64,000 bases of DNA from a virus: IMG/VR virus record IMGVR_UViG_3300035703_000060, positions 10,524 through 74,523 of that record. One strand, 5' to 3'. The translations under genes were made by a program, and so were the position numbers. Within the stretch, counting starts at the first letter, position 1, and each line of letters opens with the position of its first letter. The notes beneath the pieces are model-generated. The model worked only from the letters and a program-made list of their open reading frames with translations, ran no database searches and was not told the DNA's origin. Shown one piece after another: positions 1 to 64,000 of the stretch.

Positions 1-2
1 TA

Positions 3-3000
3 CAAGATTTTCCAAAAAGGGTTTCTATTGGAAGTTCTATTAAAATAGTTGGAGCAGAGTATGATCAATATTTTAAAATATTAAATTATTTTGACGATAT
101 TGATGTTTTGAGAGTTGTAAGAACTTCATCATCTGGTTTAAGTACCGCCAATTCTACGATATCATTTTTACCAGACATATTGAGAATAAAGGCAAAATCT
201 AGTAGTACGACACAATTAGAAAACTATTTAAGATATTTTAACCCAAATAATTCGATAGGTATTGGAACTTGGTCCGGAACTTTTACTAGTAAATCTTTTT
301 ATAATGGTTCAGAACTAGTAACTATTTCAATACCATCTCAGTCTATATATTTACCTGATCATGGTTTTAGAACGAATCAAAAAGTAATTTTAAAGAGACC
401 AAGTGGGACAACAGCAATTCAGGTTAGTAATGATGGAAATACTTCATTCCAGATTTTATCTGGAGGAGAAACAGAAAGAGAATTATACATAATTAACAAA
501 TCCAAAGATTATATTGGTATAGTTACATCAGTTAATTTAACAAACACTAATGGTTTATATTTTACTGGTGCAGTAGGTTCTAACAATTACCAGTATTCGT
601 TTGAATCAGTATTTGATGAAGTTTTATGTAATATTGTTGATGTTAAGAGTACTGTCTCTGTTTCTACAATTCATAATTTATCTTTAAATGATGTTGTAGA
701 TATCAATGTTAAACCTAACAAGAGTGTTGGTGTCGGTGGATCTTCATTTATCAATTTAAAATATATTGAAGATATAAAATCAATTACTACAAAATTATTA
801 TCATTTACTCCAACTGAAGTAAATTTATCAACTCATAAAATAAATTTGACTGATCACAATTTATCTACTGGTGATAAGGTTTATTATATTTCAACTTCTG
901 TAATTGGTGGATTAAGTACTGGAACATATTATGTACATAAAATAGATGCTAATAATATTCACTTATGCGAAACTTATATAGATTCTACTTCATTACCACC
1001 AAGTTTTATTAAGTTTACTTCAGTTGGAATTGGAACACAGCAATTCAATTTAGTTCAACCTAAAATAAATGTTATAAGAAATAATGATTTAGTTTTTAAT
1101 GTATCTGATTCATCTTTAGAAGGGTATCAATTTAAATTATACACAAATTCAGATTTAACAAAAGAGTTTGTTTCTATAGCGTCTACTGGTGTGTTTTCTC
1201 TAGTTGGATTTAACACTATAGGAATCAGTTCAGATGCTTCAATAACTTTAAAATATTCAAATAATTATCCCAAAAAACTGTACTATACTTTAGAAAAAAA
1301 TAATGAATTGGTAGAATTAAAAGACACTGTTATAAATTCATCTGAGATTAGTTTTATTGATAGTTTTTATTCTGGAAGATATAATATTTTTAATGTTACA
1401 AATACAACATTTGATATCAATCTGAAAGACGTTCCAGAAGAATCTTTTTACGATTTTATCGATTGTGATGTTTTAACTTATTCTACAAACTCTTTGTCTG
1501 CATCTGGAGAAGTAGATAAAGTAAAAATAATTAGTTCAGGTGTTAATTATAAAGATATTCCTAGTTACACATCATCTTCTTTAACAAATGGTAGAGGATT
1601 AAATATTATACCATCATCAAATAATATTGGAAAAATTAATGATATAACAATAAAAAATAGTGGATTTGAATATTCTAATGACAAAACGTTATCACCAAAA
1701 GCAGATATATCTAAAAATATAAAGATAACTAAATCTAGCACTTTAACTAGAGTAAATGTAATTGATGGTGGAAAAAAATATCCATCAGCACCAAATTTAG
1801 TTGTTGTTGATTCCGATACTGGTAAAAAAATAGATAGTGGTCTTCTCAGAGCATCTATGTCTGGAGGGGGACTTGGGAACTCTAACATAGAAAGAGTTGT
1901 AATTGAAATACCAGTAAACGGATTACCTTCCACTCCAGTAACTATAAAGGCAGTTGACAATTCAAACGGAATTATTATTGATAGAGTCGAATCATCAAGA
2001 TCGGGAATACTTACATGTTTAATAAAAACTCCTATTTTGGGATTTGTTGATGATCCATTTGAAATTAATGATGAAGTATTTGTTGAAAATATTGAAATAG
2101 TTCAAAATAGTGGAATAGGTTTTGATTCCGAAAATCATGGTTACCAATTCTTTAAAGTAATTGATTATACTTCTGGTTCTAATCCCGGAAGAATAGTAAT
2201 ACAAATACCACAACTATATGGTGATCCTGGCATAGCAGTAACATTCCAAATTAATAGTTTTGCATCAATAGTTAAAAAATTAAACTATCCAATTTTTAGT
2301 GTAGATCAAGATTATAGTTTATTTGAATTAGGTGAGCAGATAGCAGTTGTTTCAGATCCAGAAAATGTTATTGTTACAGATTTAATCGTTGAAAAATCCA
2401 GAGAAAATTATTTAAAACTCTCTGGAGATTATGAATTGATTATTGGTGATGTAATAAAAGGATTTTCTAGTGGTTACTTAGCTACTGTAGAAAACATATC
2501 GGTTTCTAATGGTATTTTTATGGTAGGTGCAGAAAATACTAAGTCTTTAGATTGGGATGATGAAACTGGAAAAACTAGTAACGATTCTCAGTTTTTAGCA
2601 GATAATGATTACTATCAAAATTTATCATACACAATAAAAAGTGAAAAAACTTGGGATGAAATATCCTCCATAGTTAATTCAATGGTACACCCAATTGGAA
2701 CTAAAAACTTTGCAGATACTCAAATCTCATCATCAACTTCAGGAATAGTTTCTACAGGATTAGTACCAAGTTCTCAATTAGATTCTATACAATCATTCAT
2801 TTCACAGTCTAGAACTGATATAATTAAGAATTTAGACTTTGTTAAAGATTATGATACAATTTCAAATGTATCAAAAATTATCAGATTTAAAAATATAAAA
2901 TTAACTGATTATGTTGAAGCAATATCAAATAGAGTTTTACAAATAGATGATATAAGTGAAGAGTTTTCTAGCACTGATGATAACGATCAACGATTAAATC

Positions 3001-6000
3001 AAATTATACTTGCACTTCCGAAAGATCAATCATATGGTAAGTTTTTAATTCAAATAAAGTCTACTAATCAAAATTTAGTAGAAAAAGGCATAAATCAAGT
3101 ACAATTTACAGAAATTATATCCTTAAAAAATAACAATGATGCATTTTTCTTAGAAAAAAACACAATAAGTAATCTGTATGGTATAGGTAGTGATTCAAAT
3201 GTATTTGGAACAAAAATTGCAGACATAACACCAGTTGTGGATGATGTTAAAAATTATTATTTCTTATTTACTCCAACTAATCCATATGATATTGATTATG
3301 AAATAAAAATACTTGGAAGTAGATTTTTAACCACTTTAGATTCAAATTCTTCCTTAACAGTAGGATCTTCGGACATATTTAACACCGTAAACGTAGTATC
3401 TCCACAAGAGTCCGAAGATATTTTATCATTAAATTCTTCAAAATATACTTCGTTTTATTCACAAATTCATGTGTTAAATAGAACTACTTTTGAGATGAAT
3501 TATGTTGAGGTTTACACAACTTATGATGGAAATAATGTTTATTATAGTGATTATTATTTTGATGGGACAGAAAAAAATGATTTTAGTTATGGATTTATAG
3601 GTTCTTTTGGACTATCTGTAAGTGGAGGATTAATAAAATTAAATTATTACAATGAAAATAATAATGATGATATAACATTAAGAGCAAAGACTATTTGCTT
3701 TAATAATTCATCTTCAGGAATAGGAACATATAGATTTAAATCTACAAGACAAGCAGATGGTAGTGAGAGAACTGTAATATTAGAATCCGGAACATCTACA
3801 GTTTCAACATCTTCTTCTATTTTTTCTTATGATAGTGAATTATTCTCTAGTATAAAATCTCTTGTTAAAGTCAGCATTGGAAATACAAGTTCAATACATC
3901 AATTAATGACTATACATGATGATAATAATTCTATTATCACAGAATATCCTATTTTGTTAGTTGGAAATAATTTGGGAATAGGAACTTTTAGTTCTTTTGT
4001 AGATGAAAATAAATTTGAAGTTATATTTACTCCTAATATTGAATTTAACGGTAAATCAATTAAGGTACAATATTACAATGAGGTATTTTATACATTTTTA
4101 GATGAAATTAATACTCCTCAACCACTTTCATTAACACCATTATATGAAAACTTAAATATTGCAAAATATTTTGGTTTAAATTCAAATAATATCAATAGAC
4201 TAAACTTTAAATTAAGATACAGAAATGTTCCAATATTTGCCAAAACATTTGATCCATTTGATGTAGAAGTTTTAAATCCATCTACTGGAGTCTTTACAAT
4301 AGATAATCATTTCTTTAGTACTGGTGAAAGGTTAATTTATAAACCAAAATCAACATTTATTGGTTTGGGACAAAGTGCGATGGGTATTCCATCTGGATCA
4401 GTTACAGATATCGGTATTTCTACAAATAGATTACCCTCTAGTGTTTATGCTATCAAACTATCAAATAATCAATTCCAAATAGCATTGACACAATCTAATG
4501 CAAATTCTGGAGTTGCAATTACATTTACTTATCTTGGTGAAGGTAATGCACATATGTTTGAAATGCATAAAAAGAATGAAAAGTCTTTAATTACAATTAA
4601 TAATCTGGCACAATATCCATTAACTTTTACTGGTATAGCACATTCTTTATTTGAAAACGGTGGTCAAATTGGTGCTGGAGTTACTTTCTTTACTTTAAGT
4701 GGTATTAGTTCTATTAAACCAACAGATTTATTAAAAATTGATGATGAATACATGAGTGTTGTCAATGTTGGTATTGGAACTAGTAGTTCTGGGCCTATAT
4801 TATTCTTTACAGGTAATAAAAATATTGTTGAAGTTGAGAGAGGATTTGTTGGTTCTTCAGCAACATCTCATTTAGATAATTCTAAAGTTCAAGTTTATAG
4901 AGGTTCTTATAATATTTCTGAAGATCAAATATATTTTACTCAACCACCTAGAGGAAATATATTTGATTTAGTCCAAAAAGATGAAAGAAATTTAGAAAGA
5001 TCTAGAGCAAGTTTTAGTGGAAGAGTGTTCTTAAGACAAGATTATTCTACAAATGTTATTTTTGATGATATTTCTTCACAATTTACTGGTATAGGTGAAA
5101 CTTTCTTACTAAAGTCTCAAGGAATAAACACTGTAGGTTTAGGAACAACATCGGGAAATGGAATATTATTCATCAATGGAATATATCAGACTCCATTCAC
5201 ACAAAATGTAACTGATTTTAATTTTAGAATAATTCAGAATCCATCTTCTGGTATTAGTAGTGTTGTATTTACTGGAATAAGAAATGATAATAATGAAATT
5301 ACAATTTCAGAATCTGATGTAAATCAAAATCAATTGCCAAGAGGTGGAATTATTGTATCTTTAGGATCAACAGCAGGTCTTGGATATGCACCATTAGTTG
5401 GAGCAAAAGTAAGAGCAATCTTGGGTGTCAATGGTTCTATTACTGGTGTAGTTGGGATAGCAACAACAGGAAGTCCAGTAGCATTTACTACAGTTTCATA
5501 TAATAATCAAACAGGGGTCTTAAATGTTTTTGCACCATCAACTTATAATCTTATTGGTGCAAATCAGGTAAAAATAGTTGGATTGGCATTTACATGTCCG
5601 TCAAATCCTGGCATTGTTTCTTATTTCCCAAGTCACAATGAATCTTTAAATATTATTGGAATTGGAACGACATCATTCTCTGTTCAAGTTGGTACAAGCA
5701 CATTACCACATTATTATGTTGGATATGGGACAATATACCCATGGTATGAAGAGTTAAATTTTGGATCAGGATATAGGGAACCAATTTCAGTAGCAGTGAC
5801 CGAATCTGGACATACTGGGAGTGCTGCAACAATAACTGCTACCGTTGGGGCAGGTGGCACTCTATCGTTTGTTGTAGGGGCAGGTGGAACGGGATACAGT
5901 AATCCAATAATTCAAATATCACCACCAAGTTATGAAAACTTACCAATTATTGGTGTTTCTCGACTTGGAATTGGTGAAACTACTGACACTGGAATTGGTA

Positions 6001-7742
6001 TGTTAATGAATGTTGAAGTAGGATCAGCAGTTGGTATTGATACTTTAGGTAATGTTGGGATTGGTTCCACTCTTTTCCAGGTATCTTCTTTTAAAATTAC
6101 AAGACCTGGATATAACTTTAAAAGAGGTGACATCTTTAGACCAGTTGGATTAGTAACTGCAAAAGGTCTAACAAAACCAATACAAGAATTTAGACTTACG
6201 GTACTAGAAACATACAACGATAATTTTGCTGCTTGGCAATTTGGAGAACTTAACTTGATAGATTCTATAAAAAGATTTCAGGATGGTTCTAGACTAAATT
6301 ATCCATTATATTATGATGGTGAACTTCTAAGTTTCCAAACAAACGTTGATAATCCAGATTCCCAATTTATAGATTTTGATTCTTTATTAGTTATTTTTGT
6401 GAATGGGATACTTCAAGAACCAAAAATTGCATATGAATTTAATGGTGGATCTGCAGTTAGATTTTTAACGGCACCAAAAGTTGATGATAATATTGAAATT
6501 TATTTTTATGTTGGAACAAGAGGAGTAGACTCTAAGCAAGTTAATGTAGAACCAATACTACAAGTTGGAGATACAGTTCAAATTTACAGTAATAATGGAA
6601 ACTTAGAAAATACGGTTACTCAAAATACAAGAATTGTTTTTGATTTAATTTCATCAGATTTGATGGAAACTAATCTTTATTCTGAGCAAGGAGTGGATGA
6701 ACAAAATGAAAAACCATTGTATTGGATTAAACAAAAAGAAGACCTTATTATTAATGATATTACATATTCAAAGGCAAGAGATTCTTTAGAACCACAAGTT
6801 TACCCAACTGGAAAAATTATAAAAGATTTTTCAACAACAGATAGTGCGATATTTGTCGATAATGCAAGTTTCTTTGACTATGAACAAGAACTACCAACAG
6901 AAAAAATTGACCTCTTAATTATTCCGTCAAATGAATCCATAGAGGTTGGTATCTTAACTGCTGTAGTTTCTGCATCTGGAACTATTCAATCATTGTCAAT
7001 AGTAAATGGTGGAATTGGTTATACTGGATCTGGTGTAGATGTAAAAATATCAAATCCATATTATGGAATTGGTGTTGGAGTTGGAACAACTGCAACGGCG
7101 TCTCTTACAATATCTGGCGGATCTATAACTAGCACATCTATAATTAATCCTGGATTTGGATATACTAATACAAATCCACCACAAGTTATAGTAGAATATC
7201 CCACAATTGAGTACGAAGAGTGTCTCGATGCAAATGTTGTTGATGGATTTGATGGAGTAATTACTGGTATTGGAACAACATCAGGAATAGGTGTTAATTT
7301 GGCTCTAAAATTTAAGTTATTTAAATCTGATGAAGTTTATTCTGATTTATCAGTTGGTTATCCAATTTATATTTTCAATACTAACGTTGGTACTGGATTG
7401 ACAACTATTGATCAAAATGAAAATGATATTGTTGGAGTATCGACATCAACCTTGGACAATATTTATTATGTACATGGAATTGATACCATTACTGGCATTA
7501 TTACGTGTAACATATCAAATAACACAAACATTGTTGGTATTGCAACTACTGGTACAGTAGCAAGTCCTGTAGGTAAATTCTCTTGGGGTAGAATAAGTGG
7601 ATTTAGTCGTTCATCCAATCCAGTTTCTATTGGTGTAAGTGGATATAAAGTAAATTCAGGGTTATCATCATATCCTACAGTTCAAAGAAGAGGTTATGGA
7701 CTAAGAAGTACTGGTGCTCTTAAAAAAGATTTAACAACATAA
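3..7742 (+). CDS. Large baseplate wedge initiator-like virion protein (gp7-like), 5'-truncated by the window edge
   Basis: Frame is open from nt 3, so the TTG at 108 is internal. More than 2500 aa, beta-rich, with repeated 'I.NGG.GY..P' units and 'FVNGILQEP' motifs. Directly upstream of gp8, as in cyanomyovirus gene order. Confidence 0.7.
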   Translation, partial: QDFPKRVSIGSSIKIVGAEYDQYFKILNYFDDIDVLRVVRTSSSGLSTANSTISFLPDILRIKAKSSSTTQLENYLRYFNPNNSIGIGTWSGTFTSKSFYNGSELVTISIPSQSIYLPDHGFRTNQKVILKRPSGTTAIQVSNDGNTSFQILSGGETERELYIINKSKDYIGIVTSVNLTNTNGLYFTGAVGSNNYQYSFESVFDEVLCNIVDVKSTVSVSTIHNLSLNDVVDINVKPNKSVGVGGSSFINLKYIEDIKSITTKLLSFTPTEVNLSTHKINLTDHNLSTGDKVYYISTSVIGGLSTGTYYVHKIDANNIHLCETYIDSTSLPPSFIKFTSVGIGTQQFNLVQPKINVIRNNDLVFNVSDSSLEGYQFKLYTNSDLTKEFVSIASTGVFSLVGFNTIGISSDASITLKYSNNYPKKLYYTLEKNNELVELKDTVINSSEISFIDSFYSGRYNIFNVTNTTFDINLKDVPEESFYDFIDCDVLTYSTNSLSASGEVDKVKIISSGVNYKDIPSYTSSSLTNGRGLNIIPSSNNIGKINDITIKNSGFEYSNDKTLSPKADISKNIKITKSSTLTRVNVIDGGKKYPSAPNLVVVDSDTGKKIDSGLLRASMSGGGLGNSNIERVVIEIPVNGLPSTPVTIKAVDNSNGIIIDRVESSRSGILTCLIKTPILGFVDDPFEINDEVFVENIEIVQNSGIGFDSENHGYQFFKVIDYTSGSNPGRIVIQIPQLYGDPGIAVTFQINSFASIVKKLNYPIFSVDQDYSLFELGEQIAVVSDPENVIVTDLIVEKSRENYLKLSGDYELIIGDVIKGFSSGYLATVENISVSNGIFMVGAENTKSLDWDDETGKTSNDSQFLADNDYYQNLSYTIKSEKTWDEISSIVNSMVHPIGTKNFADTQISSSTSGIVSTGLVPSSQLDSIQSFISQSRTDIIKNLDFVKDYDTISNVSKIIRFKNIKLTDYVEAISNRVLQIDDISEEFSSTDDNDQRLNQIILALPKDQSYGKFLIQIKSTNQNLVEKGINQVQFTEIISLKNNNDAFFLEKNTISNLYGIGSDSNVFGTKIADITPVVDDVKNYYFLFTPTNPYDIDYEIKILGSRFLTTLDSNSSLTVGSSDIFNTVNVVSPQESEDILSLNSSKYTSFYSQIHVLNRTTFEMNYVEVYTTYDGNNVYYSDYYFDGTEKNDFSYGFIGSFGLSVSGGLIKLNYYNENNNDDITLRAKTICFNNSSSGIGTYRFKSTRQADGSERTVILESGTSTVSTSSSIFSYDSELFSSIKSLVKVSIGNTSSIHQLMTIHDDNNSIITEYPILLVGNNLGIGTFSSFVDENKFEVIFTPNIEFNGKSIKVQYYNEVFYTFLDEINTPQPLSLTPLYENLNIAKYFGLNSNNINRLNFKLRYRNVPIFAKTFDPFDVEVLNPSTGVFTIDNHFFSTGERLIYKPKSTFIGLGQSAMGIPSGSVTDIGISTNRLPSSVYAIKLSNNQFQIALTQSNANSGVAITFTYLGEGNAHMFEMHKKNEKSLITINNLAQYPLTFTGIAHSLFENGGQIGAGVTFFTLSGISSIKPTDLLKIDDEYMSVVNVGIGTSSSGPILFFTGNKNIVEVERGFVGSSATSHLDNSKVQVYRGSYNISEDQIYFTQPPRGNIFDLVQKDERNLERSRASFSGRVFLRQDYSTNVIFDDISSQFTGIGETFLLKSQGINTVGLGTTSGNGILFINGIYQTPFTQNVTDFNFRIIQNPSSGISSVVFTGIRNDNNEITISESDVNQNQLPRGGIIVSLGSTAGLGYAPLVGAKVRAILGVNGSITGVVGIATTGSPVAFTTVSYNNQTGVLNVFAPSTYNLIGANQVKIVGLAFTCPSNPGIVSYFPSHNESLNIIGIGTTSFSVQVGTSTLPHYYVGYGTIYPWYEELNFGSGYREPISVAVTESGHTGSAATITATVGAGGTLSFVVGAGGTGYSNPIIQISPPSYENLPIIGVSRLGIGETTDTGIGMLMNVEVGSAVGIDTLGNVGIGSTLFQVSSFKITRPGYNFKRGDIFRPVGLVTAKGLTKPIQEFRLTVLETYNDNFAAWQFGELNLIDSIKRFQDGSRLNYPLYYDGELLSFQTNVDNPDSQFIDFDSLLVIFVNGILQEPKIAYEFNGGSAVRFLTAPKVDDNIEIYFYVGTRGVDSKQVNVEPILQVGDTVQIYSNNGNLENTVTQNTRIVFDLISSDLMETNLYSEQGVDEQNEKPLYWIKQKEDLIINDITYSKARDSLEPQVYPTGKIIKDFSTTDSAIFVDNASFFDYEQELPTEKIDLLIIPSNESIEVGILTAVVSASGTIQSLSIVNGGIGYTGSGVDVKISNPYYGIGVGVGTTATASLTISGGSITSTSIINPGFGYTNTNPPQVIVEYPTIEYEECLDANVVDGFDGVITGIGTTSGIGVNLALKFKLFKSDEVYSDLSVGYPIYIFNTNVGTGLTTIDQNENDIVGVSTSTLDNIYYVHGIDTITGIITCNISNNTNIVGIATTGTVASPVGKFSWGRISGFSRSSNPVSIGVSGYKVNSGLSSYPTVQRRGYGLRSTGALKKDLTT

Positions 7743-7750
7743 TATAAATA
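7743..7750 (+). promoter_or_regulatory. T4-type late promoter TATAAATA (gp8)
   Basis: Exact gp55 consensus about 20 nt upstream of the gp8 ATG. Confidence 0.8.
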
Positions 7751-7769
7751 ATAAAAAAAACGGGTTAAT

Positions 7770-9347
7770 ATGCCAGCCTTTGTTACAGACCAATTTAGAA
7801 TTTTAAATACAAATAATTTTATTAATTCTATAGATACTGCAACTGATAATTATTATGTTTTTGTTGGACTGCCAAATCCAGATCAAAATGGATTTGGTAG
7901 AAATGTAAGTTGGGATAGTCCAGATATTATTGGAGATCCAGTTTTACCAAACCCAACTGATAATTTTGATTACCTTCCACACTACGGTGACACTATTTTA
8001 TATGGAAAAAAAGTAACATCTCAAAATATTAGAAGATGTGTAAGGAAGATTGAATGGACACAAGGTGTAAAGTATGACATGTATCGACATGATTATAGTG
8101 TCACTAATCCTTCCGGAGTTACTAATAGGGCAAGATTATATGATTCAAATTATTATGTAATTAATAGTCAATATCAGGTATATATTTGTATATCTAATGG
8201 TTCAAGTGGAATTAACACAACTGGAAATCAATCTCAAGATGAACCATTATTTACTGATTTAGAACCATCGAGAGCAGGAAATAGTGGAGATGGATATATA
8301 TGGAAATATTTGTTTACTGTACCACCAACAGATATTATCAAATTTGATTCTACAGAATTTATACCAATACCAAACGATTGGGAGACTTCAACACTATCTC
8401 AAATAAAATCTGTCAGAGAAAATGGAGATTCTACTCTTAATAATAATCAAATTAAATTTGTATATATCGAAAATCAAGGAAGTAACTACACTACAGGTGA
8501 GGTAAATATTTTAGGTGATGGAACGGGTGCAAGAGTTTATGTTGAAGCAAATGAAGATGGGCAAATAATAAAAACCACAGTTACTGCTGGTGGGAGTGGA
8601 TATACATATGGAATTGTTGACCTTGGACCACTTCAAACTTTAGACACTATAGCATTTCCGGCAAAGTTAATACCAATAATTCCACCTTCAAGAGGTCATG
8701 GATATGATTTGTATCGTGAAATGGGTTCTGATAAGGTTTTAATTTACTCTAGATTTGATGATTCATCAAAAGACTTTCCCGTAGACACAAAGTTTGCACA
8801 AATAGGAATATTAAAAAATCCAACAAGATTTATATCTACAGAATCTTATACATCAGATAGATTTTCTGGATTAGCATCTTTGAAAGTCATAAGATCTGGT
8901 AACACTTTACCAACAATAGGTGAAAAAATAGAACAAACTCTGTCTGGTGGAGAAAAAGCAGTTGGTTATGTTGCTTCTTACGATAGAGACACTAATGTTT
9001 TAAAATATTTTAAAGATAGATCTCTTTATTATAATCAATCTTCATATGATCAAACAGATTATGTTGGTATTTCTTCTTCAGGAAATGCCTCATTAGATTT
9101 TAGCAATTCTGGAGGATCTATTAGCGGAGTTGAAAGTGGATTTTTATGTTCGATAGATTCATCATTTAATGCATCAACATTAACTGTTCAAAATAGAATA
9201 ATCAACCTAGATGTATCTTTCACATCAGGTATAGCAAATCCCGAAATAAATAAAACATCTGGAGATATTATCTACATTGATAATAGACCTTTAATACAGA
9301 GAAACTCTAGGCAAAAAGAAGACATCAAAATTATTCTAGAATTTTAA
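7770..9347 (+). CDS. gp8: Baseplate wedge subunit gp8
   Basis: Motifs 'YDMYRHDYS', 'YYVINSQYQVYICISNG', 'DGYIWKYLFT' and C-terminal 'GDIIYIDNR...QKEDIKIILEF'. Confidence 0.9.
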   Translation: MPAFVTDQFRILNTNNFINSIDTATDNYYVFVGLPNPDQNGFGRNVSWDSPDIIGDPVLPNPTDNFDYLPHYGDTILYGKKVTSQNIRRCVRKIEWTQGVKYDMYRHDYSVTNPSGVTNRARLYDSNYYVINSQYQVYICISNGSSGINTTGNQSQDEPLFTDLEPSRAGNSGDGYIWKYLFTVPPTDIIKFDSTEFIPIPNDWETSTLSQIKSVRENGDSTLNNNQIKFVYIENQGSNYTTGEVNILGDGTGARVYVEANEDGQIIKTTVTAGGSGYTYGIVDLGPLQTLDTIAFPAKLIPIIPPSRGHGYDLYREMGSDKVLIYSRFDDSSKDFPVDTKFAQIGILKNPTRFISTESYTSDRFSGLASLKVIRSGNTLPTIGEKIEQTLSGGEKAVGYVASYDRDTNVLKYFKDRSLYYNQSSYDQTDYVGISSSGNASLDFSNSGGSISGVESGFLCSIDSSFNASTLTVQNRIINLDVSFTSGIANPEINKTSGDIIYIDNRPLIQRNSRQKEDIKIILEF

Positions 9348-9349
9348 AA

Positions 9350-12300
9350 ATGGCACAAAAAACTAATCTTAATGTCAATCCATATTTTGATGATTTTGAT
9401 TCAACAAAGAATTTTTATAAAGTTCTTTTCAATCCAGCAAAACCAGTACAGTCTAGAGAGTTAAATACTATACAATCTATTCTTCAAAACCAAATAGAGT
9501 CTTTTGGAAGTCATATCTTCAAAGAAGGTTCTATGGTTATACCTGGTGGAGTATCCTATGATTCAGAATATTGTGCCGTAAAATTAAATTCTACTTCTTT
9601 TGGTATAGACATTTCATTGTATATTGAAAAATATGTCGGACAAATTATTAGGGGAGAAGTTTCTGGGATATCTGCAGTAATAAAAGAAGTAGTTTTTCCA
9701 AATAGTAGTGGTGTAGAAACTATAACTCTTTATGTAAAATACTTAGAGTCAAATAACAGTTTTAATCAGTCATTCTTTTTAGATGGTGAATCTTTATTAT
9801 CTACAGAAGCAATATCTTATGGAATTAATAATACAGTAATATCTGACGGAACTCCCTTTGCTTCATTAATATCTGAGAATGCAACAGCAACGGGATCTTC
9901 AGTTTCTATTGATAATGGTGTTTATTTTGTTAGAGGAACTTTTGTAAATGTAAATAAACATACATTAATTCTGGATTATTACAATAATATTTCTTCTTAT
10001 AGAATAGGTCTAAGAGTATCTGAAACCATCATAACAACAAAAGATGATGAGACACTTTTTGATAATGCAAAAGGTTTCACAAATTTTGCATCCCCAGGAG
10101 CAGACAGATTTAAAATAGATTTGTCTCTGACAAAAAAACCTTTAACAGATATTAATGACACAGATTTTATAGAATTATTAAGAGTTGAAAATGGTTTTCT
10201 TAAAAAGATCGAAAATAAAACAGATTATAATTTAATAAAAGATTACATTGCACAAAGAACTTATGATGAATCTGGAAATTATACAGTTACACCATTTACA
10301 ATTTCTGTAAACAATTCTTTAAACAATTTACTTGGAAATAATGGAATTTATTTTGATGGAGATTTAACAACTGCAGGAAATACTCCTTCTGATGATTTAA
10401 TGTGTGTAAGTGTAAGTCCGGGTAAGGCTTATGTAAAAGGTTATGATGTTGAAAAAACTAATACAACTATTTTAGATGTTGAAAAACCAAGAGATACACA
10501 AACAGTTACTGGTGCTTTAGTCCCATTTAAGATGGGAAATATTTTAAGAATTAACAATATCTATGGTGCGCCAACTAACAAATCAACAGTATATTTTTAT
10601 AGTAAAAGAAGAAATGGTGCTACTTCATCTCCAAATGGAGTCGAATTAGGATCTGCAAGAGTTTATCTATGTAAACTTACTGATGCAGCGTATGACGGTG
10701 CTAAAACCAAATGGGATTTGTATCTTTATGATATACAATTTTACACTCATTTAACTTTAAATAATTCTTTAACTGCAACTCAATTACCAGCAACATCTAT
10801 TATTAAAGGAAATAGTAGTGGTGCAACTGGTTATGTTGTATCTGCAGGTACTAGCGGAAATTTAGCAATTATAAGACAAACATCTGGTGTATTTTTACCT
10901 AATGAAAATATTACCATAAATGGTACAACACTGACATCTAGAACTATTTTAAATGTAAAATCTTACACTTCTTCTGACATTAAATCTGTTTATTCTTCAG
11001 GTAGTCCTGCATTTTTAGCAGATTCTGTTTTAGACTCATTTATTCCATCTGGATTTAGTGGACAAGATCAAATCACTATAGGATCAGATGGGGTAGTAAG
11101 AACTACAAATAAACCATTTAGTGGTATATCTACCGATACCATTGTAAAATATTCTAGACCAGGATTTAGTACAGAAACATACAATAGCGTTACTAGTGTT
11201 GCTTCAGATGGAACAACATTTACCTTATCTGGAATATCATCAGTAACAAATGTTAATGATGGTGGTGTTACAAGTTCCAGTCTACAATCTAGATTTTTAG
11301 TTGGAAACTCAGTATTAAGAGATCAAAGTTCTGGGTATCTATATTCAGTCTTACCAAACACTAATATTTCTAGTATAGATCTTAATAATTCTCAGTTAAC
11401 ATTTTCAGCACAATCTACATCCTCAAATGTAATATCTGGAGGATCTTTAACTTTATCAACTGGTGATTTTAATTTACCTGGAAATTCTGGATCAATAAAA
11501 TTTGATACTTTTGATGCAGAAAAATATTCCATACACTATAGTGATGGAACTACTGAAACAATAACAGATGATCAAGTAACTTTTAATGCAGAGTATACAC
11601 AAATTACTTTTAATGGAATTACAAATGGAAAAACAACATCAATCATAAATGGCACTTTCGTAAAAACTGGGATACAAAGTAAAACAAAAGTTCACAAAAA
11701 GAGTACAATACTTAATGTCGAATTATCAAAGTATGAGCAATCTGGATCAAATGCAAATTCTTCAGTTAATGATGGATTAACATTTAATAGATATTATGGA
11801 TTGAGAGTTCAAGATGAGGAAATATGTTTAAGATATCCTGATGTAATTAGAGTATTAGCAGTATATGAATCACTAGATTCGTCTTTACCAACTTTTGACA
11901 AATTAAACTTTTCTTCACTATATGGCATTTCAAGCAACTCTATAGTTGGTGAAAATATAGTTGGAAAGACAAGTAAAGCATTAGCAAGAATTGTAAAGAA
12001 AGACTCTTTATATCCAAACAGTGTAGAAATAGTATATTTAAATAATAATAAGTTTCAAGTTGATGAAGAAGTTACTTTTGAAGACTCTAACATAGTCGCT
12101 CCAATTTCTTCATTATCTTTTGGACGATTTAAAAATATCACAAATATTTTTAAATTAGATAAAGGTCAAAAAAATCAATATTATGATTATTCAAAACTAA
12201 TAAGAAATAATAATGAACCAGAACCTAGTAGGAAAATTACTATAGTATTAGATCATTATGACGTTTCTCCAACAGATTCTGGAGATTTGTACAGTATCTT

Positions 12301-15300
12301 AAGTTACAATCGTGAAAATTATAGTAAGGATATTCCCAATATAGGATTTTTAAACATTAGAGCTTCCGATACTTTAGATTTTAGACCGAGAGTTTCATAT
12401 TTTAGTAGTTCATCTTCTTCACCGTTTGATTTTTCATCAAGAAATTTTGGAAACACTCCAAAAATAATCTTTACTCCAAATGAATCGAGTTTAATAAATT
12501 ATGATTTCTATATTGGTAGAATTGATAAAGTATATTTGGATAGTTATGGATCAATAATTGTTGAAAAAGGTATATCTTCGATTAATCCAAAAGAACCTTA
12601 TAAGTCTGGCGATTTGTTAGAAATTGCATCTATTTCCTTACCACCGTATCTTTATGATACCAGTGACGTTAAAATAACTTTGGTAGATAATAGAAGATAC
12701 ACAATGCGTGATATTGGAAAAATAGAAGATAGAGTTGAAAATTTAGAAATAGTAACTTCTCTCTCTTTACTAGAATTAGATACTCAAACTCTTCAAATAC
12801 AAGATGCTGATGGATTAAATCGCTTTAAAACAGGATTCTTCGCTGACTCATTCAAAAATGACAACTTTATTGATCTTGGAAACTCTCTCTCAGAAATCTC
12901 CGACAATAATGAATTAACTCCATTAATTTCAAAAAATAGTTTAAAAAATCAAATTATCGCGGCATCAAATCCCACTGATTTTGAATTAGATTTATCACAA
13001 AATTTCGAATTGTTAGACAATAGAGTTAAAAAAACTGGACAAGTAATTACTTTAGATTATGAAAGTGTAGATTGGATAGAACAACCGTTAGCAACAAGAG
13101 TTGAAAATGTAAACCCATTTCATGTTATTCAATATGTTGGAGATGTTAGATTAAATCCTTTTAGAGATACTTGGATAAGAACTGTAGAACTTCCCGATAG
13201 AGTTATTACCCATAATAATAGTTTAAACTTAGAAAGTAGAGTTAATACTGAAAGAATTACATTAAACAATGTTAATAATACTACTGGTACAGGATCTGGA
13301 GGATTGGGTGTTGGGCAAGTAAGAGATACATGGACTGAATTAAGTTTAAGTGATGGTACTGTATCTCAAGAAACATTTAATTCTTCTGATACTAGTACTT
13401 CCACTTCTACAGAAAGATCTTTCATTGAAAGTCAATTTGATATATTCATGAGATCTAGAAATACTGAGTTTTCAGTATCTAATTTAAGATCTTTTACTCA
13501 GTACTATTCATTCTTAGATGGAATTTCTTCAATTGATTTTATACCAAAATTAATAGAGGTTACTAGAGATATAGAACTGCAAAATCCTGGAACAGATGGT
13601 AGTTTTATTGTTGGTGAAAATATTATAGGTTTTGATAATGGAGTACCAATTATAACATTTAGACTTGCTCAGCCAAACCATAAATTTGGTGCGTTTAATA
13701 ATCCATCAACTACTTATGATGTAAATCCATATTCAAAGTCAGAAATTTTACCTACTGCATATAGCGAATCTTCGACAGTTTTAAATATTGATACATTTTC
13801 ACTATCAGAAGAAGCTCAAGGATTATATTCTGGTTATTTAGTTCGTAGAGCGGTATTAATTGGAGAAACTAGTGGTGCTGCAGCATATGTAAAAGACTTA
13901 AGATTAATTACAGATAACTATGGTGATTTAATTGGAACATTTTTTATCAGAGATCCAAACGCACTACCTCCACCGATTATAAGAGTTCCTACTGGAAATA
14001 AGACTTTTAAATTGTCTTCATCTCCATTAAATGAAAATGGTTTATTGAATGGAACTGATATTTCTTCTGCAGAAACTAATTACTTGTCAGAAGGTACTGT
14101 ACAAACTTACCAAAATATTATAAGGGTTCATACAATAAATGCTTCATTAACAACAACTAATAATGTAAGGACAAGAACTTTAAATGCAGTAAGAAATGAA
14201 AATATATCAACAATAAATCTTCCAGCACCACCTCCACCTGTTATTAATGTAACTCAAAATATAACACAAAATGTAACTCAAAATGTAACTCAAAATATAA
14301 CAAATATTAATAGAATAATTCAACAACAAAGACATGCCGATCCATTAGCACAAACATTCCTTGTTGGTTCTAGTAGAGGATTAAATTCATTTAATGATGA
14401 CGTTAATGGTGCATTTTTAACTGCTGTCGATTTATTCTTTGCTAAAAAGGATCAAGGAAATGCTCCTGTTACAGTTCAAATAAGAACTGTTGAATTTGGA
14501 ACACCTACGTTAACAATAATAGGTGACCCAGTAATTCTCAGACCAAGTGATATTCAAACTTCCACTGATGGATCAGTGGCAACTAAAGTAACCTTCCCAT
14601 ATCCAATATTTTTACCACCAGGATTAGAATATGCAATTGTTATTTTGGCACCTCAAAGTGATCAATATGAATTATGGGTTGCTAGAATGGGTGAAAAAAC
14701 TAGAAATACACTAAATCTTCCAGATGTTGAAAGTGTAAGATATACTAAACAGTTTGCAATTGGTAGTTTGTTTAAATCTCAAAATGGATCAATATGGACT
14801 GATGATCAATATGAAGATCTTAAATTCAAACTATATAAAGCAAAATTCACTGAGTTGAATGGAATAGCATATTTCCAAAATCCAACTTTAAGTAAGAGTA
14901 ATGGATATGTAAGAAACTTAATAAACAATCCAATTACAACACTACCAAGAAAACTTAAAGTTGGTATAACAACAGTATATAATAGCACAATTGTAGATAC
15001 AATATTAACTATTGGTAGAAAAGTTGGAGAAACTTCAAAAAATTATGTCTACGGAAATATTGTGGGAACAGGATGTTCAGTATCTAGTGTTGCAATTAGT
15101 ACTGGTGGTAGAAATTACACTGTTGGAATATCTACGGTAGATACTTTCAATGTTACTGGCAATGGTTCTGGATTAAAATTAAATGTTACTGCTGGATCAA
15201 ACGGAACAATTCAGTCAGTTTCTGTTAATCAATTTGGAAGTGGATATTCAATTGGGGATGTAGTAGGAATTGTTACTTCAACAATTACTGGAACTGCAAA

Positions 15301-16861
15301 TTTAAGTAAAGGTCAAAATGCATTAATAACAATAACCGGAAACAATAATGCAATTGATACGTTATACCTATCCGATTTTCAAGGAAACACATTTACTAAT
15401 GGAAGTGCCGAATTAGTTTATTATAATAATTCCGGTACAAGAGTTACTTTAGGATCTACTATCATACAATCTTCTGAGACCTATGGGTCTTATTCGGATG
15501 GAAAATATTTTAAAGTTGATCATTTCAATCATGGTATGTATGCTACAAATAATATTGTAGAATTGAGTGGTGTTACTCCAGACACACCTGGAGTAACTTT
15601 ATCGTCACAACTACTAAGAACAGATTCTATTTTAAATATACCATCTGCTGATAGTTCATATTTTCAAACTTTTGAAGGTAGTACTGTAAGTCCTACTAAT
15701 CCTGGATATTTAATTATTAATAATGAAATAATCAAATATACTTCCACACAATCATCATCATTGGAAGGGTTAGAAAGAGGTATTGATGGTACTATTGCAA
15801 TAACTCATCCAGAAAACTCAATTATTCGTAAATATGAATTGAATGGAGTTTCTCTCAGAAGAATTAATAGGACACATAATATTGTAGATTCTAATATTGA
15901 GTTAGACAGTTATTACTTAGAAATAGATAGAGGTGGATTAGATGGTGGAGATAATTTTGCCTATGATAGATCTGTTGATGCTTCACCATATCCAATGTTA
16001 TCGTTTAATAGTGAAAAGAGTGTTGGTGGTGCATTTGCATACGCATCAGAAAATATTGTCTATGATACTGTAATACCGTTCTACAATATTATAATACCTG
16101 GTGCTACAACCGAAGTGACTTCTCAGATAAGATCTATTACTGGAACAAGTTCTGGTGGAAATGAAATATCATTTAGAGATCTTGGTTATGAAAATGTTCA
16201 AATTAATCAACAAAACAAATTAAATGAACTTAGAATGGTTGCTTCTAAAGTTAATTCTGACGAATATTTAGATGCTTTACCTAGAAATAAATCTTTAGTA
16301 ACTGCACTAACTTTATCATCAGATAACTATAATCTTTCTCCCATGATTTTCTTGGATGATACATTTACAGAATTCCACAATGCAAGACTGAATAATCCAA
16401 TGTCAAATTATGTTACTGATGGTAGAGTAAATAGCCTTTTAAATGATCCCCATGCGGCAATTTATGTTTCTAGAACAGTTAGACTTTCTCAACCATCTAA
16501 TAGTTTGAGAGTATTATTATCTGCTTACAAGCATCCATCTGCTGATTTTAGAGTTTTATATTCATTAATAAAACCAGAATCAAATGAATCTTTACCATCT
16601 TTTAATTTATTCCCGGGATATGATAATTTAACAACTGACAATAATTTAGATGGTTATTTTGATGTTATTGATGAAAGTAATAATAGTGGACTATCCGATA
16701 CTATAGTTCCCAGTAGTTTGGAAAATCAGTTCCTTGAGTATCAATATACGGCAGCAAATGTTGGTCCATTTGTTGGTTTTACTATTAAAATTGTGATGTC
16801 TGGTACAAGGCAAGATAAATATCCAAGATTTAAAGACTTAAGGGCGATAGCATTAGCATGA
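9350..16861 (+). CDS. VrlC-like / DUF4815 large virion structural protein
   Basis: N-terminal 'NLNVNPYFDDFD..KNFYKVLFNP..PVQSRELN', 'NRRYTMRDIGKIEDRVENLE', 'DPLAQTF', and C-terminal 'PRFKDLRAIALA'. Confidence 0.8.
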   Translation: MAQKTNLNVNPYFDDFDSTKNFYKVLFNPAKPVQSRELNTIQSILQNQIESFGSHIFKEGSMVIPGGVSYDSEYCAVKLNSTSFGIDISLYIEKYVGQIIRGEVSGISAVIKEVVFPNSSGVETITLYVKYLESNNSFNQSFFLDGESLLSTEAISYGINNTVISDGTPFASLISENATATGSSVSIDNGVYFVRGTFVNVNKHTLILDYYNNISSYRIGLRVSETIITTKDDETLFDNAKGFTNFASPGADRFKIDLSLTKKPLTDINDTDFIELLRVENGFLKKIENKTDYNLIKDYIAQRTYDESGNYTVTPFTISVNNSLNNLLGNNGIYFDGDLTTAGNTPSDDLMCVSVSPGKAYVKGYDVEKTNTTILDVEKPRDTQTVTGALVPFKMGNILRINNIYGAPTNKSTVYFYSKRRNGATSSPNGVELGSARVYLCKLTDAAYDGAKTKWDLYLYDIQFYTHLTLNNSLTATQLPATSIIKGNSSGATGYVVSAGTSGNLAIIRQTSGVFLPNENITINGTTLTSRTILNVKSYTSSDIKSVYSSGSPAFLADSVLDSFIPSGFSGQDQITIGSDGVVRTTNKPFSGISTDTIVKYSRPGFSTETYNSVTSVASDGTTFTLSGISSVTNVNDGGVTSSSLQSRFLVGNSVLRDQSSGYLYSVLPNTNISSIDLNNSQLTFSAQSTSSNVISGGSLTLSTGDFNLPGNSGSIKFDTFDAEKYSIHYSDGTTETITDDQVTFNAEYTQITFNGITNGKTTSIINGTFVKTGIQSKTKVHKKSTILNVELSKYEQSGSNANSSVNDGLTFNRYYGLRVQDEEICLRYPDVIRVLAVYESLDSSLPTFDKLNFSSLYGISSNSIVGENIVGKTSKALARIVKKDSLYPNSVEIVYLNNNKFQVDEEVTFEDSNIVAPISSLSFGRFKNITNIFKLDKGQKNQYYDYSKLIRNNNEPEPSRKITIVLDHYDVSPTDSGDLYSILSYNRENYSKDIPNIGFLNIRASDTLDFRPRVSYFSSSSSSPFDFSSRNFGNTPKIIFTPNESSLINYDFYIGRIDKVYLDSYGSIIVEKGISSINPKEPYKSGDLLEIASISLPPYLYDTSDVKITLVDNRRYTMRDIGKIEDRVENLEIVTSLSLLELDTQTLQIQDADGLNRFKTGFFADSFKNDNFIDLGNSLSEISDNNELTPLISKNSLKNQIIAASNPTDFELDLSQNFELLDNRVKKTGQVITLDYESVDWIEQPLATRVENVNPFHVIQYVGDVRLNPFRDTWIRTVELPDRVITHNNSLNLESRVNTERITLNNVNNTTGTGSGGLGVGQVRDTWTELSLSDGTVSQETFNSSDTSTSTSTERSFIESQFDIFMRSRNTEFSVSNLRSFTQYYSFLDGISSIDFIPKLIEVTRDIELQNPGTDGSFIVGENIIGFDNGVPIITFRLAQPNHKFGAFNNPSTTYDVNPYSKSEILPTAYSESSTVLNIDTFSLSEEAQGLYSGYLVRRAVLIGETSGAAAYVKDLRLITDNYGDLIGTFFIRDPNALPPPIIRVPTGNKTFKLSSSPLNENGLLNGTDISSAETNYLSEGTVQTYQNIIRVHTINASLTTTNNVRTRTLNAVRNENISTINLPAPPPPVINVTQNITQNVTQNVTQNITNINRIIQQQRHADPLAQTFLVGSSRGLNSFNDDVNGAFLTAVDLFFAKKDQGNAPVTVQIRTVEFGTPTLTIIGDPVILRPSDIQTSTDGSVATKVTFPYPIFLPPGLEYAIVILAPQSDQYELWVARMGEKTRNTLNLPDVESVRYTKQFAIGSLFKSQNGSIWTDDQYEDLKFKLYKAKFTELNGIAYFQNPTLSKSNGYVRNLINNPITTLPRKLKVGITTVYNSTIVDTILTIGRKVGETSKNYVYGNIVGTGCSVSSVAISTGGRNYTVGISTVDTFNVTGNGSGLKLNVTAGSNGTIQSVSVNQFGSGYSIGDVVGIVTSTITGTANLSKGQNALITITGNNNAIDTLYLSDFQGNTFTNGSAELVYYNNSGTRVTLGSTIIQSSETYGSYSDGKYFKVDHFNHGMYATNNIVELSGVTPDTPGVTLSSQLLRTDSILNIPSADSSYFQTFEGSTVSPTNPGYLIINNEIIKYTSTQSSSLEGLERGIDGTIAITHPENSIIRKYELNGVSLRRINRTHNIVDSNIELDSYYLEIDRGGLDGGDNFAYDRSVDASPYPMLSFNSEKSVGGAFAYASENIVYDTVIPFYNIIIPGATTEVTSQIRSITGTSSGGNEISFRDLGYENVQINQQNKLNELRMVASKVNSDEYLDALPRNKSLVTALTLSSDNYNLSPMIFLDDTFTEFHNARLNNPMSNYVTDGRVNSLLNDPHAAIYVSRTVRLSQPSNSLRVLLSAYKHPSADFRVLYSLIKPESNESLPSFNLFPGYDNLTTDNNLDGYFDVIDESNNSGLSDTIVPSSLENQFLEYQYTAANVGPFVGFTIKIVMSGTRQDKYPRFKDLRAIALA
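14246..14305 (+). repeat. 12-bp tandem repeat, 5 units (AAT[G/A]TAAC[T/A]CAA), encoding NVTQ/NITQ
   Basis: aatgtaactcaa-aatataacacaa-aatgtaactcaa-aatgtaactcaa-aatataacaaat, following a PAPPPP linker. Confidence 0.85.
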
Positions 16862-17076
16862 TGGAAGATTTAATATCGGTTGAAGGGCACCCAAATCTCT
16901 TTAGAGATCAAAAAACGGGTGCCATAGTAAACTGTGATAATGTAGCATATAAACAGTATTTGAACAGTGTTTCAAATAGGATGAATACAAAAAAAGAAAT
17001 TGAAAATTTGAAAAGTGATGTTGAAGAAATTAAATCTCTATTAAAGGAGTTAATAAATGAAACCAGAAGAAATTGA
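16858..17076 (+). CDS. Small conserved phage protein with C-terminal coiled coil
   Basis: 'VEGHPNLFRDQKTGAIVN' followed by a heptad pattern; ATGA overlap with the upstream stop. Confidence 0.75.
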   Translation: MMEDLISVEGHPNLFRDQKTGAIVNCDNVAYKQYLNSVSNRMNTKKEIENLKSDVEEIKSLLKELINETRRN

Positions 17077-17221
17077 ATTAGGTGATATTAATAAATTGTT
17101 TGAGTATGAAAAACATTGTAGAGTAATTGATGAACTAAGTGTAGAAGAGTTAAAAAATTTTTCAAAATTATACTTAAAGTTATATTTAAAGCAACAAGAA
17201 GTAGTAGCATTATTTAATTGA
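17057..17221 (+). CDS. 54-aa NblA-like helix-loop-helix protein (not in ORF track)
   Basis: AAGGAG RBS at 17044-17049. MKPEEIELGDINKLFEYEKHCRVIDELSVEELKNFSKLYLKLYLKQQEVVALFN resembles NblA in size and hydrophobic pattern. Confidence 0.55.
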   Translation: MKPEEIELGDINKLFEYEKHCRVIDELSVEELKNFSKLYLKLYLKQQEVVALFN

Positions 17222-17229
17222 CATAAATA
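17222..17229 (+). promoter_or_regulatory. Late promoter variant CATAAATA
   Basis: 7/8 match to consensus, intergenic, upstream of the 17256 ORF and the neck genes. Confidence 0.6.
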
Positions 17230-17255
17230 ACTCATAGGCATATTTTTGATGGTAA

Positions 17256-17606
17256 ATGGCATCACCATACGTAGTTAACTTAAGTATTAATACTGGTACA
17301 TCATTTACACAAACTTTTACTTTAGCCAACGAAAATGGTTCAGCACTTAATCTTTCCAATTATAGTGTTAAGTCACAGTTAAGAAAACATCCCCAAAGTA
17401 GTTCTTATGTAAATTTTATTTCTACTGCGGTTTCTCCCCCATCTAGTGGGGTAATAAAAATTGAATTAGATCCAAACTCCACTACTAGTTTAAAACCTGG
17501 AAGATATTTGTACGATATTATTATTACAAATGGTGGAACTGGTGAAAAAACAAAAGTTATAGAAGGTTCCGCAATAGTTTCAAAAAGCATAACAAGAGAT
17601 AGTTAA
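17256..17606 (+). CDS. Small beta-sandwich virion structural protein
   Basis: 'NLSINTGTSFTQTFTL...LKPGRYLYDIII...KVIEG'; lies just before gp13. Confidence 0.65.
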   Translation: MASPYVVNLSINTGTSFTQTFTLANENGSALNLSNYSVKSQLRKHPQSSSYVNFISTAVSPPSSGVIKIELDPNSTTSLKPGRYLYDIIITNGGTGEKTKVIEGSAIVSKSITRDS

Positions 17607-17610
17607 TGTT

Positions 17611-18438
17611 ATGGCAAAACCATCAACAAGACAAGAATTAATTGATTATTGTTTAAGGAGACTAGGAGCTCCAGTTTTAGAAATAAACGTAGATGATGAT
17701 CAAATAGATGATTTAGTAGATGATGCTTTACAATACTTCAATGAACGTCATTTTGATGGTGTTGAAAGAATGTATTTGAAATATCAAATCACACAAGATG
17801 ATGTCAACAGAGGAAAAGCAAAAAACACTAGTGGTCCAGGAATAGTAACAACTACTGCTTCATCTGCAGGCAATACTTTTAATTTTTATGAGACATCAAA
17901 CTATATTCAAGTTCCAGACTCTGTAATTGGTATAGAAAAAGTATTTAAATTTGATACTAGTTCTATTTCTGGTGGAATGTTTAGTATAAAGTATCAGTTA
18001 TTTTTAAATGATCTTTATTATTTTAATTCTGTAGAATTATTACAATATGCAATGGTAAAAAGTTATCTTGAAGATATTGACTTTTTGCTGACAACTGATA
18101 AACAAATAAGATTTAATAAAAGACAAAATAGAATGTATCTGGATATTGACTGGGGAGCACAGTCAGTTGGTAACTTTTTAGTAATAGATTGTTATAGAGT
18201 ACTAAATCCGAATGATTTTACTAAAGTTTATAATGATAGTTTCTTAAAAAAATATTTAACTTCACTTATTAAAAAGCAATGGGGACAAAATTTAATTAAG
18301 TTTAGAGGTGTTAAATTACCAGGTGGAGTAGAATTAAATGGAAGAGAAATGTATGATGATGCACAAAGGGAAATTGATGATTTAATGCAAAAAATGTCTA
18401 TGGAATATGAACTTCCCCCATACGATTTTATAGGATAA
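17611..18438 (+). CDS. gp13: Neck protein gp13
   Basis: 'ELIDYCLRRLGAPVLEINV', 'KKQWGQNLIKFRGVKLPGGVELNG'. Confidence 0.95.
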   Translation: MAKPSTRQELIDYCLRRLGAPVLEINVDDDQIDDLVDDALQYFNERHFDGVERMYLKYQITQDDVNRGKAKNTSGPGIVTTTASSAGNTFNFYETSNYIQVPDSVIGIEKVFKFDTSSISGGMFSIKYQLFLNDLYYFNSVELLQYAMVKSYLEDIDFLLTTDKQIRFNKRQNRMYLDIDWGAQSVGNFLVIDCYRVLNPNDFTKVYNDSFLKKYLTSLIKKQWGQNLIKFRGVKLPGGVELNGREMYDDAQREIDDLMQKMSMEYELPPYDFIG

Positions 18439-18440
18439 TT

Positions 18441-19838
18441 ATGGCATTAAACCCATTTTTTCTTCAAGGATCAGATTCTGAACAACATCTGATTCAACAA
18501 TTAATAAATGAGCAATTAAAAATTTTTGGTGTTGAAGTATCCTATTTACCCCAAAAATTTATAAAGAAAGAGACAATATTAAGAGAAGTTAGTGCATCAA
18601 AATTTGATGATAATTTTTCAATAGAAGCATATGTAAGTAACTTTGACGGATATACTGGTTCTGGAGATATTTTATCAAAATTTGGAATGAATCTAAAAGA
18701 TGAGTTAACACTTATAATATCAAAAGAAAGATTTGAAGATTTTATTGCTCCATTTCTTTCTGATATGGATCCCGATGAAATAATAATTTCCTCTAGACCA
18801 AGAGAAGGTGATTTAATTTATTTCCCTCTTGGTAAAAGATTATTTGAGATAAAATTTGTAGAGCATGAGCAACCATTTTATCAGTTAGGCAAGACTTATG
18901 TTTATGAATTAAAATGTGAATTGTTCGAGTATTCAGATAATATTGGTGGATGGGATAATGTAAATACGACAGTTGAAGAAATAGATAGAACTTTAGAAAA
19001 TCAAGGTTATATTAATACACTTAAATTATTTCCATCTGGTTCGCAAGCAACTGCACAAACTTCAATTGTAAATGGTTACGTTAGAAAAATAACTCTACTC
19101 AATGATGGTTATAATTATAAAACAACACCAACTGTAGCAATTAGTAGCGCACCAGCAGGAGGAATAAATGCACAAGCAGTGGCAATTACTTCGTGTATAG
19201 GGAATTTTTGTTCGGTTAAAGAAATTTTACTGGTAAATCCTGGAGCAGGATATACAGTAGAACCAACAGTTATAATTTCAAGTACTACAGGAGTTGGAGC
19301 AACTGCAAAAGCAGTAATTGAAAAAACATACTCCGGTATTGGAAGTATAACAATTACTAACAGTGGTTCTGGATATGTTACATCACCATCTATAGGATTC
19401 TCATCTCCTACAGTTGGATCTGCAATTACTGCTGTGGCAAGAACTATTGTTAATTCTAATGGTCAAATTGGTCAAATATTAATTTCCGATGCGGGTATTG
19501 GATACATATCAAATCCATCAATATCTATATCAAACCCACCGTTACTTGTTGGAATTAATACTTATATCTTTAATGAAGTAGTTATTGGAGAAACTTCTGG
19601 GGCTAAGAGTAGAGTTAAAACATGGGATAGCACCACAAGTACTTTGAAAGTTGGCACTGTAAATGGAGATTTTATACCTGGGGAAATTATAGTTGGATCA
19701 ATATCTTCAGCAAGATATCCATTGCAAAAATATCAAGTTTCAGACTTGTATGATAAATATGAACAAAACGACGAGATACAACAAGAGTCAAATTCTATAG
19801 TTGACTTTTCAGAATCTAATTTATTCGGTAATTACTAA
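18441..19838 (+). CDS. gp14: Neck protein gp14 (head closure) with an internal repeat insertion
   Basis: 'LSKFG', 'RPREGDLIYFPL', 'FEIKFVEHEQPFYQLGK', C-terminal 'DFSESNLFG'. Confidence 0.92.
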   Translation: MALNPFFLQGSDSEQHLIQQLINEQLKIFGVEVSYLPQKFIKKETILREVSASKFDDNFSIEAYVSNFDGYTGSGDILSKFGMNLKDELTLIISKERFEDFIAPFLSDMDPDEIIISSRPREGDLIYFPLGKRLFEIKFVEHEQPFYQLGKTYVYELKCELFEYSDNIGGWDNVNTTVEEIDRTLENQGYINTLKLFPSGSQATAQTSIVNGYVRKITLLNDGYNYKTTPTVAISSAPAGGINAQAVAITSCIGNFCSVKEILLVNPGAGYTVEPTVIISSTTGVGATAKAVIEKTYSGIGSITITNSGSGYVTSPSIGFSSPTVGSAITAVARTIVNSNGQIGQILISDAGIGYISNPSISISNPPLLVGINTYIFNEVVIGETSGAKSRVKTWDSTTSTLKVGTVNGDFIPGEIIVGSISSARYPLQKYQVSDLYDKYEQNDEIQQESNSIVDFSESNLFGNY

Positions 19839-20635
19839 TGCTAGGATCATATTTTTATCATCAAAATATTAGAAAAACAATTATTGCATTTGGCAATCTT
19901 TTTAATAATATATCAATAAAACATCAAGATGGTGATGGTAATGATTATAGTGATGTGAGAGTTCCTTTAGCATATGGTCCAACTCAAAAGTTTTTAGCAC
20001 GTTTAGAACAGCAAGCAGATTTAAATAAACCAGTTGCAATAACGTTGCCAAGAATGTCTTTTGAGATGAATTCTATAAAATATGATTCTTCAAGAAAGTC
20101 TGGAATTTCTCAATCCTTTAAAGCTTCTGATGGAAACAACATTAAAAAGGTTTTCATGCCAGTACCATACAATATAGGATTTGAATTGAACATAATGGCA
20201 AAATTAAATGATGATGTTCTTCAAATTATAGAACAAATTTTACCATTTTTTCAACCTGCCTTTAATGTTACTATTGATATGGTTGATATAATTGGAGAGA
20301 AAAAAGATATTCCCATAGTTTTGGATGATATTTCTTTTAGAGATGATTATGAAGGTGATTTTTCTACTAGAAGAATTTTACTATACACTTTACAGTTTAC
20401 AGCAAAAACATATCTCTTTGGACCTATATCAGATAGTACAAGTGGACTTATTCGCAAAGTTCAAGTGGATATGTATTCATCTACCGATGTTCAAACTGCA
20501 AGAAGAGAAGTAAGGTATACAGTAACACCAGATCCTATTGATGCACAACCAGATGATGATTTTGGATTTAATGAGAATTGGGAATTCTTTGGAGACGCAA
20601 AAGTTTATAGTCCTGTTCAACAAACTGATATTTAA
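19838..20635 (+). CDS. gp15: Tail sheath stabilizer / terminator gp15
   Basis: 'YFYHQNIRKTIIAFGNLFNNI', 'TLPRMSFE', 'QIIEQILPFFQP'. Confidence 0.95.
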   Translation: MLGSYFYHQNIRKTIIAFGNLFNNISIKHQDGDGNDYSDVRVPLAYGPTQKFLARLEQQADLNKPVAITLPRMSFEMNSIKYDSSRKSGISQSFKASDGNNIKKVFMPVPYNIGFELNIMAKLNDDVLQIIEQILPFFQPAFNVTIDMVDIIGEKKDIPIVLDDISFRDDYEGDFSTRRILLYTLQFTAKTYLFGPISDSTSGLIRKVQVDMYSSTDVQTARREVRYTVTPDPIDAQPDDDFGFNENWEFFGDAKVYSPVQQTDI

Positions 20636-20640
20636 ATTCC

Positions 20641-21069
20641 ATGAAATCTAAAAGTTTTGACTCCTTAGATAATGTGTTGAACACATCTAGTGAAATGCAG
20701 GTTTATGAAGAACCAAAATCCTCAGAAATAAAAACTGTTGATCAATCATCAGTTGACATAAAAAAAGATTATGAGTATACGAGAGCCAACCTCTATTCTT
20801 TAATTGAGAAGGGTCAGGAGGCGATTGATGGAATTATGGAACTTGCTGCGGAAAGTGATCAACCAAGGGCCTATGAGGTCGCTGGACAACTTATAAAGAG
20901 CGTTGGTGATGTAACTGATAAACTTATAGATCTTCAAAAAAAATTGAAGGATATAGAAGATGAAAATATAAAAACGACAAACAATGTTACTAATAATGCA
21001 GTGTTTGTCGGATCTACATCAGAGTTATCAAAACTACTGAAGCAAGGTTTTCTAAATAATAAAGAGTAG
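20641..21069 (+). CDS. gp16: Terminase small subunit gp16
   Basis: 'DYEYTRANLYSLIEKG', 'PRAYEVAGQLIK', 'FVGSTSELSKLLK'. Confidence 0.93.
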   Translation: MKSKSFDSLDNVLNTSSEMQVYEEPKSSEIKTVDQSSVDIKKDYEYTRANLYSLIEKGQEAIDGIMELAAESDQPRAYEVAGQLIKSVGDVTDKLIDLQKKLKDIEDENIKTTNNVTNNAVFVGSTSELSKLLKQGFLNNKE

Positions 21070-21083
21070 TTCTTTTTGATCTG

Positions 21084-23027
21084 ATGGGTTGGTCGGAAAA
21101 ATATAAAAAATCTATTGATTGCGACAATCCCAAAGGATTTTCACAAAGATCTCATTGTCAAGGTCGTAGAAAAAAATTGAAAGAGCAATTTAAATCATTT
21201 AAGACAGTTGAACAAATTGCAAAGAAGCATCGTCTTGATGTTTCTTTCATCCAAAGGCAACTTGATATGGGTGAACCAATTGAACATGAGCATACTAAAG
21301 ATCATAAATTGGCCATGGAAATTGCTCTTCAACATTTGGATGAAATTCCAGATTATTATACTCGTTTGAAAAAGATGGAAGCATCTGCAAAAAAAGAACA
21401 TAAAAAGTTCAAAGATGCTCCCGTTTCTGAAGGTACATTACATCATTGGTATCAAGGTTCTCGCTCAAAGGGGGGGAAACCAGGATGGGTTCAACCAGAT
21501 GGGTCACCCTGTGCCAATGAACCAGGTGAAACTAAAACTCCAAAATGTTTTAGTAGTGCAAGATTAAGATCTCTCAAGAAAAAAGGTAAAAAAGGAATTT
21601 CACTTATCAGATCCGCAGTTAGACGTAAGAGACAAAAAGATAAAGGACAACAAGCAAAATCTGGGGCGGCAGCACCAACTAATGTTCCAACATTTGCAAA
21701 GGGTAAAAAAGATCCTAACTATGTAAAGGCAGAACCAGGAATTAAAGAAGCAATGGAACTTAACGAAGCAAGAAAAGACAAACCTGGAAAAGGTAGTGGA
21801 ACTAAAGATGCTTGCTACCATAAAGTAAAGTCACGATATGATGTTTGGCCAAGTGCATATGCATCTGGAGCACTGGTTAAATGTCGTAGAGTTGGTGCTT
21901 CAAACTGGGGAAATAAATCAGAATCTTTAAACTATGATTGGGATACTCCCATTCGTGAAAGACCAGATAGATATTGCCCCAAATGCCAAAAACTAGAACT
22001 GAGGAGTGAGTGTAAATATGGTCCGAAATATTGGGATATGTTTTCATTACCTGCAGAATTAATTAGTTCAAAAAAAGATTTTAATACAACTATGCCACAC
22101 CCCGGAAATATGCCAGAGGGATACGATCACGAGTACTCAATGGCACGTTCTGAAATCTCTACAATTATTTCAGCAGCGAAAAGACTTCGTAAAAAAATGG
22201 CAAAAGGTGAGGGAAATGTTGAAGCATGGGTACAATCAAAAATTACCAAAGCAGCAGATTATTTAGATTCTGCCGCAGATTATGTTGATAGTGGTGAAAT
22301 GAAGGAGCAAGTTGCAGATACTAATGCAATGTCCGACAAAAAACCATTTGATGTCGCAGTGAAAAAAATCATGGACAGGAAGGATAAAATGACTCCTAAA
22401 CAGAGAATCATTGCTCTTAAACAAGCAGGAAAATTTCAAGGAGTTGATGAGCAAATGCTTCCACCAATCAATCCCGAAAAACATAAACAATTGCAAAAAA
22501 CACAAAAACTTTATAATAAAGGTGCGAGTACAGATAATCCACATGAAAAAGAAATTTTCTTAAAAAGAACTGGACCACAATTACCTTTAGCAAAAAGAGA
22601 AACTAAAACTCAAGTTGCACATTATGAACCAGAAGGTGAAGTAATTGATGAAAAGTGTTGGCCTGGATATAAAAAGAAAGGAATGAAAACAATGTTTGGA
22701 AAAAGATATCCAAACTGTGTTAAATCGGAAGAGTTCTCTAATTGGAGAGCGGATTTTGGATTATCAGAAGATTGGCAAAAAGTTAATCGCAAAGATAAGA
22801 CTGATGGATTGAGCCAAGCAGCAGTTGATGCTTATCGTCGTGAAAATCCAGGATCAAAACTTCAAACTGCGGTAACTGAAAAGAAACCAAAAGGAAAAAG
22901 AGCAAAGCGTCGTGCTAACTTCTGTCGGCGTATGAAAGGCATGAAGTCTAAACTGACTTCTGCAAAGACTGCAAGAGATCCAGATTCAAGAATTAATAAA
23001 GCACTCCGTCGTTGGAACTGTAACTAA
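21084..23027 (+). CDS. Modular, basic, polyprotein-like hypothetical protein (candidate internal head protein)
   Basis: About 10 unrelated Lys/Arg/Cys-rich segments, each ending in hydrophobic-x-Glu; late-like CTAAATA at 21052-21058. Confidence 0.7.
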   Translation: MGWSEKYKKSIDCDNPKGFSQRSHCQGRRKKLKEQFKSFKTVEQIAKKHRLDVSFIQRQLDMGEPIEHEHTKDHKLAMEIALQHLDEIPDYYTRLKKMEASAKKEHKKFKDAPVSEGTLHHWYQGSRSKGGKPGWVQPDGSPCANEPGETKTPKCFSSARLRSLKKKGKKGISLIRSAVRRKRQKDKGQQAKSGAAAPTNVPTFAKGKKDPNYVKAEPGIKEAMELNEARKDKPGKGSGTKDACYHKVKSRYDVWPSAYASGALVKCRRVGASNWGNKSESLNYDWDTPIRERPDRYCPKCQKLELRSECKYGPKYWDMFSLPAELISSKKDFNTTMPHPGNMPEGYDHEYSMARSEISTIISAAKRLRKKMAKGEGNVEAWVQSKITKAADYLDSAADYVDSGEMKEQVADTNAMSDKKPFDVAVKKIMDRKDKMTPKQRIIALKQAGKFQGVDEQMLPPINPEKHKQLQKTQKLYNKGASTDNPHEKEIFLKRTGPQLPLAKRETKTQVAHYEPEGEVIDEKCWPGYKKKGMKTMFGKRYPNCVKSEEFSNWRADFGLSEDWQKVNRKDKTDGLSQAAVDAYRRENPGSKLQTAVTEKKPKGKRAKRRANFCRRMKGMKSKLTSAKTARDPDSRINKALRRWNCN

Positions 23028-23028
23028 G

Positions 23029-23343
23029 ATGAAATCTTTTCAACAATTTCTATCAGAAAGTATCAATATTGCTGGAGATTTTAATGGAAATCTCTATATG
23101 AATTCTGGATCTCAACCAGAACAAGCAACAGAATCTTTCCTTGCTGATGTAGTTTGGCAAGGTAAATTATATCGTATGGAAGTAGAGGGTTCTATGATAG
23201 ATAAGAATTCTCTTACGGAACAACTTCAAGGAGAATATCCTGGAGCAATTGTTCATAATGTTTATCCAGTACAATCTCAAAGTTCTTTAAGAATTAAAAA
23301 TACACAAAGATATCAACCAGAAAGACTCACTTGGACTGATTAA
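23029..23343 (+). CDS. Hypothetical protein with a T4-type capsid targeting sequence
   Basis: N-terminus MKSFQQFLSE, compared with the T4 internal-protein leader MKTYQEFIAE. Confidence 0.7.
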   Translation: MKSFQQFLSESINIAGDFNGNLYMNSGSQPEQATESFLADVVWQGKLYRMEVEGSMIDKNSLTEQLQGEYPGAIVHNVYPVQSQSSLRIKNTQRYQPERLTWTD

Positions 23344-23345
23344 TT

Positions 23346-24932
23346 ATGGCACAATGGAACAAGTCTACACAAGATTATCTAAATCAAGAAAGAACACTTC
23401 ACGAAGTTTATCTTCGTGCTGATGAGTATGGAAATATTCTAAATGAAAGTGCTTGTGCAAAATCTGCTTTTGGTGAGAATATTGCTATTCAATTAACACC
23501 AAAAGTTCAGGGTGATGCTGTCTATGGACTAGATCCGAGAGAGTTTGAGAGATTTACTTTTAGTTCTAGTGGAATTGCTACAAATGGTAATTCTAGATTT
23601 AGAGTTGGTGCTGGAACAGATGCTAATTCTTATGGTGTTATTAGAAGTACAAACTTTTTAAGATATCGTCCTGGACAAGGCGCGGTATGTAGATTTACTG
23701 CGGCATATTCTTCCAACCCAGTAGGATTTACTCAAAGAGCAGGTTTATTCAATCAAGAACAAGCAATTCAAATTGGATATGCCTCCACCAATGGAAAGTT
23801 TGGTGTTCTTCGTGCGAATGGTGGTAAAGCACATATTCAAATTTTTACTTTCAGTGCGTTAGCAGACGGAAATGTAACAGTTACTCTTAATGGAACTGTT
23901 TTTACTGCGGTAACTTTAAATGCAGGGTCTGTTGCCGGAAATATTGCTCTGCTTGTACAAGGATTAGTAAGTCAATCAGCATTTACTGCTCGTTATGTGG
24001 CTGAATATGATGAAACCAGAATAAAGTTTTTAGCAACATCTCTTGGTCCACAAAATGGGACATTTAATGCAACTAGCACCACAACAATAACGTTTACAAA
24101 CACAACAAGTCAAAGTGGCGTAGCACAAACAGAGTATTGGACATTCCAAGAAGATTTTAATTTAGATAAACTTGATGGCACTGGATACTCTGGTGTTACT
24201 TTGAATCCATCAAAACTAAATGTATATCAAATTAACTTCCGTTGGTTGGGTGCCGGTGAAATTCGTTATGCAATTGAAAATCCTCATAATGGAGATATGA
24301 TGTTCTTCCATCACGAACATTATACAAATAAATATGAGTTTCCACATCTAGATAATCCATCATTGAAGATTGGATACGTAGCAGCAAACTTGGGATCTCC
24401 TACAAGTGGTGTTGTAACTTGTACTGGTTCTTCATTCCTTGGAGCTGTTGAAGGAATTGTTGAAAGGACAAGACTTCCTTATTCTATAACTGCGACCAGA
24501 ACTGACTCAATGAATACTCCTGGTTCTTTATATCATCTTGTTTCTCTCAAAAATAAACTTGTTTATCAGAATAAAATCAATACAAGAGATCTTATTGTTT
24601 CAAGACTTACTGGATCAGTAAATACTACCGGTAGTCCCGCAGTCATTTACTTATATTGGAATCCAACAATTACAAACTATCTAAGATGGACAACTCAGAG
24701 TGATTTTAACGCATCTCTTTATGCAACCCAAGATAGTACAGGATTGTTTATATTAGGAGCACAATCAATACCACCTATTGCCGCTTTTCATGTTTCTAAT
24801 GGAGACACTATTGATGTTAATTTAATTGATATGGGCATTCATATTCCACCAAATAGTTTCTTAACCGCAGTAATTTCATCCACAAGCAATATGACTGCTG
24901 CCAATGCTTCGTTCGTTTATGTTGAAGATTAA
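23346..24932 (+). CDS. Putative virion structural protein, beta-rich
   Basis: 528 aa, Thr/Ser/Gly-rich, 'RYRPGQG', 'YQINFRWLGAG'; lies in the late operon between gp16 and gp17. Confidence 0.55.
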   Translation: MAQWNKSTQDYLNQERTLHEVYLRADEYGNILNESACAKSAFGENIAIQLTPKVQGDAVYGLDPREFERFTFSSSGIATNGNSRFRVGAGTDANSYGVIRSTNFLRYRPGQGAVCRFTAAYSSNPVGFTQRAGLFNQEQAIQIGYASTNGKFGVLRANGGKAHIQIFTFSALADGNVTVTLNGTVFTAVTLNAGSVAGNIALLVQGLVSQSAFTARYVAEYDETRIKFLATSLGPQNGTFNATSTTTITFTNTTSQSGVAQTEYWTFQEDFNLDKLDGTGYSGVTLNPSKLNVYQINFRWLGAGEIRYAIENPHNGDMMFFHHEHYTNKYEFPHLDNPSLKIGYVAANLGSPTSGVVTCTGSSFLGAVEGIVERTRLPYSITATRTDSMNTPGSLYHLVSLKNKLVYQNKINTRDLIVSRLTGSVNTTGSPAVIYLYWNPTITNYLRWTTQSDFNASLYATQDSTGLFILGAQSIPPIAAFHVSNGDTIDVNLIDMGIHIPPNSFLTAVISSTSNMTAANASFVYVED

Positions 24933-24934
24933 TT

Positions 24935-26656
24935 ATGAGCATTCAAGACATTCAACTAAAGCAAAGTGATGCTTATCTTTCTAACCCAAATTTAAAGAGA
25001 GCAAATACACAGATACAGTGGACTAAAGAGCAAATACTTGAGTTTTATGCTTGTAAAGAAGATCCAGTTTACTTTGCAAAAAATTATATTAAAATTGTTT
25101 CTTTGGATCATGGACTTGTTCCATTTGAAATGTATCCTTTCCAGGAAAGACTTGTAAATAATTTCCATAAGAACAGATTTAATATCTGCAAGATGCCCAG
25201 ACAAACTGGGAAAAGTACTACTGTAGTATCGTATCTTTTACATTATGCAGTATTTAATGATAATGTAAACATTGCAATTCTGGCAAACAAAGCCTCAACG
25301 GCAAGAGATCTTCTTCAAAGATTGCAACTTGCTTATGAAAATTTGCCAAAGTGGATGCAACAAGGTATTCTGTCATGGAACAGAGGATCATTAGAATTAG
25401 AAAATGGATCTAAAATTATCGCCGCATCTACTTCTGCATCTGCTGTTCGTGGCGGATCGTACAATATCATCTTTTTGGACGAGTTCGCGTTCATCCCGAA
25501 TCACATTGCTGATGACTTCTTTGCCTCTGTTTATCCTACTATCTCGTCAGGTCAAAGTACAAAAGTCATTATAGTTTCCACCCCTCGCGGTATGAATCAT
25601 TTCTACCGCATGTGGCATGATTCTGAGAAAGGTAAGAATGAATATCTTCCTACTGATGTTCACTGGTCTGAAGTTCCTGGAAGAGATGAAAAATGGAAAG
25701 AGCAGACGATTGCAAACACTTCAGAACAACAGTTCAAAACAGAGTTTGAGTGTGAGTTTTTAGGATCGGTCAATACCCTAATTAACCCATCAAAACTAAG
25801 GAATCTTGTATACGAAGACCCTATAAAAAGAAACGCAGGTCTTGATGTTTATGAACATTCAAAAAAAGACAATAATTATTTAATAACAGTAGACGTTGCT
25901 CGTGGAATAGGGAATGACTATTCTGCATTCGTTGTTTTTGATATCACTAATTTTCCATATAAAACGGTAGCAAAATACAGAAATAACGAAATTAAACCAA
26001 TGTTATTTCCAAGCATTATTAATGAAGTAGCAAAGGGGTATAACAATGCTTGGATTTTAATCGAAGTTAATGATATTGGAGATCAAGTATCAAATATTCT
26101 TCATTTTGATCTTGAATATGATAATATTTTAATGTGCTCTATGAGAGGTCGTGCAGGACAAATAGTTGGTTCTGGTTTTAGTGGAAAGAAATCTCAACTT
26201 GGTGTCCGCATGACAGCATCTGTTAAAAAGTTGGGTTGTTCTAACTTAAAGACTTTATTAGAAGATGATAAATTACTAATCAATGATTATGAAATGATTA
26301 GTGAACTTACAACATTTACTCAACGTCATAACTCCTTTGAGGCAGAAGAAGGATGCAATGATGATTTGGCAATGTGTTTAGTCATATTCTCATGGTTAGT
26401 TGCTCAAGATTATTTTAAAGAGATGACGGACAATGATGTTCGTAAAAGGATATATGAAGAACAAAAAAATCAAATAGAACAAGATATGTCACCATTTGGA
26501 TTTATTTCGGATGGTTTAGAAGAATTTGAACCTATTGTTGACAAGGAAAATAATGATAGGTGGATATGGGTAGGGTCCGATAAAAGTAATCAAGCAATGG
26601 AAGTATGGAATATCGACGAATATGGTGACAGATCTTACATGTGGGATTATAGGTAG
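24935..26656 (+). CDS. gp17: Terminase large subunit gp17
   Basis: Walker A 'PRQTGKST', Walker B 'IIFLDEFAF', nuclease motifs 'VDVARG..NDYS' and 'NDDLAMCL'. Confidence 0.97.
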   Translation: MSIQDIQLKQSDAYLSNPNLKRANTQIQWTKEQILEFYACKEDPVYFAKNYIKIVSLDHGLVPFEMYPFQERLVNNFHKNRFNICKMPRQTGKSTTVVSYLLHYAVFNDNVNIAILANKASTARDLLQRLQLAYENLPKWMQQGILSWNRGSLELENGSKIIAASTSASAVRGGSYNIIFLDEFAFIPNHIADDFFASVYPTISSGQSTKVIIVSTPRGMNHFYRMWHDSEKGKNEYLPTDVHWSEVPGRDEKWKEQTIANTSEQQFKTEFECEFLGSVNTLINPSKLRNLVYEDPIKRNAGLDVYEHSKKDNNYLITVDVARGIGNDYSAFVVFDITNFPYKTVAKYRNNEIKPMLFPSIINEVAKGYNNAWILIEVNDIGDQVSNILHFDLEYDNILMCSMRGRAGQIVGSGFSGKKSQLGVRMTASVKKLGCSNLKTLLEDDKLLINDYEMISELTTFTQRHNSFEAEEGCNDDLAMCLVIFSWLVAQDYFKEMTDNDVRKRIYEEQKNQIEQDMSPFGFISDGLEEFEPIVDKENNDRWIWVGSDKSNQAMEVWNIDEYGDRSYMWDYR

Positions 26657-26675
26657 TTCTTAAAGGGGAGGAAAT

Positions 26676-26683
26676 TATAAATA
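26676..26683 (+). promoter_or_regulatory. Late promoter TATAAATA (gp18)
   Basis: Exact consensus in the gp17-gp18 intergenic region. Confidence 0.85.
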
Positions 26684-26718
26684 TTTTTAGATAATTCTGG
26701 ACATGTCGGAGAGAAAAG

Positions 26719-28869
26719 ATGCCACTAAATTTAGCATCTCCTGGAATTTTAATAAGAGAGGTTGATTTAACTGTTGGAAGAATAGATCCAGTATCAGCTT
26801 CTGTGGGTGCAATTTCTGCACCATTTGCAAAGGGGCCTGTAGATGAACCAACTTTAGTTGAATCTGAAAATGATTTATTGAATACTTTTGGAAAACCATA
26901 TTCAGTAGATAAGCATTATGAGCACTGGATGGTTGCATCATCCTATCTAGCATATGGTGGAACTTTGCAAGTCGTCAGAACAGATAGTTCTGACTTAAGA
27001 AATGCAGGATATGGGTCAACAATAAAAGTAAAAAGTTTACAACACTATACTGAACTTGGATATTTAGATAATCCAATTTCAGGCGTAACTGTCCTTGCAC
27101 AAAATCCCGGTTCTTGGGCAAATGGGATTAAGGTTTCAATTATTGATGCTCAGGCAGATCAAATTTTAACTGGATTTACAACAACTGGAGTTTTAGTTGG
27201 GTATGGTGTAACACAAGCAATTGCAAGTACTTTACCTGGTGCTGGAACAACTTCAGTCTTAGATGGCTACCTGAAAGGGGTTATTACTGGAGTTGGTGCT
27301 GGTCGTATCAATGTTAAAGTCATTAGTCATGTATCTGCTGCTGGAACTGAAACTAAAGTCGATTATCAACCTTTAGGTGTATATAATTTTGCGGACAACG
27401 GTACAGTTGGAGTTCATACAACTGCAGTTGGAACAGCATTTACATCTAGATCATATTCTGTTGAATTAGATTGGTTTGATCAGCAAAAAATTACTCTTGC
27501 ATCAGGAACACAAATTTCTTGGAACTCTCTTACACCAAGACCAAGCACTTCCGAATTTGCTGCAGAAAGAAATTCCAGATTTGATGAATTACACATTGTA
27601 GTTATTGATGATGAAGGTAAAATTACTGGTAACTCTGGAACAATTTTAGAAAAGCATGTTGGTCTTTCGAAAGCAAAAGATGCACTTTATTCTTCTGGAA
27701 GTCCTTCTTATTGGAGAAAGTATTTAACAACCGGTTCGCAATATATTTTTGCGGGTTCTGCTCCTACTGGTATTGTAACTACTGGATTCAGTGAAGGTTT
27801 TGAACTTTCATCCGATACTGGTTGGGATCAAGAAGCACAAGATATTATTTTTGCTGGTGCAGCTGCTTTAGATTTACCATTAAGTGGTGGAAAGAATTAT
27901 GATGGAAACACCACTATAGATGTTGCAGGATCTCTTTCAGCAACACTTGGCGAAATAATTAGTGGTTACGATGCATTTATCAATGAAGAGGAAACTGATA
28001 TTGATTTCCTTCTCATGGGTTCCGCTGGTTATAATAAATCAGATACTCAAGCATTAGCAAATAAACTAATTGCTGTTGCAGAATCCAGAAAAGATGCAAT
28101 CGCATTTATTTCTCCCTACAGAGGTGCAGCAATTACTGACACCTCATCACAAACTGCAGAAACAATTAGAAACATTGATACTATCACTGAAAATGTTGTA
28201 AGTTTCTATGCACCTATCACATCATCAACTTATGCCGTTTTTGACAGTGGTTATAAGTATATGTACGATAGATTTAACAATACTTTCAGATATGTTCCTC
28301 TAAATGGAGACATTGCTGGAACATGTGCAAGAAATGATATTAACAACTTCCCATGGTATTCTCCAGCAGGAACCACTAGAGGTGCAATTTTAAATGCTGT
28401 CAAACTTGCATATAATCCAGGAAGAATTCAAAGAGATCGTCTTTATACAAATAGAATTAATCCAGTAATTTTATCTCCTGGAGATGGCATAATTCTTTTT
28501 GGTGATAAAACTGGATATGGTAAGGCATCTGCTTTTGATAGGATTAATGTTCGTAGATTATTTGTTTACCTTGAGAATGCAATTTCTGCTGCAGCAAAAG
28601 ATCAACTCTTCGAATTTAATGATGAACTAACTAGAACGAACTTTGTTAACATTGTTGAACCATTCTTGAGAGATGTACAATCTAAGAGAGGTATATATGA
28701 TTATGTTGTAGTCTGCGATGAAACAAACAATACTCCTGCAATTATTGATGCTAACGAGTTTGTTGCAGACATTTACATTAAACCAGCGAAATCGATCAAT
28801 TTCATTGGTCTGACCTTCATTGCCACCAGAACTGGTGTTGCTTTTGAAGAAGTAATCGGCAATTTCTAA
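26719..28869 (+). CDS. gp18: Tail sheath protein gp18
   Basis: 'SPGILIREVDLT', 'PWYSPAG', 'SAFDRINVRRLF', 'YIKPAKSINFI'. Confidence 0.97.
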   Translation: MPLNLASPGILIREVDLTVGRIDPVSASVGAISAPFAKGPVDEPTLVESENDLLNTFGKPYSVDKHYEHWMVASSYLAYGGTLQVVRTDSSDLRNAGYGSTIKVKSLQHYTELGYLDNPISGVTVLAQNPGSWANGIKVSIIDAQADQILTGFTTTGVLVGYGVTQAIASTLPGAGTTSVLDGYLKGVITGVGAGRINVKVISHVSAAGTETKVDYQPLGVYNFADNGTVGVHTTAVGTAFTSRSYSVELDWFDQQKITLASGTQISWNSLTPRPSTSEFAAERNSRFDELHIVVIDDEGKITGNSGTILEKHVGLSKAKDALYSSGSPSYWRKYLTTGSQYIFAGSAPTGIVTTGFSEGFELSSDTGWDQEAQDIIFAGAAALDLPLSGGKNYDGNTTIDVAGSLSATLGEIISGYDAFINEEETDIDFLLMGSAGYNKSDTQALANKLIAVAESRKDAIAFISPYRGAAITDTSSQTAETIRNIDTITENVVSFYAPITSSTYAVFDSGYKYMYDRFNNTFRYVPLNGDIAGTCARNDINNFPWYSPAGTTRGAILNAVKLAYNPGRIQRDRLYTNRINPVILSPGDGIILFGDKTGYGKASAFDRINVRRLFVYLENAISAAAKDQLFEFNDELTRTNFVNIVEPFLRDVQSKRGIYDYVVVCDETNNTPAIIDANEFVADIYIKPAKSINFIGLTFIATRTGVAFEEVIGNF

Positions 28870-28886
28870 TTTAGAGGTTAAATCAA

Positions 28887-29477
28887 ATGGCAACTAGAAC
28901 ACAGTTTAATCCACCTCCTCTTAGAAAAATTACTGACTTCAAAAGTCAGTTAACTGGAGGTGGTGCAAGAAGTAACCTTTTTGAAGTGGTTATTTCATTC
29001 CCAGACATTGCAAAAGTTAGTAATGCAATTTTGGAAAAATCCAGATTCATGATTAAAGCTGCTAACTTACCAGCTTCTCAAGTCGCAATGATCGATGTAC
29101 CTTTTAGAGGTCGTACTTTAAAAGTTGCTGGCGACAGATCTTTTGAAAGTTGGACTATTACAGTAGTTAACGATACTGACTTTGGTATCCGTTCAGCATT
29201 TGAAAATTGGGTTAATAAAATTAACAGAGTTTCTGATGGTACTGGTTCAACTGATCCTGCATCTTACACAGCAGATGCCTTCATTTATCAATTAGATCGT
29301 GATGGAAAAACTTTAAGAGCATATCATTTCTATGATTTGTTCCCAACATCAGTTGCTGCGATTCCTGTTTCCGCAGACAATTCAAATATTCAGGAATTTA
29401 CAGTAGAACTTCAAGTTCTTTACTGGGAAGCACTTAAGGGCAATTCTCCAATTTCTGGTGGTACTGACATCAACTGA
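28887..29477 (+). CDS. gp19: Tail tube protein gp19
   Basis: 'GGGARSNLFEV', 'VPFRGRTLKVAGDRSFESWTITVVND'. Confidence 0.96.
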   Translation: MATRTQFNPPPLRKITDFKSQLTGGGARSNLFEVVISFPDIAKVSNAILEKSRFMIKAANLPASQVAMIDVPFRGRTLKVAGDRSFESWTITVVNDTDFGIRSAFENWVNKINRVSDGTGSTDPASYTADAFIYQLDRDGKTLRAYHFYDLFPTSVAAIPVSADNSNIQEFTVELQVLYWEALKGNSPISGGTDIN

Positions 29478-29483
29478 TAAATA
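29476..29483 (+). promoter_or_regulatory. Late promoter variant GATAAATA (gp20)
   Basis: 7/8 match to consensus, overlapping the gp19 stop. Confidence 0.65.
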
Positions 29484-29512
29484 ATACATAATAAGCAGTT
29501 AAAGTTTATAAG

Positions 29513-31180
29513 ATGGCGAAACTTTTTGGTTTTTCAATTGAGGATAATGAAAAAAAATCCAAATCTATAATTTCCCCCGTTCCTCCTAACAATGAGGACG
29601 GGGTTGATCATTTTATCCAATCTGGATTTTATGGACAATATGTAGATATTGAAGGTGTCTATAGAACAGAATATGATTTGATTCGCCGCTATCGTGAAAT
29701 GGCATTACATCCAGAATGTGATGGTGCTATTGAAGACGTGGTTAATGAAGCTCTTGTTAGTGATTTGTATGATTCTCCAGTAGAAATTGAGTTAACTAAT
29801 TTAAATGCAAGTGATAAATTAAAAGAAATTATTAGAAATGAATTTAAATATATTAAAGAAATTATGGACTTCGATAAGAAGTGTCATGAAATTTTTAGAA
29901 ACTGGTATATTGATGGAAGAATTTATTATTTAAAAGTTATAGATCTTAAGAAACCTGAAGATGGTATTCAGGAGTTGAGATATATAGATCCAATGAAAAT
30001 AAAGCATATACGTCAAGAGAAGAAAGATAAAAATGATGGATATGTTACCATAAACAAAGGAATAGAAGATAATAAATTTCCAGAAATTGAAGAATACTTC
30101 ATATATACACCAACTCCAAATTTCCCAGCAGGAACGATTAGTGGTGGTTCAAAAAAAGGTGTAAAAATCACAAAAGATGCTGTTGCATATTGCAATTCAG
30201 GATTAGTAGATAGAAATAAAGGAACCGTACTTTCTTATTTACATAAAGCAATTAAAGCACTCAATCAATTAAGAATGATTGAGGATTCTCTAGTAATTTA
30301 CAGATTATCAAGAGCACCTGAAAGAAGAATTTTTTACATTGATGTTGGTAATCTTCCCAAAGTGAAAGCGGAACAGTATCTCAAGGAGGTAATGAGTCGT
30401 TATCGTAACAAACTTGTTTACGACGCAAATACTGGTGAGGTTCGTGATGATCGTAAGTTTGTGAGCATGATGGAAGATTTTTGGCTTCCAAGAAGAGAAG
30501 GTGGTAGAGGCACTGAAATTACAACTCTTCCTGGTGGTCAAAATCTTGGAGAACTTGCAGACATTGAATATTTCCAGAAAAAACTTTATAGAGCACTTGG
30601 TGTTCCTGAATCTAGAATTGCAGGTGGTGGTGATGGATTTAATTTAGGTCGTTCATCCGAAATCTTAAGAGATGAACTTAAGTTTTCTAAATTTGTAGGT
30701 CGTTTAAGAAAAAGATTTGCAAATGTATTTAATGATATTTTACGTACACAACTGTTATTAAAAAATGTTGTTACACCAGAAGATTGGGATAAAATGTCCG
30801 ATCACATTCAATATGATTTCTTATATGACAATCATTTTGCAGAATTAAAAGAAGCAGAACTATTGACAAATAGACTTACTCTTGCAACAACTGTAGAACC
30901 TTATGTAGGGAAATACTATTCAACTGAATATGTTCGTAAGAAAATTCTTAGGCAAACTGATTCTGAAATTATTGATATTGATTTACAAATTCAAGATGAA
31001 ATTCAAAAAGGTATTCTTCCAGATCCTAATGCTCCGGTAGATGAAATGGGAAATCCTCTTCCTGGAGGAGGTGGTGACATTCCCCAAGAAGAAGTTCCTG
31101 TAGATCAACAAGTTCCTCCTACTGAAGAACAAGTTCCACTCGAACCAGAAATTGTAAAACCAAAAGGCGGCAAAATATAA
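29513..31180 (+). CDS. gp20: Portal vertex protein gp20
   Basis: 'YRLSRAPERRIFYIDVGNLPK', 'EDFWLPRREGGRGTEITTLPGGQNLGE'. Confidence 0.98.
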   Translation: MAKLFGFSIEDNEKKSKSIISPVPPNNEDGVDHFIQSGFYGQYVDIEGVYRTEYDLIRRYREMALHPECDGAIEDVVNEALVSDLYDSPVEIELTNLNASDKLKEIIRNEFKYIKEIMDFDKKCHEIFRNWYIDGRIYYLKVIDLKKPEDGIQELRYIDPMKIKHIRQEKKDKNDGYVTINKGIEDNKFPEIEEYFIYTPTPNFPAGTISGGSKKGVKITKDAVAYCNSGLVDRNKGTVLSYLHKAIKALNQLRMIEDSLVIYRLSRAPERRIFYIDVGNLPKVKAEQYLKEVMSRYRNKLVYDANTGEVRDDRKFVSMMEDFWLPRREGGRGTEITTLPGGQNLGELADIEYFQKKLYRALGVPESRIAGGGDGFNLGRSSEILRDELKFSKFVGRLRKRFANVFNDILRTQLLLKNVVTPEDWDKMSDHIQYDFLYDNHFAELKEAELLTNRLTLATTVEPYVGKYYSTEYVRKKILRQTDSEIIDIDLQIQDEIQKGILPDPNAPVDEMGNPLPGGGGDIPQEEVPVDQQVPPTEEQVPLEPEIVKPKGGKI

Positions 31181-31183
31181 ATA
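31176..31183 (+). promoter_or_regulatory. Late promoter TATAAATA
   Basis: Exact consensus overlapping the gp20 stop. Confidence 0.8.
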
Positions 31184-31207
31184 ATCTTATAATAATACAA
31201 TAAATTT

Positions 31208-31384
31208 ATGGATAACATTATAGACTTGATTGCTACTGATTCTTCTCCTGCAGAAATTGCAGATGGTATAAAAGCAGCACTTTTTGCAAAGTCTGCAGAA
31301 AAACTTAATGATATTCGTCCTTATGTGGCTTCATCATTATTTGGTGCAGAAGAATCTGAAAATTCTTTTGAAGATGAAGAATGA
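31208..31384 (+). CDS. 58-aa acidic prohead core-like protein (gp67-like position; not in ORF track)
   Basis: MDNIIDLIATDSSPAEIADGIKAALFAKSAEKLNDIRPYVASSLFGAEESENSFEDEE; helical with an acidic tail, between gp20 and gp21. Confidence 0.7.
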   Translation: MDNIIDLIATDSSPAEIADGIKAALFAKSAEKLNDIRPYVASSLFGAEESENSFEDEE

Positions 31385-31409
31385 TATTTAAATCATAAAG
31401 GAAAAAATA

Positions 31410-31685
31410 ATGTCAGCACGAATTAAAATTCTTGGAGCAGAAGCAGCACTTCCAACTACAACTGGAACAGCAACTAGTTTCAGTTCAGCAACAGTCGTCC
31501 GTTTAGTTAATACTGCAACTAGTGCAGATTATCTGGTTACGGTTGTTGAAACACAGGGTGGCAGTGTTATTGGATCATTCACACTAATGAGGTCTCAATC
31601 AGAATTGTTAGAAAAATTACCATCACATTGCGTTTATGCTGCAAACGCTGCTGTTTTGGGAGCAAAAGTAGGATTTACAAACTAA
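31410..31685 (+). CDS. Small hypothetical virion-associated protein
   Basis: RBS AAAGGA; 91 aa, beta-rich; in the head operon. Confidence 0.7.
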   Translation: MSARIKILGAEAALPTTTGTATSFSSATVVRLVNTATSADYLVTVVETQGGSVIGSFTLMRSQSELLEKLPSHCVYAANAAVLGAKVGFTN

Positions 31686-31689
31686 GAAA

Positions 31690-32340
31690 ATGAAACTCAT
31701 CACAGAAGAAGTATCACAAGTAAAATTTATCACCGAAGGAAAAGGTTCTCAGAAAAAACTGTATATTGAAGGAGTTTTTCTTCAAGGTGATATTTGTAAT
31801 CGCAATGGAAGAATGTATCCAATGGAGACACTCTCCCGCGAGGTAAAAAGATATACAGAATCTTTTATTAACAAGGGTCGTGCTCTTGGAGAACTTGGAC
31901 ACCCAGATGGTCCAACAGTAAACCTTGATCGAGTTTCTCATAAAATTGTTTCTCTTACTCAAGAGGGATCTAATTTTAGAGGTAAAGCACAACTTCTCGA
32001 AACTCCAATGGGCAAGATTGCAAAATCTCTTATTGATGAAGGAGTTTGTCTTGGTGTTTCTTCTCGTGGTGTTGGTTCACTCAAAATGACCAATGAAGGT
32101 CACAAAATTGTTGGTGAAGATTTCATGCTTGCTACTGCAGCTGATATCGTTGCCGATCCTTCTGCTCCTGATGCTTTTGTTCAGGGAATTATGGAAGGTA
32201 AAGAGTGGGTATGGGAAGGCGGAATTCTTCGTGAGCAACTTGCAGAATCTACAAAACGTAGAATTAATACTTTAGTTGATGAAAGAATACTTCAAGAATA
32301 TAAAGTTGAGTTGTTCCAAGAGTTTCTCTCAAATCTTTAA
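31690..32340 (+). CDS. gp21: Prohead protease gp21
   Basis: 'MKLITE', 'NRNGRMYP', 'ALGELGHP', 'GVSSRGVGS', 'DIVADPSAPDA'. Confidence 0.97.
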   Translation: MKLITEEVSQVKFITEGKGSQKKLYIEGVFLQGDICNRNGRMYPMETLSREVKRYTESFINKGRALGELGHPDGPTVNLDRVSHKIVSLTQEGSNFRGKAQLLETPMGKIAKSLIDEGVCLGVSSRGVGSLKMTNEGHKIVGEDFMLATAADIVADPSAPDAFVQGIMEGKEWVWEGGILREQLAESTKRRINTLVDERILQEYKVELFQEFLSNL

Positions 32341-32342
32341 AT

Positions 32343-32350
32343 TATAAATA
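32343..32350 (+). promoter_or_regulatory. Late promoter TATAAATA (gp22-gp23)
   Basis: Exact consensus in the gp21-gp22 intergenic region. Confidence 0.85.
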
Positions 32351-32382
32351 AATATAGATTAAATACAAAGATCTAAAAACAA

Positions 32383-33507
32383 ATGTCCGTTGGTAGAAAT
32401 TTACAAGAAATGGAAAACGTAGTAACCAAAGGTGCTGCACCTGCCGAACCAATGCACAACACCTCACAGAATGCATCTGGAGTTGCTACTCCAGGTCAAA
32501 CTGGTGCTTGGGAAGATTTAGGTGGACCTACTCCAGAAAATTATCGTCCAGATGATGATTCTGCAAAACTCAAGGATCCATCAGCGACTCTTGCCCAAGT
32601 AAGAGATGTTGTAAATGCTAAGGCAGCAGCAGTTAAAGAAGAAGTTGTTGACGAAGAGGAAGACGTAATTTCTGAAGAGGAAGAAGTTGAAGAAGAAGAC
32701 TTAGAGGCAGAAATAGAAGAAGAAGAAGCAGCAGAAGAAAGCGAAGAAGAAGTAGTTGCAGAAGAAGAGTTTGATATCGAAGAAGATGTCAATGCTCTCC
32801 TCGCTGGTGAAGAGCTTTCCGAGGAATTCCAAGAGAAAGCACGCACCATCTTCGAAGCTGCTATCCGTTCAAAAGTTTCTGAAATCAAAGAAGAACTTCA
32901 AGAGACTTATGAAAATGCACTTATTGAAGAAGTTCAGTTCATTAAAGAAGAATTAACTGAGCGTTTAGACGCTTATCTTGAGTACGTTGCCGATGAGTGG
33001 ATTCAAGAGAATGCACTCGCCATCGAGCACGGTCTCAAGACTGAGATGACCGAATCATTCCTTCAAGGAATGAGAGGTCTTTTTGAAGATCATTATGTTT
33101 CAATCCCTGAAGATAGATATGATGTAATCGAGAGCATGGTAGATAAACTTGATGAAATGGAAGAAAAACTCAACGAGCAAATCGAAAGAAACGTTGCTCT
33201 GAACAGAAGATTAGCCGAGTCGGTTGCCGATGTAATCTTTGCAGATGTCGCTGAGGGTCTCGCACTTTCTCAGAAGGACAAACTCGCTTCTCTTGCAGAA
33301 AATGTTGAGTTTGATGGTGAAGAGAACTATCGTGAGAAACTGGTAACTCTGAGGGAATCATATTTCCCAACCAGAAGTGCTGGTACTCAAAGAGATGACT
33401 CTGAAACTTTATCTGAGTCTGTTTCCTATGATACAAATTTAACTGAATCTGTATCACCTTCTATGGAAGCATATCTTCAGACTCTTAGCAGAGTCGCTAA
33501 AAAGTGA
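32383..33507 (+). CDS. gp22: Prohead core scaffold protein gp22
   Basis: Very acidic coiled coil; 'LSEEFQEKARTIFEAA', 'YLEYVADEW'. Confidence 0.93.
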   Translation: MSVGRNLQEMENVVTKGAAPAEPMHNTSQNASGVATPGQTGAWEDLGGPTPENYRPDDDSAKLKDPSATLAQVRDVVNAKAAAVKEEVVDEEEDVISEEEEVEEEDLEAEIEEEEAAEESEEEVVAEEEFDIEEDVNALLAGEELSEEFQEKARTIFEAAIRSKVSEIKEELQETYENALIEEVQFIKEELTERLDAYLEYVADEWIQENALAIEHGLKTEMTESFLQGMRGLFEDHYVSIPEDRYDVIESMVDKLDEMEEKLNEQIERNVALNRRLAESVADVIFADVAEGLALSQKDKLASLAENVEFDGEENYREKLVTLRESYFPTRSAGTQRDDSETLSESVSYDTNLTESVSPSMEAYLQTLSRVAKK

Positions 33508-33557
33508 TTTTTAAATTATAACGATCAAACTAAATTTTTTTAAAAGAGGTAAAACAA

Positions 33558-34967
33558 ATGCAAATGTTCAACGCAGAATATTTGCAGGAGAAGTGGGCAC
33601 CTATCCTGGACTACTCAGGACTCGATGAAATCAAAGATTCACATCGTAGAGCTGTAACCGCTATCCTGCTCGAAAACCAAGAAAAGGAACTTCGTGAAGC
33701 ACGCGAATTCCTTTATGAAGCTCCAACCAACTTCACTGCATCTGGTGCAAGTGGTGCTGGTTTTGGTGGTAGTGCTCAAGGTTTTAGTGCTGGTCCTACC
33801 GCAGGTTTCGACCCTGTTCTGATCAGCCTCATTCGCCGTTCAATGCCCAACCTGATCGCTTATGATCTGTGCGGCGTTCAACCAATGAATGGTCCTACTG
33901 GACTCATCTTCGCAATGCGTTCCCGCTACAATAACCAAAGCGGAACTGAAGCATTCTTCAACGAAGTAGATTCTGCATTCTCTGGTCAAGATTCTGGATT
34001 TAATGTTACTAGTGGATTCACCGCTGGTAGCGTTGGTATGGGTACTACCACACAGCAAGGTACTAATCCTGGTATCCTTGATGGTACTGCTCCACAAACT
34101 GGTGACGCAACTACCTACAACGTAGGTCAGGGTATGCGTACAGACTCTGCAGAAGACCTTGGACAAGGTTCTGGTGATCACTTCAACCAGATGGCATTCT
34201 CAATCGAGAAGGTCACTGTAACTGCAAAGTCACGCGCACTGAAGGCTGAGTATTCATTAGAACTCGCTCAAGACCTCAAGGCAATTCATGGTCTGAATGC
34301 AGAAGCTGAGTTGGCAAACATTCTGTCAACTGAGATTCTTGCTGAAATCAACCGTGAAATCATTCGTACCATCTACAACGTCGCTAAGCCTGGTGCTCAA
34401 GCAAACGTTGCAACCTCTGGTACTTTTGACCTTGACGTTGATTCAAACGGTCGTTGGTCTGTTGAGAAGTTCAAGGGTCTTATCTTCCAAATCGAGCGCG
34501 ACGCTAACGCGATTGCACAAACAACTCGTAGAGGAAAGGGTAACATGATCCTCTGCTCTGCTGACGTTGCTTCGGCACTCACCATGGCAGGTGTTCTTGA
34601 CTACACCCCAGCACTCAACGCTAACCTGAACGTTGATGACACTGGTAACACCTTCGCAGGTGTTCTCCAAGGTAAGTATCGCGTATATATCGATCCTTAT
34701 GCTGCTAACGTATCTGCTAACCAGTTCTACGTTGTAGGTTATAAGGGTTCTTCACCTTATGATGCAGGTCTCTTCTACTGCCCATATGTTCCTCTCCAAA
34801 TGGTTCGTGCCGTTGGTGAGAACACCTTCCAGCCCAAGATTGGCTTTAAGACCCGTTACGGTCTTGTTGCCAACCCATTTGCTGAAGGTGCAACTGTTGG
34901 TCAAGGTGCTCTTAACCGTAACGCTAACGCTTACTACAGAAGAGTCAAAGTGACCAATTTAATGTGA
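33558..34967 (+). CDS. gp23: Major capsid protein gp23
   Basis: 'CGVQPMNGPTGLIFAMR', 'SRALKAEYSLELAQDLKAIHGL', 'FQPKIGFKTRYG'; likely maturation site FLYE|A. Confidence 0.99.
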   Translation: MQMFNAEYLQEKWAPILDYSGLDEIKDSHRRAVTAILLENQEKELREAREFLYEAPTNFTASGASGAGFGGSAQGFSAGPTAGFDPVLISLIRRSMPNLIAYDLCGVQPMNGPTGLIFAMRSRYNNQSGTEAFFNEVDSAFSGQDSGFNVTSGFTAGSVGMGTTTQQGTNPGILDGTAPQTGDATTYNVGQGMRTDSAEDLGQGSGDHFNQMAFSIEKVTVTAKSRALKAEYSLELAQDLKAIHGLNAEAELANILSTEILAEINREIIRTIYNVAKPGAQANVATSGTFDLDVDSNGRWSVEKFKGLIFQIERDANAIAQTTRRGKGNMILCSADVASALTMAGVLDYTPALNANLNVDDTGNTFAGVLQGKYRVYIDPYAANVSANQFYVVGYKGSSPYDAGLFYCPYVPLQMVRAVGENTFQPKIGFKTRYGLVANPFAEGATVGQGALNRNANAYYRRVKVTNLM

Positions 34968-34987
34968 TTTCGATTCACATATCTACC

Positions 34988-35015
34988 AGACCTCCCGAAA
35001 GGGGGGTCTTTTTTT
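34988..35015 (+). terminator. Rho-independent terminator after gp23
   Basis: AGACCTCCC-GAAA-GGGGGGTCT followed by a T-run. Confidence 0.9.
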
Positions 35016-35016
35016 A

Positions 35017-35024
35017 TCTAAATA
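35017..35024 (+). promoter_or_regulatory. Late promoter variant TCTAAATA
   Basis: Immediately after the gp23 terminator and upstream of the 35037 ORF and gp3. Confidence 0.6.
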
Positions 35025-35036
35025 AAAATAAAAAGA

Positions 35037-35450
35037 ATGAAGACTTTTAAGCAGTTTATATCTGAAGCATTACCATTTGGTGCTGTAGTATCAACTAGTT
35101 CTTATGGTCCAGGATTATATGGAAATCCTACTGCATCTGGTGCAAAATTAACTCCATCAACTAGAGGGGTTGCACATAAAACTTTACCTCTTGGAAGTCA
35201 GGTAAGAATTACAGATCCCAAAACAAAAAGATCAATAACTGCTCCAGTCGTTGATAGAGGACCTTATCATGGAAATCGCCAATACGACTTAACTACAAAA
35301 ACAACACAAGATCTTGGATATAAAGACTATAAACAATTTGGTGTTAGAGATCTTGACGTAACACCTATAAAACCAAAACCAAAAGTTCCAGATTTGGGTG
35401 TAAAGGTTGATATGAGTGTTCCAAAAATTGTTCCAACTAAGAAAAGATAA
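35037..35450 (+). CDS. RlpA-like double-psi beta-barrel lytic transglycosylase with an N-terminal capsid targeting sequence
   Basis: 'SSYGPGLYGNPTASG', 'VAHKTLPLGSQVRIT', 'VVDRGPYHGNRQYDLT'; leader MKTFKQFISE. Confidence 0.85.
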   Translation: MKTFKQFISEALPFGAVVSTSSYGPGLYGNPTASGAKLTPSTRGVAHKTLPLGSQVRITDPKTKRSITAPVVDRGPYHGNRQYDLTTKTTQDLGYKDYKQFGVRDLDVTPIKPKPKVPDLGVKVDMSVPKIVPTKKR

Positions 35451-35995
35451 TGGCAACTTCACCATTCAATAAACAATTACAAAATAGAAACTTTCTATCC
35501 CCAGTAGGATTTGAATTTTCTTTGGCAAAGTATCCAAAAGTTTCCTTTTTTTGTAACTCTGCAAAAATTCCACAAATATCATTGCAAACTGAAATTCAAT
35601 CCACTTATTTAAAGCAAATTGACATTCCTGGTGACCAATTAACATATTCCGATTTAACATTAAGATTTTTAGTTGATGAAGATTTAGTTAATTATAAAAC
35701 TGTGCATAACTGGTTAACTTCTCTTGGATTTCCAGAAACAGCAGATCAATATGCAAGTCAATTGAATGAAAATGGAATTAGAGACCCTTTAAATTTTTTC
35801 AGTGATGGTACTTTGATTATTTTAAATAGCAATTATAATCCAAAAGCACAAGTAAAATTTAAAGACCTTTTTCCAGTTTCTTTAACTTCTTTAGATTTTG
35901 ATTCTACAGCAACAGACATACAATACTTTACGGCAGAGGTATCTTTCAAGTATACTGTCTATAATATCCTTAACATGCAAAATAAACCATTATGA
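35450..35995 (+). CDS. gp3: Tail completion / sheath stabilizer gp3
   Basis: 'NRNFLSPVGF.F', 'IPGDQLTYSDLTLRFLVDEDLVNY', 'FKDLFPVSLTSLDFD'. Confidence 0.9.
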   Translation: MATSPFNKQLQNRNFLSPVGFEFSLAKYPKVSFFCNSAKIPQISLQTEIQSTYLKQIDIPGDQLTYSDLTLRFLVDEDLVNYKTVHNWLTSLGFPETADQYASQLNENGIRDPLNFFSDGTLIILNSNYNPKAQVKFKDLFPVSLTSLDFDSTATDIQYFTAEVSFKYTVYNILNMQNKPL

Positions 35996-36423
35996 ATCTT
36001 GACGAAATACAGGACATGTGGCAGAGAGATTCTGTCATCGATCCTGATAATTTACATGATGAATCCTTAAAAATTCCTCAACTACATTCAAAATATTATA
36101 CAGTTTATAATACAATTACTCTTCTTCGTGAAAAAGCAAGAGAAACTCATAATAGAGTTAAGTTAGAACGATACAACTACTACACAGGAAAGGCACCAGC
36201 AGAGGTTTACGTAAAAGAACCTTTCCCATATAAAGTCAGAGAAAAAGACGCCTTACAGAGGCATATGGACGCAGATGAGAAACTTTCAAAAATTGAAATG
36301 AAGATTCGATATTATGATATTATGCTTAAGTTTCTTGAGGAAGTGATTAAGATGATTTCTAATCGTAATTATTCCATCAAGAACGCAATAGATTGGAACC
36401 GCTTCCAGGCAGGGTTTAATTGA
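35992..36423 (+). CDS. uvsY: Recombination mediator UvsY
   Basis: 'ESLKIPQLHSKY', 'RNYSIKNAIDW'; synteny with uvsW. Confidence 0.9.
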   Translation: MNLDEIQDMWQRDSVIDPDNLHDESLKIPQLHSKYYTVYNTITLLREKARETHNRVKLERYNYYTGKAPAEVYVKEPFPYKVREKDALQRHMDADEKLSKIEMKIRYYDIMLKFLEEVIKMISNRNYSIKNAIDWNRFQAGFN

Positions 36424-36426
36424 GAC

Positions 36427-36434
36427 AATAAATA
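36427..36434 (+). promoter_or_regulatory. Late promoter variant AATAAATA (uvsW)
   Basis: 7/8 match to consensus, intergenic. Confidence 0.55.
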
Positions 36435-36457
36435 CTCGTAAGTAATATTATGAGTAT

Positions 36458-37921
36458 ATGTCTCATTTGATTATATCAAAAAAGAATGAAGTATATCTTC
36501 AAGTAAAAGCAGAACCTCACATTTACTACGAACTGGCAGATCAGTTCACGTTTGAGGTTCCAAATGCTAAATTCAGTCCTCAGTTTCGCAACAAATATTG
36601 GGACGGAAAAATTCGTTTGTTCAATACCCAAACTGGTGAAATCTATGTTGGATTATTGGACAAACTTATAAGATTTTGTGAAAATCATGAATATACTTAT
36701 GAATTTGTTGATAATAAATTTTATGGTCTTCCTTTTGAGGTAAACAAAAATATCTCAAAAGAAGGTGTAAAGGATTATATGAATTCTATCTGCAAGTATG
36801 CTCCCCGCGAGTATCAAGTTGAGGGAGTATACGACGCTTTAAGACATAATAGAAAGTTGTTGATATCTCCAACTGCTTCTGGAAAGTCTTTGATGATATA
36901 CTCGATTGTGAGATATTACGTTGAGAGAGGACAAAATACTCTGATAGTCGTGCCGACGACATCCCTTGTAGAGCAGATGTATAAAGATTTTGCAGATTAT
37001 GGATGGGATGTGGGTTCATTTTGCCACAAGATATACGCGGGAAAGGAAAGAGAAACAGACTCTCAGGTGATTATCACTACCTGGCAGTCCATCTACAAAC
37101 TTCCCCGACAATATTTCTCAAGATTTAATGTGGTCGTTGGAGATGAAGCACACCAGTTTAAATCAAAGTCATTAGTATCTATAATGACAAAACTTTCTGA
37201 TGCAAAATATCGTTTTGGATTTACTGGTACATTAGATGGATCACAAACTCATAAATGGGTTTTAGAAGGTTTATTTGGTCCTTCTTATAAGATTATCCGT
37301 ACAGATGAATTGATGCAAAAGGGTCATGTTGCAAAACTTGATATTAATATTCTTTTATTAAAGCATCCACCAAATAGATTTGAAACCTTTGAAGATGAAG
37401 TTCAATATATCATTAATCACGAAAAACGAAATAAGTTTATTCGCAATCTTGCTTTAGATCTTAAAGGTAATACACTTATTCTTTTTTCAAGAGTTGAAGG
37501 ACATGGGCAACCTTTGTACGATCTCATAAATAATAGCAAATCTGATCATCGTCATGTTTTTTTCGTTCATGGAGGCGTGGATACTGAAGATAGAGAACAG
37601 GTTAGAGAAATTACTGAAAAAGAAAATGATGCAATCATTGTGGCATCATATGGAACGTTTAGTACAGGAATTAACATTAAGAATTTACATAATGTTATTT
37701 TTGCATCACCTTCAAAGTCTAGAATCCGTAATCTACAATCAATCGGAAGAGTACTCCGAAAAGGTAACAATAAAGTAAAAGCAACTTTATATGATATTGC
37801 CGATGATATCAGTTATAAGTCAAGAAAAAATTATACACTTAATCATTTAATGGAAAGAATAAAAGTTTATAATGAAGAAAATTTCAATTATGATATTGTA
37901 AACATACCAATTAAAAACTAA
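36458..37921 (+). CDS. uvsW: SF2 helicase UvsW
   Basis: 'SPTASGKS', 'GDEAH', 'QSIGRVLR', 'WDGKIRLF'. Confidence 0.97.
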   Translation: MSHLIISKKNEVYLQVKAEPHIYYELADQFTFEVPNAKFSPQFRNKYWDGKIRLFNTQTGEIYVGLLDKLIRFCENHEYTYEFVDNKFYGLPFEVNKNISKEGVKDYMNSICKYAPREYQVEGVYDALRHNRKLLISPTASGKSLMIYSIVRYYVERGQNTLIVVPTTSLVEQMYKDFADYGWDVGSFCHKIYAGKERETDSQVIITTWQSIYKLPRQYFSRFNVVVGDEAHQFKSKSLVSIMTKLSDAKYRFGFTGTLDGSQTHKWVLEGLFGPSYKIIRTDELMQKGHVAKLDINILLLKHPPNRFETFEDEVQYIINHEKRNKFIRNLALDLKGNTLILFSRVEGHGQPLYDLINNSKSDHRHVFFVHGGVDTEDREQVREITEKENDAIIVASYGTFSTGINIKNLHNVIFASPSKSRIRNLQSIGRVLRKGNNKVKATLYDIADDISYKSRKNYTLNHLMERIKVYNEENFNYDIVNIPIKN

Positions 37922-38328
37922 TGGGAGATGAATTCTACGCAATTATAAAATTAGTATCTGGTGAGGAGATCATGTCTCTTGTAATGGTCGATGAGAATGA
38001 TGGTGATCCTGTTGTAGTTCTTCAAAATCCAATTACAATGAAAATGATTACAAGTTCTCAAGGATCTTTTGTTAAAGTAAAGTCGTGGATAGAAATGTCT
38101 GATGATGATTTCTTTATTATAAAATTAGATAAGATTATTACTATGACTGAAACTAAAGATAAAAGAATGATCAATCTTTATAACAACTACATTGAAGATG
38201 ATTCTACCGTTGAATCTTATGAACCTGGAGGTCATGTTAGACCTTCTTCTAAGATGGGATATCTATCTTCTGTCGAAGATGCTCGTAAGAAACTCGAAAG
38301 AATCTTTAAGGGTATTAAAGAAAGCTAA
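37921..38328 (+). CDS. Conserved hypothetical protein (possibly Sm-like fold)
   Basis: 'YAIIKLVSGEEI'; typical position between uvsW and gp55. Confidence 0.7.
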   Translation: MGDEFYAIIKLVSGEEIMSLVMVDENDGDPVVVLQNPITMKMITSSQGSFVKVKSWIEMSDDDFFIIKLDKIITMTETKDKRMINLYNNYIEDDSTVESYEPGGHVRPSSKMGYLSSVEDARKKLERIFKGIKES

Positions 38329-38355
38329 ACTCTCATCTTCAACCGGGACAAAGGT

Positions 38356-38384
38356 AGTCTACATGGTTTTAGGTCTTATGTCAA
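38356..38384 (-). promoter_or_regulatory. Putative antisense sigma70-type promoter
   Basis: Minus strand reads TTGACA-17 nt-TAGACT. Confidence 0.5.
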
Positions 38385-38398
38385 GCCCTTCAGTTATG

Positions 38399-38407
38399 TG
38401 CTATAAT
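38399..38407 (+). promoter_or_regulatory. Extended -10 promoter (TGcTATAAT) for gp55
   Basis: TGn-TATAAT about 40 nt upstream of the gp55 ATG. Confidence 0.65.
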
Positions 38408-38444
38408 GGTTATAACATTTTAAAACTTAATAGAATTTATTATT

Positions 38445-38969
38445 ATGCCAAGAGGAAAGGGTAAATCCGAACATTATGTTAACAACAAAGAATTTTTAGA
38501 AGCTTTGGTTGTTTATCGGAAAAAAGTAGAACAAGACTTTATGAGTAGGAACAGTAGAAGTCCTACTCAAGAAGATAGGGGAAAGCGTTGGGAAGGTAAA
38601 CCTCCAATTCCAAATTATATTGGAGAATGTTTTTTAAAGATTGCCACACATCTTTCTTATAAACCAAACTTTGTTAACTACATGTTTCGTGAAGATATGA
38701 TTTCTGATGGAATAGAAAATTGTGTTCAGTACATTCACAATTTTGATCCAGAGAAATCAAGTAATCCTTTCTCATACTTTACTCAAATTATTCACTACGC
38801 TTTTATACGAAGAATTACAAAGGAAAAGCGTCAGTTAGAAATTAAAACTAAAATTATTGAGAAGACTGGTTTTGATGAGGTTATGACAATTGATGATGGG
38901 TTGCTTTCTGGGAGCAATTCGGATTATAATACAATGAAGGACAACATCCAATATCGTAGTAACAGATGA
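38445..38969 (+). CDS. gp55: Late-transcription sigma factor gp55
   Basis: 'HYVNNKEFL', 'IGECFLKIATHLSYKPNF', 'NPFSYFTQIIHYAF'. Confidence 0.96.
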   Translation: MPRGKGKSEHYVNNKEFLEALVVYRKKVEQDFMSRNSRSPTQEDRGKRWEGKPPIPNYIGECFLKIATHLSYKPNFVNYMFREDMISDGIENCVQYIHNFDPEKSSNPFSYFTQIIHYAFIRRITKEKRQLEIKTKIIEKTGFDEVMTIDDGLLSGSNSDYNTMKDNIQYRSNR

Positions 38970-40000
38970 AGGTAGCAATTATCACAGATACTCATTATGG
39001 GTGTAAAAAGGGTTCTAAGTATATTCATGATTACTTTGAACTGTTTTATAAAAACGTATTCTTTCCTACCCTTGAAGAGCACGGAGTAGAAGCAGTTATT
39101 CATATGGGAGATGCTTTTGATAGTCGCAAGTCAATTGACTATCAAAGTCTTGAGTGGTCAAAACGAGTTGTATTTGACCCTCTCAAAAAATATGATGTTC
39201 ATATGATCATTGGTAATCACGATACTTATTACAAAAATACAAATACTGTAAATTCTCCTGAACTTTTATTGCAAACGTATTCTAATATTAAGACTTATAG
39301 TGATCCAACAGAAGTTAATATTGGTGGTCTAAAGATTTTATTTTTACCTTGGATTAATCAAGAAAATGAAGAAAAAACTCTCAAACTTATTCAAAAGACA
39401 ACTAGCAAGGTTGCGATGGGGCACCTTGAGTGTCAAGGATTTAGAGTTAATCGACAACTCATCATGGAGCATGGTCTTCAGAGCGAATTATTTGAGAAGT
39501 TCGATAGGGTCTACTCGGGACACTATCACACTAGATCGAATAATGGGATAATTTTTTATCTAGGAAATCCTTATGAAATGTATTGGACGGATGTAAATGA
39601 TACTAGAGGATTTCACATCTTTGATACTGAAACCTTAGAACATACTCCAATTAATAATCCTTATAAATTATTTTATAATATTTACTATGAGGATACTCCT
39701 TACCAAATGTTTGATGCGACAGAGTATCAAAATAAAATTGTTAAAGTGATTGTTCGTAAAAAATCTAAACCAAAAGATTTTGAAAAGTTTATTGATAAAC
39801 TTTATAGTATTGGAGTTCAAGAATTAAAAATTATTGAAAATTTTGAAATTCAAGAAAGTGAAGACTTTAAAGTCGATGAAGATGAGAATACACTATCAAT
39901 TTTAAATCGTTACATTGATGATTCTGAATTTGATTTTGATAAATCTGTTATAAAAAATATTCTTCAAGATCTTTACCAACAAGCATCGCAGGTAGAGTAA
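38966..40000 (+). CDS. gp47: Recombination endonuclease gp47 (Mre11/SbcD-like)
   Basis: 'ITDTHYG', 'HMGDAFD', 'GNHD', 'SGHYH'. Confidence 0.96.
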   Translation: MKVAIITDTHYGCKKGSKYIHDYFELFYKNVFFPTLEEHGVEAVIHMGDAFDSRKSIDYQSLEWSKRVVFDPLKKYDVHMIIGNHDTYYKNTNTVNSPELLLQTYSNIKTYSDPTEVNIGGLKILFLPWINQENEEKTLKLIQKTTSKVAMGHLECQGFRVNRQLIMEHGLQSELFEKFDRVYSGHYHTRSNNGIIFYLGNPYEMYWTDVNDTRGFHIFDTETLEHTPINNPYKLFYNIYYEDTPYQMFDATEYQNKIVKVIVRKKSKPKDFEKFIDKLYSIGVQELKIIENFEIQESEDFKVDEDENTLSILNRYIDDSEFDFDKSVIKNILQDLYQQASQVE

Positions 40001-40001
40001 A

Positions 40002-40271
40002 ATGTTTCTTCTCACTCTCAAAGACAAAAAAAATGATGGTGCATATGCTGTTCAAGATCAGTATGGGCACAAAGTTTTATTTCTTTTTGAGGAGGAAGAT
40101 GATGCGACAAGGTATGCTATGATGCTTGAAGATCAAGAAGATCATGAAATGGATGTTGTCGAAGTTGATGCTGAACTCGCAATAAAAACTTGTAAATTAT
40201 ATAATTACAAATACTCTATAATTACTCCAAATGATATTGTAATTCCTCCAAAAAATGTTGTTATTTCATAA
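40002..40271 (+). CDS. Conserved hypothetical protein
   Basis: 'VLFLFEEEDDATRYAMMLE'; between gp47 and gp46. Confidence 0.7.
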   Translation: MFLLTLKDKKNDGAYAVQDQYGHKVLFLFEEEDDATRYAMMLEDQEDHEMDVVEVDAELAIKTCKLYNYKYSIITPNDIVIPPKNVVIS

Positions 40272-41967
40272 GATTAAATATAAAAACTTTTTAAGTTCTG
40301 GTAATCAATTTACAGAAGTTGATTTTAGAAAAAGTAGTACAAATTTAATAATTGGTACAAATGGTGCAGGTAAATCCACAATGTTGGATGCACTTACTTT
40401 TGTTCTCTTTAATAAAAGTTTTAGGGGAATCACAAAACCTCAACTTGTCAATAGTACCAATGAAAAAGATTGTGTAGTTGAGATAGAATTTTCAGTTAAT
40501 AGTAAAAATTATCTTGTTCGACGAGGGATCAAACCTAATATCTTTGACATTGAAGTTAATGGAGTTGCTCTCCATAAAGAAGCAGATGATCGTGCTAATC
40601 AAAGAATATTAGAAGAAAATATTTTAAAGGTAAATTACAAATCTTTTACTCAAATTGTAATTTTGGGTAGTAGTAACTTTGTTCCTTTTATGCAACTTAC
40701 ATCTTCAAATCGTCGTGAGGTGATTGAAGATCTTTTAGACATTCGTATTTTTTCTGCTATGAATGCCTTAGTTAAAGATAAGATTAAAGAGCAAAAGGAA
40801 GAAATTAAATCTTTAAGTTTGAAAAAAGATAATCTTAAAGATAAAATTAAAATGCAAGAGAGTTTTATTGAAGAACTTGAAAATCGTGGTAATGCCAATA
40901 TAAATGCCAACAAAGAAAAGATTACCAAGTTAGATGAAGAAATTGGCGTTTATATGTCTGAGAACGCATCAACCGAAGAAGAAATTTCTAAGTTTATTAA
41001 AGAGCAAGAAGAAGTTATTGGTGCTGGAGATAAGTTAGTAAAGCTTAACAATCTAAAAGGTAAGATCTCTCAGAAAGTATTAACAGTTACTAAAGAACAT
41101 AAGTTTTTTAGTGAAAATACGGTATGCCCTACTTGTACTCAAACCATAGAAGAAGAATTTCGATTAAATAGAATTGCAGATGCTCAAAATAAAGCAAAGG
41201 AACTTAAAGATGGTTATGAAGAACTTGAACAAACAATAAAGTTCGAACAAGAGAGAGAGCGTCAATTCAATGCACTTTCTAAGGAGATTACAAAATTAAC
41301 GCATGGCATTTCTCAAAACAATACTCGGATTTCACTCAATCAAAGACAAATCCGAGATCTTGAATCTGAAATTCAAACAATTGCCGAGAACCTTGCAAAC
41401 CGAAATACTGAACATGAGAAACTAGAAGAATTTAAAGAAAATCTCCAAAATACAATTGAATATCTCTCAGATAAAAAACAACAAATCGTTCATTACGATT
41501 TTGCCTATTCCTTACTTAAGGATGATGGTGTAAAAACGAAGATCATTAAGAAGTATCTTCCGTTCATAAATCAGCAGGTGAATCGTTATCTTCAGATGAT
41601 GGATTTTTATATTAACTTCCATTTAGATGAAGAATTTAATGAAACAATTAAATCTCCAATTCATGAAAATTTTTCATATTCTTCTTTTTCAGAAGGTGAA
41701 AAAATGAGAGTAGATTTATCTCTACTTTTTACATGGAGAGAAGTTGCTAAACTTAAAAATTCAGTGAATACAAACCTGCTGATTATGGATGAGGTATTTG
41801 ATTCATCTTTGGATGGATTTGGAACAGATGAGTTTCTTAAGATTATTCGTTATGTAATTAAAGACGCAAATATTTTTGTTATTTCACATAAGACTGGTCT
41901 TGAGGACAAATTTGAAAGTGTGTTAAAATTTGATAAAGTTAAAGGATTTAGTAGGTTAGTTGTATGA
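40255..41967 (+). CDS. gp46: Recombination ATPase gp46 (Rad50/SbcC-like)
   Basis: 'GTNGAGKST', zinc hook 'CPTC', 'FSEGEK', 'IMDEVFDSSLD'. Confidence 0.97.
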   Translation: MLLFHKIKYKNFLSSGNQFTEVDFRKSSTNLIIGTNGAGKSTMLDALTFVLFNKSFRGITKPQLVNSTNEKDCVVEIEFSVNSKNYLVRRGIKPNIFDIEVNGVALHKEADDRANQRILEENILKVNYKSFTQIVILGSSNFVPFMQLTSSNRREVIEDLLDIRIFSAMNALVKDKIKEQKEEIKSLSLKKDNLKDKIKMQESFIEELENRGNANINANKEKITKLDEEIGVYMSENASTEEEISKFIKEQEEVIGAGDKLVKLNNLKGKISQKVLTVTKEHKFFSENTVCPTCTQTIEEEFRLNRIADAQNKAKELKDGYEELEQTIKFEQERERQFNALSKEITKLTHGISQNNTRISLNQRQIRDLESEIQTIAENLANRNTEHEKLEEFKENLQNTIEYLSDKKQQIVHYDFAYSLLKDDGVKTKIIKKYLPFINQQVNRYLQMMDFYINFHLDEEFNETIKSPIHENFSYSSFSEGEKMRVDLSLLFTWREVAKLKNSVNTNLLIMDEVFDSSLDGFGTDEFLKIIRYVIKDANIFVISHKTGLEDKFESVLKFDKVKGFSRLVV

Positions 41968-42752
41968 TTGGAATTATTGGAAATGGATTTGTAGGTAATG
42001 CAGTTTACCAAAATTTAAGAGACAAAGTATCTTGTAAAGTTTTTGATGTTGACAAGAATAAATCATTCAATACTCTGGATGAAGTATTAAAGCAATCATT
42101 TATTTTTGTTTGTTTGCCAACTCCAATGAAATCTACTGGTGAATGTGATCTTTCGATTTTGGATAATTTTTTTAAAAATCTTCCAGAAATAGTCGATGGT
42201 ATTTTTATTATTAAATCAACTGTTCCTATTGGAACAACTAAAAGATATGCTAAAAAGTATAAGGTGATTCATAATCCAGAATTTTTGACTGCTAGAAATG
42301 CTGTTGAAGACTTTAGAAATTCTGAAAGGAATGTTGTTGGTGGAAGTAAAAATCTGTGCCAACAGTTTGTTAATTTTTTTATAACTATTTTTCCAAATAT
42401 TCCAAGTGTAATTACTACATCTGATGAAAGTGAAGCAATTAAATATTTTGCAAATAGTTTTCTTGCTTGCAAAGTTGCATACTTTAATAAAATGTATGAT
42501 TTGTGTGAAGTAGTTGGTATGAACTATAATGTAGTTTGTGATGGTGTAACTTCTGATAGTCGAATCGGTAAATCTCATACACAAGTCCCTGGTATTGACA
42601 ATGACCGTGGATTTGGTGGCACTTGTTTTCCGAAAGATTTAAATTCTCTTATAAATCAGATGGAAGCGCACAGCATCGACGCTGATATGCTAAAATCTGT
42701 TTGGTCTTACAATCAACAAGTTCGCACGGTCATTGATTGGTCCGTAACCTAA
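41964..42752 (+). CDS. UDP-glucose/GDP-mannose dehydrogenase family protein, short form
   Basis: 'GNGFVG', 'IKSTVPIGTT', 'HNPEFL', catalytic 'GFGGTCFPKD'. Confidence 0.88.
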   Translation: MIGIIGNGFVGNAVYQNLRDKVSCKVFDVDKNKSFNTLDEVLKQSFIFVCLPTPMKSTGECDLSILDNFFKNLPEIVDGIFIIKSTVPIGTTKRYAKKYKVIHNPEFLTARNAVEDFRNSERNVVGGSKNLCQQFVNFFITIFPNIPSVITTSDESEAIKYFANSFLACKVAYFNKMYDLCEVVGMNYNVVCDGVTSDSRIGKSHTQVPGIDNDRGFGGTCFPKDLNSLINQMEAHSIDADMLKSVWSYNQQVRTVIDWSVT

Positions 42753-42753
42753 A

Positions 42754-42891
42754 ATGAACACTCCAAACTGGCAACACCACTCTAAGAAGGAGCAGAAGCG
42801 GAAACTGAAACCGCAAGCACTCCGACAAGCAAAGGCACGACGCCAAGCACTCAAGAAGCGTCTCCAACAAGGGGGCGTTTCTTTTTTATAA
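42754..42891 (+). CDS. 45-aa basic hypothetical protein (not in ORF track)
   Basis: MNTPNWQHHSKKEQKRKLKPQALRQAKARRQALKKRLQQGGVSFL; starts 1 nt after the upstream stop. Confidence 0.65.
   Translation: MNTPNWQHHSKKEQKRKLKPQALRQAKARRQALKKRLQQGGVSFL
42853..42887 (+). terminator. Rho-independent terminator
   Basis: AAGAAGCGTCTCC-AACAA-GGGGGCGTTTCTT followed by a T-run. Confidence 0.7.
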
Positions 42892-42894
42892 ATA
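42887..42894 (+). promoter_or_regulatory. Late promoter TATAAATA
   Basis: Exact consensus 20 nt upstream of the 42915 ATG. Confidence 0.8.
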
Positions 42895-42914
42895 TCTAAA
42901 AAGTCTTTATAAAA

Positions 42915-43652
42915 ATGAGAGATAAAGAATTTATAGATTTAAGTAATGCTTATAATCAAATTTGTGAGCAAAGTTATGGGATTGATGCTTCAAAGCATGG
43001 TGGTCCAGATAAACTCTTACAAAAAATGGTTGATGAAAAGAAGAGAAGAGGTGATAAAGATGGTGGGGGAGAAGTAGTTCAAAGTGGACTTCAAAAAGCA
43101 AACTATGAACCAGAAGGTGAATTGGTACTAGAAAAGGACGAAACCGAAGAAGGTATTACTGGACTTCCAATTCCAAAAAAGAGAATGAGTTCTGCAAAAA
43201 GACATGAATTTGAAAAGAAAAGAAGAGCAGAAAGAAAAAAGCGTGGAGATGATAGAGTTGGAGATACTTTCTCTCAACATAGAATGACTGGTAGTAGAGG
43301 GCGTGGATCTGAATATCAAAATATTCGCACAGTTCGTGAAGAAGTTCTTGTCGATTATCTTCTTGGAGAGGGTTTTGCTTCTGATGAAAAGTCAGCACAA
43401 GCAATCGCTGGTGTAATGAGTGAAGAGTGGAAAGATAATATTCTTGGAGAGGAAAAAAAAGAATTTCCAAGTGATAAAGTAAGGAAACAATCTGCTAAAC
43501 ATGAAAAAAATTATCTTACCAGACCAAATTCTTATTCTGGGCAAGCATCTAAATCAAAATCTAGAAAAATGAAAGCAATTGCTTCTACTGTGGAAGTTGG
43601 TGATGACCCAAGAAATACCATGCATGGGCAGGATTTAAGAAAAATTAAATAG
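42915..43652 (+). CDS. Late modular hypothetical protein (YEPEGE and MSEEW modules)
   Basis: Own late promoter and terminator; shares modules with the 21084 and 46128 ORFs. Confidence 0.75.
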   Translation: MRDKEFIDLSNAYNQICEQSYGIDASKHGGPDKLLQKMVDEKKRRGDKDGGGEVVQSGLQKANYEPEGELVLEKDETEEGITGLPIPKKRMSSAKRHEFEKKRRAERKKRGDDRVGDTFSQHRMTGSRGRGSEYQNIRTVREEVLVDYLLGEGFASDEKSAQAIAGVMSEEWKDNILGEEKKEFPSDKVRKQSAKHEKNYLTRPNSYSGQASKSKSRKMKAIASTVEVGDDPRNTMHGQDLRKIK

Positions 43653-43655
43653 AGA

Positions 43656-43710
43656 CCACTTCCCAAACTGGCACACTAGAGGGTTTCATCGCCCTCTTTT
43701 TTTGTATGAT
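43656..43710 (+). promoter_or_regulatory. Palindromic element CCACTT-N4-AACTGG, hairpin, and -10 TATGAT
   Basis: Same architecture as 47110-47166. Confidence 0.6.
43678..43703 (+). terminator. Rho-independent terminator
   Basis: AGAGGG-N8-CCCTCT followed by a T-run. Confidence 0.7.
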
Positions 43711-43731
43711 ACGCTCATACGCAACAAATCC

Positions 43732-45879
43732 ATGACGGTTCGCCACGAAATCAAATCTCAACTCGCCAAGCTGCTTGCCACGGAAGATCTGGTGGTTGAG
43801 CACAAGAAGGTAGAGACTGCCCAGTTCAACGTTCATACCCGTGTGCTGACCCTGCCTATGTGGGAGAAGGCAAGCAACACTGTGTATGACCTGCTGGTGG
43901 GGCACGAAGTCGGACACGCTCTTTACACCCCAGATGAGGATTGGACAGTAAACGTAAAGGTTCCTCCACAGTTTGTCAATATTGTGGAAGATGCTCGTAT
44001 TGAAAAAATGATGAAGCGTCGTTATCCTGGTCTTGCAAAGACTTTCTTCAATGGATATAAAGAACTCACTGATGATGATTTCTTTCAAATCAAAGACGAC
44101 AATTTGGAAACTTATAACCTTGCTGACCGTGCAAACCTGTGGTTCAAGATTGGTAACTATGTTGATGTACCGATTGAACGTGGTGAAGAGACTGAAATTA
44201 TCAATCTAATTGCTGATAGTGAAACTTTTGCAGATGTTTTGATTGCTGCAGAAGAACTCTATAAGTATTGTAAACAATCCCAGAAAGAGGAAACTAATAT
44301 TCAAATTGATAGTTTGGAATCTCAATCATCTGGGGCAAGTCAGCAACCCTCTTCTGATTTTACTGATCAGCAAGAAGGTGACAATGATCAAGAAAAAACA
44401 GACACTTCTAAACTTCCTAACACTAGCGAAACTGAACAGGAAAAGCAACCTAATAATTCACCTCAAGGTGGTCAAGAGTCTGAACCAGAAGTTAAGACGA
44501 TGGAGTCTCTTGAAGAGGCACTAAAAGATCTTGTTAATGATGATGGATATGAGAATGTCTATCTGGAATTGCCTCAACTAAATCTAGATGATGTGATTGT
44601 TCCCAATTCTGAGATTCACAACAAGTGTAAAGAATATTGGGATGCTTTTATTGGAGATCGTGACTGGAAATATACTGATGTATTTGGTAAAGTTGATAAA
44701 GAATATCTAGAGTTTAAGCGTTCTGCCCAGAAAGAAGTCAACTATCTGGTCAAAGAGTTTGAATGTCGTAAGGCAGCAGATTCTTATGCTCGCGCTTCAA
44801 CTGCACGTACTGGTGTTCTAGACTGCTCTAAACTTCACACATACAAATATAATGAAGATATTTTCCGCAAGGTAACAACTCTTGCTGATGGTAAGAATCA
44901 CGGTTTAGTCTTTGTTCTTGACTGGTCTGGTTCTATGTGTGATGTTATGTTGGATACTGTTAAACAACTATACAATCTAATTTGGTTCTGTAAAAAAGTT
45001 GCAATTCCTTTTGAGGTTTATGCTTTTACAACCGATTATCCTCTTGTCAAGTATGATGAAGCAGGTAAGGCAAATCTTCGTCAACTTTCCTACAAGAAAA
45101 AAGATGGTCTTATTCAGGTTGGTGAATGGTTTTCAATGATGAATCTTCTTACCAGTAAAGTAAACTCTAAAACTCTTGAAGAGCAAATGAAGAACATCTT
45201 CCGTCTTGCCACTTCTTTCCGTTACAATTCATATACTCAATATAATGCTCCTGTTGGAATGAGTCTCTCGGGTACTCCTTTAAATGAGGCATTGATCTCA
45301 CTTCATCAAATTCTTCCCAAGTTTCAACGTGAAAATAAACTTCAAAAAGTCCAGTGTGTTGTTCTAACTGATGGTGAGGCTTGTATGCTTAAATATCACC
45401 GCGAAGTTCAACGTCGTTGGGAAGAAGATCCTTACATGGGCACTGCTCATATTGGACCTAATGCTTTTCTTCGTGATCGTAAAACTGGCAATACTTATTC
45501 TTGTAATTCTGAGTGGCATGAGTTTACTGATATTCTTCTTCGAAATTTGCGGGATAGGTTTGTCGATATGAACTTTATTGGTATTCGTGTTTTGGAAGGT
45601 CGTGATGCTGGTAGTTTTATTCGTCGCTATTGTGGGTTTTATGGTGATGAGTATGATAAGGTAATGAATTCTTGGAAAAAAGAAAAGGCATTTACAATTA
45701 AGAAATCTGGATATCATTCTTACTTTGGTATTTCTGCTAATGCTCTTGCTCAGGATTCTGAGTTCTCTGTTTCTGAAGATGCTACCAAGTCTCAAATCAA
45801 ATCTGCTTTTGCTAAAAGTTTGAAATCCAAAAAAATGAACAAGCGTATTCTTGGTGAGTTTGTGGAACTTGTTGCTTGA
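43732..45879 (+). CDS. CobT-like protein: N-terminal HEXXH metallopeptidase-like domain, acidic linker, C-terminal VWA domain
   Basis: 'GHEVGHAL', 'NIVEDARIEK', MIDAS 'LDWSGSM', 'GTPLNE', 'LTDGE'. Probable start is the ATG at 43732, after the -10 box. Confidence 0.85.
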   Translation: MTVRHEIKSQLAKLLATEDLVVEHKKVETAQFNVHTRVLTLPMWEKASNTVYDLLVGHEVGHALYTPDEDWTVNVKVPPQFVNIVEDARIEKMMKRRYPGLAKTFFNGYKELTDDDFFQIKDDNLETYNLADRANLWFKIGNYVDVPIERGEETEIINLIADSETFADVLIAAEELYKYCKQSQKEETNIQIDSLESQSSGASQQPSSDFTDQQEGDNDQEKTDTSKLPNTSETEQEKQPNNSPQGGQESEPEVKTMESLEEALKDLVNDDGYENVYLELPQLNLDDVIVPNSEIHNKCKEYWDAFIGDRDWKYTDVFGKVDKEYLEFKRSAQKEVNYLVKEFECRKAADSYARASTARTGVLDCSKLHTYKYNEDIFRKVTTLADGKNHGLVFVLDWSGSMCDVMLDTVKQLYNLIWFCKKVAIPFEVYAFTTDYPLVKYDEAGKANLRQLSYKKKDGLIQVGEWFSMMNLLTSKVNSKTLEEQMKNIFRLATSFRYNSYTQYNAPVGMSLSGTPLNEALISLHQILPKFQRENKLQKVQCVVLTDGEACMLKYHREVQRRWEEDPYMGTAHIGPNAFLRDRKTGNTYSCNSEWHEFTDILLRNLRDRFVDMNFIGIRVLEGRDAGSFIRRYCGFYGDEYDKVMNSWKKEKAFTIKKSGYHSYFGISANALAQDSEFSVSEDATKSQIKSAFAKSLKSKKMNKRILGEFVELVA

Positions 45880-45885
45880 TAAATA
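45878..45885 (+). promoter_or_regulatory. Late promoter variant GATAAATA
   Basis: 7/8 match to consensus upstream of the 45910 ORF. Confidence 0.55.
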
Positions 45886-45909
45886 TTTCTATAAGACTTT
45901 TTAAAGACA

Positions 45910-46095
45910 ATGGGCAGATTCACAGATCTTTTTTCTCAAACTGAACAATCAGTTGTAGTTGAACAAATTCACGTTGTTGAAGAAGTGCATGAAGAACCCC
46001 AAGTTCCTTCTGCACAAGAGACTGTAGTTAATGCTGAACTACCAAAAACAAATTTAAAGGAAGTGTCAACTACTTTTAAAAAGAGTAGAAAATAA
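45910..46095 (+). CDS. 61-aa hypothetical protein
   Basis: Fills the intergenic gap after a late-like promoter; 'MGRFTDLF', Val/Glu-rich, basic tail. Confidence 0.6.
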   Translation: MGRFTDLFSQTEQSVVVEQIHVVEEVHEEPQVPSAQETVVNAELPKTNLKEVSTTFKKSRK

Positions 46096-46101
46096 TAAAT
46101 A
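46094..46101 (+). promoter_or_regulatory. Late promoter variant AATAAATA
   Basis: 7/8 match to consensus upstream of the 46128 ORF. Confidence 0.55.
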
Positions 46102-46127
46102 AAGGTATAGAAAAATACTTAAAAAAA

Positions 46128-47108
46128 ATGAATTCACAACAAGTAGCGGATTTAAAACTCCTTTATGAGGCAGTTTATGATGAAAATTTAAGAGAAAAGG
46201 CAGAAGAGTATAATAGTGCTGTATGTGATGAAGACATTATTGAAGTTGCAACTGAATATTTTTATACTTATGGATTGAATGAAGATGGCATTGACATCTT
46301 AATTGAAAAAGTTGGTCTTGATAATTTTGTTGAGTTTGTTTATGATCTCTCTGAAGATCTTGTAGTTCTTACTGAAGCAAGAGCGGCAAAGAAAAGAACT
46401 GGTGGTAAGTCTTATGAAGAAGTGAAAGCAGAAATTGATGCAAGAGAGGCTAAAAAAGCGGCAAAGAAAAAAGCAACAAAATCTGCTGAAGAGAGAAAAG
46501 AAACTGAAAAGAAAGAACCAGAATCTAAAGGTCCAGATACTGAAGCAAAAGCAGAACAACCTAAATCAAAGAAACCAATTAGAGATGCTATTGCAAGACA
46601 AATTCTTGCTGGTATGAAGCGTCACCGTGAAGCAACTCAGACTGCTGGGAATCTTGCTAGAGAAACTGGAAAGACTTTAGGTAAACTTGCTTCAGTAACT
46701 CATGAAGCAGGTCGCCGTGCAGGTGAGCATGTTAAAAAGCATGGATTAAAGTCTCTTGCAAATGAAGAGTTTGATAATTTTGATATTATTTTTGAATACT
46801 TAGTTGCTGAAGGATATGCTGATACAAATGAAGCAGCACTCGCTATTATGGCAAATATGAGTGAAGAGTGGAGACAAAGTATTGTCGAGGGTTCTACTGG
46901 TTTTTCTGTTCCAAGTAGAATTGATGATTTTAATAACAGAAGAGATGAGTTAAAAAATCGCTACAAGCAAGATGTTGGTCCAAGAATTCCTGGACCTTCT
47001 GGTGGTGGTCAATATGGAGAACCACCAGCACCTAAAGCGATGGGTTTGAGACTTGCTAGAGGATCCTCTAGTTCAAAAAGAGGCGTAGAATCAAAGAACA
47101 ACGCTTGA
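46128..47108 (+). CDS. Late modular hypothetical protein with alternating acidic and basic segments and an MSEEW module
   Basis: 'EYLVAEGYADTNEAALAIMANMSEEW' is homologous to a module of the 42915 ORF. Confidence 0.75.
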   Translation: MNSQQVADLKLLYEAVYDENLREKAEEYNSAVCDEDIIEVATEYFYTYGLNEDGIDILIEKVGLDNFVEFVYDLSEDLVVLTEARAAKKRTGGKSYEEVKAEIDAREAKKAAKKKATKSAEERKETEKKEPESKGPDTEAKAEQPKSKKPIRDAIARQILAGMKRHREATQTAGNLARETGKTLGKLASVTHEAGRRAGEHVKKHGLKSLANEEFDNFDIIFEYLVAEGYADTNEAALAIMANMSEEWRQSIVEGSTGFSVPSRIDDFNNRRDELKNRYKQDVGPRIPGPSGGGQYGEPPAPKAMGLRLARGSSSSKRGVESKNNA

Positions 47109-47109
47109 A

Positions 47110-47166
47110 GACAATTTCCAAACTGTCCACTCAGGTGCCCACAAGGCACCTTTTTTCTTGTATAAT
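47110..47166 (+). promoter_or_regulatory. Palindromic element GACAATT-N4-AACTGTC, hairpin, and -10 TATAAT
   Basis: Same architecture and spacing (within 1 nt) as 43656-43710. Confidence 0.65.
47133..47156 (+). terminator. Rho-independent terminator
   Basis: AGGTGCC-CACAA-GGCACCT followed by a T-run. Confidence 0.75.
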
Positions 47167-47200
47167 ATGAGAGTTCAAATGAAACACACCTAATTACATC

Positions 47201-48340
47201 ATGTCTCGCAAACCTTCAGTGAACGACGAACAACTCATTTCCGAACTTAAGTCTCTGTATGGTACAGAGTTTTCTGCTGGTGATGTTCGCGGTTATTGTG
47301 CATCCAAAGGTATTTCTTATCCTACCGTGACTCGTTATCTTGAACCTTTTAAAACAGATCGTGGTCGGTGGAATCTGGAAGTGACTCAACAACGTGTTGA
47401 TGAGATTGAGCGTACTTTCCAAGCACCTGCTGTGATTCCTCCCACTGAACAAAATCTCATCCCCGACAAAGATGATACCTTCGTCAAGTTTGGTAACTTT
47501 GGTGATATTAAAAAAATTATTCAGTCCCGTATCTTTTACCCTGCGTTCATTACGGGTCTTTCGGGTAATGGTAAAACGTTCAGTGTTGAGCAAGCGTGTG
47601 CTCAACTCAAGCGTGAATTGATTCGTGTAAACATCACGATTGAAACTGATGAAGATGACCTTATTGGCGGTTTCCGTCTTGTTGATGGTGCCACTGTTTG
47701 GCACAACGGTCCTGTTATTGAAGCACTCCAACGTGGAGCGATCCTGCTCCTTGACGAGATTGACCTTGCCTCCAACAAAATCCTTTGTCTACAATCCGTG
47801 CTAGAAGGTAAGGGAGTCTTTCTGAAAAAGATTGGTACTTTTGTAAAACCTGCCCCTGGTTTCAATGTCATCGCCACCGCCAACACTAAGGGTAAGGGTT
47901 CTGATGACGGCCGCTTTATCGGCACTAACGTGCTCAATGAAGCGTTTCTGGAGCGTTTTCCTGTGACCTTTGAGCAGTCCTATCCTGCCCCTGCTACGGA
48001 GCAGAAGATCCTGGAAGGCATTGCTCTGGACCTTGGCGTGGAAGACCGCGACTTCTGTAAGCGTCTTTGCGATTGGTCGGACGTGATCCGTAAAACCTTC
48101 TACGATGGTGGTATTGAGGAAATCATTAGCACCCGTCGCTTGGTTCATATCATTCGTGCCTATGCTATCTTTAAAGACAAAGCAAAGGCAATTCAAGTTT
48201 GTGTAAATCGCTTTGACGATGAAACTAAACAGGCATTCTTGGAACTCTATGATAAAATTGATGTGGACTTTCAACTTCCCAAAGAAGAAAAACCTGAACT
48301 TGAATTGACCATTGGGGGAGGTCACGAAGTTTCTTTCTAA
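47201..48340 (+). CDS. cobS: CobS/MoxR-like AAA+ ATPase
   Basis: 'GLSGNGKT', 'LLLDEID', 'ATANTKGKG', 'NEAFLERF', 'ISTRRL'. Confidence 0.9.
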   Translation: MSRKPSVNDEQLISELKSLYGTEFSAGDVRGYCASKGISYPTVTRYLEPFKTDRGRWNLEVTQQRVDEIERTFQAPAVIPPTEQNLIPDKDDTFVKFGNFGDIKKIIQSRIFYPAFITGLSGNGKTFSVEQACAQLKRELIRVNITIETDEDDLIGGFRLVDGATVWHNGPVIEALQRGAILLLDEIDLASNKILCLQSVLEGKGVFLKKIGTFVKPAPGFNVIATANTKGKGSDDGRFIGTNVLNEAFLERFPVTFEQSYPAPATEQKILEGIALDLGVEDRDFCKRLCDWSDVIRKTFYDGGIEEIISTRRLVHIIRAYAIFKDKAKAIQVCVNRFDDETKQAFLELYDKIDVDFQLPKEEKPELELTIGGGHEVSF

Positions 48341-48352
48341 TAAAACTTCTTT

Positions 48353-48396
48353 ACTGAAAAGTGTTATTCGTATAAATAATAATAGCACTTTTCAGT
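48353..48396 (+). promoter_or_regulatory. 16-bp hairpin with late promoter TATAAATA (48371-48378) in the loop
   Basis: ACTGAAAAGTGTTATT / AATAGCACTTTTCAGT (one G-U pair), ending 5 nt before the HNH ATG. Confidence 0.8.
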
Positions 48397-48401
48397 TTAT
48401 T

Positions 48402-48911
48402 ATGCCTTATTCAAGAGAACAAAAAATTGAATATAATAAAAAATATCGTCAAAAAATGACGGAAGAACAAAAGGAAGCAAAGCGTCTTGCTGACAGAGAA
48501 TACTATCATAAAAATAAAGAAAAATGTAATGAACGTAATTTGCGTTATTATGAAAATCACAAAGAACGAATAAAAGAAAATGGAGCGAAAAACAACAAAA
48601 AAAGACGCCAAAATTTAAGAGAACAAGCAAAACAAAAACTTGGTGGAAAATGTGTGTGGTGTGAAACGACTGAAAATCTTGAATTTGACCATATAGACCC
48701 AGCACAAAAATCTTTAACTATCGGAAAACTTGATTGTTCTCTTGAACTATGGTGGAAGGAAGTTGAGAAGTGTCGTCTTCTTTGTAAAATCTGTCACAAA
48801 AAACATAGTGATGCTGAAATGGTAGCAAAACACCTCTATTGGATAAATCTTTCTTTTGATGAACGGCAAAAACTTATTCAGCAACAACTTGACCAGGAAG
48901 CACAATCCTGA
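48402..48911 (+). CDS. Free-standing HNH (zinc-binding) homing endonuclease
   Basis: Basic helical N-terminus, then 'LGGKCVWC...LEFDHIDP...KCRLLCKICHKKH'; probable start ATG 48402. Confidence 0.85.
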   Translation: MPYSREQKIEYNKKYRQKMTEEQKEAKRLADREYYHKNKEKCNERNLRYYENHKERIKENGAKNNKKRRQNLREQAKQKLGGKCVWCETTENLEFDHIDPAQKSLTIGKLDCSLELWWKEVEKCRLLCKICHKKHSDAEMVAKHLYWINLSFDERQKLIQQQLDQEAQS

Positions 48912-48917
48912 TATAAT
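48889..48917 (+). promoter_or_regulatory. Sigma70-type promoter
   Basis: TTGACC-17 nt-TATAAT with an extended TGn. Confidence 0.75.
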
Positions 48918-48967
48918 TGGGGAAGGTAAAAAATGTGCCTTTCCTTTGTTCTTTATTTTGAAAAAGT

Positions 48968-49486
48968 ATGTCCGAAAACTTTGAAAGCACTTACGAAAAC
49001 ACAATTCCAAAATCCAAAGACTATACAGTTCTTGGTGGATCAAGTTCTACTGATACAATTTCTTTTTCAGGATCTCGACTTTCTGGTGGAATTTATGATT
49101 CTTCTCAGGATTACTGGTATGAAGATGGTATCAGTTTGACTGGAAATCCTTATTCTGCACCCGATACAATTACTTTTAATTTGAATATGCCTGAAGACAC
49201 AAACAAAAACGGTTTCTGGAAGTATAACGAAGATAAAATCCTGAAACAACTTGAAGAGTATATTGCCAGCACTTATCGTCAGCATTATGTTGATCGAACT
49301 GGTGGTGGAAAGGAACAAACTCTCGATAAGATCAAACACAATCGCCGTGAAGGATTTTGCGCTGGTAACGTAACTAAGTATATTGATCGGTATGATACGA
49401 AAGGAACTCCTCGTGCGGATTTGTTCAAGGTTCTCCATTATACTATTCTTCTGATTAATCACCTCAATCTTATTGAAAACAAGTGA
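48968..49486 (+). CDS. DUF3310-like (T7 gp1.7 nucleotide kinase-like) protein
   Basis: C-terminal 'TYRQHY...GFCAGNVTKYIDRY..KG...DLFKVLHY'. Confidence 0.6.
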   Translation: MSENFESTYENTIPKSKDYTVLGGSSSTDTISFSGSRLSGGIYDSSQDYWYEDGISLTGNPYSAPDTITFNLNMPEDTNKNGFWKYNEDKILKQLEEYIASTYRQHYVDRTGGGKEQTLDKIKHNRREGFCAGNVTKYIDRYDTKGTPRADLFKVLHYTILLINHLNLIENK

Positions 49487-49503
49487 AACTTCAAAATAAA
49501 ACT

Positions 49504-50169
49504 ATGAAACTCTCTGAAAATACTCTCACAATCCTCAAGAATTTTGCGGGTATTAATAATTCAATTCTTGTGAAACAGGGAACTAAACTCCGTACAATTT
49601 CTGTAGCCAAGAACATTCTTGCTGAAGCGGAAATTACTGAGGATTTTCCACGTCAGTTTGCTCTTTATGATCTTAATCAATTTTTGAATGGATTGAGTCT
49701 CCATAAAGATCCTGACTTAGATTTTACCGACAATTCCTATATCACAATTCGTGAAGGTAAACGAAAGGTCAAGTATTTTTATGCAGATCCAAATGTAATT
49801 GTTTCTCCTCCAGAAAAGGAAATTCAACTTCCTTCTAAAGATGTATGTTTCCAACTGGATAGTGTTACTTTGGAAAAACTTCTTAAAGCATCAGCAGTTT
49901 ATCAACTCCCAGATCTTTCTGCTGTTGGTGAAGCAGGAGTTATTCGTCTTGTTGTTCGTGATAAAAAGAATGACACTTCGAATGAATACTCAATTACAGT
50001 TGGTGAAACTGATAAAGAGTTTGTCTTTAATTTCAAAGTTGAAAACATTAAAATCATTCCTGGTGCCTATGACGTGATTGTGTCAGAAAAATTACTGTCA
50101 CAGTTCACGAATTCTGCCTACAATCTGAAGTATTATATTGCTCTGGAACCTGATTCCTCTTTCAACTGA
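49504..50169 (+). CDS. gp45: Sliding clamp gp45
   Basis: 'MKLSENTLTILKNFAGINNSI', 'YDLNQFL', 'YYIALE'. Start is either ATG 49504 or GTG 49483. Confidence 0.95.
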   Translation: MKLSENTLTILKNFAGINNSILVKQGTKLRTISVAKNILAEAEITEDFPRQFALYDLNQFLNGLSLHKDPDLDFTDNSYITIREGKRKVKYFYADPNVIVSPPEKEIQLPSKDVCFQLDSVTLEKLLKASAVYQLPDLSAVGEAGVIRLVVRDKKNDTSNEYSITVGETDKEFVFNFKVENIKIIPGAYDVIVSEKLLSQFTNSAYNLKYYIALEPDSSFN

Positions 50170-50600
50170 TGCATTTTCTTCTTTATCTTTCTCCCGAAGG
50201 CACTGAAATCTACAATATGATTTCAAGAAAAGTTCGGGTAGTTGAAAACACCCCTATCTGTCGCAAGTATGACATTTTTGGGTGGTATCAGAACACAACC
50301 AAAACTATGGTTTTTTGTACTGATAAAATTGTTTCTAAAGGAAATCCCAAGTATTATGTAAATGAAACTCTCTTTCACGAAGCTGCTCATGTTGCTCAGG
50401 CATGTAGGCAAAATATGAAAGAAGTAAAACCATTTGGGATTTCTCCCACTAAAATGCATCTTTCTGATGTTAGAAAAAATGATTTGAAACTATCTTATTC
50501 TATTGGGGGTAATGAAGTTCTGTCCATTGAGCGAGAAGCATATTGGATGGAAGATAAACCAGATCAAGTTAAGTATGTACTTCAAAAGTATTGTTTTTGA
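50169..50600 (+). CDS. Small HEXXH zincin-like protein
   Basis: 'ETLFHEAAHVAQAC' and downstream 'EREAY'. Confidence 0.6.
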   Translation: MHFLLYLSPEGTEIYNMISRKVRVVENTPICRKYDIFGWYQNTTKTMVFCTDKIVSKGNPKYYVNETLFHEAAHVAQACRQNMKEVKPFGISPTKMHLSDVRKNDLKLSYSIGGNEVLSIEREAYWMEDKPDQVKYVLQKYCF

Positions 50601-50602
50601 TC

Positions 50603-51115
50603 ATGAACATTTTTGTGACGCATAAATTTCCGGCAGAAAGTGCAATTGTACTTCCTGACAAATTAGTGGTGAAAATGCCTTTAGAGGCGTGTCAAATGCT
50701 CTCTATCGTGGCATCGGGCAAGTGGGGACATGGATACGGTACTCTCCCCAAGGCAGATGGAACCCCGTACAAGACCGAAAAGGGGGCATTCCGCAATCAT
50801 CCCTGTACCAAGTGGGCGCTGGAAAGTATCCATAATGCTTACTGGTTGATCAAGCATGGTTTGAACTTGTGCGATGAGTACACTTTGAGGTATAATAAGG
50901 TTCATGCCTGCTATAAGACTCTTGTAGATGCTTATTACTTGTTTCCTAAAGGGAAGATTACTGAAGTAACATCATTTGCCCGTGCTATGCCCGATGAGTA
51001 TAAACTTGACACAAGCATTGACACTTTTACTGCTTACAAGATGTATATCGCATCCAAACCTTGGGTTGCATCTAATTATCTTCGTATGCCACAACGAAAA
51101 CCTGAATGGATCTAA
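50603..51115 (+). CDS. Pyrimidine-dimer DNA glycosylase (DenV)-like family protein
   Basis: 'MNIF...PDKLVVKMPLEACQMLS', 'NHPCTKW', 'EYTLRYNKVH', 'AMPDEYK'. Confidence 0.65.
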   Translation: MNIFVTHKFPAESAIVLPDKLVVKMPLEACQMLSIVASGKWGHGYGTLPKADGTPYKTEKGAFRNHPCTKWALESIHNAYWLIKHGLNLCDEYTLRYNKVHACYKTLVDAYYLFPKGKITEVTSFARAMPDEYKLDTSIDTFTAYKMYIASKPWVASNYLRMPQRKPEWI

Positions 51116-51118
51116 ATT

Positions 51119-51466
51119 ATGAACTCTATTTATTCTGAATGGAACCCTAAGTTAATGGAGGTTTTTTCTCCAAAAGAGTTAATTATTTTGGAAAATGTGA
51201 TGATGTATCTGCAGTACGAAAATAATATTGCATATCAAGACAGTATGTATGAAACTGCGCGAGATAGTGGGGAAGAATCTGAGTATCTTGATGTTATTCC
51301 TGGTGAAGATCGTGAAGTTCAAGAATATAAAGTCTTTAACGACATTTATAAAAAACTTATGATCATTCATGAGGTAAAATTTGAAGAACTTCCTGAAAAT
51401 TTAATGACTGAACCAAAATATTCATCAAATATGTCTAACCAGTTTCGTCAAGCAATTATGGGTTGA
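51119..51466 (+). CDS. Acidic hypothetical protein
   Basis: 115-aa ORF tightly packed between its neighbours; no motif recognised. Confidence 0.6.
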   Translation: MNSIYSEWNPKLMEVFSPKELIILENVMMYLQYENNIAYQDSMYETARDSGEESEYLDVIPGEDREVQEYKVFNDIYKKLMIIHEVKFEELPENLMTEPKYSSNMSNQFRQAIMG

Positions 51467-51468
51467 TT

Positions 51469-52413
51469 ATGACAAGTGAATTTCTTTATGTGGAAAAGTA
51501 TCGTCCTCAAGTGATTGAGGATTGTATTCTTCCTGATGATACTAAAAAAACGTTTAAGGAGTTTGTAGAGAAGGGTGAGATTCCAAATCTCCTTCTTGCT
51601 GGACCTCCTGGTATTGGTAAAACAACTATTGCTAAAGCATTATGTAATGAATTGGGGGCAGATTATTATGTCATCAACGGATCCGACGAAGGGCGTTTCC
51701 TGGATACTGTACGGAACCAAGCAAAGAACTTCGCTTCGACCGTTTCACTTACGGGATCTTCTAAACACAAAGTCATCATTATCGATGAGGCGGATAACAC
51801 AGGCAACGATGTACAACTCCTACTACGGGCGAATATTGAGGCATTTTATAACAACTGCCGATTCATCTTCACCTGTAATTACAAGAACAAGATTATTGAA
51901 CCTCTCCACTCCCGATGTGCAGTCATTGACTTCAACATTAAAGGAAAACAGAAGCAGCAACTGGCAGGAAGTTTCTTCAAAAGAGTTCTCCAAATCTTGG
52001 ATCAGGAAAAAATTGAGTATGATGAAAAAGTTGTTGTTGAACTAGTTACCAAACACTTTCCAGATTTTCGTAGGGTTCTTAACGAATGCCAAAGATACTC
52101 TACTGGGGGAAAAATTGACTCTGGCATTCTTGCATCTTTCTCTGACATTTCTGTAAATGAACTTATTAAAAATCTCAAGGATAAGAACTTTCCTGAAGTC
52201 CGAAAGTGGGTGGTCTCCAACTTGGACAACGATGCTTCTAGTTTACTTCGCAGGATTTATGACGCCTCTTATGATTGCCTTGTTCCCGCATCTATCCCTG
52301 CTGCCGTTCTTGTTATTGCTAAGTATCAATACCAATGTGCGTTCGTGGCTGATCAGGAAATTAACCTTCTAGCGGCATTAACTGAACTAATGTGTGAGGT
52401 TGAATTCAAATGA
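51469..52413 (+). CDS. gp44: Clamp loader large subunit gp44
   Basis: 'VEKYRP', 'GPPGIGKTT', 'IIIDEAD', 'PLHSRC', 'FPDFRR'. Confidence 0.97.
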   Translation: MTSEFLYVEKYRPQVIEDCILPDDTKKTFKEFVEKGEIPNLLLAGPPGIGKTTIAKALCNELGADYYVINGSDEGRFLDTVRNQAKNFASTVSLTGSSKHKVIIIDEADNTGNDVQLLLRANIEAFYNNCRFIFTCNYKNKIIEPLHSRCAVIDFNIKGKQKQQLAGSFFKRVLQILDQEKIEYDEKVVVELVTKHFPDFRRVLNECQRYSTGGKIDSGILASFSDISVNELIKNLKDKNFPEVRKWVVSNLDNDASSLLRRIYDASYDCLVPASIPAAVLVIAKYQYQCAFVADQEINLLAALTELMCEVEFK

Positions 52414-52616
52414 ATTTATATAAAGTTGATTATAAGTCTTTAAAAGAAGAACGTGTTAAGACTACTCCTGAAAATGTAAGGGAAGCAAACGAAGCGTTGT
52501 TTCGTGCTAAAATGACTCTTCCTGCTGCTGCAAAGCATTGTGGCATGACGCAGAAAGAAATGAAAATGACCTTTCTTGAGTATTTAAAGTACCATCCCAC
52601 TGATTATGAAGTCTAA
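52410..52616 (+). CDS. Small hypothetical protein, possibly HTH-like
   Basis: 'KTTPENVREAN..LF..KMTLPAAAKHCGMTQKEMK'; ATGA overlap with the gp44 stop. Confidence 0.7.
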   Translation: MNLYKVDYKSLKEERVKTTPENVREANEALFRAKMTLPAAAKHCGMTQKEMKMTFLEYLKYHPTDYEV

Positions 52617-53196
52617 TTTTTCTAAACTCCAACCAAAGCAAAAGGATCGTGTTGAAACTTACTGTAGAATTGCTTTTAATGCTCTAAAGGCAAATGTAGA
52701 CGAATGGTTTTCTAAGCGAAATTGTAAAGATACAACTCGTGCAATCACTCATTCATTTTATAACACAGTACATTCTCTTTCAATTCCTTCTGGATTAATT
52801 AGTGTTGAAGCAGTAGAAAAGAAAAAACAAGAACCTGAATGGGCTCTTTGTAAAGATCATTGTTATTCTCCACAATTTGTTGGTAGAATGATCATGGATA
52901 ACTCTGATAAGTATTTGAATGATTATGATCTTTATCGAGAATTGTTCATCATGGCATGTACAACTATCATCGTTACTCCAGAAGAAAACAGAAGTCTATC
53001 ATTTTTGACCTCTAATAGGAATAATGAGTTTAAAATATATGCCCATACTGATCAAAAATATCAACATTTAAATATTCAGTTGTTAGAAAAAGCAGAAGGT
53101 GCAAAGTGGTATAATAAAGATATGAAACCTGCCAGTAACTACATTGAAACACCAACTGAACTTATTGAATATGAAACCCAGTTCTTAATCGTATGA
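52606..53196 (+). CDS. Hypothetical protein, possible divergent His-Me finger
   Basis: 'CKDHCYSP...IIVTPEENRSL' loosely fits a DH...N beta-beta-alpha-Me pattern. Confidence 0.55.
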   Translation: MKSNFSKLQPKQKDRVETYCRIAFNALKANVDEWFSKRNCKDTTRAITHSFYNTVHSLSIPSGLISVEAVEKKKQEPEWALCKDHCYSPQFVGRMIMDNSDKYLNDYDLYRELFIMACTTIIVTPEENRSLSFLTSNRNNEFKIYAHTDQKYQHLNIQLLEKAEGAKWYNKDMKPASNYIETPTELIEYETQFLIV

Positions 53197-54257
53197 GTTT
53201 ATTATCCGAAAGTGATGCTATTTGGGCAGCAGATCAATTTATACAATATTATTCTAAGTTTAATCGCATTGATGATTATATGCGATTTGTAAAACAAAGT
53301 AGAATTGAAAATTCTTCTGGAAAATTATTTGGTCCTGAAGAGGAAATATTTTCTGACTTTTCAGTTGAACCAAATAGTATGTCTTTTACAATTCATGAGG
53401 TGGACACTAGTTCTAAACCAAAGACAAAGTATAATCAGGAATTGTATTCTGAAATTTTAAATATGACTGCTTCTAATGCAATTGAAGAAGCAATTCCTGG
53501 TAGAACAATTAAATGGATTGTTACCGAAGACTCAACTAATAAAGTAATTGGAGTTGTTCGGTTTGGATCCCCAACGATTAATTCAAAACCAAGAAATGAT
53601 TATTTTGGTGAAGTCGTTCCTTTATCAAAAATTAATCATGAGTTTGTAATGGGATTTAACATTGTTCCAGTACAACCATTTGGGTACAATTATCTTGGCG
53701 GAAAACTTCTTGCATTGTTGGCATCTTCTAATGAACTCAAAAGACAATTTGATGCAAAGTATGGAACTGATCTTCAATACTTTGAAACAACTTCATTATA
53801 CGGTACAACAAAAGGAGTATCTATGTATGATGGTCTTAAACCTTATATTAGACACATAGGAGATACTGAGAGTAATTTCCTTCCTCTATTTCATGATGAT
53901 TATTTTCGTGAAATGTTTTGGTGGTTTAACAATAATGCTAATGGTGGTGAAAGATTAATCTCTGCAGATAAGTCTTCAAAGAAATTGAAAATTCAAACTA
54001 AGATGATTTCAATCATCATAAAGTCTCTTCAAGATGCTTCAAAGCTACATGAATTTAAAAAATGTATTGAACATGCAAAAACTTTGACTGAAAAGAAGAG
54101 ATATTATATTTCAAAGTTTGGGTATGAACCTGAAGAGGTTATCGAATGGTGGAAACTCAAAGCAACACGAAGATATAATAAATTGATTCGAGACAACAAA
54201 CTTAGGAAAACTTTGGAATTATGGACTGCAAATTCCAATTTAGAAATTATTAGATAG
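53193..54257 (+). CDS. DUF4338 / DruA-like protein
   Basis: 'VIGVVRFGSP.INSKPRN', 'VPVQPFGYNYLGGKLLALL', 'ETTSLYG', 'SMYDGL'. Confidence 0.7.
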   Translation: MSLLSESDAIWAADQFIQYYSKFNRIDDYMRFVKQSRIENSSGKLFGPEEEIFSDFSVEPNSMSFTIHEVDTSSKPKTKYNQELYSEILNMTASNAIEEAIPGRTIKWIVTEDSTNKVIGVVRFGSPTINSKPRNDYFGEVVPLSKINHEFVMGFNIVPVQPFGYNYLGGKLLALLASSNELKRQFDAKYGTDLQYFETTSLYGTTKGVSMYDGLKPYIRHIGDTESNFLPLFHDDYFREMFWWFNNNANGGERLISADKSSKKLKIQTKMISIIIKSLQDASKLHEFKKCIEHAKTLTEKKRYYISKFGYEPEEVIEWWKLKATRRYNKLIRDNKLRKTLELWTANSNLEIIR

Positions 54258-54258
54258 T

Positions 54259-54639
54259 ATGGAACTAAAAGATTGGTTAAATTCAATTAATCAAACAAAG
54301 AAAAATTTGATTGATGAAGATCCTTCATTGGAAAAGGAATATTCCCCATATGTTGTTAATCGTTGTTTTTCTGGTCACATTGATTCTGTGATGTTTGCCA
54401 ATGAGATGAACAAATATCATTCTTTACCTAAAAAGTTACAGTATGACTTTTATATAAATAGTCTGAGGAAAAAGAAGAGATTTTCTCCCTGGCTCCGACA
54501 AGATAAAATCAAAGATCTTGATTATGTTAAACGTTACTATGGATATAGTAATGAAAAGGCAAAACAAGCTTTGAGGATTCTTACTAAAGAACAACTTACT
54601 TTTATAAAATCGAAATTTGAAACTGGAGGAACAAAATGA
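54259..54639 (+). CDS. gp62: Clamp loader small subunit gp62
   Basis: 'WLNSINQTK', 'ANEMN', 'YYGYSNEKAKQAL.IL'. Confidence 0.93.
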   Translation: MELKDWLNSINQTKKNLIDEDPSLEKEYSPYVVNRCFSGHIDSVMFANEMNKYHSLPKKLQYDFYINSLRKKKRFSPWLRQDKIKDLDYVKRYYGYSNEKAKQALRILTKEQLTFIKSKFETGGTK

Positions 54640-55076
54640 GTGTCGTTCAAGAACCTGAAGTGAAGTGGACGCCCGACCAAATGGTGGAAGTGATTCTCAA
54701 TGAACCTGATGACTTTTTGAAGGTTCGTGAGACTTTGACCCGTATCGGAGTTGCATCACGTAAGGAAAAGAAAATCTATCAGTCTTGCCATATTCTTCAC
54801 AAGCAAGGTAGATATTATCTCGTTCACTTTAAGGAACTGTTTGCCCTGGACGGTAAACATGCTAATCTGACTGTGAATGATGTTCAACGTCGCAATCGCA
54901 TTGCCCAACTTCTTGCAGATTGGGGTTTGATTACGATTGTTGATTTAACTAAAATTCAGGACATTGCACCTTTAAATCAAATCAAAGTCCTTGCATACAA
55001 GGATAAAGGTGATTGGATTCTTGAAACTAAGTATAACATTGGTTCTAAGAAAAAACGTATAGAGGAAGAGAGTTGA
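54636..55076 (+). CDS. regA: Translational repressor RegA
   Basis: 'DDFLKVRETLTRIGVAS', 'QSCHILHKQGRYYLVHFKELFALDG'. Confidence 0.97.
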   Translation: MSVVQEPEVKWTPDQMVEVILNEPDDFLKVRETLTRIGVASRKEKKIYQSCHILHKQGRYYLVHFKELFALDGKHANLTVNDVQRRNRIAQLLADWGLITIVDLTKIQDIAPLNQIKVLAYKDKGDWILETKYNIGSKKKRIEEES

Positions 55077-55102
55077 CAGAGGGGGTGGAGACCCCTTATA
55101 AT
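55073..55102 (+). promoter_or_regulatory. Sigma70-type promoter
   Basis: TTGACA-18 nt-TATAAT upstream of the 55177 ORF. Confidence 0.7.
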
Positions 55103-55176
55103 ACTCACATCGACCACAACCCATAAACACGGTCGATTTTTTACAATTTAGATTTAGTAAAACAGAGAAAACTAAA

Positions 55177-56322
55177 ATGTCATTTAAAGAATTAGTTCTT
55201 GTCTACAAATGTTATGAGAACAAAGTAGATGAGGGGACAAAAGAGTATTTGAAAGGTTTTGGGACCGTAGATAATGCTCCAGAGGGTCTTCCTATTATGG
55301 AAAATATAATTGAAAAGTACATCTCTGGAGAAATTTCTGAGGGATCTACGATTATATGTTCCGGTAGAGTTGGCGATCTCTGGAGTGATCCTACATACAA
55401 CCGTATCAATGAACTTCGTTATGTAAACCAAAAGAATCACATTGAGAGACGTGGTGGATATTCAAATGATGCTGCAGATACTTTATCTGCATACTGCCGC
55501 CCAGATGGTAGAGTTGTTTTGACCAAGGGTAATAATCGTGCATCCAAGCGATATGCCTGTGGGCGTAACGTTAATTCGAGAGTAGTCATCTCTTTAAAAC
55601 TTCACCGTAAAAATTCTCTCTATGAGGAGATGATTCGTATTGAATCTCTTGATCACAACACCGATTGTAACTATCGAACCAATCAAAGTGGTGATGATAA
55701 GTTCAAATCTGCATATTATGCAAATGAAGAATGGGCAGTAAATCTTTTTAAATATCTTGAACCTTTCAAAATTGGTATTGCAGGAACTCTTGATGGTGCT
55801 AAGTTTGAATGCCCTTCACATTCCTATCTCGATACAGCAATCCGTAAATCTGGAAAACAGTACACTTCTAAGTATCTTACTGCATTTACTAAGTGGGAGT
55901 GTGCTAAAGAAATTCAGGGAAATGCTACTGTAGCAGGTACTCTTTTCTTGAAAACCTTTTATCCTTATATCGATGATGTAGATAAAAAAAATAATATTGA
56001 TTCATTTTCTGAAATGATGAAGTGGTTTTTTACAGAGTATGGTGCTGCAGCACAAACATTTGATCCTGATGCACGAAATCTTCAGCAATCTGATATTGTT
56101 CAGGGAAATGGTGTATATAAGGGTAATGAACCTGCTGTTGCCCGTTTTGTTTTTCTTTATAATGACTTTTGTAGAATTAAGCGACTGAAGTTTAACGGTA
56201 GTCAAAAGACCGCTATTCCATTTGAAGGATCTGATAGTACTTCTTGGAACAAGTTTCTTGCAGATTCAAATCCTTTGTTGAAACCTGCATTGGGTGGACT
56301 TGCAACTACAAAGTTTTTCTGA
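55177..56322 (+). CDS. Hypothetical protein with a divergent ParB/Srx-like N-terminal region
   Basis: 'LWSDPTYNR...RPDGRVVLTKGNNR' parallels the ParB-like D..YQR...DG.HR pattern. Confidence 0.55.
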   Translation: MSFKELVLVYKCYENKVDEGTKEYLKGFGTVDNAPEGLPIMENIIEKYISGEISEGSTIICSGRVGDLWSDPTYNRINELRYVNQKNHIERRGGYSNDAADTLSAYCRPDGRVVLTKGNNRASKRYACGRNVNSRVVISLKLHRKNSLYEEMIRIESLDHNTDCNYRTNQSGDDKFKSAYYANEEWAVNLFKYLEPFKIGIAGTLDGAKFECPSHSYLDTAIRKSGKQYTSKYLTAFTKWECAKEIQGNATVAGTLFLKTFYPYIDDVDKKNNIDSFSEMMKWFFTEYGAAAQTFDPDARNLQQSDIVQGNGVYKGNEPAVARFVFLYNDFCRIKRLKFNGSQKTAIPFEGSDSTSWNKFLADSNPLLKPALGGLATTKFF

Positions 56323-56339
56323 TAACCGAATAAAAAAGT

Positions 56340-56363
56340 AGGGAGTTCAACACTCCCTTTTTT
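56340..56363 (+). terminator. Rho-independent terminator
   Basis: AGGGAGT-TCAAC-ACTCCCT followed by a T-run. Confidence 0.75.
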
Positions 56364-56371
56364 ATGCTTTC

Positions 56372-56432
56372 TGTTATAATTATATGTGGATGCCGTAAGG
56401 GTCCACACAATACAAACTCGCTTTTTAAGGAG
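56372..56432 (+). promoter_or_regulatory. hsp20 extended -10 promoter (TGtTATAAT) and structured 5' leader
   Basis: -10 at 56375-56380; GTAA-capped hairpin at 56385-56407; SD AAGGAG at 56427-56432. Confidence 0.65.
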
Positions 56433-56440
56433 ATACCATA

Positions 56441-56875
56441 ATGACTAACCTCATGCGTTATACCGCTGCGGATCTTCCTGCATTGATGGATAGGATTACA
56501 CGCAATAGTATTGGAATGGATGAATACTTTGATCGAATTTTTAATCTTCACGAAACAACTTCTAATTACCCACCATACAATCTTGTTCAAATCAGTAATG
56601 TAGAATTAAGATTAGAACTTGCACTTGCTGGATTTAAGAAGGAGGAAGTACATGTATACACAGAGTATGGAAAACTTTTTGTCGAAGGACAAAAAGAGGA
56701 TAAAGAGTCTGATACCCAATACATCCATAAGGGATTGGCTCAACGATCTTTCAAGAGATCATGGACATTATCTGACGACACAACAATCAAAGAGGTTACA
56801 TTTGAAGATGGACTATTGAATGTAACTCTTGGTAAGATTATTCCAGAACATCATGCTCGTAAAGATTATCTATAA
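56441..56875 (+). CDS. hsp20: Small heat shock protein Hsp20 (IbpA-like)
   Basis: 'NYPPYNL', 'LALAGF', 'HKGLAQRSF', 'FEDGLL'. Confidence 0.96.
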   Translation: MTNLMRYTAADLPALMDRITRNSIGMDEYFDRIFNLHETTSNYPPYNLVQISNVELRLELALAGFKKEEVHVYTEYGKLFVEGQKEDKESDTQYIHKGLAQRSFKRSWTLSDDTTIKEVTFEDGLLNVTLGKIIPEHHARKDYL

Positions 56876-56944
56876 ATATATTTGAATATCGTCGGCGCTT
56901 GGGAGGCAACTGGCAAAATCCAGTTGACACCTCCCCCTTTTTTT
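56871..56944 (+). ncRNA. Candidate late small RNA (about 60 nt): TATAAATA promoter, hairpin, poly-T
   Basis: TATAAATA at 56871-56878; no ORF; GGGAGG-CAACTGG/CCAGTTG-CCTCCC hairpin followed by a T-run. Confidence 0.4.
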
Positions 56945-56952
56945 GCTAAAAT
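56924..56952 (+). promoter_or_regulatory. Sigma70-type promoter for the gp43 operon
   Basis: TTGACA-17 nt-TAAAAT with TGn, overlapping the hairpin. Confidence 0.75.
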
Positions 56953-56975
56953 GAGATTAAGGAAATTATCTGAGC

Positions 56976-57311
56976 ATGTCAACTAAATTAGCATTGTTAA
57001 AGTCTGGAGATTACATTATTTCTGACGCAAAAGAACTTGTTTCTGATGAAAAACCATGTGGATACTTGTTTTCCAATCCACATAAAGTTATTTTAAATTC
57101 TCCAGTTCTTTTAACTGAAAACATTAATGAAGATTCTGAAAATGTTGTCAGTGTAACTTTATCTCCATGGATTATTTTATCTGAAGATAAAGATGTTATT
57201 GTTACACCAGATTGGGTTATAACTGTAGTAGAACCCATTAGTTCTTTAAAAGAAATGTTTGAGGAAAAAGTAAATGGAAAAGAATGTGAAGTGTCTATTG
57301 TTGAAAGTTGA
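56976..57311 (+). CDS. Conserved hypothetical protein (possibly Sm-like)
   Basis: 'KLALLKSGDYIISD...LSPWI.LS.D...DWVITVVEP'; between hsp20 and gp43. Confidence 0.75.
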   Translation: MSTKLALLKSGDYIISDAKELVSDEKPCGYLFSNPHKVILNSPVLLTENINEDSENVVSVTLSPWIILSEDKDVIVTPDWVITVVEPISSLKEMFEEKVNGKECEVSIVES

Positions 57312-57543
57312 TACTATTTTAATAACTGAAATAATCGAAATTGATGCTGAACTTGGGGATCCAAATTGTAAATTGATTAATCCTTGTCAATGGAAAAAGA
57401 AAGAATCTTCCGAAGAGTTTTATCTTGAACCATGGATAGAAGCAACAAATCAAAAAGAACTTATGATTAGATCTGAAGATATTTTAACTATTGCAGATCC
57501 AACTCATGAAGTTATTGAAAAGTATCTTGAATTTATTAAATAA
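57274..57543 (+). CDS. Conserved hypothetical protein (possibly Sm-like)
   Basis: 'ELGDPNCKLINP', 'SEDILTIADP'; stop overlaps the gp43 start. Confidence 0.75.
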   Translation: MEKNVKCLLLKVDTILITEIIEIDAELGDPNCKLINPCQWKKKESSEEFYLEPWIEATNQKELMIRSEDILTIADPTHEVIEKYLEFIK

Positions 57544-60044
57544 TGCGTTTTTATACTAACGTTCAAATGGTCGGGGATCACTTCTTGGTCCGTGGTTATG
57601 AAAATGGTAAACATTTTATGACCCGTGAGAAGTTTAACCCGACTCTTTTTGTCCCTGCAAATAAAAAAACTAAATACCAAACTTTAAATGGTGAATATGT
57701 TGAATCAGTTCAACCTGGTTCTGTTCGTGAATGTCGTGAGTTTGTCAAGAAGTATGAAAATGTAGAAAACTTTAAAATCTTCGGAAATACTCAATACATT
57801 TATCAGTATATTTCCGACATTTACCCAGAAGAAGAACTGAAGTTTGATATTAATAAGATTAAAGTAACTACGATTGATATTGAGGTTGCATCCGAGAATG
57901 GATTTCCTGATGTGGAATCTGCCGCAGAAGAAGTTCTTTTGATTACTATTCAGGACTATTCTTCAAAGCAAATTCGCACCTGGGGAAAGGGTCCATTTCA
58001 GAACCAACAAAAAAATGTTATCTACAAATCTTTTACAACTGAATATGATCTCTTAAATGATTTTATTAATTGGTGGATGATTGAAACTAATACACCAGAA
58101 GTTGTAACTGGGTGGAATAGTAAATTGTATGATATTCCATATCTTATCCGTAGAATTGATAGGGTTCTTGGTGAAAAGTTAATGAAACGAATCTCCCCCT
58201 GGGGACTTGTAACAGAAACTGAAACTTATATTTCTGGACGTAGACATCTTTGTTATGATGTTGGAGGTATTTCACAGTTAGACTATCTCGATCTTTATAA
58301 AAAATTTACTTATAAAGCACAAGAGTCTTATCGTCTTGATTATATTGCTGAAGTAGAACTTGGTCAGAAAAAACTTGATCACTCAGAGTTTGATACGTTC
58401 AAAGACTTTTATACTAAGGGTTGGCAAAAGTTTGTAGAATACAACATTGTTGACGTAGAACTTGTTGACCGAATGGAAGACAAGATGAAGTTGATTGAAC
58501 TTGCTCTTACGATGGCATATGATGCTAAGGCGAATTATGATGATGTATTTTCACAAGTAAGAATGTGGGATACAATTATCTACAATTATCTTAAAAAAAG
58601 AAATATTGTAATTCCGCCTAAAGAAAAGTCTGATAAGGATTCTAAGTATGCTGGCGCTTATGTAAAAGAACCAATTCCTGGAATGTATGATTGGGTTGTT
58701 AATTTTGATTTAAACTCACTTTATCCTCACTTGATTATGCAGTTTAACGTAAGTCCAGAAACTCTTGTTGAAGAAAAACATCCAACAGTTACGGTTGATA
58801 AAATTCTTAATCAAGAACTTACGTTTGAACTTTATAAAGATTATGCAGTATGTCCAAATGGTGCTATGTTCCGTAAGGACGTGCGTGGTTTCTTACCTGA
58901 ACTGATGGAAAAGATTTATGAAGATCGTACAGTTTATAAAAAGAAAATGATTCTTGCAAAACAAGAATATGAAAAGAAAAAAACAAAAGAACTTGAAAAG
59001 GAAATTGCAAGATGTAACAACATTCAAATGGCACGAAAGATTCAACTCAATTCTGCCTATGGTGCTATTGGTAATCAATATTTTCGTTATTATAAATTAG
59101 AAAATGCTGAAGCAATTACTCTATCGGGTCAAGTTGCAATTCGTTGGATTGAAAATAAACTCAATCAATATTTGAATAAAATACTCAAAACTAAAGATGT
59201 AGATTATGTTATTGCTTCTGATACTGATTCTGTATATCTTAACATGGGTTCTTTGGTCGAATGTGTATACAAAGGAAGAGAGAAAACTACTGAAAGCATT
59301 GTTTCGTTCCTTGATAAGGTCTGTAAGGTGGAACTTGAAAAGTATATTGAAGGTTGCTACCAAGAACTGGCGGAGTACGTAAATGCTTATGACCAGAAGA
59401 TGCAGATGAAGCGCGAAAACATTGCTGAGCGTGGAATCTGGACTGCAAAGAAGCGTTACATTCTGAATGTTTGGGACAGTGAAGGTGTTCGCTATGAAGA
59501 ACCTAAACTTAAAATGATGGGTATTGAAGCGGTTAAATCTTCAACTCCTGCACCTTGTCGCAAGATGATTAAAGATGGTCTTAAATTGATGATGAACGGA
59601 ACTGAAGATGATGTAATTAAATTTATTGATAAATGTCGTGAAGAGTTTAAAAAACTTCCACCAGAACAAATTGCTTTTCCAAGAACTGCTTCTGATGTTC
59701 GTAAATATCATTCATCATCTGATATTTACATAAAAGGAACACCCATTCATATCAGAGGAGCATTGCTTTTTAATCATTACATAAAGGAAAAAAAATTAAG
59801 TAAAAAATATTCTCTTATAGGTAATGGTGAAAAAATTAAATTCATATATTTAAAAAAACCAAATATTATTCGTGAAAACATAATTTCTTTTATTCAGGAT
59901 TTTCCCAAAGAACTTGGTCTTGACAAGTATATTGATTATGAACTACAATTTGAAAAGAGTTTTGTTGAACCATTAAAATCGATATTAGATTCAATTGGAT
60001 GGTCTGTAGAGAAGAATGTTAATTTGGAAAGTTTTTTCTTATGA
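57543..60044 (+). CDS. gp43: Family B DNA polymerase gp43
   Basis: Exonuclease 'DIEV', 'FDLNSLYPH', 'KIQLNSAYG', 'SDTDS'; uninterrupted. Confidence 0.98.
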   Translation: MRFYTNVQMVGDHFLVRGYENGKHFMTREKFNPTLFVPANKKTKYQTLNGEYVESVQPGSVRECREFVKKYENVENFKIFGNTQYIYQYISDIYPEEELKFDINKIKVTTIDIEVASENGFPDVESAAEEVLLITIQDYSSKQIRTWGKGPFQNQQKNVIYKSFTTEYDLLNDFINWWMIETNTPEVVTGWNSKLYDIPYLIRRIDRVLGEKLMKRISPWGLVTETETYISGRRHLCYDVGGISQLDYLDLYKKFTYKAQESYRLDYIAEVELGQKKLDHSEFDTFKDFYTKGWQKFVEYNIVDVELVDRMEDKMKLIELALTMAYDAKANYDDVFSQVRMWDTIIYNYLKKRNIVIPPKEKSDKDSKYAGAYVKEPIPGMYDWVVNFDLNSLYPHLIMQFNVSPETLVEEKHPTVTVDKILNQELTFELYKDYAVCPNGAMFRKDVRGFLPELMEKIYEDRTVYKKKMILAKQEYEKKKTKELEKEIARCNNIQMARKIQLNSAYGAIGNQYFRYYKLENAEAITLSGQVAIRWIENKLNQYLNKILKTKDVDYVIASDTDSVYLNMGSLVECVYKGREKTTESIVSFLDKVCKVELEKYIEGCYQELAEYVNAYDQKMQMKRENIAERGIWTAKKRYILNVWDSEGVRYEEPKLKMMGIEAVKSSTPAPCRKMIKDGLKLMMNGTEDDVIKFIDKCREEFKKLPPEQIAFPRTASDVRKYHSSSDIYIKGTPIHIRGALLFNHYIKEKKLSKKYSLIGNGEKIKFIYLKKPNIIRENIISFIQDFPKELGLDKYIDYELQFEKSFVEPLKSILDSIGWSVEKNVNLESFFL

Positions 60045-60181
60045 TACAATTACCAATAAATGAAAGAGAGTTAGATTATATAATTAAAATATTGGAAACT
60101 CGCAATCCACAACTTTATGCTAAGTTGTGGTCACATAAATTAAACAAATTAAAGGGAGAAAAAATTAATGGACTTTCTTAA
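60041..60181 (+). CDS. 46-aa hypothetical protein (not in ORF track)
   Basis: MIQLPINERELDYIIKILETRNPQLYAKLWSHKLNKLKGEKINGLS; ATGA overlap with the gp43 stop; fills the gap to uvsX. Confidence 0.6.
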   Translation: MIQLPINERELDYIIKILETRNPQLYAKLWSHKLNKLKGEKINGLS

Positions 60182-61175
60182 GGATATTGTAAAAGAAATA
60201 GGTGGTGAGTATACACAACTTGCCTCTGATATTGATGAAACTGAGATTTATGTTGACACGGGTTCGTACATTTTTAATGCACTGGTTTCAGGTAGCATAT
60301 TTGGTGGTGTATCTGGGAATAAGATTACTGCTATTGCTGGAGAGTCTTCTACTGGAAAGACTTTTTTCTCTCTCGCTGTGGTTAAGAATTTTCTTGATAC
60401 TCACCCCGATGGGTATTGTCTCTATTTTGATACTGAGGCTGCCATTACTAAATCCCTCTTGGAGTCACGCGGCATTGACACATCACGCCTTGTCGTGGTT
60501 AATGTTGTCACCGTAGAAGAGTTTCGAGGAACGGCACTCAAGGCAGTAGACATGTATATGAAAAAACCAGAAGCAGAACGTAAACCTTGCATTTTTGTGC
60601 TAGACTCTTTGGGTATGCTTTCAACTAGTAAGGAGATCAATGATGCCCTGAATGATAAAGAAGTTCGGGACATGACAAAATCACAACTTATTAAAGGTGC
60701 ATTTCGTATGCTTACCCTTAAACTTGGACAAGCAAAAATTCCAATGATTGTGACCAATCACACTTATGATGTTATCGGTGCTTATGTTCCTACTAAGGAG
60801 ATGGGTGGTGGTAGTGGTCTTAAGTACGCCGCTTCTACTATCATATATCTCAGCAAGAAAAAGGAGAAGGATGGAACAGAAGTTGTTGGAAACATTATCA
60901 AAGCAAAGACTGCTAAGTCGCGTTTGAGTAAGGAGAATAAAGATGTGGAGGTTCGTTTGTTTTATGATGAACGCGGTCTTGATCGATATTATGGATTACT
61001 TGAACTTGGTGAAACGGCAGGGATGTGGAAAAATGTGGCAGGACGTTATGAGATTGGTGGGAAAAAACTCTATGCAAAAGAAATTCTAAAAAATCCCGAT
61101 CAGTATTTTACCGAAGAAGTAATGCAGCAACTTGATGCTGCCGCGAAACAACAATTCTCTTATGGAACGAATTGA
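60168..61175 (+). CDS. uvsX: RecA-like recombinase UvsX
   Basis: 'AGESSTGKT', 'YFDTE', 'LDSLG', 'MGGGSGLKYAAS'. Confidence 0.96.
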   Translation: MDFLKDIVKEIGGEYTQLASDIDETEIYVDTGSYIFNALVSGSIFGGVSGNKITAIAGESSTGKTFFSLAVVKNFLDTHPDGYCLYFDTEAAITKSLLESRGIDTSRLVVVNVVTVEEFRGTALKAVDMYMKKPEAERKPCIFVLDSLGMLSTSKEINDALNDKEVRDMTKSQLIKGAFRMLTLKLGQAKIPMIVTNHTYDVIGAYVPTKEMGGGSGLKYAASTIIYLSKKKEKDGTEVVGNIIKAKTAKSRLSKENKDVEVRLFYDERGLDRYYGLLELGETAGMWKNVAGRYEIGGKKLYAKEILKNPDQYFTEEVMQQLDAAAKQQFSYGTN

Positions 61176-62493
61176 GACAACTATTCTCAGAAATTTAGTA
61201 TTTAATGAAGACTACTCGCGCAAGGTCATACCTTTTATTCAACCAGATTATTTTGAGCAAAAGACCGAGAAGGTCATTTTTGAAGAGATTGTCGAATTCA
61301 TTGTTAAGTATGGTTCGGCAATTACAATCGAAGCACTTAGTATCGAAATAGAAAATCGTACAGATTTAACGGAAGAACAGGTAAAAGAAGTTAGAGAAAT
61401 TAGTAAATCTCTCAATGATTTTCCAGTAGAGAAGCAATGGTTGCTTGATACAACTGAAAAGTGGTGTCGTGATCGTGCTATTTATCTGGCACTTATGGAA
61501 TCTATTCATATTGCAGATGGAAATAATGATAAAAAGAATAGGGATGCAATTCCTAACATTCTTTCAGATGCTCTTGCAGTATCTTTTGATAATAATATTG
61601 GACATGACTATCTACAAAACTATGAAGAAAGGTATGAGTTTTACCACAGAAAAGAAGACAAAATTGAATTTGATCTTGAATACTTTAACAAAATCACGAA
61701 AGGTGGTCTCCCTAACAAAACTCTTAACATCGCTCTTGCTGGTACGGGTGTCGGGAAATCTCTATTCATGTGCCATGTGGCTAGCTCCGTCTTGCTCCAA
61801 GGACGGAACGTTCTGTACATTACGCTGGAAATGGCAGAAGAACGCATTGCTGAAAGAATTGATGCAAATCTCCTGAACGTTCCAATTCAACAGTTGGTCG
61901 AACTCCCCAGAAAAATGTTTGAAACTAAAGTTACAAACATTGCTAAAAAGACTCAAGGATCACTTATAATTAAAGAATATCCTACTGCTTCGGCACATAG
62001 TGGTCATTTTAAGGCACTTCTTAATGAACTTGCTCTCAAGAAGTCATTTAGACCTGATATTATTTTTATTGATTATCTTAATATTTGTGCTTCCAGTCGA
62101 TATAAGGGTAATAGCAACATCAATTCCTACACATTCGTAAAAGCAATCGCAGAAGAACTTCGTGGTCTTGCTGTGGAATTTAATGTTCCTATAGTCAGTG
62201 CTACCCAAACTACTCGTTCAGGGTATTGCTTGGACTTGAAAACACAAGTTCAAACACCGCAAGGTATGAAAGAACTTTCAAATATTCAAGTTGGAGATTT
62301 GGTGCTTTCTAATACTGGATATAATGAAGTTCTAAATGTCTTTCCAAAATCTAAAAAGAAATCTTATAAGATTACTTTGGAAGATGGTAAAGAAATCATT
62401 TGTAGTGAAGAACACTTGTTCCCAACTCAAAATGGTGAAGTGAATATCAAAGAGGGTTTGAAAGAAGGTATGTGTCTTTATGTAAAGGAATAG
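61162..62493 (+). CDS. gp41: Replicative helicase gp41 N-terminal fragment fused to the N-intein
   Basis: 'AGTGVGKS', 'ITLEMAE', 'IFIDYLN', 'SATQTTRSGY', then the intein from Cys. Probable start is ATG 61162. Confidence 0.95.
   Translation: MERIETTILRNLVFNEDYSRKVIPFIQPDYFEQKTEKVIFEEIVEFIVKYGSAITIEALSIEIENRTDLTEEQVKEVREISKSLNDFPVEKQWLLDTTEKWCRDRAIYLALMESIHIADGNNDKKNRDAIPNILSDALAVSFDNNIGHDYLQNYEERYEFYHRKEDKIEFDLEYFNKITKGGLPNKTLNIALAGTGVGKSLFMCHVASSVLLQGRNVLYITLEMAEERIAERIDANLLNVPIQQLVELPRKMFETKVTNIAKKTQGSLIIKEYPTASAHSGHFKALLNELALKKSFRPDIIFIDYLNICASSRYKGNSNINSYTFVKAIAEELRGLAVEFNVPIVSATQTTRSGYCLDLKTQVQTPQGMKELSNIQVGDLVLSNTGYNEVLNVFPKSKKKSYKITLEDGKEIICSEEHLFPTQNGEVNIKEGLKEGMCLYVKE
62227..62490 (+). 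mobile_element. Split intein N-fragment (88 aa, gp41-1 type)
   Basis: Block A 'CLDLKTQV', block B 'CSEEHLF', then a stop codon. Confidence 0.95.
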
Positions 62494-62498
62494 TATGT

Positions 62499-62538
62499 GT
62501 AAGTTATACTTCTTATAAATAATAGTAGTATAACTTAC
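62499..62538 (+). promoter_or_regulatory. 12-bp perfect hairpin with late promoter TATAAATA (62514-62521) in the loop
   Basis: GTAAGTTATACT / AGTATAACTTAC, ending 4 nt before the GIY-YIG ATG. Confidence 0.8.
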
Positions 62539-62542
62539 TGAT

Positions 62543-63307
62543 ATGAAAGTAAAGATTTATCTAATTACCAACACAGCAGTCAATCCACATATGTATTATG
62601 TTGGATTGACTAAAAATGAATTGGATAGAAGATTGCAAGAACATATCACTTTTGGAAGGCACGAAGGAAATAAACTTCTGTCTGATGCTATTATTGAATA
62701 TGGTAAAAGAAACTTTACTATTGAAGTGATAGAAGAAGTTGATGAAAGTGAAGCAAGAATAAAAGAAGATTATTATATTCGCAAATATAAATCTCATTAT
62801 AGAGATGGATGTGGATATAATATGAAATATGAAACTTGTAATTATGAGAAACACTATCACGGAGCAAATCAAGAACTAATAGAAGAGAATATTAGAAATG
62901 GTAGGGCGTGGAACTATGGAATAAGTTTTTCTACACAATCAAAAGAAAAAATGAGAAAAACTAAAAAACATAGATACTCTCTTGGTGTTTATAAAAAGTT
63001 CAATACAAATCACTCACAAGAAACTAAAAACAAAATCGCAGAAAGTAAAAGAGGGAAAAAACTTACAGAGGAACATAAAAATAAAATAGCAGAATGTTCT
63101 TCTGGTAGAACTTGGATACATAAAAAAGATTTAAAAGAAAGAAAATTTATCAAAAAAGAAGAAATTAATCTTTACTTATTGAATGGTTGGGAAAGTGGAA
63201 AAGGTGTTATTTGGATTAATAATGTGGTAGAATGTTTATGTGTTGATATTTGGGATTATGAAAATTATACTGAAAAAGGATTTGTTTGTGGGAGGATTAA
63301 AAAATGA
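62543..63307 (+). CDS. GIY-YIG homing endonuclease with NUMOD3-like repeats
   Basis: 'KIYLITN...YYVGLT...RRLQEH', conserved E and 'GYN', then 'HSQETKNKIAESKRGKKLTEEHKNKIA'. Confidence 0.9.
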   Translation: MKVKIYLITNTAVNPHMYYVGLTKNELDRRLQEHITFGRHEGNKLLSDAIIEYGKRNFTIEVIEEVDESEARIKEDYYIRKYKSHYRDGCGYNMKYETCNYEKHYHGANQELIEENIRNGRAWNYGISFSTQSKEKMRKTKKHRYSLGVYKKFNTNHSQETKNKIAESKRGKKLTEEHKNKIAECSSGRTWIHKKDLKERKFIKKEEINLYLLNGWESGKGVIWINNVVECLCVDIWDYENYTEKGFVCGRIKK

Positions 63308-63867
63308 CTAAAACTTATGAATATAACGAAAACCTTGCGATTACAGATGAAGACACTCATAAGGCATTAGTGTCTCATTTCAATCAAATTAAAGAATTTG
63401 TGAATAATAAAAAGTTTGAATGGGAAGATGAAGAAATTCCAGAAGAAAACTATTGTATCACTTTTGATTTTGATGAGTGGTTAGAGGATACAATTCCATA
63501 TATGAAAAAGAATTATGAATATTTTAAAGAAGAGGAACCAAAAAATCTAAAAGAGAATACGATTGATTATGTAAATCAAATCAAAGATTATATTGATGGA
63601 TTTCTTTTGGGTCCAACTGCTCTTTATAACCGAAAGAGTATTGAAGCAAAAACTCATAAAGTTGCGGGTAAGAACTTTGATGAGATTGTGAAGTTTGTGA
63701 AGGAACTCAAAGAAAATAACAAGACGGTTTTTCTTTATGAGATTTCTTATACTCCTGAAAGAACAGAAACATTAGTTGTTGAAAAGAAACACGGAAGTAC
63801 AAATTATACTGAAACTTATCCCCAATCAGTTGCTTTTTATAAACTTCGTTATGCTATTTTGAATTGA
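63304..63867 (+). CDS. Hypothetical protein inside the split gp41 locus
   Basis: 187 aa, acidic; ATGA overlap with the endonuclease stop; ends 2 nt before the C-intein ATG. Confidence 0.75.
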   Translation: MTKTYEYNENLAITDEDTHKALVSHFNQIKEFVNNKKFEWEDEEIPEENYCITFDFDEWLEDTIPYMKKNYEYFKEEEPKNLKENTIDYVNQIKDYIDGFLLGPTALYNRKSIEAKTHKVAGKNFDEIVKFVKELKENNKTVFLYEISYTPERTETLVVEKKHGSTNYTETYPQSVAFYKLRYAILN

Positions 63868-63869
63868 AA

Positions 63870-63980
63870 ATGTTATTGAAAAAAATTCTAAAAATTGAAG
63901 AACTTGACGAAAGAGAACTTATAGATATTGAAGTGTCTGGAAATCATTTGTTTTATGCGAATGATATTCTCACACATAAT
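63870..63980 (+). mobile_element. Split intein C-fragment (37 aa)
   Basis: Block F 'IDIEVSGNHLFYAN', block G 'ILTHN', and +1 Ser nucleophile. Confidence 0.95.
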
Positions 63981-64000
63981 AGTAGTTCTGATGTTGAACT
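63870..64000 (+). CDS. gp41: C-intein fused to the gp41 C-terminal fragment (3'-truncated; not in ORF track)
   Basis: MLLKKILKIEELDERELIDIEVSGNHLFYANDILTHN|SSSDVE..., open to the window end. Confidence 0.95.
   Translation, partial: MLLKKILKIEELDERELIDIEVSGNHLFYANDILTHNSSSDVE

Follow-up and report, generated by a model that had tools for sequence, protein, structure and literature searches.

IPI, IPII and IPIII, which are internal proteins of T4, and the Alt protein are small basic cargo of the phage head, encoded at a hypervariable locus and cut after a hydrophobic-x-Glu motif (PMC9026906). The prohead protease gp21 cleaves T4 proteins after L/I-X-E and converts the core proteins into several fragments, and an Asp at the P1 position blocks processing (PMC9026906). 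Many Glu-ended cuts by an S77-type protease also occur in T4 gp22 and gp67 and in the inner-body and ejection proteins of phiKZ / SPN3US, where gp175 / gp245 make the cuts, with redundant sites lying within the regions that are removed. These proteins are scaffolds or large paralogues that lose propeptides. In adenovirus, the core precursors pVII and pX/mu give rise to basic, DNA-associated peptides, freed in the capsid by the maturation protease. Processing into separate active parts has been proposed for the polyvalent proteins, mosaic and multi-domain effectors that are delivered with the virion and encoded beside structural genes; they are enzymatic, often carry a peptidase of their own, and cyanophages are absent from the paper that describes them (Iyer et al. 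2017, PMC5512222).

In cyanomyoviruses, the slot between genes 16 and 17 has been termed a hyperplastic region, and the family T4-GC119 is described as a 'structural protein', detected in virions and of unknown function (Sullivan et al. 2010, PMC3037559). The window analysed here, 64,000 nucleotides of the 74.5-kb contig of an uncultured virus (IMG/VR virus record IMGVR_UViG_3300035703_000060), carries a T4-GC119 member in this very interval of a T4-like cyanomyovirus. Its product, called P0001 below, is a protein of pI 9.8 with a Lys content of 15%. The genes that matter for the argument are:

20641..21069, + strand: gp16, small terminase subunit (PF11053, phrog_445), adjoining P0001 on its 5' side
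21084..23027, + strand: whole P0001 gene, 647 aa, lysine-rich and modular, T4-GC119 / phrog_727 family
23029..23343, + strand: 104-aa gene, next after P0001; MKSFQQFLSE leader followed by a module J-type body (phrog_1742)
23346..24932, + strand: 528-aa 'virion structural protein' (phrog_1645), between the candidate cargo genes and gp17
24935-26656: gp17 (Terminase_6N/6C), two genes downstream of P0001
31690..32340, + strand: gp21 prohead protease (Peptidase_S77, PF03420, E 7.8e-37)
32383..33507, + strand: gp22 scaffold, with 32 hydrophobic-x-Glu motifs

The P0001 reading frame is open along its length in translation, and the start codon is supported by the N-terminus, MGWSEKYKKSID, since homologues share a matching MSWSxKYKxSID start. 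The phage encodes its own S77 prohead protease, and gp21 is presumed to be the enzyme that processes P0001. An earlier note on this DNA, made from the letters alone, had pointed to a gp21-type site in gp23, and this site is indeed present: FLYE occupies residues 51-54 and is followed by Ala.

P0001 matches the phrog_727 profile with an E value of 9.7e-91 and, by sequence, SSM1_115 (E 9e-31), Syn9 gp114 and PSSM4_160; the S-SRM01 homologue is 65% identical to it over the full length. Two Pfam domains score above their curated cut-offs, PF18905 (DUF5661; E 1.1e-13, residues 43-99) and PF19846 (DUF6321; E 8.9e-13, residues 570-644). Both are of unknown function, as are all the PHROG matches, and neither Pfam nor PHROG revealed any enzymatic or peptidase domain; no functional assignment came from Pfam, PHROG or fold matches. 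A protein-language-model search returned viral hypothetical clusters only, some of them labelled DUF5872 or DUF6321. The family is very large: clustering at 50% identity leaves at least 11,886 clusters, and every representative with known taxa is viral; DUF6321 alone is found in 503 isolate genomes. In a T7-like podovirus, DUF6321 is a separate 84-aa gene adjoining the capsid gene; a prohead protease is not annotated there, and the cryo-EM paper on P-SCSP1u does not mention the small genes that follow the one for the capsid. Our literature search found no paper on DUF6321 or DUF5661, no description of the T4-GC119 family in work on cyanophage prohead proteases, internal proteins or polyvalent proteins, and no account of a modular grammar or a protease-site reading for this family.

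The earlier note had described the protein as a chain of short unrelated units set between gp16 and gp17, and had quoted sequence strings and ten Glu sites in its support. All of these are present in the 647-aa reading frame, and the chain is borne out by BLAST breakpoints drawn from 150 independent family representatives, which cluster at P0001 residues 30-41, 108-119, 204-233, 276-299, 342-353, 402-413, 504-527 and 546-569. The protein can be divided as follows:

21084..21185, + strand: module A, residues 1-34, with a C-x11-C pair; ends in KLKE34, then QFKSFK
21186..21431, + strand: module B, residues 35-116, DUF5661, helical and without Cys; ends in PVSE116
21432..21767, + strand: module C, residues 117-209, and the disordered C-D linker, residues 210-228
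21768..21959, + strand: module D, residues 229-280, and its tail, residues 281-292 (PIRE292)
21960..22118, + strand: module E, residues 293-345, a YCPKC...EC mini beta unit; ends in NMPE345
22119..22307, + strand: module F, residues 346-408, a DHEYSMARS...WVQSKIT helical pair, acidic, of pI 5.8; ends in DSGEMKE408
22308..22652, + strand: variable region G, residues 409-523, with a helical hairpin, a G2 unit and two Glu sites
22653..22769, + strand: module H and the SNWR linker, residues 524-562, a KCWPGY...PNCV beta hairpin; ends in GLSE562
22770..23027, + strand: module I, residues 563-647, DUF6321, pI 11.1; ends in W-N-C-N, then the stop codon

Module C consists of GTLHHW...GKPGWV...PC...PKC and then a basic helix, and the C-D linker contains GIKE222 and ELNE228. 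In module D, KDKxGKGSG is followed by a helical hairpin, DACY...WPSAYASG...C, for which the protein-language-model search indicated DUF5872-like clusters. Region G is made of a clade-specific helical hairpin (421-450), the G2 unit, the candidate site GVDE456 and YEPEGEVIDE523. Module I has its counterpart in podoviruses as a stand-alone gene of 84-93 aa. Cys pairs occur in six modules, A, C, D, E (which has three Cys), H and I, and the Cys of C, D and E together with C614 of I are invariant in 80 close relatives. The earlier note had suggested that P0001 would fall into small, basic, often Cys-paired pieces. Of the 11 pieces predicted, about 7, or some two thirds, would be basic (pI 8.2-11.1), and pI values of 4.2-6.5 are predicted for three, namely E, F and one of 6 residues.

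The modules are shuffled extensively. When 151 family representatives were scored with the nine P0001 modules and a tenth, J, 99 module orders were found, or 106 with module J counted. Shuffled order and copy number with breakpoints at the Glu sites, which the earlier note had named as support for its model, are seen across phages, and the full-length collinearity of homologues that would have spoken against it is not seen at a distance. Such free permutation indicates that the modules act independently. Gene length varies from 276 to 2985 nt across cyanophages, and S-PM2 is without a T4-GC119 gene. P0001 resembles other T4-GC119 members in having modules in common with SSM1_115 and Syn9 gp114, in the slot after gp16 and in the wide length variation.

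Structure prediction points in the same direction. The AlphaFold model of whole P0001, built on an alignment of 80 close relatives, has a pLDDT of 52 and a pTM of 0.22, and P0001 is thus predicted to be without an integrated fold; the single fold that could have told against the chain-of-units description is not predicted. With a diverse alignment, modules C and D are modelled as folding separately, with a disordered linker between them: the pLDDT of module C is 70-92 by 10-residue block, and that of the linker carrying sites 222 and 228 is below 50. A BFVD search with the whole-protein model returned family members alone (TM 0.05-0.11 normalised to the query), Foldseek found no match to the C-D model in the PDB, and a full VIA-align scan with that model gave Z values of at most 2.8, attributable to helical-hairpin noise.

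As a hypothesis, the earlier note had also placed the unit boundaries at sites of the prohead-protease type. The ten Glu residues that it quoted are at positions 34, 116, 222, 228, 280, 345, 408, 456, 523 and 562. Nine of them fit [LIVMF]-x-E, and NKSE280 lies outside the motif; the family-wide counts given below lend the site hypothesis statistical support. P0001 contains 13 [LIVMF]-x-E motifs, compared to 7.5 +/- 2.4 in shuffles (P 0.026), and the breakpoint zones, which together span 23% of the protein, contain 9 of the 13 (binomial P 5e-4); three, at residues 64, 87 and 599, are inside modules B and I. Across the family, linkers contain 18% Glu versus 4.8% in modules, and [LIVM]xE occurs 267 times in linkers compared to 147.5 +/- 10 after shuffling (z 11.7; reached by 0 of 1000 shuffles). 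The counted linkers and contexts share descent; after a crude dereplication to 91 linker clusters, the count is 103 versus 58.5 +/- 6.2 (z 7.2). Counts of the motif within modules were disregarded, since homologous columns lack independence. None of the control motifs [LIVM]xD, [LIVM]E and [AGS]xE is enriched in linkers, each being flat or depleted there, a pattern that fits a Glu-specific enzyme.

The motif is also held in register. Its spacing from the first conserved residue of the module that follows is constant in 31/37 cases for module C, 44/58 for D, 58/108 for H, 39/48 for I and 29/43 for J, and this register is independent of the identity of the upstream module. A site lies within 7 residues before these five modules in 72-97% of cases (92% for H), compared to a background of 9.3%; before module C, the Glu immediately precedes GTLHHW in 31/37. 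Before modules E and F the motif is weaker (25% and 44%, respectively). As the motif accompanies whichever module it precedes, part of the signal may be a conserved N-terminal edge of each module.

A link with head targeting comes from the leaders. Twelve of 386 family proteins (~3%) start with MKTFxEF...hydrophobic-x-E and pass directly to module B or C. In these relatives the final leader Glu is followed by QFKSHK, and P0001 has the same junction, KLKE34 and then QFKSFK; P0001 itself starts with module A and has no 10-19-residue leader ending in hydrophobic-x-Glu. The 104-aa neighbour carries such a leader, MKSFQQFLSE, and the body fused to it is a homologue of module J. The homology is clear by profile only: the module J profile recognizes the neighbour with an E value of 1.4e-4 and its orthologues with 2.7e-15 and 3e-9, and phmmer of the neighbour against the family gives a single weak match (E 0.003). 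Inside polyproteins, module J is preceded by hydrophobic-x-E, then A or S. These leaders resemble the capsid-targeting sequence of T4. In the leaders of the relatives and of the neighbour (MKTF/MKSF...F-hydrophobic-x-E), positions 4 and 7, which matter for targeting in T4 (PMC9026906), are aromatic. Read at the level of sequence, this suggests that the P0001 family is connected to T4-type head targeting through leaders in relatives and in the neighbouring gene.

Homologues have been found in particles. SSM1_115 was detected with 13 peptide counts in S-SM1 virions (PMC3037559 Table S8), and ORF160 (7 peptides) and ORF137 (4 peptides) in S-CREM2 virions (PMC10665884). Both sets of virions were CsCl-purified, in different laboratories, and both proteomes come from tryptic searches, in which an intact and a cut protein look the same (PMC3037559, PMC10665884). 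No gp114 was detected in the virions of Syn9 (PMC3037559). The S-SCSM1 homologue, SSCSM1_29, is a 'virion protein' by the annotation of its record; mass spectrometry identified 45 virion proteins in S-SCSM1, and SSCSM1_29 is unconfirmed in its tables (PMC9602691).

We consider it probable, on balance, that P0001 is a capsid-packaged, virion-associated late precursor of about ten autonomous mini-modules, cut at its linkers. What the earlier note had observed in the sequence is confirmed, and its interpretation, a polyprotein packaged in the prohead and cut by gp21, is partly supported. From the sequence and the published virion data, we infer entry into the head, cleavage, and the fate and function of the pieces as follows. 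The linkers are short, Glu-rich and disordered and place a hydrophobic-x-Glu directly before the next module. The precursor would join the prohead core with other cargo from the gp16-gp17 slot, and gp21, as a Glu-specific prohead protease, would cut it after the junction Glu residues, yielding peptides of 4-12 kDa. Those that are basic and whose Cys pairs are invariant (C, D, H and I) would remain with the packaged DNA and might serve as DNA counter-ions or as injected factors; the acidic linkers may restrain the activity of the precursor until cleavage.

A protein of this kind would depart from each of the known systems. No relationship in sequence is detectable between P0001 and the T4 internal proteins, which its model resembles, and unlike them P0001 strings some ten units in one reading frame, permuted among relatives, with internal sites and no leader of its own. 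The redundant sites in the removed regions of T4 gp22/gp67 and of the phiKZ / SPN3US proteins are similar to the P0001 linkers, whereas the modules that these linkers join are unrelated to each other and free in order. The likeness to polyvalent proteins (PMC5512222) lies in the 99-106 mosaic architectures and in the structural-operon context, and the difference in the size of the modules, 25-90 residues, and in a protease presumed to act in trans. Adenovirus is an unrelated virus with another protease and another motif, and it makes single precursors instead of a permuted chain.

A rival idea is that P0001 is never cut at all. As a beads-on-string virion protein, it would work with its modules tethered, for example in multivalent binding of DNA or of the capsid interior, and the acidic hydrophobic-x-Glu linkers would act as spacers, balance charge or offer a docking motif instead of being cleavage sites. 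Its anatomy and the tryptic detection of homologues in virions fit this equally well, P0001 is without a targeting leader, and a motif that moves with the downstream module is perhaps part of that module. We nevertheless think both an uncut P0001 and this role of the linkers rather unlikely: five unrelated modules are preceded by one three-residue motif in fixed register, with Glu and not Asp; the targeting-type leader of relatives ends at the same junction; module J is found both behind a leader and within polyproteins; and free order, together with single-module genes in podoviruses, argues that tethering is unneeded.

Cleavage could also serve clearance. An accessory of the prohead core or scaffold, comparable to T4 gp22, gp67 and gp68, would be cut by gp21 before DNA entry, and its fragments would be assembly aids rather than cargo. 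The gene sits among head and packaging genes, the acidic, motif-bearing run of gp22 in this phage resembles the linkers of the T4-GC119 family, and the fragments of T4 core proteins mostly exit the head (PMC9026906). Homologues, however, are still present in mature virions purified from at least two phages, and the strongly basic modules contrast with the acidic known scaffolds; the absence from S-PM2 and the range of 276-2985 nt are unlike an essential scaffold, and in a T7-like phage DUF6321 stands alone as a gene. Both the clearance function and the status of the fragments as assembly aids are, in our opinion, improbable. Least credible of all is the reading of P0001 as a late protein, DNA-binding or regulatory, that acts outside the particle and co-purifies with virions or DNA. 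A lysine-rich composition, low sequence coverage and low virion peptide numbers (13 counts, or 4-7 peptides, and none for Syn9) would agree with it; against it are the recovery from CsCl-purified virions of two phages in different laboratories, the 'virion protein' entry in a third record, the conserved structural-operon position beside proteins with targeting-type leaders, and the occurrence of such leaders in some P0001 relatives themselves.

The precursor model can be carried further, to a cocktail: a shared library of about a dozen mini-proteins, arranged in any order behind protease sites, cut in the capsid and injected as independent effectors, the same library being used singly by podoviruses that have no head protease. 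This extension is speculative and, as we see it, unlikely, and so is its corollary that the mini-proteins, most of which have a conserved Cys pair, are effectors, for instance against host defences, beyond a role as DNA counter-ions. To our knowledge, no polyprotein strategy of this type has been described for the cargo of tailed phages.

T4-like cyanophages are among the most abundant viruses of the ocean. If the precursor model holds, it offers a testable mechanism for a gene family that is present in nearly all of them and is presently annotated merely as 'hypothetical' or 'structural'. The internal-protein paradigm of T4, built on single proteins that each bear a leader, would widen to take in a polyprotein open to permutation, and the model would explain why the gene is hypervariable in length and the gp16-gp17 region hyperplastic. 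Modules C, D, H and I would be small, highly conserved peptides, probably carried into Synechococcus and Prochlorococcus by marine and freshwater viruses, and the junction motif could provide a rule by which further head cargo processed by a protease might be spotted in phage contigs from metagenomes.

Two minor observations concern the surroundings of the gene. S-CREM2 ORF137 was considered as a relative of the 528-aa protein of the window and was ruled out, the two being unrelated. No second copy of the P0001 modules was found within the 74.5-kb contig, where a 19-residue YEPEGE micro-match is the sole trace of repeated P0001 sequence.

An open reading frame at 21084-23027 (+) codes for the 647 residues of P0001, a lysine-rich modular protein (Lys 15%, pI 9.8, 13 Cys), whose start codon is supported by homologues that share its N-terminus. 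The sequence strings quoted in the earlier note, and the ten Glu sites at which it proposed cleavage, are all present in P0001 where it located them. The window belongs to a 74.5-kb contig of an uncultured T4-like cyanomyovirus; the closest isolate, S-SRM01, shows 65% amino-acid identity to P0001. The gene order is gp15, gp16, P0001, 104-aa ORF, 528-aa ORF, gp17, gp18, gp19, gp20, gp21, gp22, gp23, with the following features.

Features around the P0001 gene
20641-21069: gp16, directly before the P0001 ORF in gene order
21084-23027 (+): P0001, 647-aa modular protein
23029-23343 (+): 104-aa ORF, phrog_1742, leader MKSFQQFLSE; starts 1 nt past the P0001 stop codon
Between the 104-aa ORF and gp17: 528-aa 'virion structural protein', phrog_1645
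24935-26656: gp17
31690-32340: gp21, Peptidase_S77

In many marine relatives, a Thr/Ala/Gly-rich protein of ~180 aa is encoded in the interval from gp16 to the polyprotein gene (e.g. SSM1_114 of S-SM1, T4-GC403, at L020:1499-2035; L002:3325-3870; L021:1231-1776, positions being those of each relative's locus), and no such gene lies between gp16 and P0001 in the window. SSM1_114 is abundant in S-SM1 virions (60 peptide counts).

The only Pfam domains in P0001 are DUF5661 (residues 43-99) and DUF6321 (residues 570-644), and its PHROGs matches, phrog_727 and eleven other families, are all of unknown function. P0001 belongs to the T4-GC119/phrog_727 family, of which the literature records no more than that it is a virion protein with no assigned function, from a hyperplastic region (PMC3037559). 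The family is very large: at least 7986 candidates at E <= 0.001 were found among the 8000 matches listed by a word-indexed search, and an exhaustive HMMER scan gave 11,886 representatives clustered at 50% identity. Where look-alike clusters carry taxa, these are viral. Near relatives of P0001 are collinear with it except for a variable stretch at residues 405-550; farther relatives are mosaic, and among 150 representatives the BLAST breakpoints heap in eight narrow zones, which bound modules A (residues 1-34), B (35-116), C (117-209), D (229-280), E (295-343), F (346-408), G (the variable region), H (524-547) and I (563-647). The earlier note had named shuffled order and copy number across phages, with breakpoints at the Glu sites, as support for its model, and such shuffling is seen: module profiles distinguish 99 orders in 151 proteins, with modules duplicated, absent or permuted and C-D-H-I as the most frequent order. 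Counting a tenth module, J, which is not in P0001 and occurs in 92 of the family proteins analysed, raises the total to 106. Other family modules missing from P0001 include an N-terminal CKxGYYYC unit and a Cys-rich CxCDPCxC unit, the latter often upstream of J (examples at L004:1580-2965, PSSM4_160, and L026:2163-3716, SSCSM1_29).

Nor is the single integrated fold that the earlier note named as evidence against its model predicted: AlphaFold, given whole P0001 and 80 close relatives, returns local elements only (pLDDT 52, pTM 0.22). Hits among predicted viral structures are members of the family, and their query-normalised TM-scores of about 0.05-0.11 are what flexible chains should give. 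When the alignment was made more diverse, residues 117-286 reached a pLDDT of 74.5; 10-residue blocks of module C average 70-92, the helical hairpin at the core of module D lies at about 82, and the linker between them (residues 218-239, with GIKE222 and ELNE228) falls below 50. Foldseek and a full VIA-align scan found no related fold in the PDB (top Z 2.8). The modules are therefore predicted to be real folding units, without a match to a known fold. Their very high conservation and free permutation suggest independent units that may act on conserved targets.

P0001 contains 13 [LIVMF]-x-E motifs compared with 7.5 +/- 2.4 in shuffles (P 0.026), and nine of them fall in the breakpoint zones, which make up 23% of its length (P 5e-4). 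Stronger evidence comes from the family as a whole. Glu accounts for 18% of residues in 319 unique inter-module linkers, against 4.8% in modules. Those linkers hold 267 [LIVM]-x-E motifs, compared with 147.5 +/- 10 in composition-preserving shuffles, a number that none of 1000 shuffles reached (z 11.7), and the excess persists in 91 linker clusters after crude dereplication (103 vs 58.5 +/- 6.2, z 7.2), although linkers and contexts share descent, so that these z-scores overstate independence. The control motifs [LIVM]-x-D, [LIVM]-E and [AGS]-x-E show either no excess or a deficit in linkers. The register of the motif was then read from conserved module motifs picked without regard to Glu, against a background of 9.3% in random 7-residue windows from the same proteins.

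Register of the hydrophobic-x-Glu motif at module N-terminal edges
C: 31/37, immediately before GTLHHW
D: 44/58, one residue ahead of KDKxGKGSG
H: 58/108, immediately before KCW (a site within 7 residues in 92%)
I: 39/48, immediately before DWQKVN
J: 29/43, one residue ahead of VRIP

The motif is weaker at modules E and F (25% and 44%). It moves together with the downstream module, a caveat to its reading as a cleavage signal, and it is there whatever lies upstream: for example, it precedes H after C (3/3), D (33/34) and F (17/20), and C after A (6/6), B (4/5) and F (5/6). Five unrelated modules (C, D, H, I and J) thus carry one three-residue, Glu-specific signal in fixed register at their N-terminal edge, the pattern that a trans-acting Glu-specific protease would be predicted to select for. 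T4 gp21 cleaves after L/I-X-E; Glu-Ala was the first bond to be mapped, and processing is blocked by Asp at P1 (PMC9026906). In the window phage, gp23 reads FLYE up to residue 54 and then Ala, and gp22 has 32 hydrophobic-x-Glu motifs, among them an acidic run that closely resembles the family linkers. A linker micro-module of P0001, YEPEGE-(V/L)-x-x-E-K (22599-22655), which includes a hydrophobic-x-Glu site, recurs at 43080-43136 in a 245-aa late ORF (42915-43652), with 52% identity over a 19-residue stretch that is by itself too short to be significant (E 0.52).

Several relatives have been found in virions. SSM1_115 of S-SM1, a member of cluster T4-GC119, shares modules C, D, H and I and matches E weakly; T4-GC119 is listed as a structural protein of S-SM1 virions with 13 peptide counts (Sullivan et al. 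2010 Table S8, PMC3037559). The cluster was undetected in Syn9 virions and is not present in S-PM2, where our sequence search agrees in finding no family homologue; its gene can be as short as 276 nt or as long as 2985 nt, depending on the cyanophage (PMC3037559). SSCSM1_29 of S-SCSM1 (C-D-H-E-J-I), encoded upstream of a leader-bearing 106-aa gene, is a 'virion protein' by record annotation, on which its status rests, 45 virion proteins of this phage having been identified by mass spectrometry (PMC9602691). The S-CREM2 virion proteome includes ORF160 (C-H-D; 7 unique peptides), ORF137 (an acidic region, J-like sequence, then DUF6321; 4 peptides) and ORF136 (8 peptides) (PMC10665884). ORF136 (L022:1402-2115), a lysine-rich, basic protein of 237 aa in which none of the modules described here is evident, lies right after gp16 and starts MQTFSMFFSE; because this virion-detected, leader-type protein sits there, the gp16-gp17 slot suggests itself as a general head-cargo locus in cyanomyoviruses.

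Leaders also occur in the window. The late gene at 35037-35450 (+), immediately after gp23, encodes 137 aa starting MKTFKQFISE; its PHROGs matches are 'lipoprotein precursor'-type families, and the product may be a head-packaged cell-wall enzyme. This start and MKSFQQFLSE of the 104-aa ORF resemble the T4 internal-protein targeting leader. Positions 4 and 7 of the T4 leader are important in targeting, and positions 8 and 10 in processing (PMC9026906). The module J profile hits the body of the small protein that bears this leader (SSCSM1_30, E 2.7e-15; S-RIM50_109, E 3e-9; the 104-aa ORF, E 1.4e-4), whose gene is kept downstream of the family gene in S-SRM01, S-RIM50 and S-SCSM1. Inside polyproteins, J has hydrophobic-x-E, then A or S, directly upstream. 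J is thus found in two settings, as a single gene with a leader and as one unit within the polyprotein. Moreover, 12 of 386 family proteins start MKTFxEF...hydrophobic-x-E and pass at once into module B (QFKSHK...) or C. The J match and these twelve starts tie the polyprotein family to the head-targeting system. The equivalent junction in P0001 is KLKE34, then QFKSFK, with module A where relatives have the leader, and P0001 therefore has no recognisable targeting sequence.

The best-supported reading, which we hold with somewhat more confidence than doubt, is that P0001 is packaged in the head as a precursor and cleaved by gp21 at most module junctions. Cuts at the candidate sites would yield about ten pieces of 4-12 kDa; sites 116, 228, 523 and 562 are backed by the register analysis, and 34, 222, 292, 345, 408 and 456 are weaker. 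C, D, H and I, which are strongly basic and have conserved Cys pairs, may serve as counter-ions to the DNA or as injected factors. The missing targeting sequence is the main gap in this model. The virion proteomes used tryptic searches, which register presence, not cut versus intact, and would equally accommodate an uncleaved multivalent virion protein; with the edge signal shared by unrelated modules on the other side, we consider this rather unlikely, though the nearest rival. A scaffold-like accessory, cut so as to be expelled, would suit the likeness of the linkers to the acidic run of gp22; the detection of relatives in virions weighs against it, and it seems improbable. That P0001 is a non-virion DNA-binding protein that merely co-purifies would suit its basic composition and the failure to detect T4-GC119 in Syn9, and appears very improbable beside the peptides from S-SM1 and S-CREM2 and the leader-bearing relatives.

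P0001 probably acts in the manner of the T4 internal proteins and multiply cut core proteins, but it differs from the internal proteins in lacking their defining leader and has no sequence relationship to them. Unlike 'polyvalent proteins', which have enzymatic and peptidase domains (PMC5512222), it has neither. No publication that we found describes the module grammar with its free permutation, or the motif at the junctions.

DUF6321 occurs in 503 phage records and is a separate gene in small podoviruses, of 84 aa between the capsid and tail-tube genes in P-SCSP1b, a T7-like Prochlorococcus phage, and of 93 aa in the pelagiphage HTVC100P. It is established that T7-like phages have no prohead protease, and none is annotated in P-SCSP1b. 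Some myovirus genes begin exactly where a module does (M-GTLHHWF), or carry a mini-leader, either MLSE or MERQVSE, ahead of GSLH... The precursor model would predict chains with putatively cleavable linkers in phages that have a head protease and single genes in phages that lack one, as is seen in these few examples. Genes 18 and 19 of P-SCSP1b (L006:3959-4377), both between capsid and tail-tube genes, encode tiny, very basic proteins, the 84-aa DUF6321 protein and then a 58-aa Lys/Arg-rich protein, which are candidate internal DNA-associated proteins; they are not modelled in the published P-SCSP1u structure. In the window, a 91-aa ORF between gp20 and gp21 (31410-31685, +; phrog_19805, no assigned function) contains two hydrophobic-x-Glu motifs and occupies the position of the T4 small core proteins gp67 and gp68.

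Follow-up and report, generated by a model that had tools for sequence, protein, structure and literature searches.

How does a phage obtain its replicative helicase when the helicase gene is broken in two by other genes, and what are those genes doing there? We addressed this question in a stretch of 64,000 nt (the window; positions 10,524 to 74,523 of IMG/VR record IMGVR_UViG_3300035703_000060) from an uncultured T4-like cyanophage, for which the freshwater Synechococcus phage S-SRM01 is the nearest cultured relative at the gp41 locus. The record, a fragment of 74,523 nt, is estimated to be 35% complete; because the window end (position 64000) coincides with the end of the record, this DNA does not contain the rest of the C-extein. 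Very probably, gp41 is fractured here by an allele of the gp41-1 split intein and trans-spliced to give the only gp41 of the phage, the gap between the halves being a selfish homing cassette with a coupled passenger. The helicase and intein genes, with their upstream neighbour, are as follows.

60168..61175, + strand: UvsX, a RecA-like recombinase (Pfam RecA PF00154, E 2.9e-18)
61162..62226, + strand: N-extein of the gp41 replicative helicase, 355 aa, ending ...SATQTTRSGY (Pfam DnaB_C; alignment with S-SRM01 gp41)
62227..62490, + strand: N-intein (IntN), 88 aa, CLDLKTQ...CLYVKE, starting at Cys1 (match to PDB 6QAZ)
63870..63980, + strand: C-intein (IntC), 37 aa, MLLKK...ILTHN (PDB 6QAZ residues 92-128)
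63981..64000, + strand: gp41 C-extein from Ser+1 onward (SSSDVE...), truncated at the contig end

The coordinates given by the first-pass annotation all hold, base for base, when the sequence is read again. The two halves lie in separate ORFs: IntN ends at a TAG stop (62491-62493), and an ATG at 63870 starts IntC, MLLKKILKIEELDERELIDIEVSGNHLFYANDILTHN, followed by SSSDVE in an ORF that leaves the window open. The gap between the IntN stop and the start of IntC, put at about 1.4 kb before, measures 1,376 nt. A Ser followed by SSSDVE had been described after THN; SSSDVE is there, while the extra Ser is not, Ser+1 being the first S of SSSDVE itself.

Both halves had been likened to gp41-1, and comparison with the sequence of PDB 6QAZ bears this out. 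IntN matches the gp41-1 intein at E 4.5e-51 with 82 of 87 aligned residues identical, the changes being I17L, T69N, M72V, S75K and G76E, all outside blocks A, B and G; S75K and G76E alter the charge. IntC matches at E 1.7e-18 and is identical at 36 of 37 residues (sole change M2L). All class-1 splicing residues are present, namely Cys1, the block-B His (H63, in EEH), H36-N37 of IntC and Ser+1, and so are Y-1, S+2 and S+3, native residues at the junction that gp41-1 needs for its activity (bioRxiv 10.1101/546465). Two separate half-genes, each with one intein half, make up the layout of protein trans-splicing, as had been claimed; both intein halves are close gp41-1 variants, and by sequence the two half-genes should be joined by this natural variant.

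What would be joined is a complete helicase. Pfam DnaB_C scores the N-extein at 66.9 bits (cut-off 27), the Walker A loop ALAGTGVGKS is unbroken, and the N-extein aligns without gaps to residues 1-355 of S-SRM01 gp41 at 92% identity. The C-extein of the window phage was read beyond its own contig, from relatives and from a metagenome contig (L070) that is 99.9% identical to window 62904-64000 (1,097 nt) and reaches 1.3 kb further. There the C-extein runs for 103 aa to a stop, and the next gene is MazG-like, an order shared with S-SRM01. It is 85% identical to residues 357-459 of the intein-free S-SRM01 gp41, with Ser+1 opposite Gly356, and the joined exteins come to 458 aa against 459 aa in S-SRM01. 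The expectation that they would be collinear with an intein-free gp41 is thus borne out (S-SRM01 residues 1-355 and 356-459), and so is the continuation of the downstream ORF as the helicase C-terminus, seen in L070 and in about 40 related IMG/VR loci: the IntC ORF runs on as gp41 residues 357-459 in about 40 of the 49 that bear the intein. The insertion point lies after ...TRSGY, the N-extein ending opposite S-SRM01 residue 355 and Ser+1 standing opposite 356; our own alignment of the site is against S-SRM01, and Dassa et al. (2009; PMC2677866) place the insertion at position 356 of P-SSM2 gp41. UvsX, the upstream neighbour, overlaps the gp41 start by 14 nt, and the order UvsX-gp41 is that of S-SRM01 and also of the gp41 loci of Dassa et al. 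(PMC2677866).

No second gp41 copy was found in this record or in four related records of 117-154 kb (records 35-73% complete), suggesting that the helicase would be made solely by trans-splicing. We propose that the precursors pair through a lysine-rich strand of IntN (PKSKKKSYK) and an acidic strand of IntC (KIEELDERE), and that trans-splicing would then yield a 458-aa helicase, ...TRSGY-SSSDVEL..., as the sole gp41 of the phage.

The same intein is found on 49 IMG/VR contigs, the longest of up to 154 kb, and 42 related loci have both halves. None of the 46 IntN alleles departs from Cys1 or the block-B His (EEH), and none of the 42 IntC alleles from the terminal HN or Ser+1; 35 IntN and 23 IntC-plus-junction sequences are distinct, and all keep the catalytic residues. 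With dN/dS of 0.12 (IntN) and 0.145 (IntC), far below 1, both intein halves are under purifying selection.

These alleles bear on whether the halves splice at all. The helicase fragments could instead work as a non-covalent complex with the intein halves as a mere dimerisation handle, or the five IntN substitutions could have abolished splicing. Phage enzymes that are split yet work unligated do exist, such as the endonuclease-split Aeh1 NrdA (cited in PMC2677866), and two of the substitutions, S75K and G76E, change charge. A mere handle, however, would have no need of the catalytic residues that purifying selection keeps in the 46 IntN and 42 IntC alleles; the substitutions avoid blocks A, B and G, and E76G is the commonest change among IntN alleles; and the crystallised gp41-1, with which IntN shares those 82 of 87 residues, is widely used for fast trans-splicing (PMC10882715). 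We consider this explanation very unlikely.

Slightly less probable still is a locus in decay, with a helicase gene that no longer functions, in a defective phage or as a genomic fossil. A fragmentary contig, 35% complete, with a gene broken by 1.4 kb of selfish DNA would fit such decay, but both half-genes are open and collinear with intact gp41, and the arrangement recurs with intact frames in 40 or more contigs from many samples. Half or more of the words of the stretch occur in runs from at least eight studies, dN/dS is far below 1, and frameshifts or stops were not seen in the exteins of most alleles. A metagenome assembly chimera, in which intein-bearing reads were joined to an unrelated helicase, has a negligible chance of being true: the region is strain-variable and contigs of the best-matching run break near 62190-62220, but the junctions are found base for base in independent contigs (L003 at 100% from 62155, L070 at 99.9%, L072 at 95%), and one contig of run X2 spans 62101-63217 and one of X1 62485-63907.

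Trans-splicing remains our reading of the two half-genes, and the gap between them holds the following features.

62493..62544, + strand: RNA hairpin, endonuclease 5' leader (MFE and shuffle test)
62514..62521, + strand: TATAAATA, a late promoter motif of T4 type, within the loop of that hairpin (exact match)
62543..63307, + strand: predicted free-standing homing endonuclease of 254 aa; putative N-terminal domain of GIY-YIG type, NUMOD3 DNA-binding motif (PHROG, Pfam)
63304..63867, + strand: passenger ORF (orf187), 187 aa (no family match)

The endonuclease gene lies between the intein halves on their strand and is present in 38 of the 42 related loci with both halves. Its product matches PHROG 314 (homing endonuclease) at E 6e-24 and PHROG 5123 (homing endonuclease with GIY-YIG motif) at E 9e-11, and Pfam NUMOD3 scores 21.6 bits (cut-off 20.4). 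Pfam GIY-YIG PF01541 is unreported even at E 10, and the GIY-YIG-related domain T5orf172 reaches E 0.024, under its cut-off; the motifs KIYLI...YYVG...R..EH...E...N are seen by eye. A search for sequence relatives in the PDB found none.

In the leader of this gene, a main stem of 12 bp (62499-62510 paired with 62527-62538) is flanked by an outer 4-bp stem reaching the A and U of the AUG at 62543. The hairpin has an MFE of -15.8 kcal/mol (z -2.93), with one of 200 shuffles as stable. The 53-nt spacer is identical or differs by 1-3 bases among the endonuclease-bearing loci read, save two, one with six differences (L045) and one with an unrelated spacer (L032); the same hairpin feature was shown for gp41-1 to gp41-7 (PMC2677866 Fig. 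4A). The motif TATAAATA occurs nine times in the window, a total as expected by chance, with nine of nine copies on the + (coding) strand, and only this strand bias and the position in the hairpin loop speak for its function. We hypothesize that on read-through early RNA the hairpin over the ribosome landing site would silence the endonuclease, which would be translated from late transcripts beginning at TATAAATA in the loop.

The second gene of the gap, orf187, is tied closely to its neighbours: its ATG overlaps the endonuclease stop (ATGA at 63304-63307), and 2 nt separate its own stop from the IntC ATG. It has no match in Pfam or PHROG and 61 metagenomic cluster relatives, none of them named. 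Its AF2 model is confident (pLDDT 85.6) and matches no solved fold (best Foldseek E 0.05, best VIA Z 5.6); the nearest predicted structure is that of an uncharacterised protein of Synechococcus phage S-CAM7. The arrangement suggests that orf187 may be a translationally coupled passenger travelling with the cassette.

Across the 42 loci, the slot that follows the endonuclease gene and precedes IntC is empty in some and in the others carries one of several unrelated cargoes: the orf187 family, a second family without a name (114-198 aa), an N6/N4 DNA methyltransferase of 284 aa, or singletons. In relatives L013, L026 and L036 the 3' end of the endonuclease gene overlaps the start of the IntC gene. 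Six others (L005, L008-L010, L048 and L050) have just 234 nt between the intein halves, following a deletion from the hairpin loop to about codon 110 of the orf187 family; since it ends inside that family, these six loci descend from a two-gene architecture like that of the window. It is possible, if somewhat doubtful, that the gap is an exchangeable second cargo slot and that the unit moves as a whole, with its cargo, between diverged helicase genes, the intein and endonuclease being a vehicle that takes passengers into an essential gene, and that orf187 aids homing or the phage. If so, such passengers would be safe from loss by simple deletion of the locus.

The cassette also seems to have moved. 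The window and L003 are 100% identical from 62155 through IntN and the hairpin, with two mismatches in the endonuclease, and the match goes on into orf187; on the upstream side of 62154 the two are mostly 60-90% identical. Two further loci, L012 and L004, have in common a 1,642-nt cassette with one mismatch; its limits fall 27 nt inside the N-extein and 30 nt inside the C-extein, and the flanks are 76-79% identical. Near-identical cassettes sit in helicase genes that differ by 20-25%, and the breakpoints lie 27-72 nt away from the insertion site. Distances barely correlate between extein and IntN (rho 0.12), against a rho of 0.61 between IntN and endonuclease. Branching contig ends in the best-matching run show intein-free alleles (..SGF GSSDV.. 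and ..SGY GNSDVEL..).

Such near-identical cassettes in diverged helicases point to recent homing. In mixed infections the endonuclease would cleave gp41 alleles that have no cassette, and repair would copy IntN, endonuclease, passenger ORF and IntC as a single unit. Ordinary homologous recombination between co-infecting phages, without the endonuclease, would also give sharp breakpoints.

Fractured gp41 genes with gp41-1-type inteins have been known since 2009, and gp41-1 is now a standard tool for fast protein ligation. What this locus and its relatives add is a catalogue of variation in the gp41-1-type intein, direct signs that the cassette has recently moved horizontally from one cyanophage helicase gene to another, diverged one, and evidence of passenger genes riding in the gap. 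The allele set is a ready map of the substitutions tolerated in an intein that has been much engineered. Among the cultured phages of the INPHARED set none has a gp41-1-type intein (best match 44% identical), so the native host system is still out of experimental reach.

The locus is a new allele of the 'fractured gene' type of Dassa et al. 2009 (gp41-1 to gp41-7), common in viral metagenomes. That paper already describes the arrangement, including UvsX alongside, a GIY-YIG gene and a hairpin that carries a late promoter (PMC2677866). With gp41-1 to gp41-7 (PMC2677866; PDB 6QAZ, 6RIZ) the window shares the host gene, insertion point and 88 + 37 aa split, a homing endonuclease gene (here putatively GIY-YIG) between the halves, the leader hairpin with TATAAATA, UvsX upstream and purifying selection; it differs from gp41-1 by six residues (five in IntN, M2L in IntC). 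The endonuclease genes of the published loci run 6-69 nt into the IntC gene at their 3' ends, an overlap present in 15 loci of Dassa et al. (PMC2677866), whereas in the window orf187 is wedged between the two and takes over the overlap; the feature is frequent in the family and not obligatory. The gp41-7 locus (PMC2677866) has lost its endonuclease gene, like the six relatives with a 234-nt gap and unlike the window. The published loci are short read assemblies that are 89-100% alike, while here we have a 74.5-kb record and relatives whose helicases are 20-25% diverged.

Like the free-standing GIY-YIG endonucleases of T4-like phages (I-TevI, Seg proteins), the window endonuclease appears bipartite, with an N-terminal nuclease and a NUMOD3 motif; unlike them, it falls below Pfam GIY-YIG significance and has no solved sequence relative. 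The putative late promoter within a hairpin just before the start codon resembles the translational control of Aeh1 mobE and T4 I-TevI. The cyanobacterial DnaE split intein (Npu/Ssp DnaE) is likewise class-1 and naturally split, with a charge-complementary interface like that predicted here, and restores an essential replication protein through trans-splicing, but its halves are encoded far apart and no endonuclease lies between them. The polarity of gp41-1 is the reverse of that of DnaE, IntN being basic and IntC acidic (PMC2677866; 10.1101/546465).

The region from 60168 to 64000 is a single, tightly packed string of genes on the + strand, organized as follows.

60168-61175, + strand: UvsX, at the upstream end of the string
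from ATG 61162, + strand: N-terminal part of the gp41 helicase, 355 helicase residues ending in ...SATQTTRSGY
in frame after the gp41 N-part, + strand: IntN, the N-terminal half of the split intein, 88 residues (CLDLKTQ...CLYVKE), then TAG at 62491-62493
up to 62543: spacer after the IntN stop, 49 nt
62543-63307, + strand: endonuclease ORF, 254 aa
63304-63867, + strand: orf187, a passenger ORF of 187 aa whose ATG overlaps the preceding stop (ATGA)
from ATG 63870, two bases past orf187, + strand: IntC, the C-terminal half of the split intein, 37 aa (MLLKK...ILTHN), then SSSDVE

Among cultured phages, the one most closely related at this locus is Synechococcus phage S-SRM01, which comes from a freshwater reservoir. 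It has an uninterrupted gp41 of 459 aa (...TRSGF-GSSDVELTD...) that uses the same start as that found at 61162 (MERIETTIL). In the window uvsX and gp41 overlap by 14 nt; in S-SRM01 the two are separated by a gene annotated as a homing endonuclease (L002:4433-5014).

The first-pass annotation would have been refuted by joined exteins that are not collinear with an intein-free gp41, or by a downstream ORF that does not continue as the helicase C-terminus. Because the window ends where the 74,523-nt viral record ends, the C-extein is unreadable on the window's own DNA, and we took it from L070, a metagenome contig found by an exact search of metagenome contigs with the window's final 35 nt. L070 matches 62904-64000 at 99.9 % identity (1 mismatch in 1,097 nt) and extends 1.3 kb beyond. 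Neither is the case. The window N-extein aligns without gaps to residues 1-355 of S-SRM01 gp41 (92 % identity), while the IntC ORF in L070 continues for 103 further residues to a stop, and this C-extein is 85 % identical to residues 357-459 with Ser+1 opposite Gly356. The next gene in L070 is MazG-like, as it is in S-SRM01.

To place the intein itself, both halves were searched by sequence against all PDB chains. The likeness to gp41-1 stated in the first-pass annotation is confirmed: the gp41-1 intein is the top match for both, with 5 of 87 aligned positions differing from 6QAZ in IntN (I17L, T69N, M72V, S75K and G76E; E 4.5e-51) and 1 of 37 in IntC (M2L; E 1.7e-18). The runners-up are other helicase and polymerase mini-inteins with E above 1e-4. 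The window intein has Cys1, the block-B histidine (SEEH), the C-terminal His-Asn and Ser+1. It also retains the junction residues Y-1, S+2 and S+3, and splicing of gp41-1 falls sharply when these native residues are missing (10.1101/546465). In the gp41-1 crystal structure a charge zipper is formed by the basic IntN strand PKSKKKSYK and the acidic IntC strand KIEELDERE (10.1101/546465); both strands are unchanged in the window. The two precursors would be 443 aa (61162-62490) and 140 aa (IntC plus the 103-aa C-extein, at L070:1040-1462 on the minus strand). The predicted spliced helicase would be 458 aa long with the junction ...TRSGY-SSSDVELTDTSESFGLPATADLMFALISTEDLEGLGQILVK....

IntN was used to scan IMG/VR, where it matched 49 loci (83-100 % identity) that encode 35 distinct IntN and 23 distinct IntC-plus-junction proteins. 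In about 40 of the 49 the IntC ORF goes on as gp41 residues 357-459, with 71-94 % identity to S-SRM01. Cys1, the block-B His, HN and Ser+1 are invariant among the intein alleles, and dN/dS is 0.12 for IntN and 0.145 for IntC (pooled Nei-Gojobori). No second gp41 was found in the window record or in four related records of 117-154 kb, all of them 35-73 % complete. A tblastn search of the INPHARED cultured phages with IntN gave nothing above 44 % identity, and megablast matches to cultured phages end at the extein/intein junction. Half or more of the words sampled from the stretch are present in runs from at least eight studies, mostly with freshwater or aquatic labels.

Several observations bear on the mobility of this cassette. 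From 62155 onward the window and the related locus L003 have the same sequence across IntN, hairpin and endonuclease (2 mismatches) and on into orf187; upstream of 62154 identity is mostly 60-90 %. The loci L012 and L004 have a common 1,642-nt cassette with 1 mismatch; the shared tract takes in 27 nt of the N-extein and 30 nt of the C-extein and lies between flanks that are 76-79 % identical. Over all pairs, the Spearman correlation is 0.12 between extein and IntN distances and 0.61 between IntN and endonuclease distances. The mean nucleotide distance is 0.09 for IntN; over the final 420 nt of the extein it is 0.29, a value inflated by four loci with indels. On these alignments, recent copying has evidently carried the cassette and its cargo between helicase genes that have diverged, and the co-conversion tracts are short.

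In run X1, the sequencing run in which the window is best represented, contigs fork at 62192-62217 and lead into intein-free gp41 alleles (...RSGF GSSDV... and ...SGY GNSDVEL...); therefore targets and cassette coexist in one sample. Position 356 is Gly in the intein-free alleles versus Ser+1 in 42 of 42 intein-bearing alleles. Short-tract copying fits endonuclease-driven homing into cassette-free alleles. In the model of Dassa et al. (PMC2677866), the target of the endonuclease is the intein. Alternatively, the cassette may have spread by plain recombination, independently of such homing.

The 254-aa ORF that would drive homing matches PHROG 314 (phage homing endonuclease, E 6e-24) and PHROG 5123 'GIY-YIG motif' (E 9e-11), and contains a NUMOD3 barely over the Pfam cut-off. 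The Pfam GIY-YIG model did not match; with the limit loosened to E 10, the sole Pfam match was T5orf172, below threshold, and phmmer found no PDB relatives. We call this putative endonuclease GIY-YIG-type from the PHROG match, motifs recognized by eye and the classification of the allelic genes by Dassa et al. (PMC2677866).

The spacer preceding the endonuclease folds into a 12-bp hairpin in which 62499-62510 pairs with 62527-62538 (-15.8 kcal/mol, z-score -2.93, with 1 of 200 shuffles as good). Its loop contains TATAAATA at 62514-62521 and its 3' arm stops 4 nt short of the AUG. All nine copies of TATAAATA in the window are on the coding strand, with a total count at chance level; another of these copies is found at 48371-48378 on the + strand. 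In the endonuclease-bearing loci read, the spacer is identical or differs by 1-3 bases, with two exceptions (L045, 6 bases different, and L032, an unrelated spacer). In contrast to this near-constant spacer, synonymous sites of IntN are 27 % different. A hairpin with a late promoter was drawn for gp41-1 to gp41-7 and likened to the translation-blocking Aeh1 mobE hairpin (PMC2677866). From this precedent we infer a switch in which the endonuclease would be silent on read-through RNA and translated from late transcripts lacking the 5' arm. The one candidate promoter for the C-half, a weak sigma-70-like site at 63779-63807 (9/12 matches), is no evidence of a promoter because such sites are fewer across the scanned region than in shuffles (12 vs 16.1). 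In the metatranscriptome runs X15 and X16 there are contigs with 90-95 % likeness to IntN, to the endonuclease, to orf187 and to the junction of orf187 with IntC; these contigs come from relatives and may be DNA carry-over, and are not proof of transcription.

The slot between the endonuclease and IntC varies among the loci.

Occupants of the endonuclease-IntC slot
Empty: 8 loci; endonuclease directly adjoining or overlapping IntC, like the published loci
orf187 family: 7 loci, window included
Another unnamed family, 114-198 aa: 17 loci
284-aa N6/N4 DNA methyltransferase (PF01555, E 3.5e-29): 3 loci
Singletons

The methyltransferase genes lie at L028:1543-2397, L029:1505-2359 and L041:2432-3286; a methylase beside the endonuclease might protect the carrier's own DNA. 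For orf187 there is no Pfam or PHROG match and no usable match in the ESM Atlas, and its 61 metagenomic relatives are all unnamed. Its AF2 model is confident (pLDDT 85.6), and compared with solved folds (Foldseek against PDB; VIA-align wide) gives nothing above noise. The best Foldseek match against PDB is to ribosomal proteins (E 0.047, TM about 0.17). The best VIA-align Z, 5.6 to HK97-fold capsid proteins (residues 65-187), is under the stated noise of 7-8, and we do not take it for a capsid fold. Among predicted structures, the closest is that of an uncharacterised protein from Synechococcus phage S-CAM7. The orf187 family is not tied to the intein, since relatives at 40-65 % identity also occur at sites that are not gp41 gaps, such as the vicinity of uvsW/uvsY and that of DNA ligase.

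Six loci (L005, L008, L009, L010, L048 and L050; e.g. L008:8265-8498) have no endonuclease. In these alleles about 1.15 kb is missing; the deletion opens in the hairpin loop (after ...GTAAGTTATACTTC) and closes in codon ~110 of the orf187 gene, leaving a chimeric 75-aa ORF. An X15 contig has the exact joint, in which 62512 is connected to 63667 through the bases AAAGTTAGT. Because the deletion ends inside the orf187 gene, the endonuclease-less loci descend from the window's architecture.

Some related gp41 genes contain other inteins. In L008 (7092-7517; also L005, L009, L010 and L040:~7078-7517) a second intein, a contiguous 142-aa mini-intein, sits in the Walker A loop (ALAG|CVHPETK...VSSHN|TGVGKS); it is a homologue of VidaL, an atypically split intein (PDB 6VGV, E 1e-9). 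Unlike in these relatives, the gp41 P-loop of the window is uninterrupted. In L013 (607-4320; L015, L041 and L045 are similar) gp41 is in three pieces. The first ends with a 16-aa IntN (CVHPETKVKIRFRKIS), the second has a 125-aa VidaL-like IntC at its start and the gp41-1 IntN at its end, and the third begins with the gp41-1 IntC. As read from its ORFs, this helicase would need two different split inteins, a natural three-fragment ligation. L013 also has a 222-aa HNH-like ORF on the opposite strand (1250-1918), which resembles part of the S-SRM01 homing endonuclease (L002:4439-4606; 46 % over 56 aa).

A 2009 paper (PMC2677866) already gave everything essential about the fractured gp41 locus, namely which gene is the host, where the intein is inserted, its 88 + 37 split, the GIY-YIG gene, the UvsX neighbour, the hairpin with a late promoter and purifying selection. 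The gp41-1 intein has solved structures and is in wide use (10.1101/546465 for structure, PMC10882715 for use). The text of Dassa et al. (PMC2677866) makes no mention of a second gene in the gap. What is new relative to the published loci is, in the window, an allele with six substitutions, a gap of two genes and a context of 74.5 kb, and, in its relatives, clear footprints of homing and a cargo slot with variable content.
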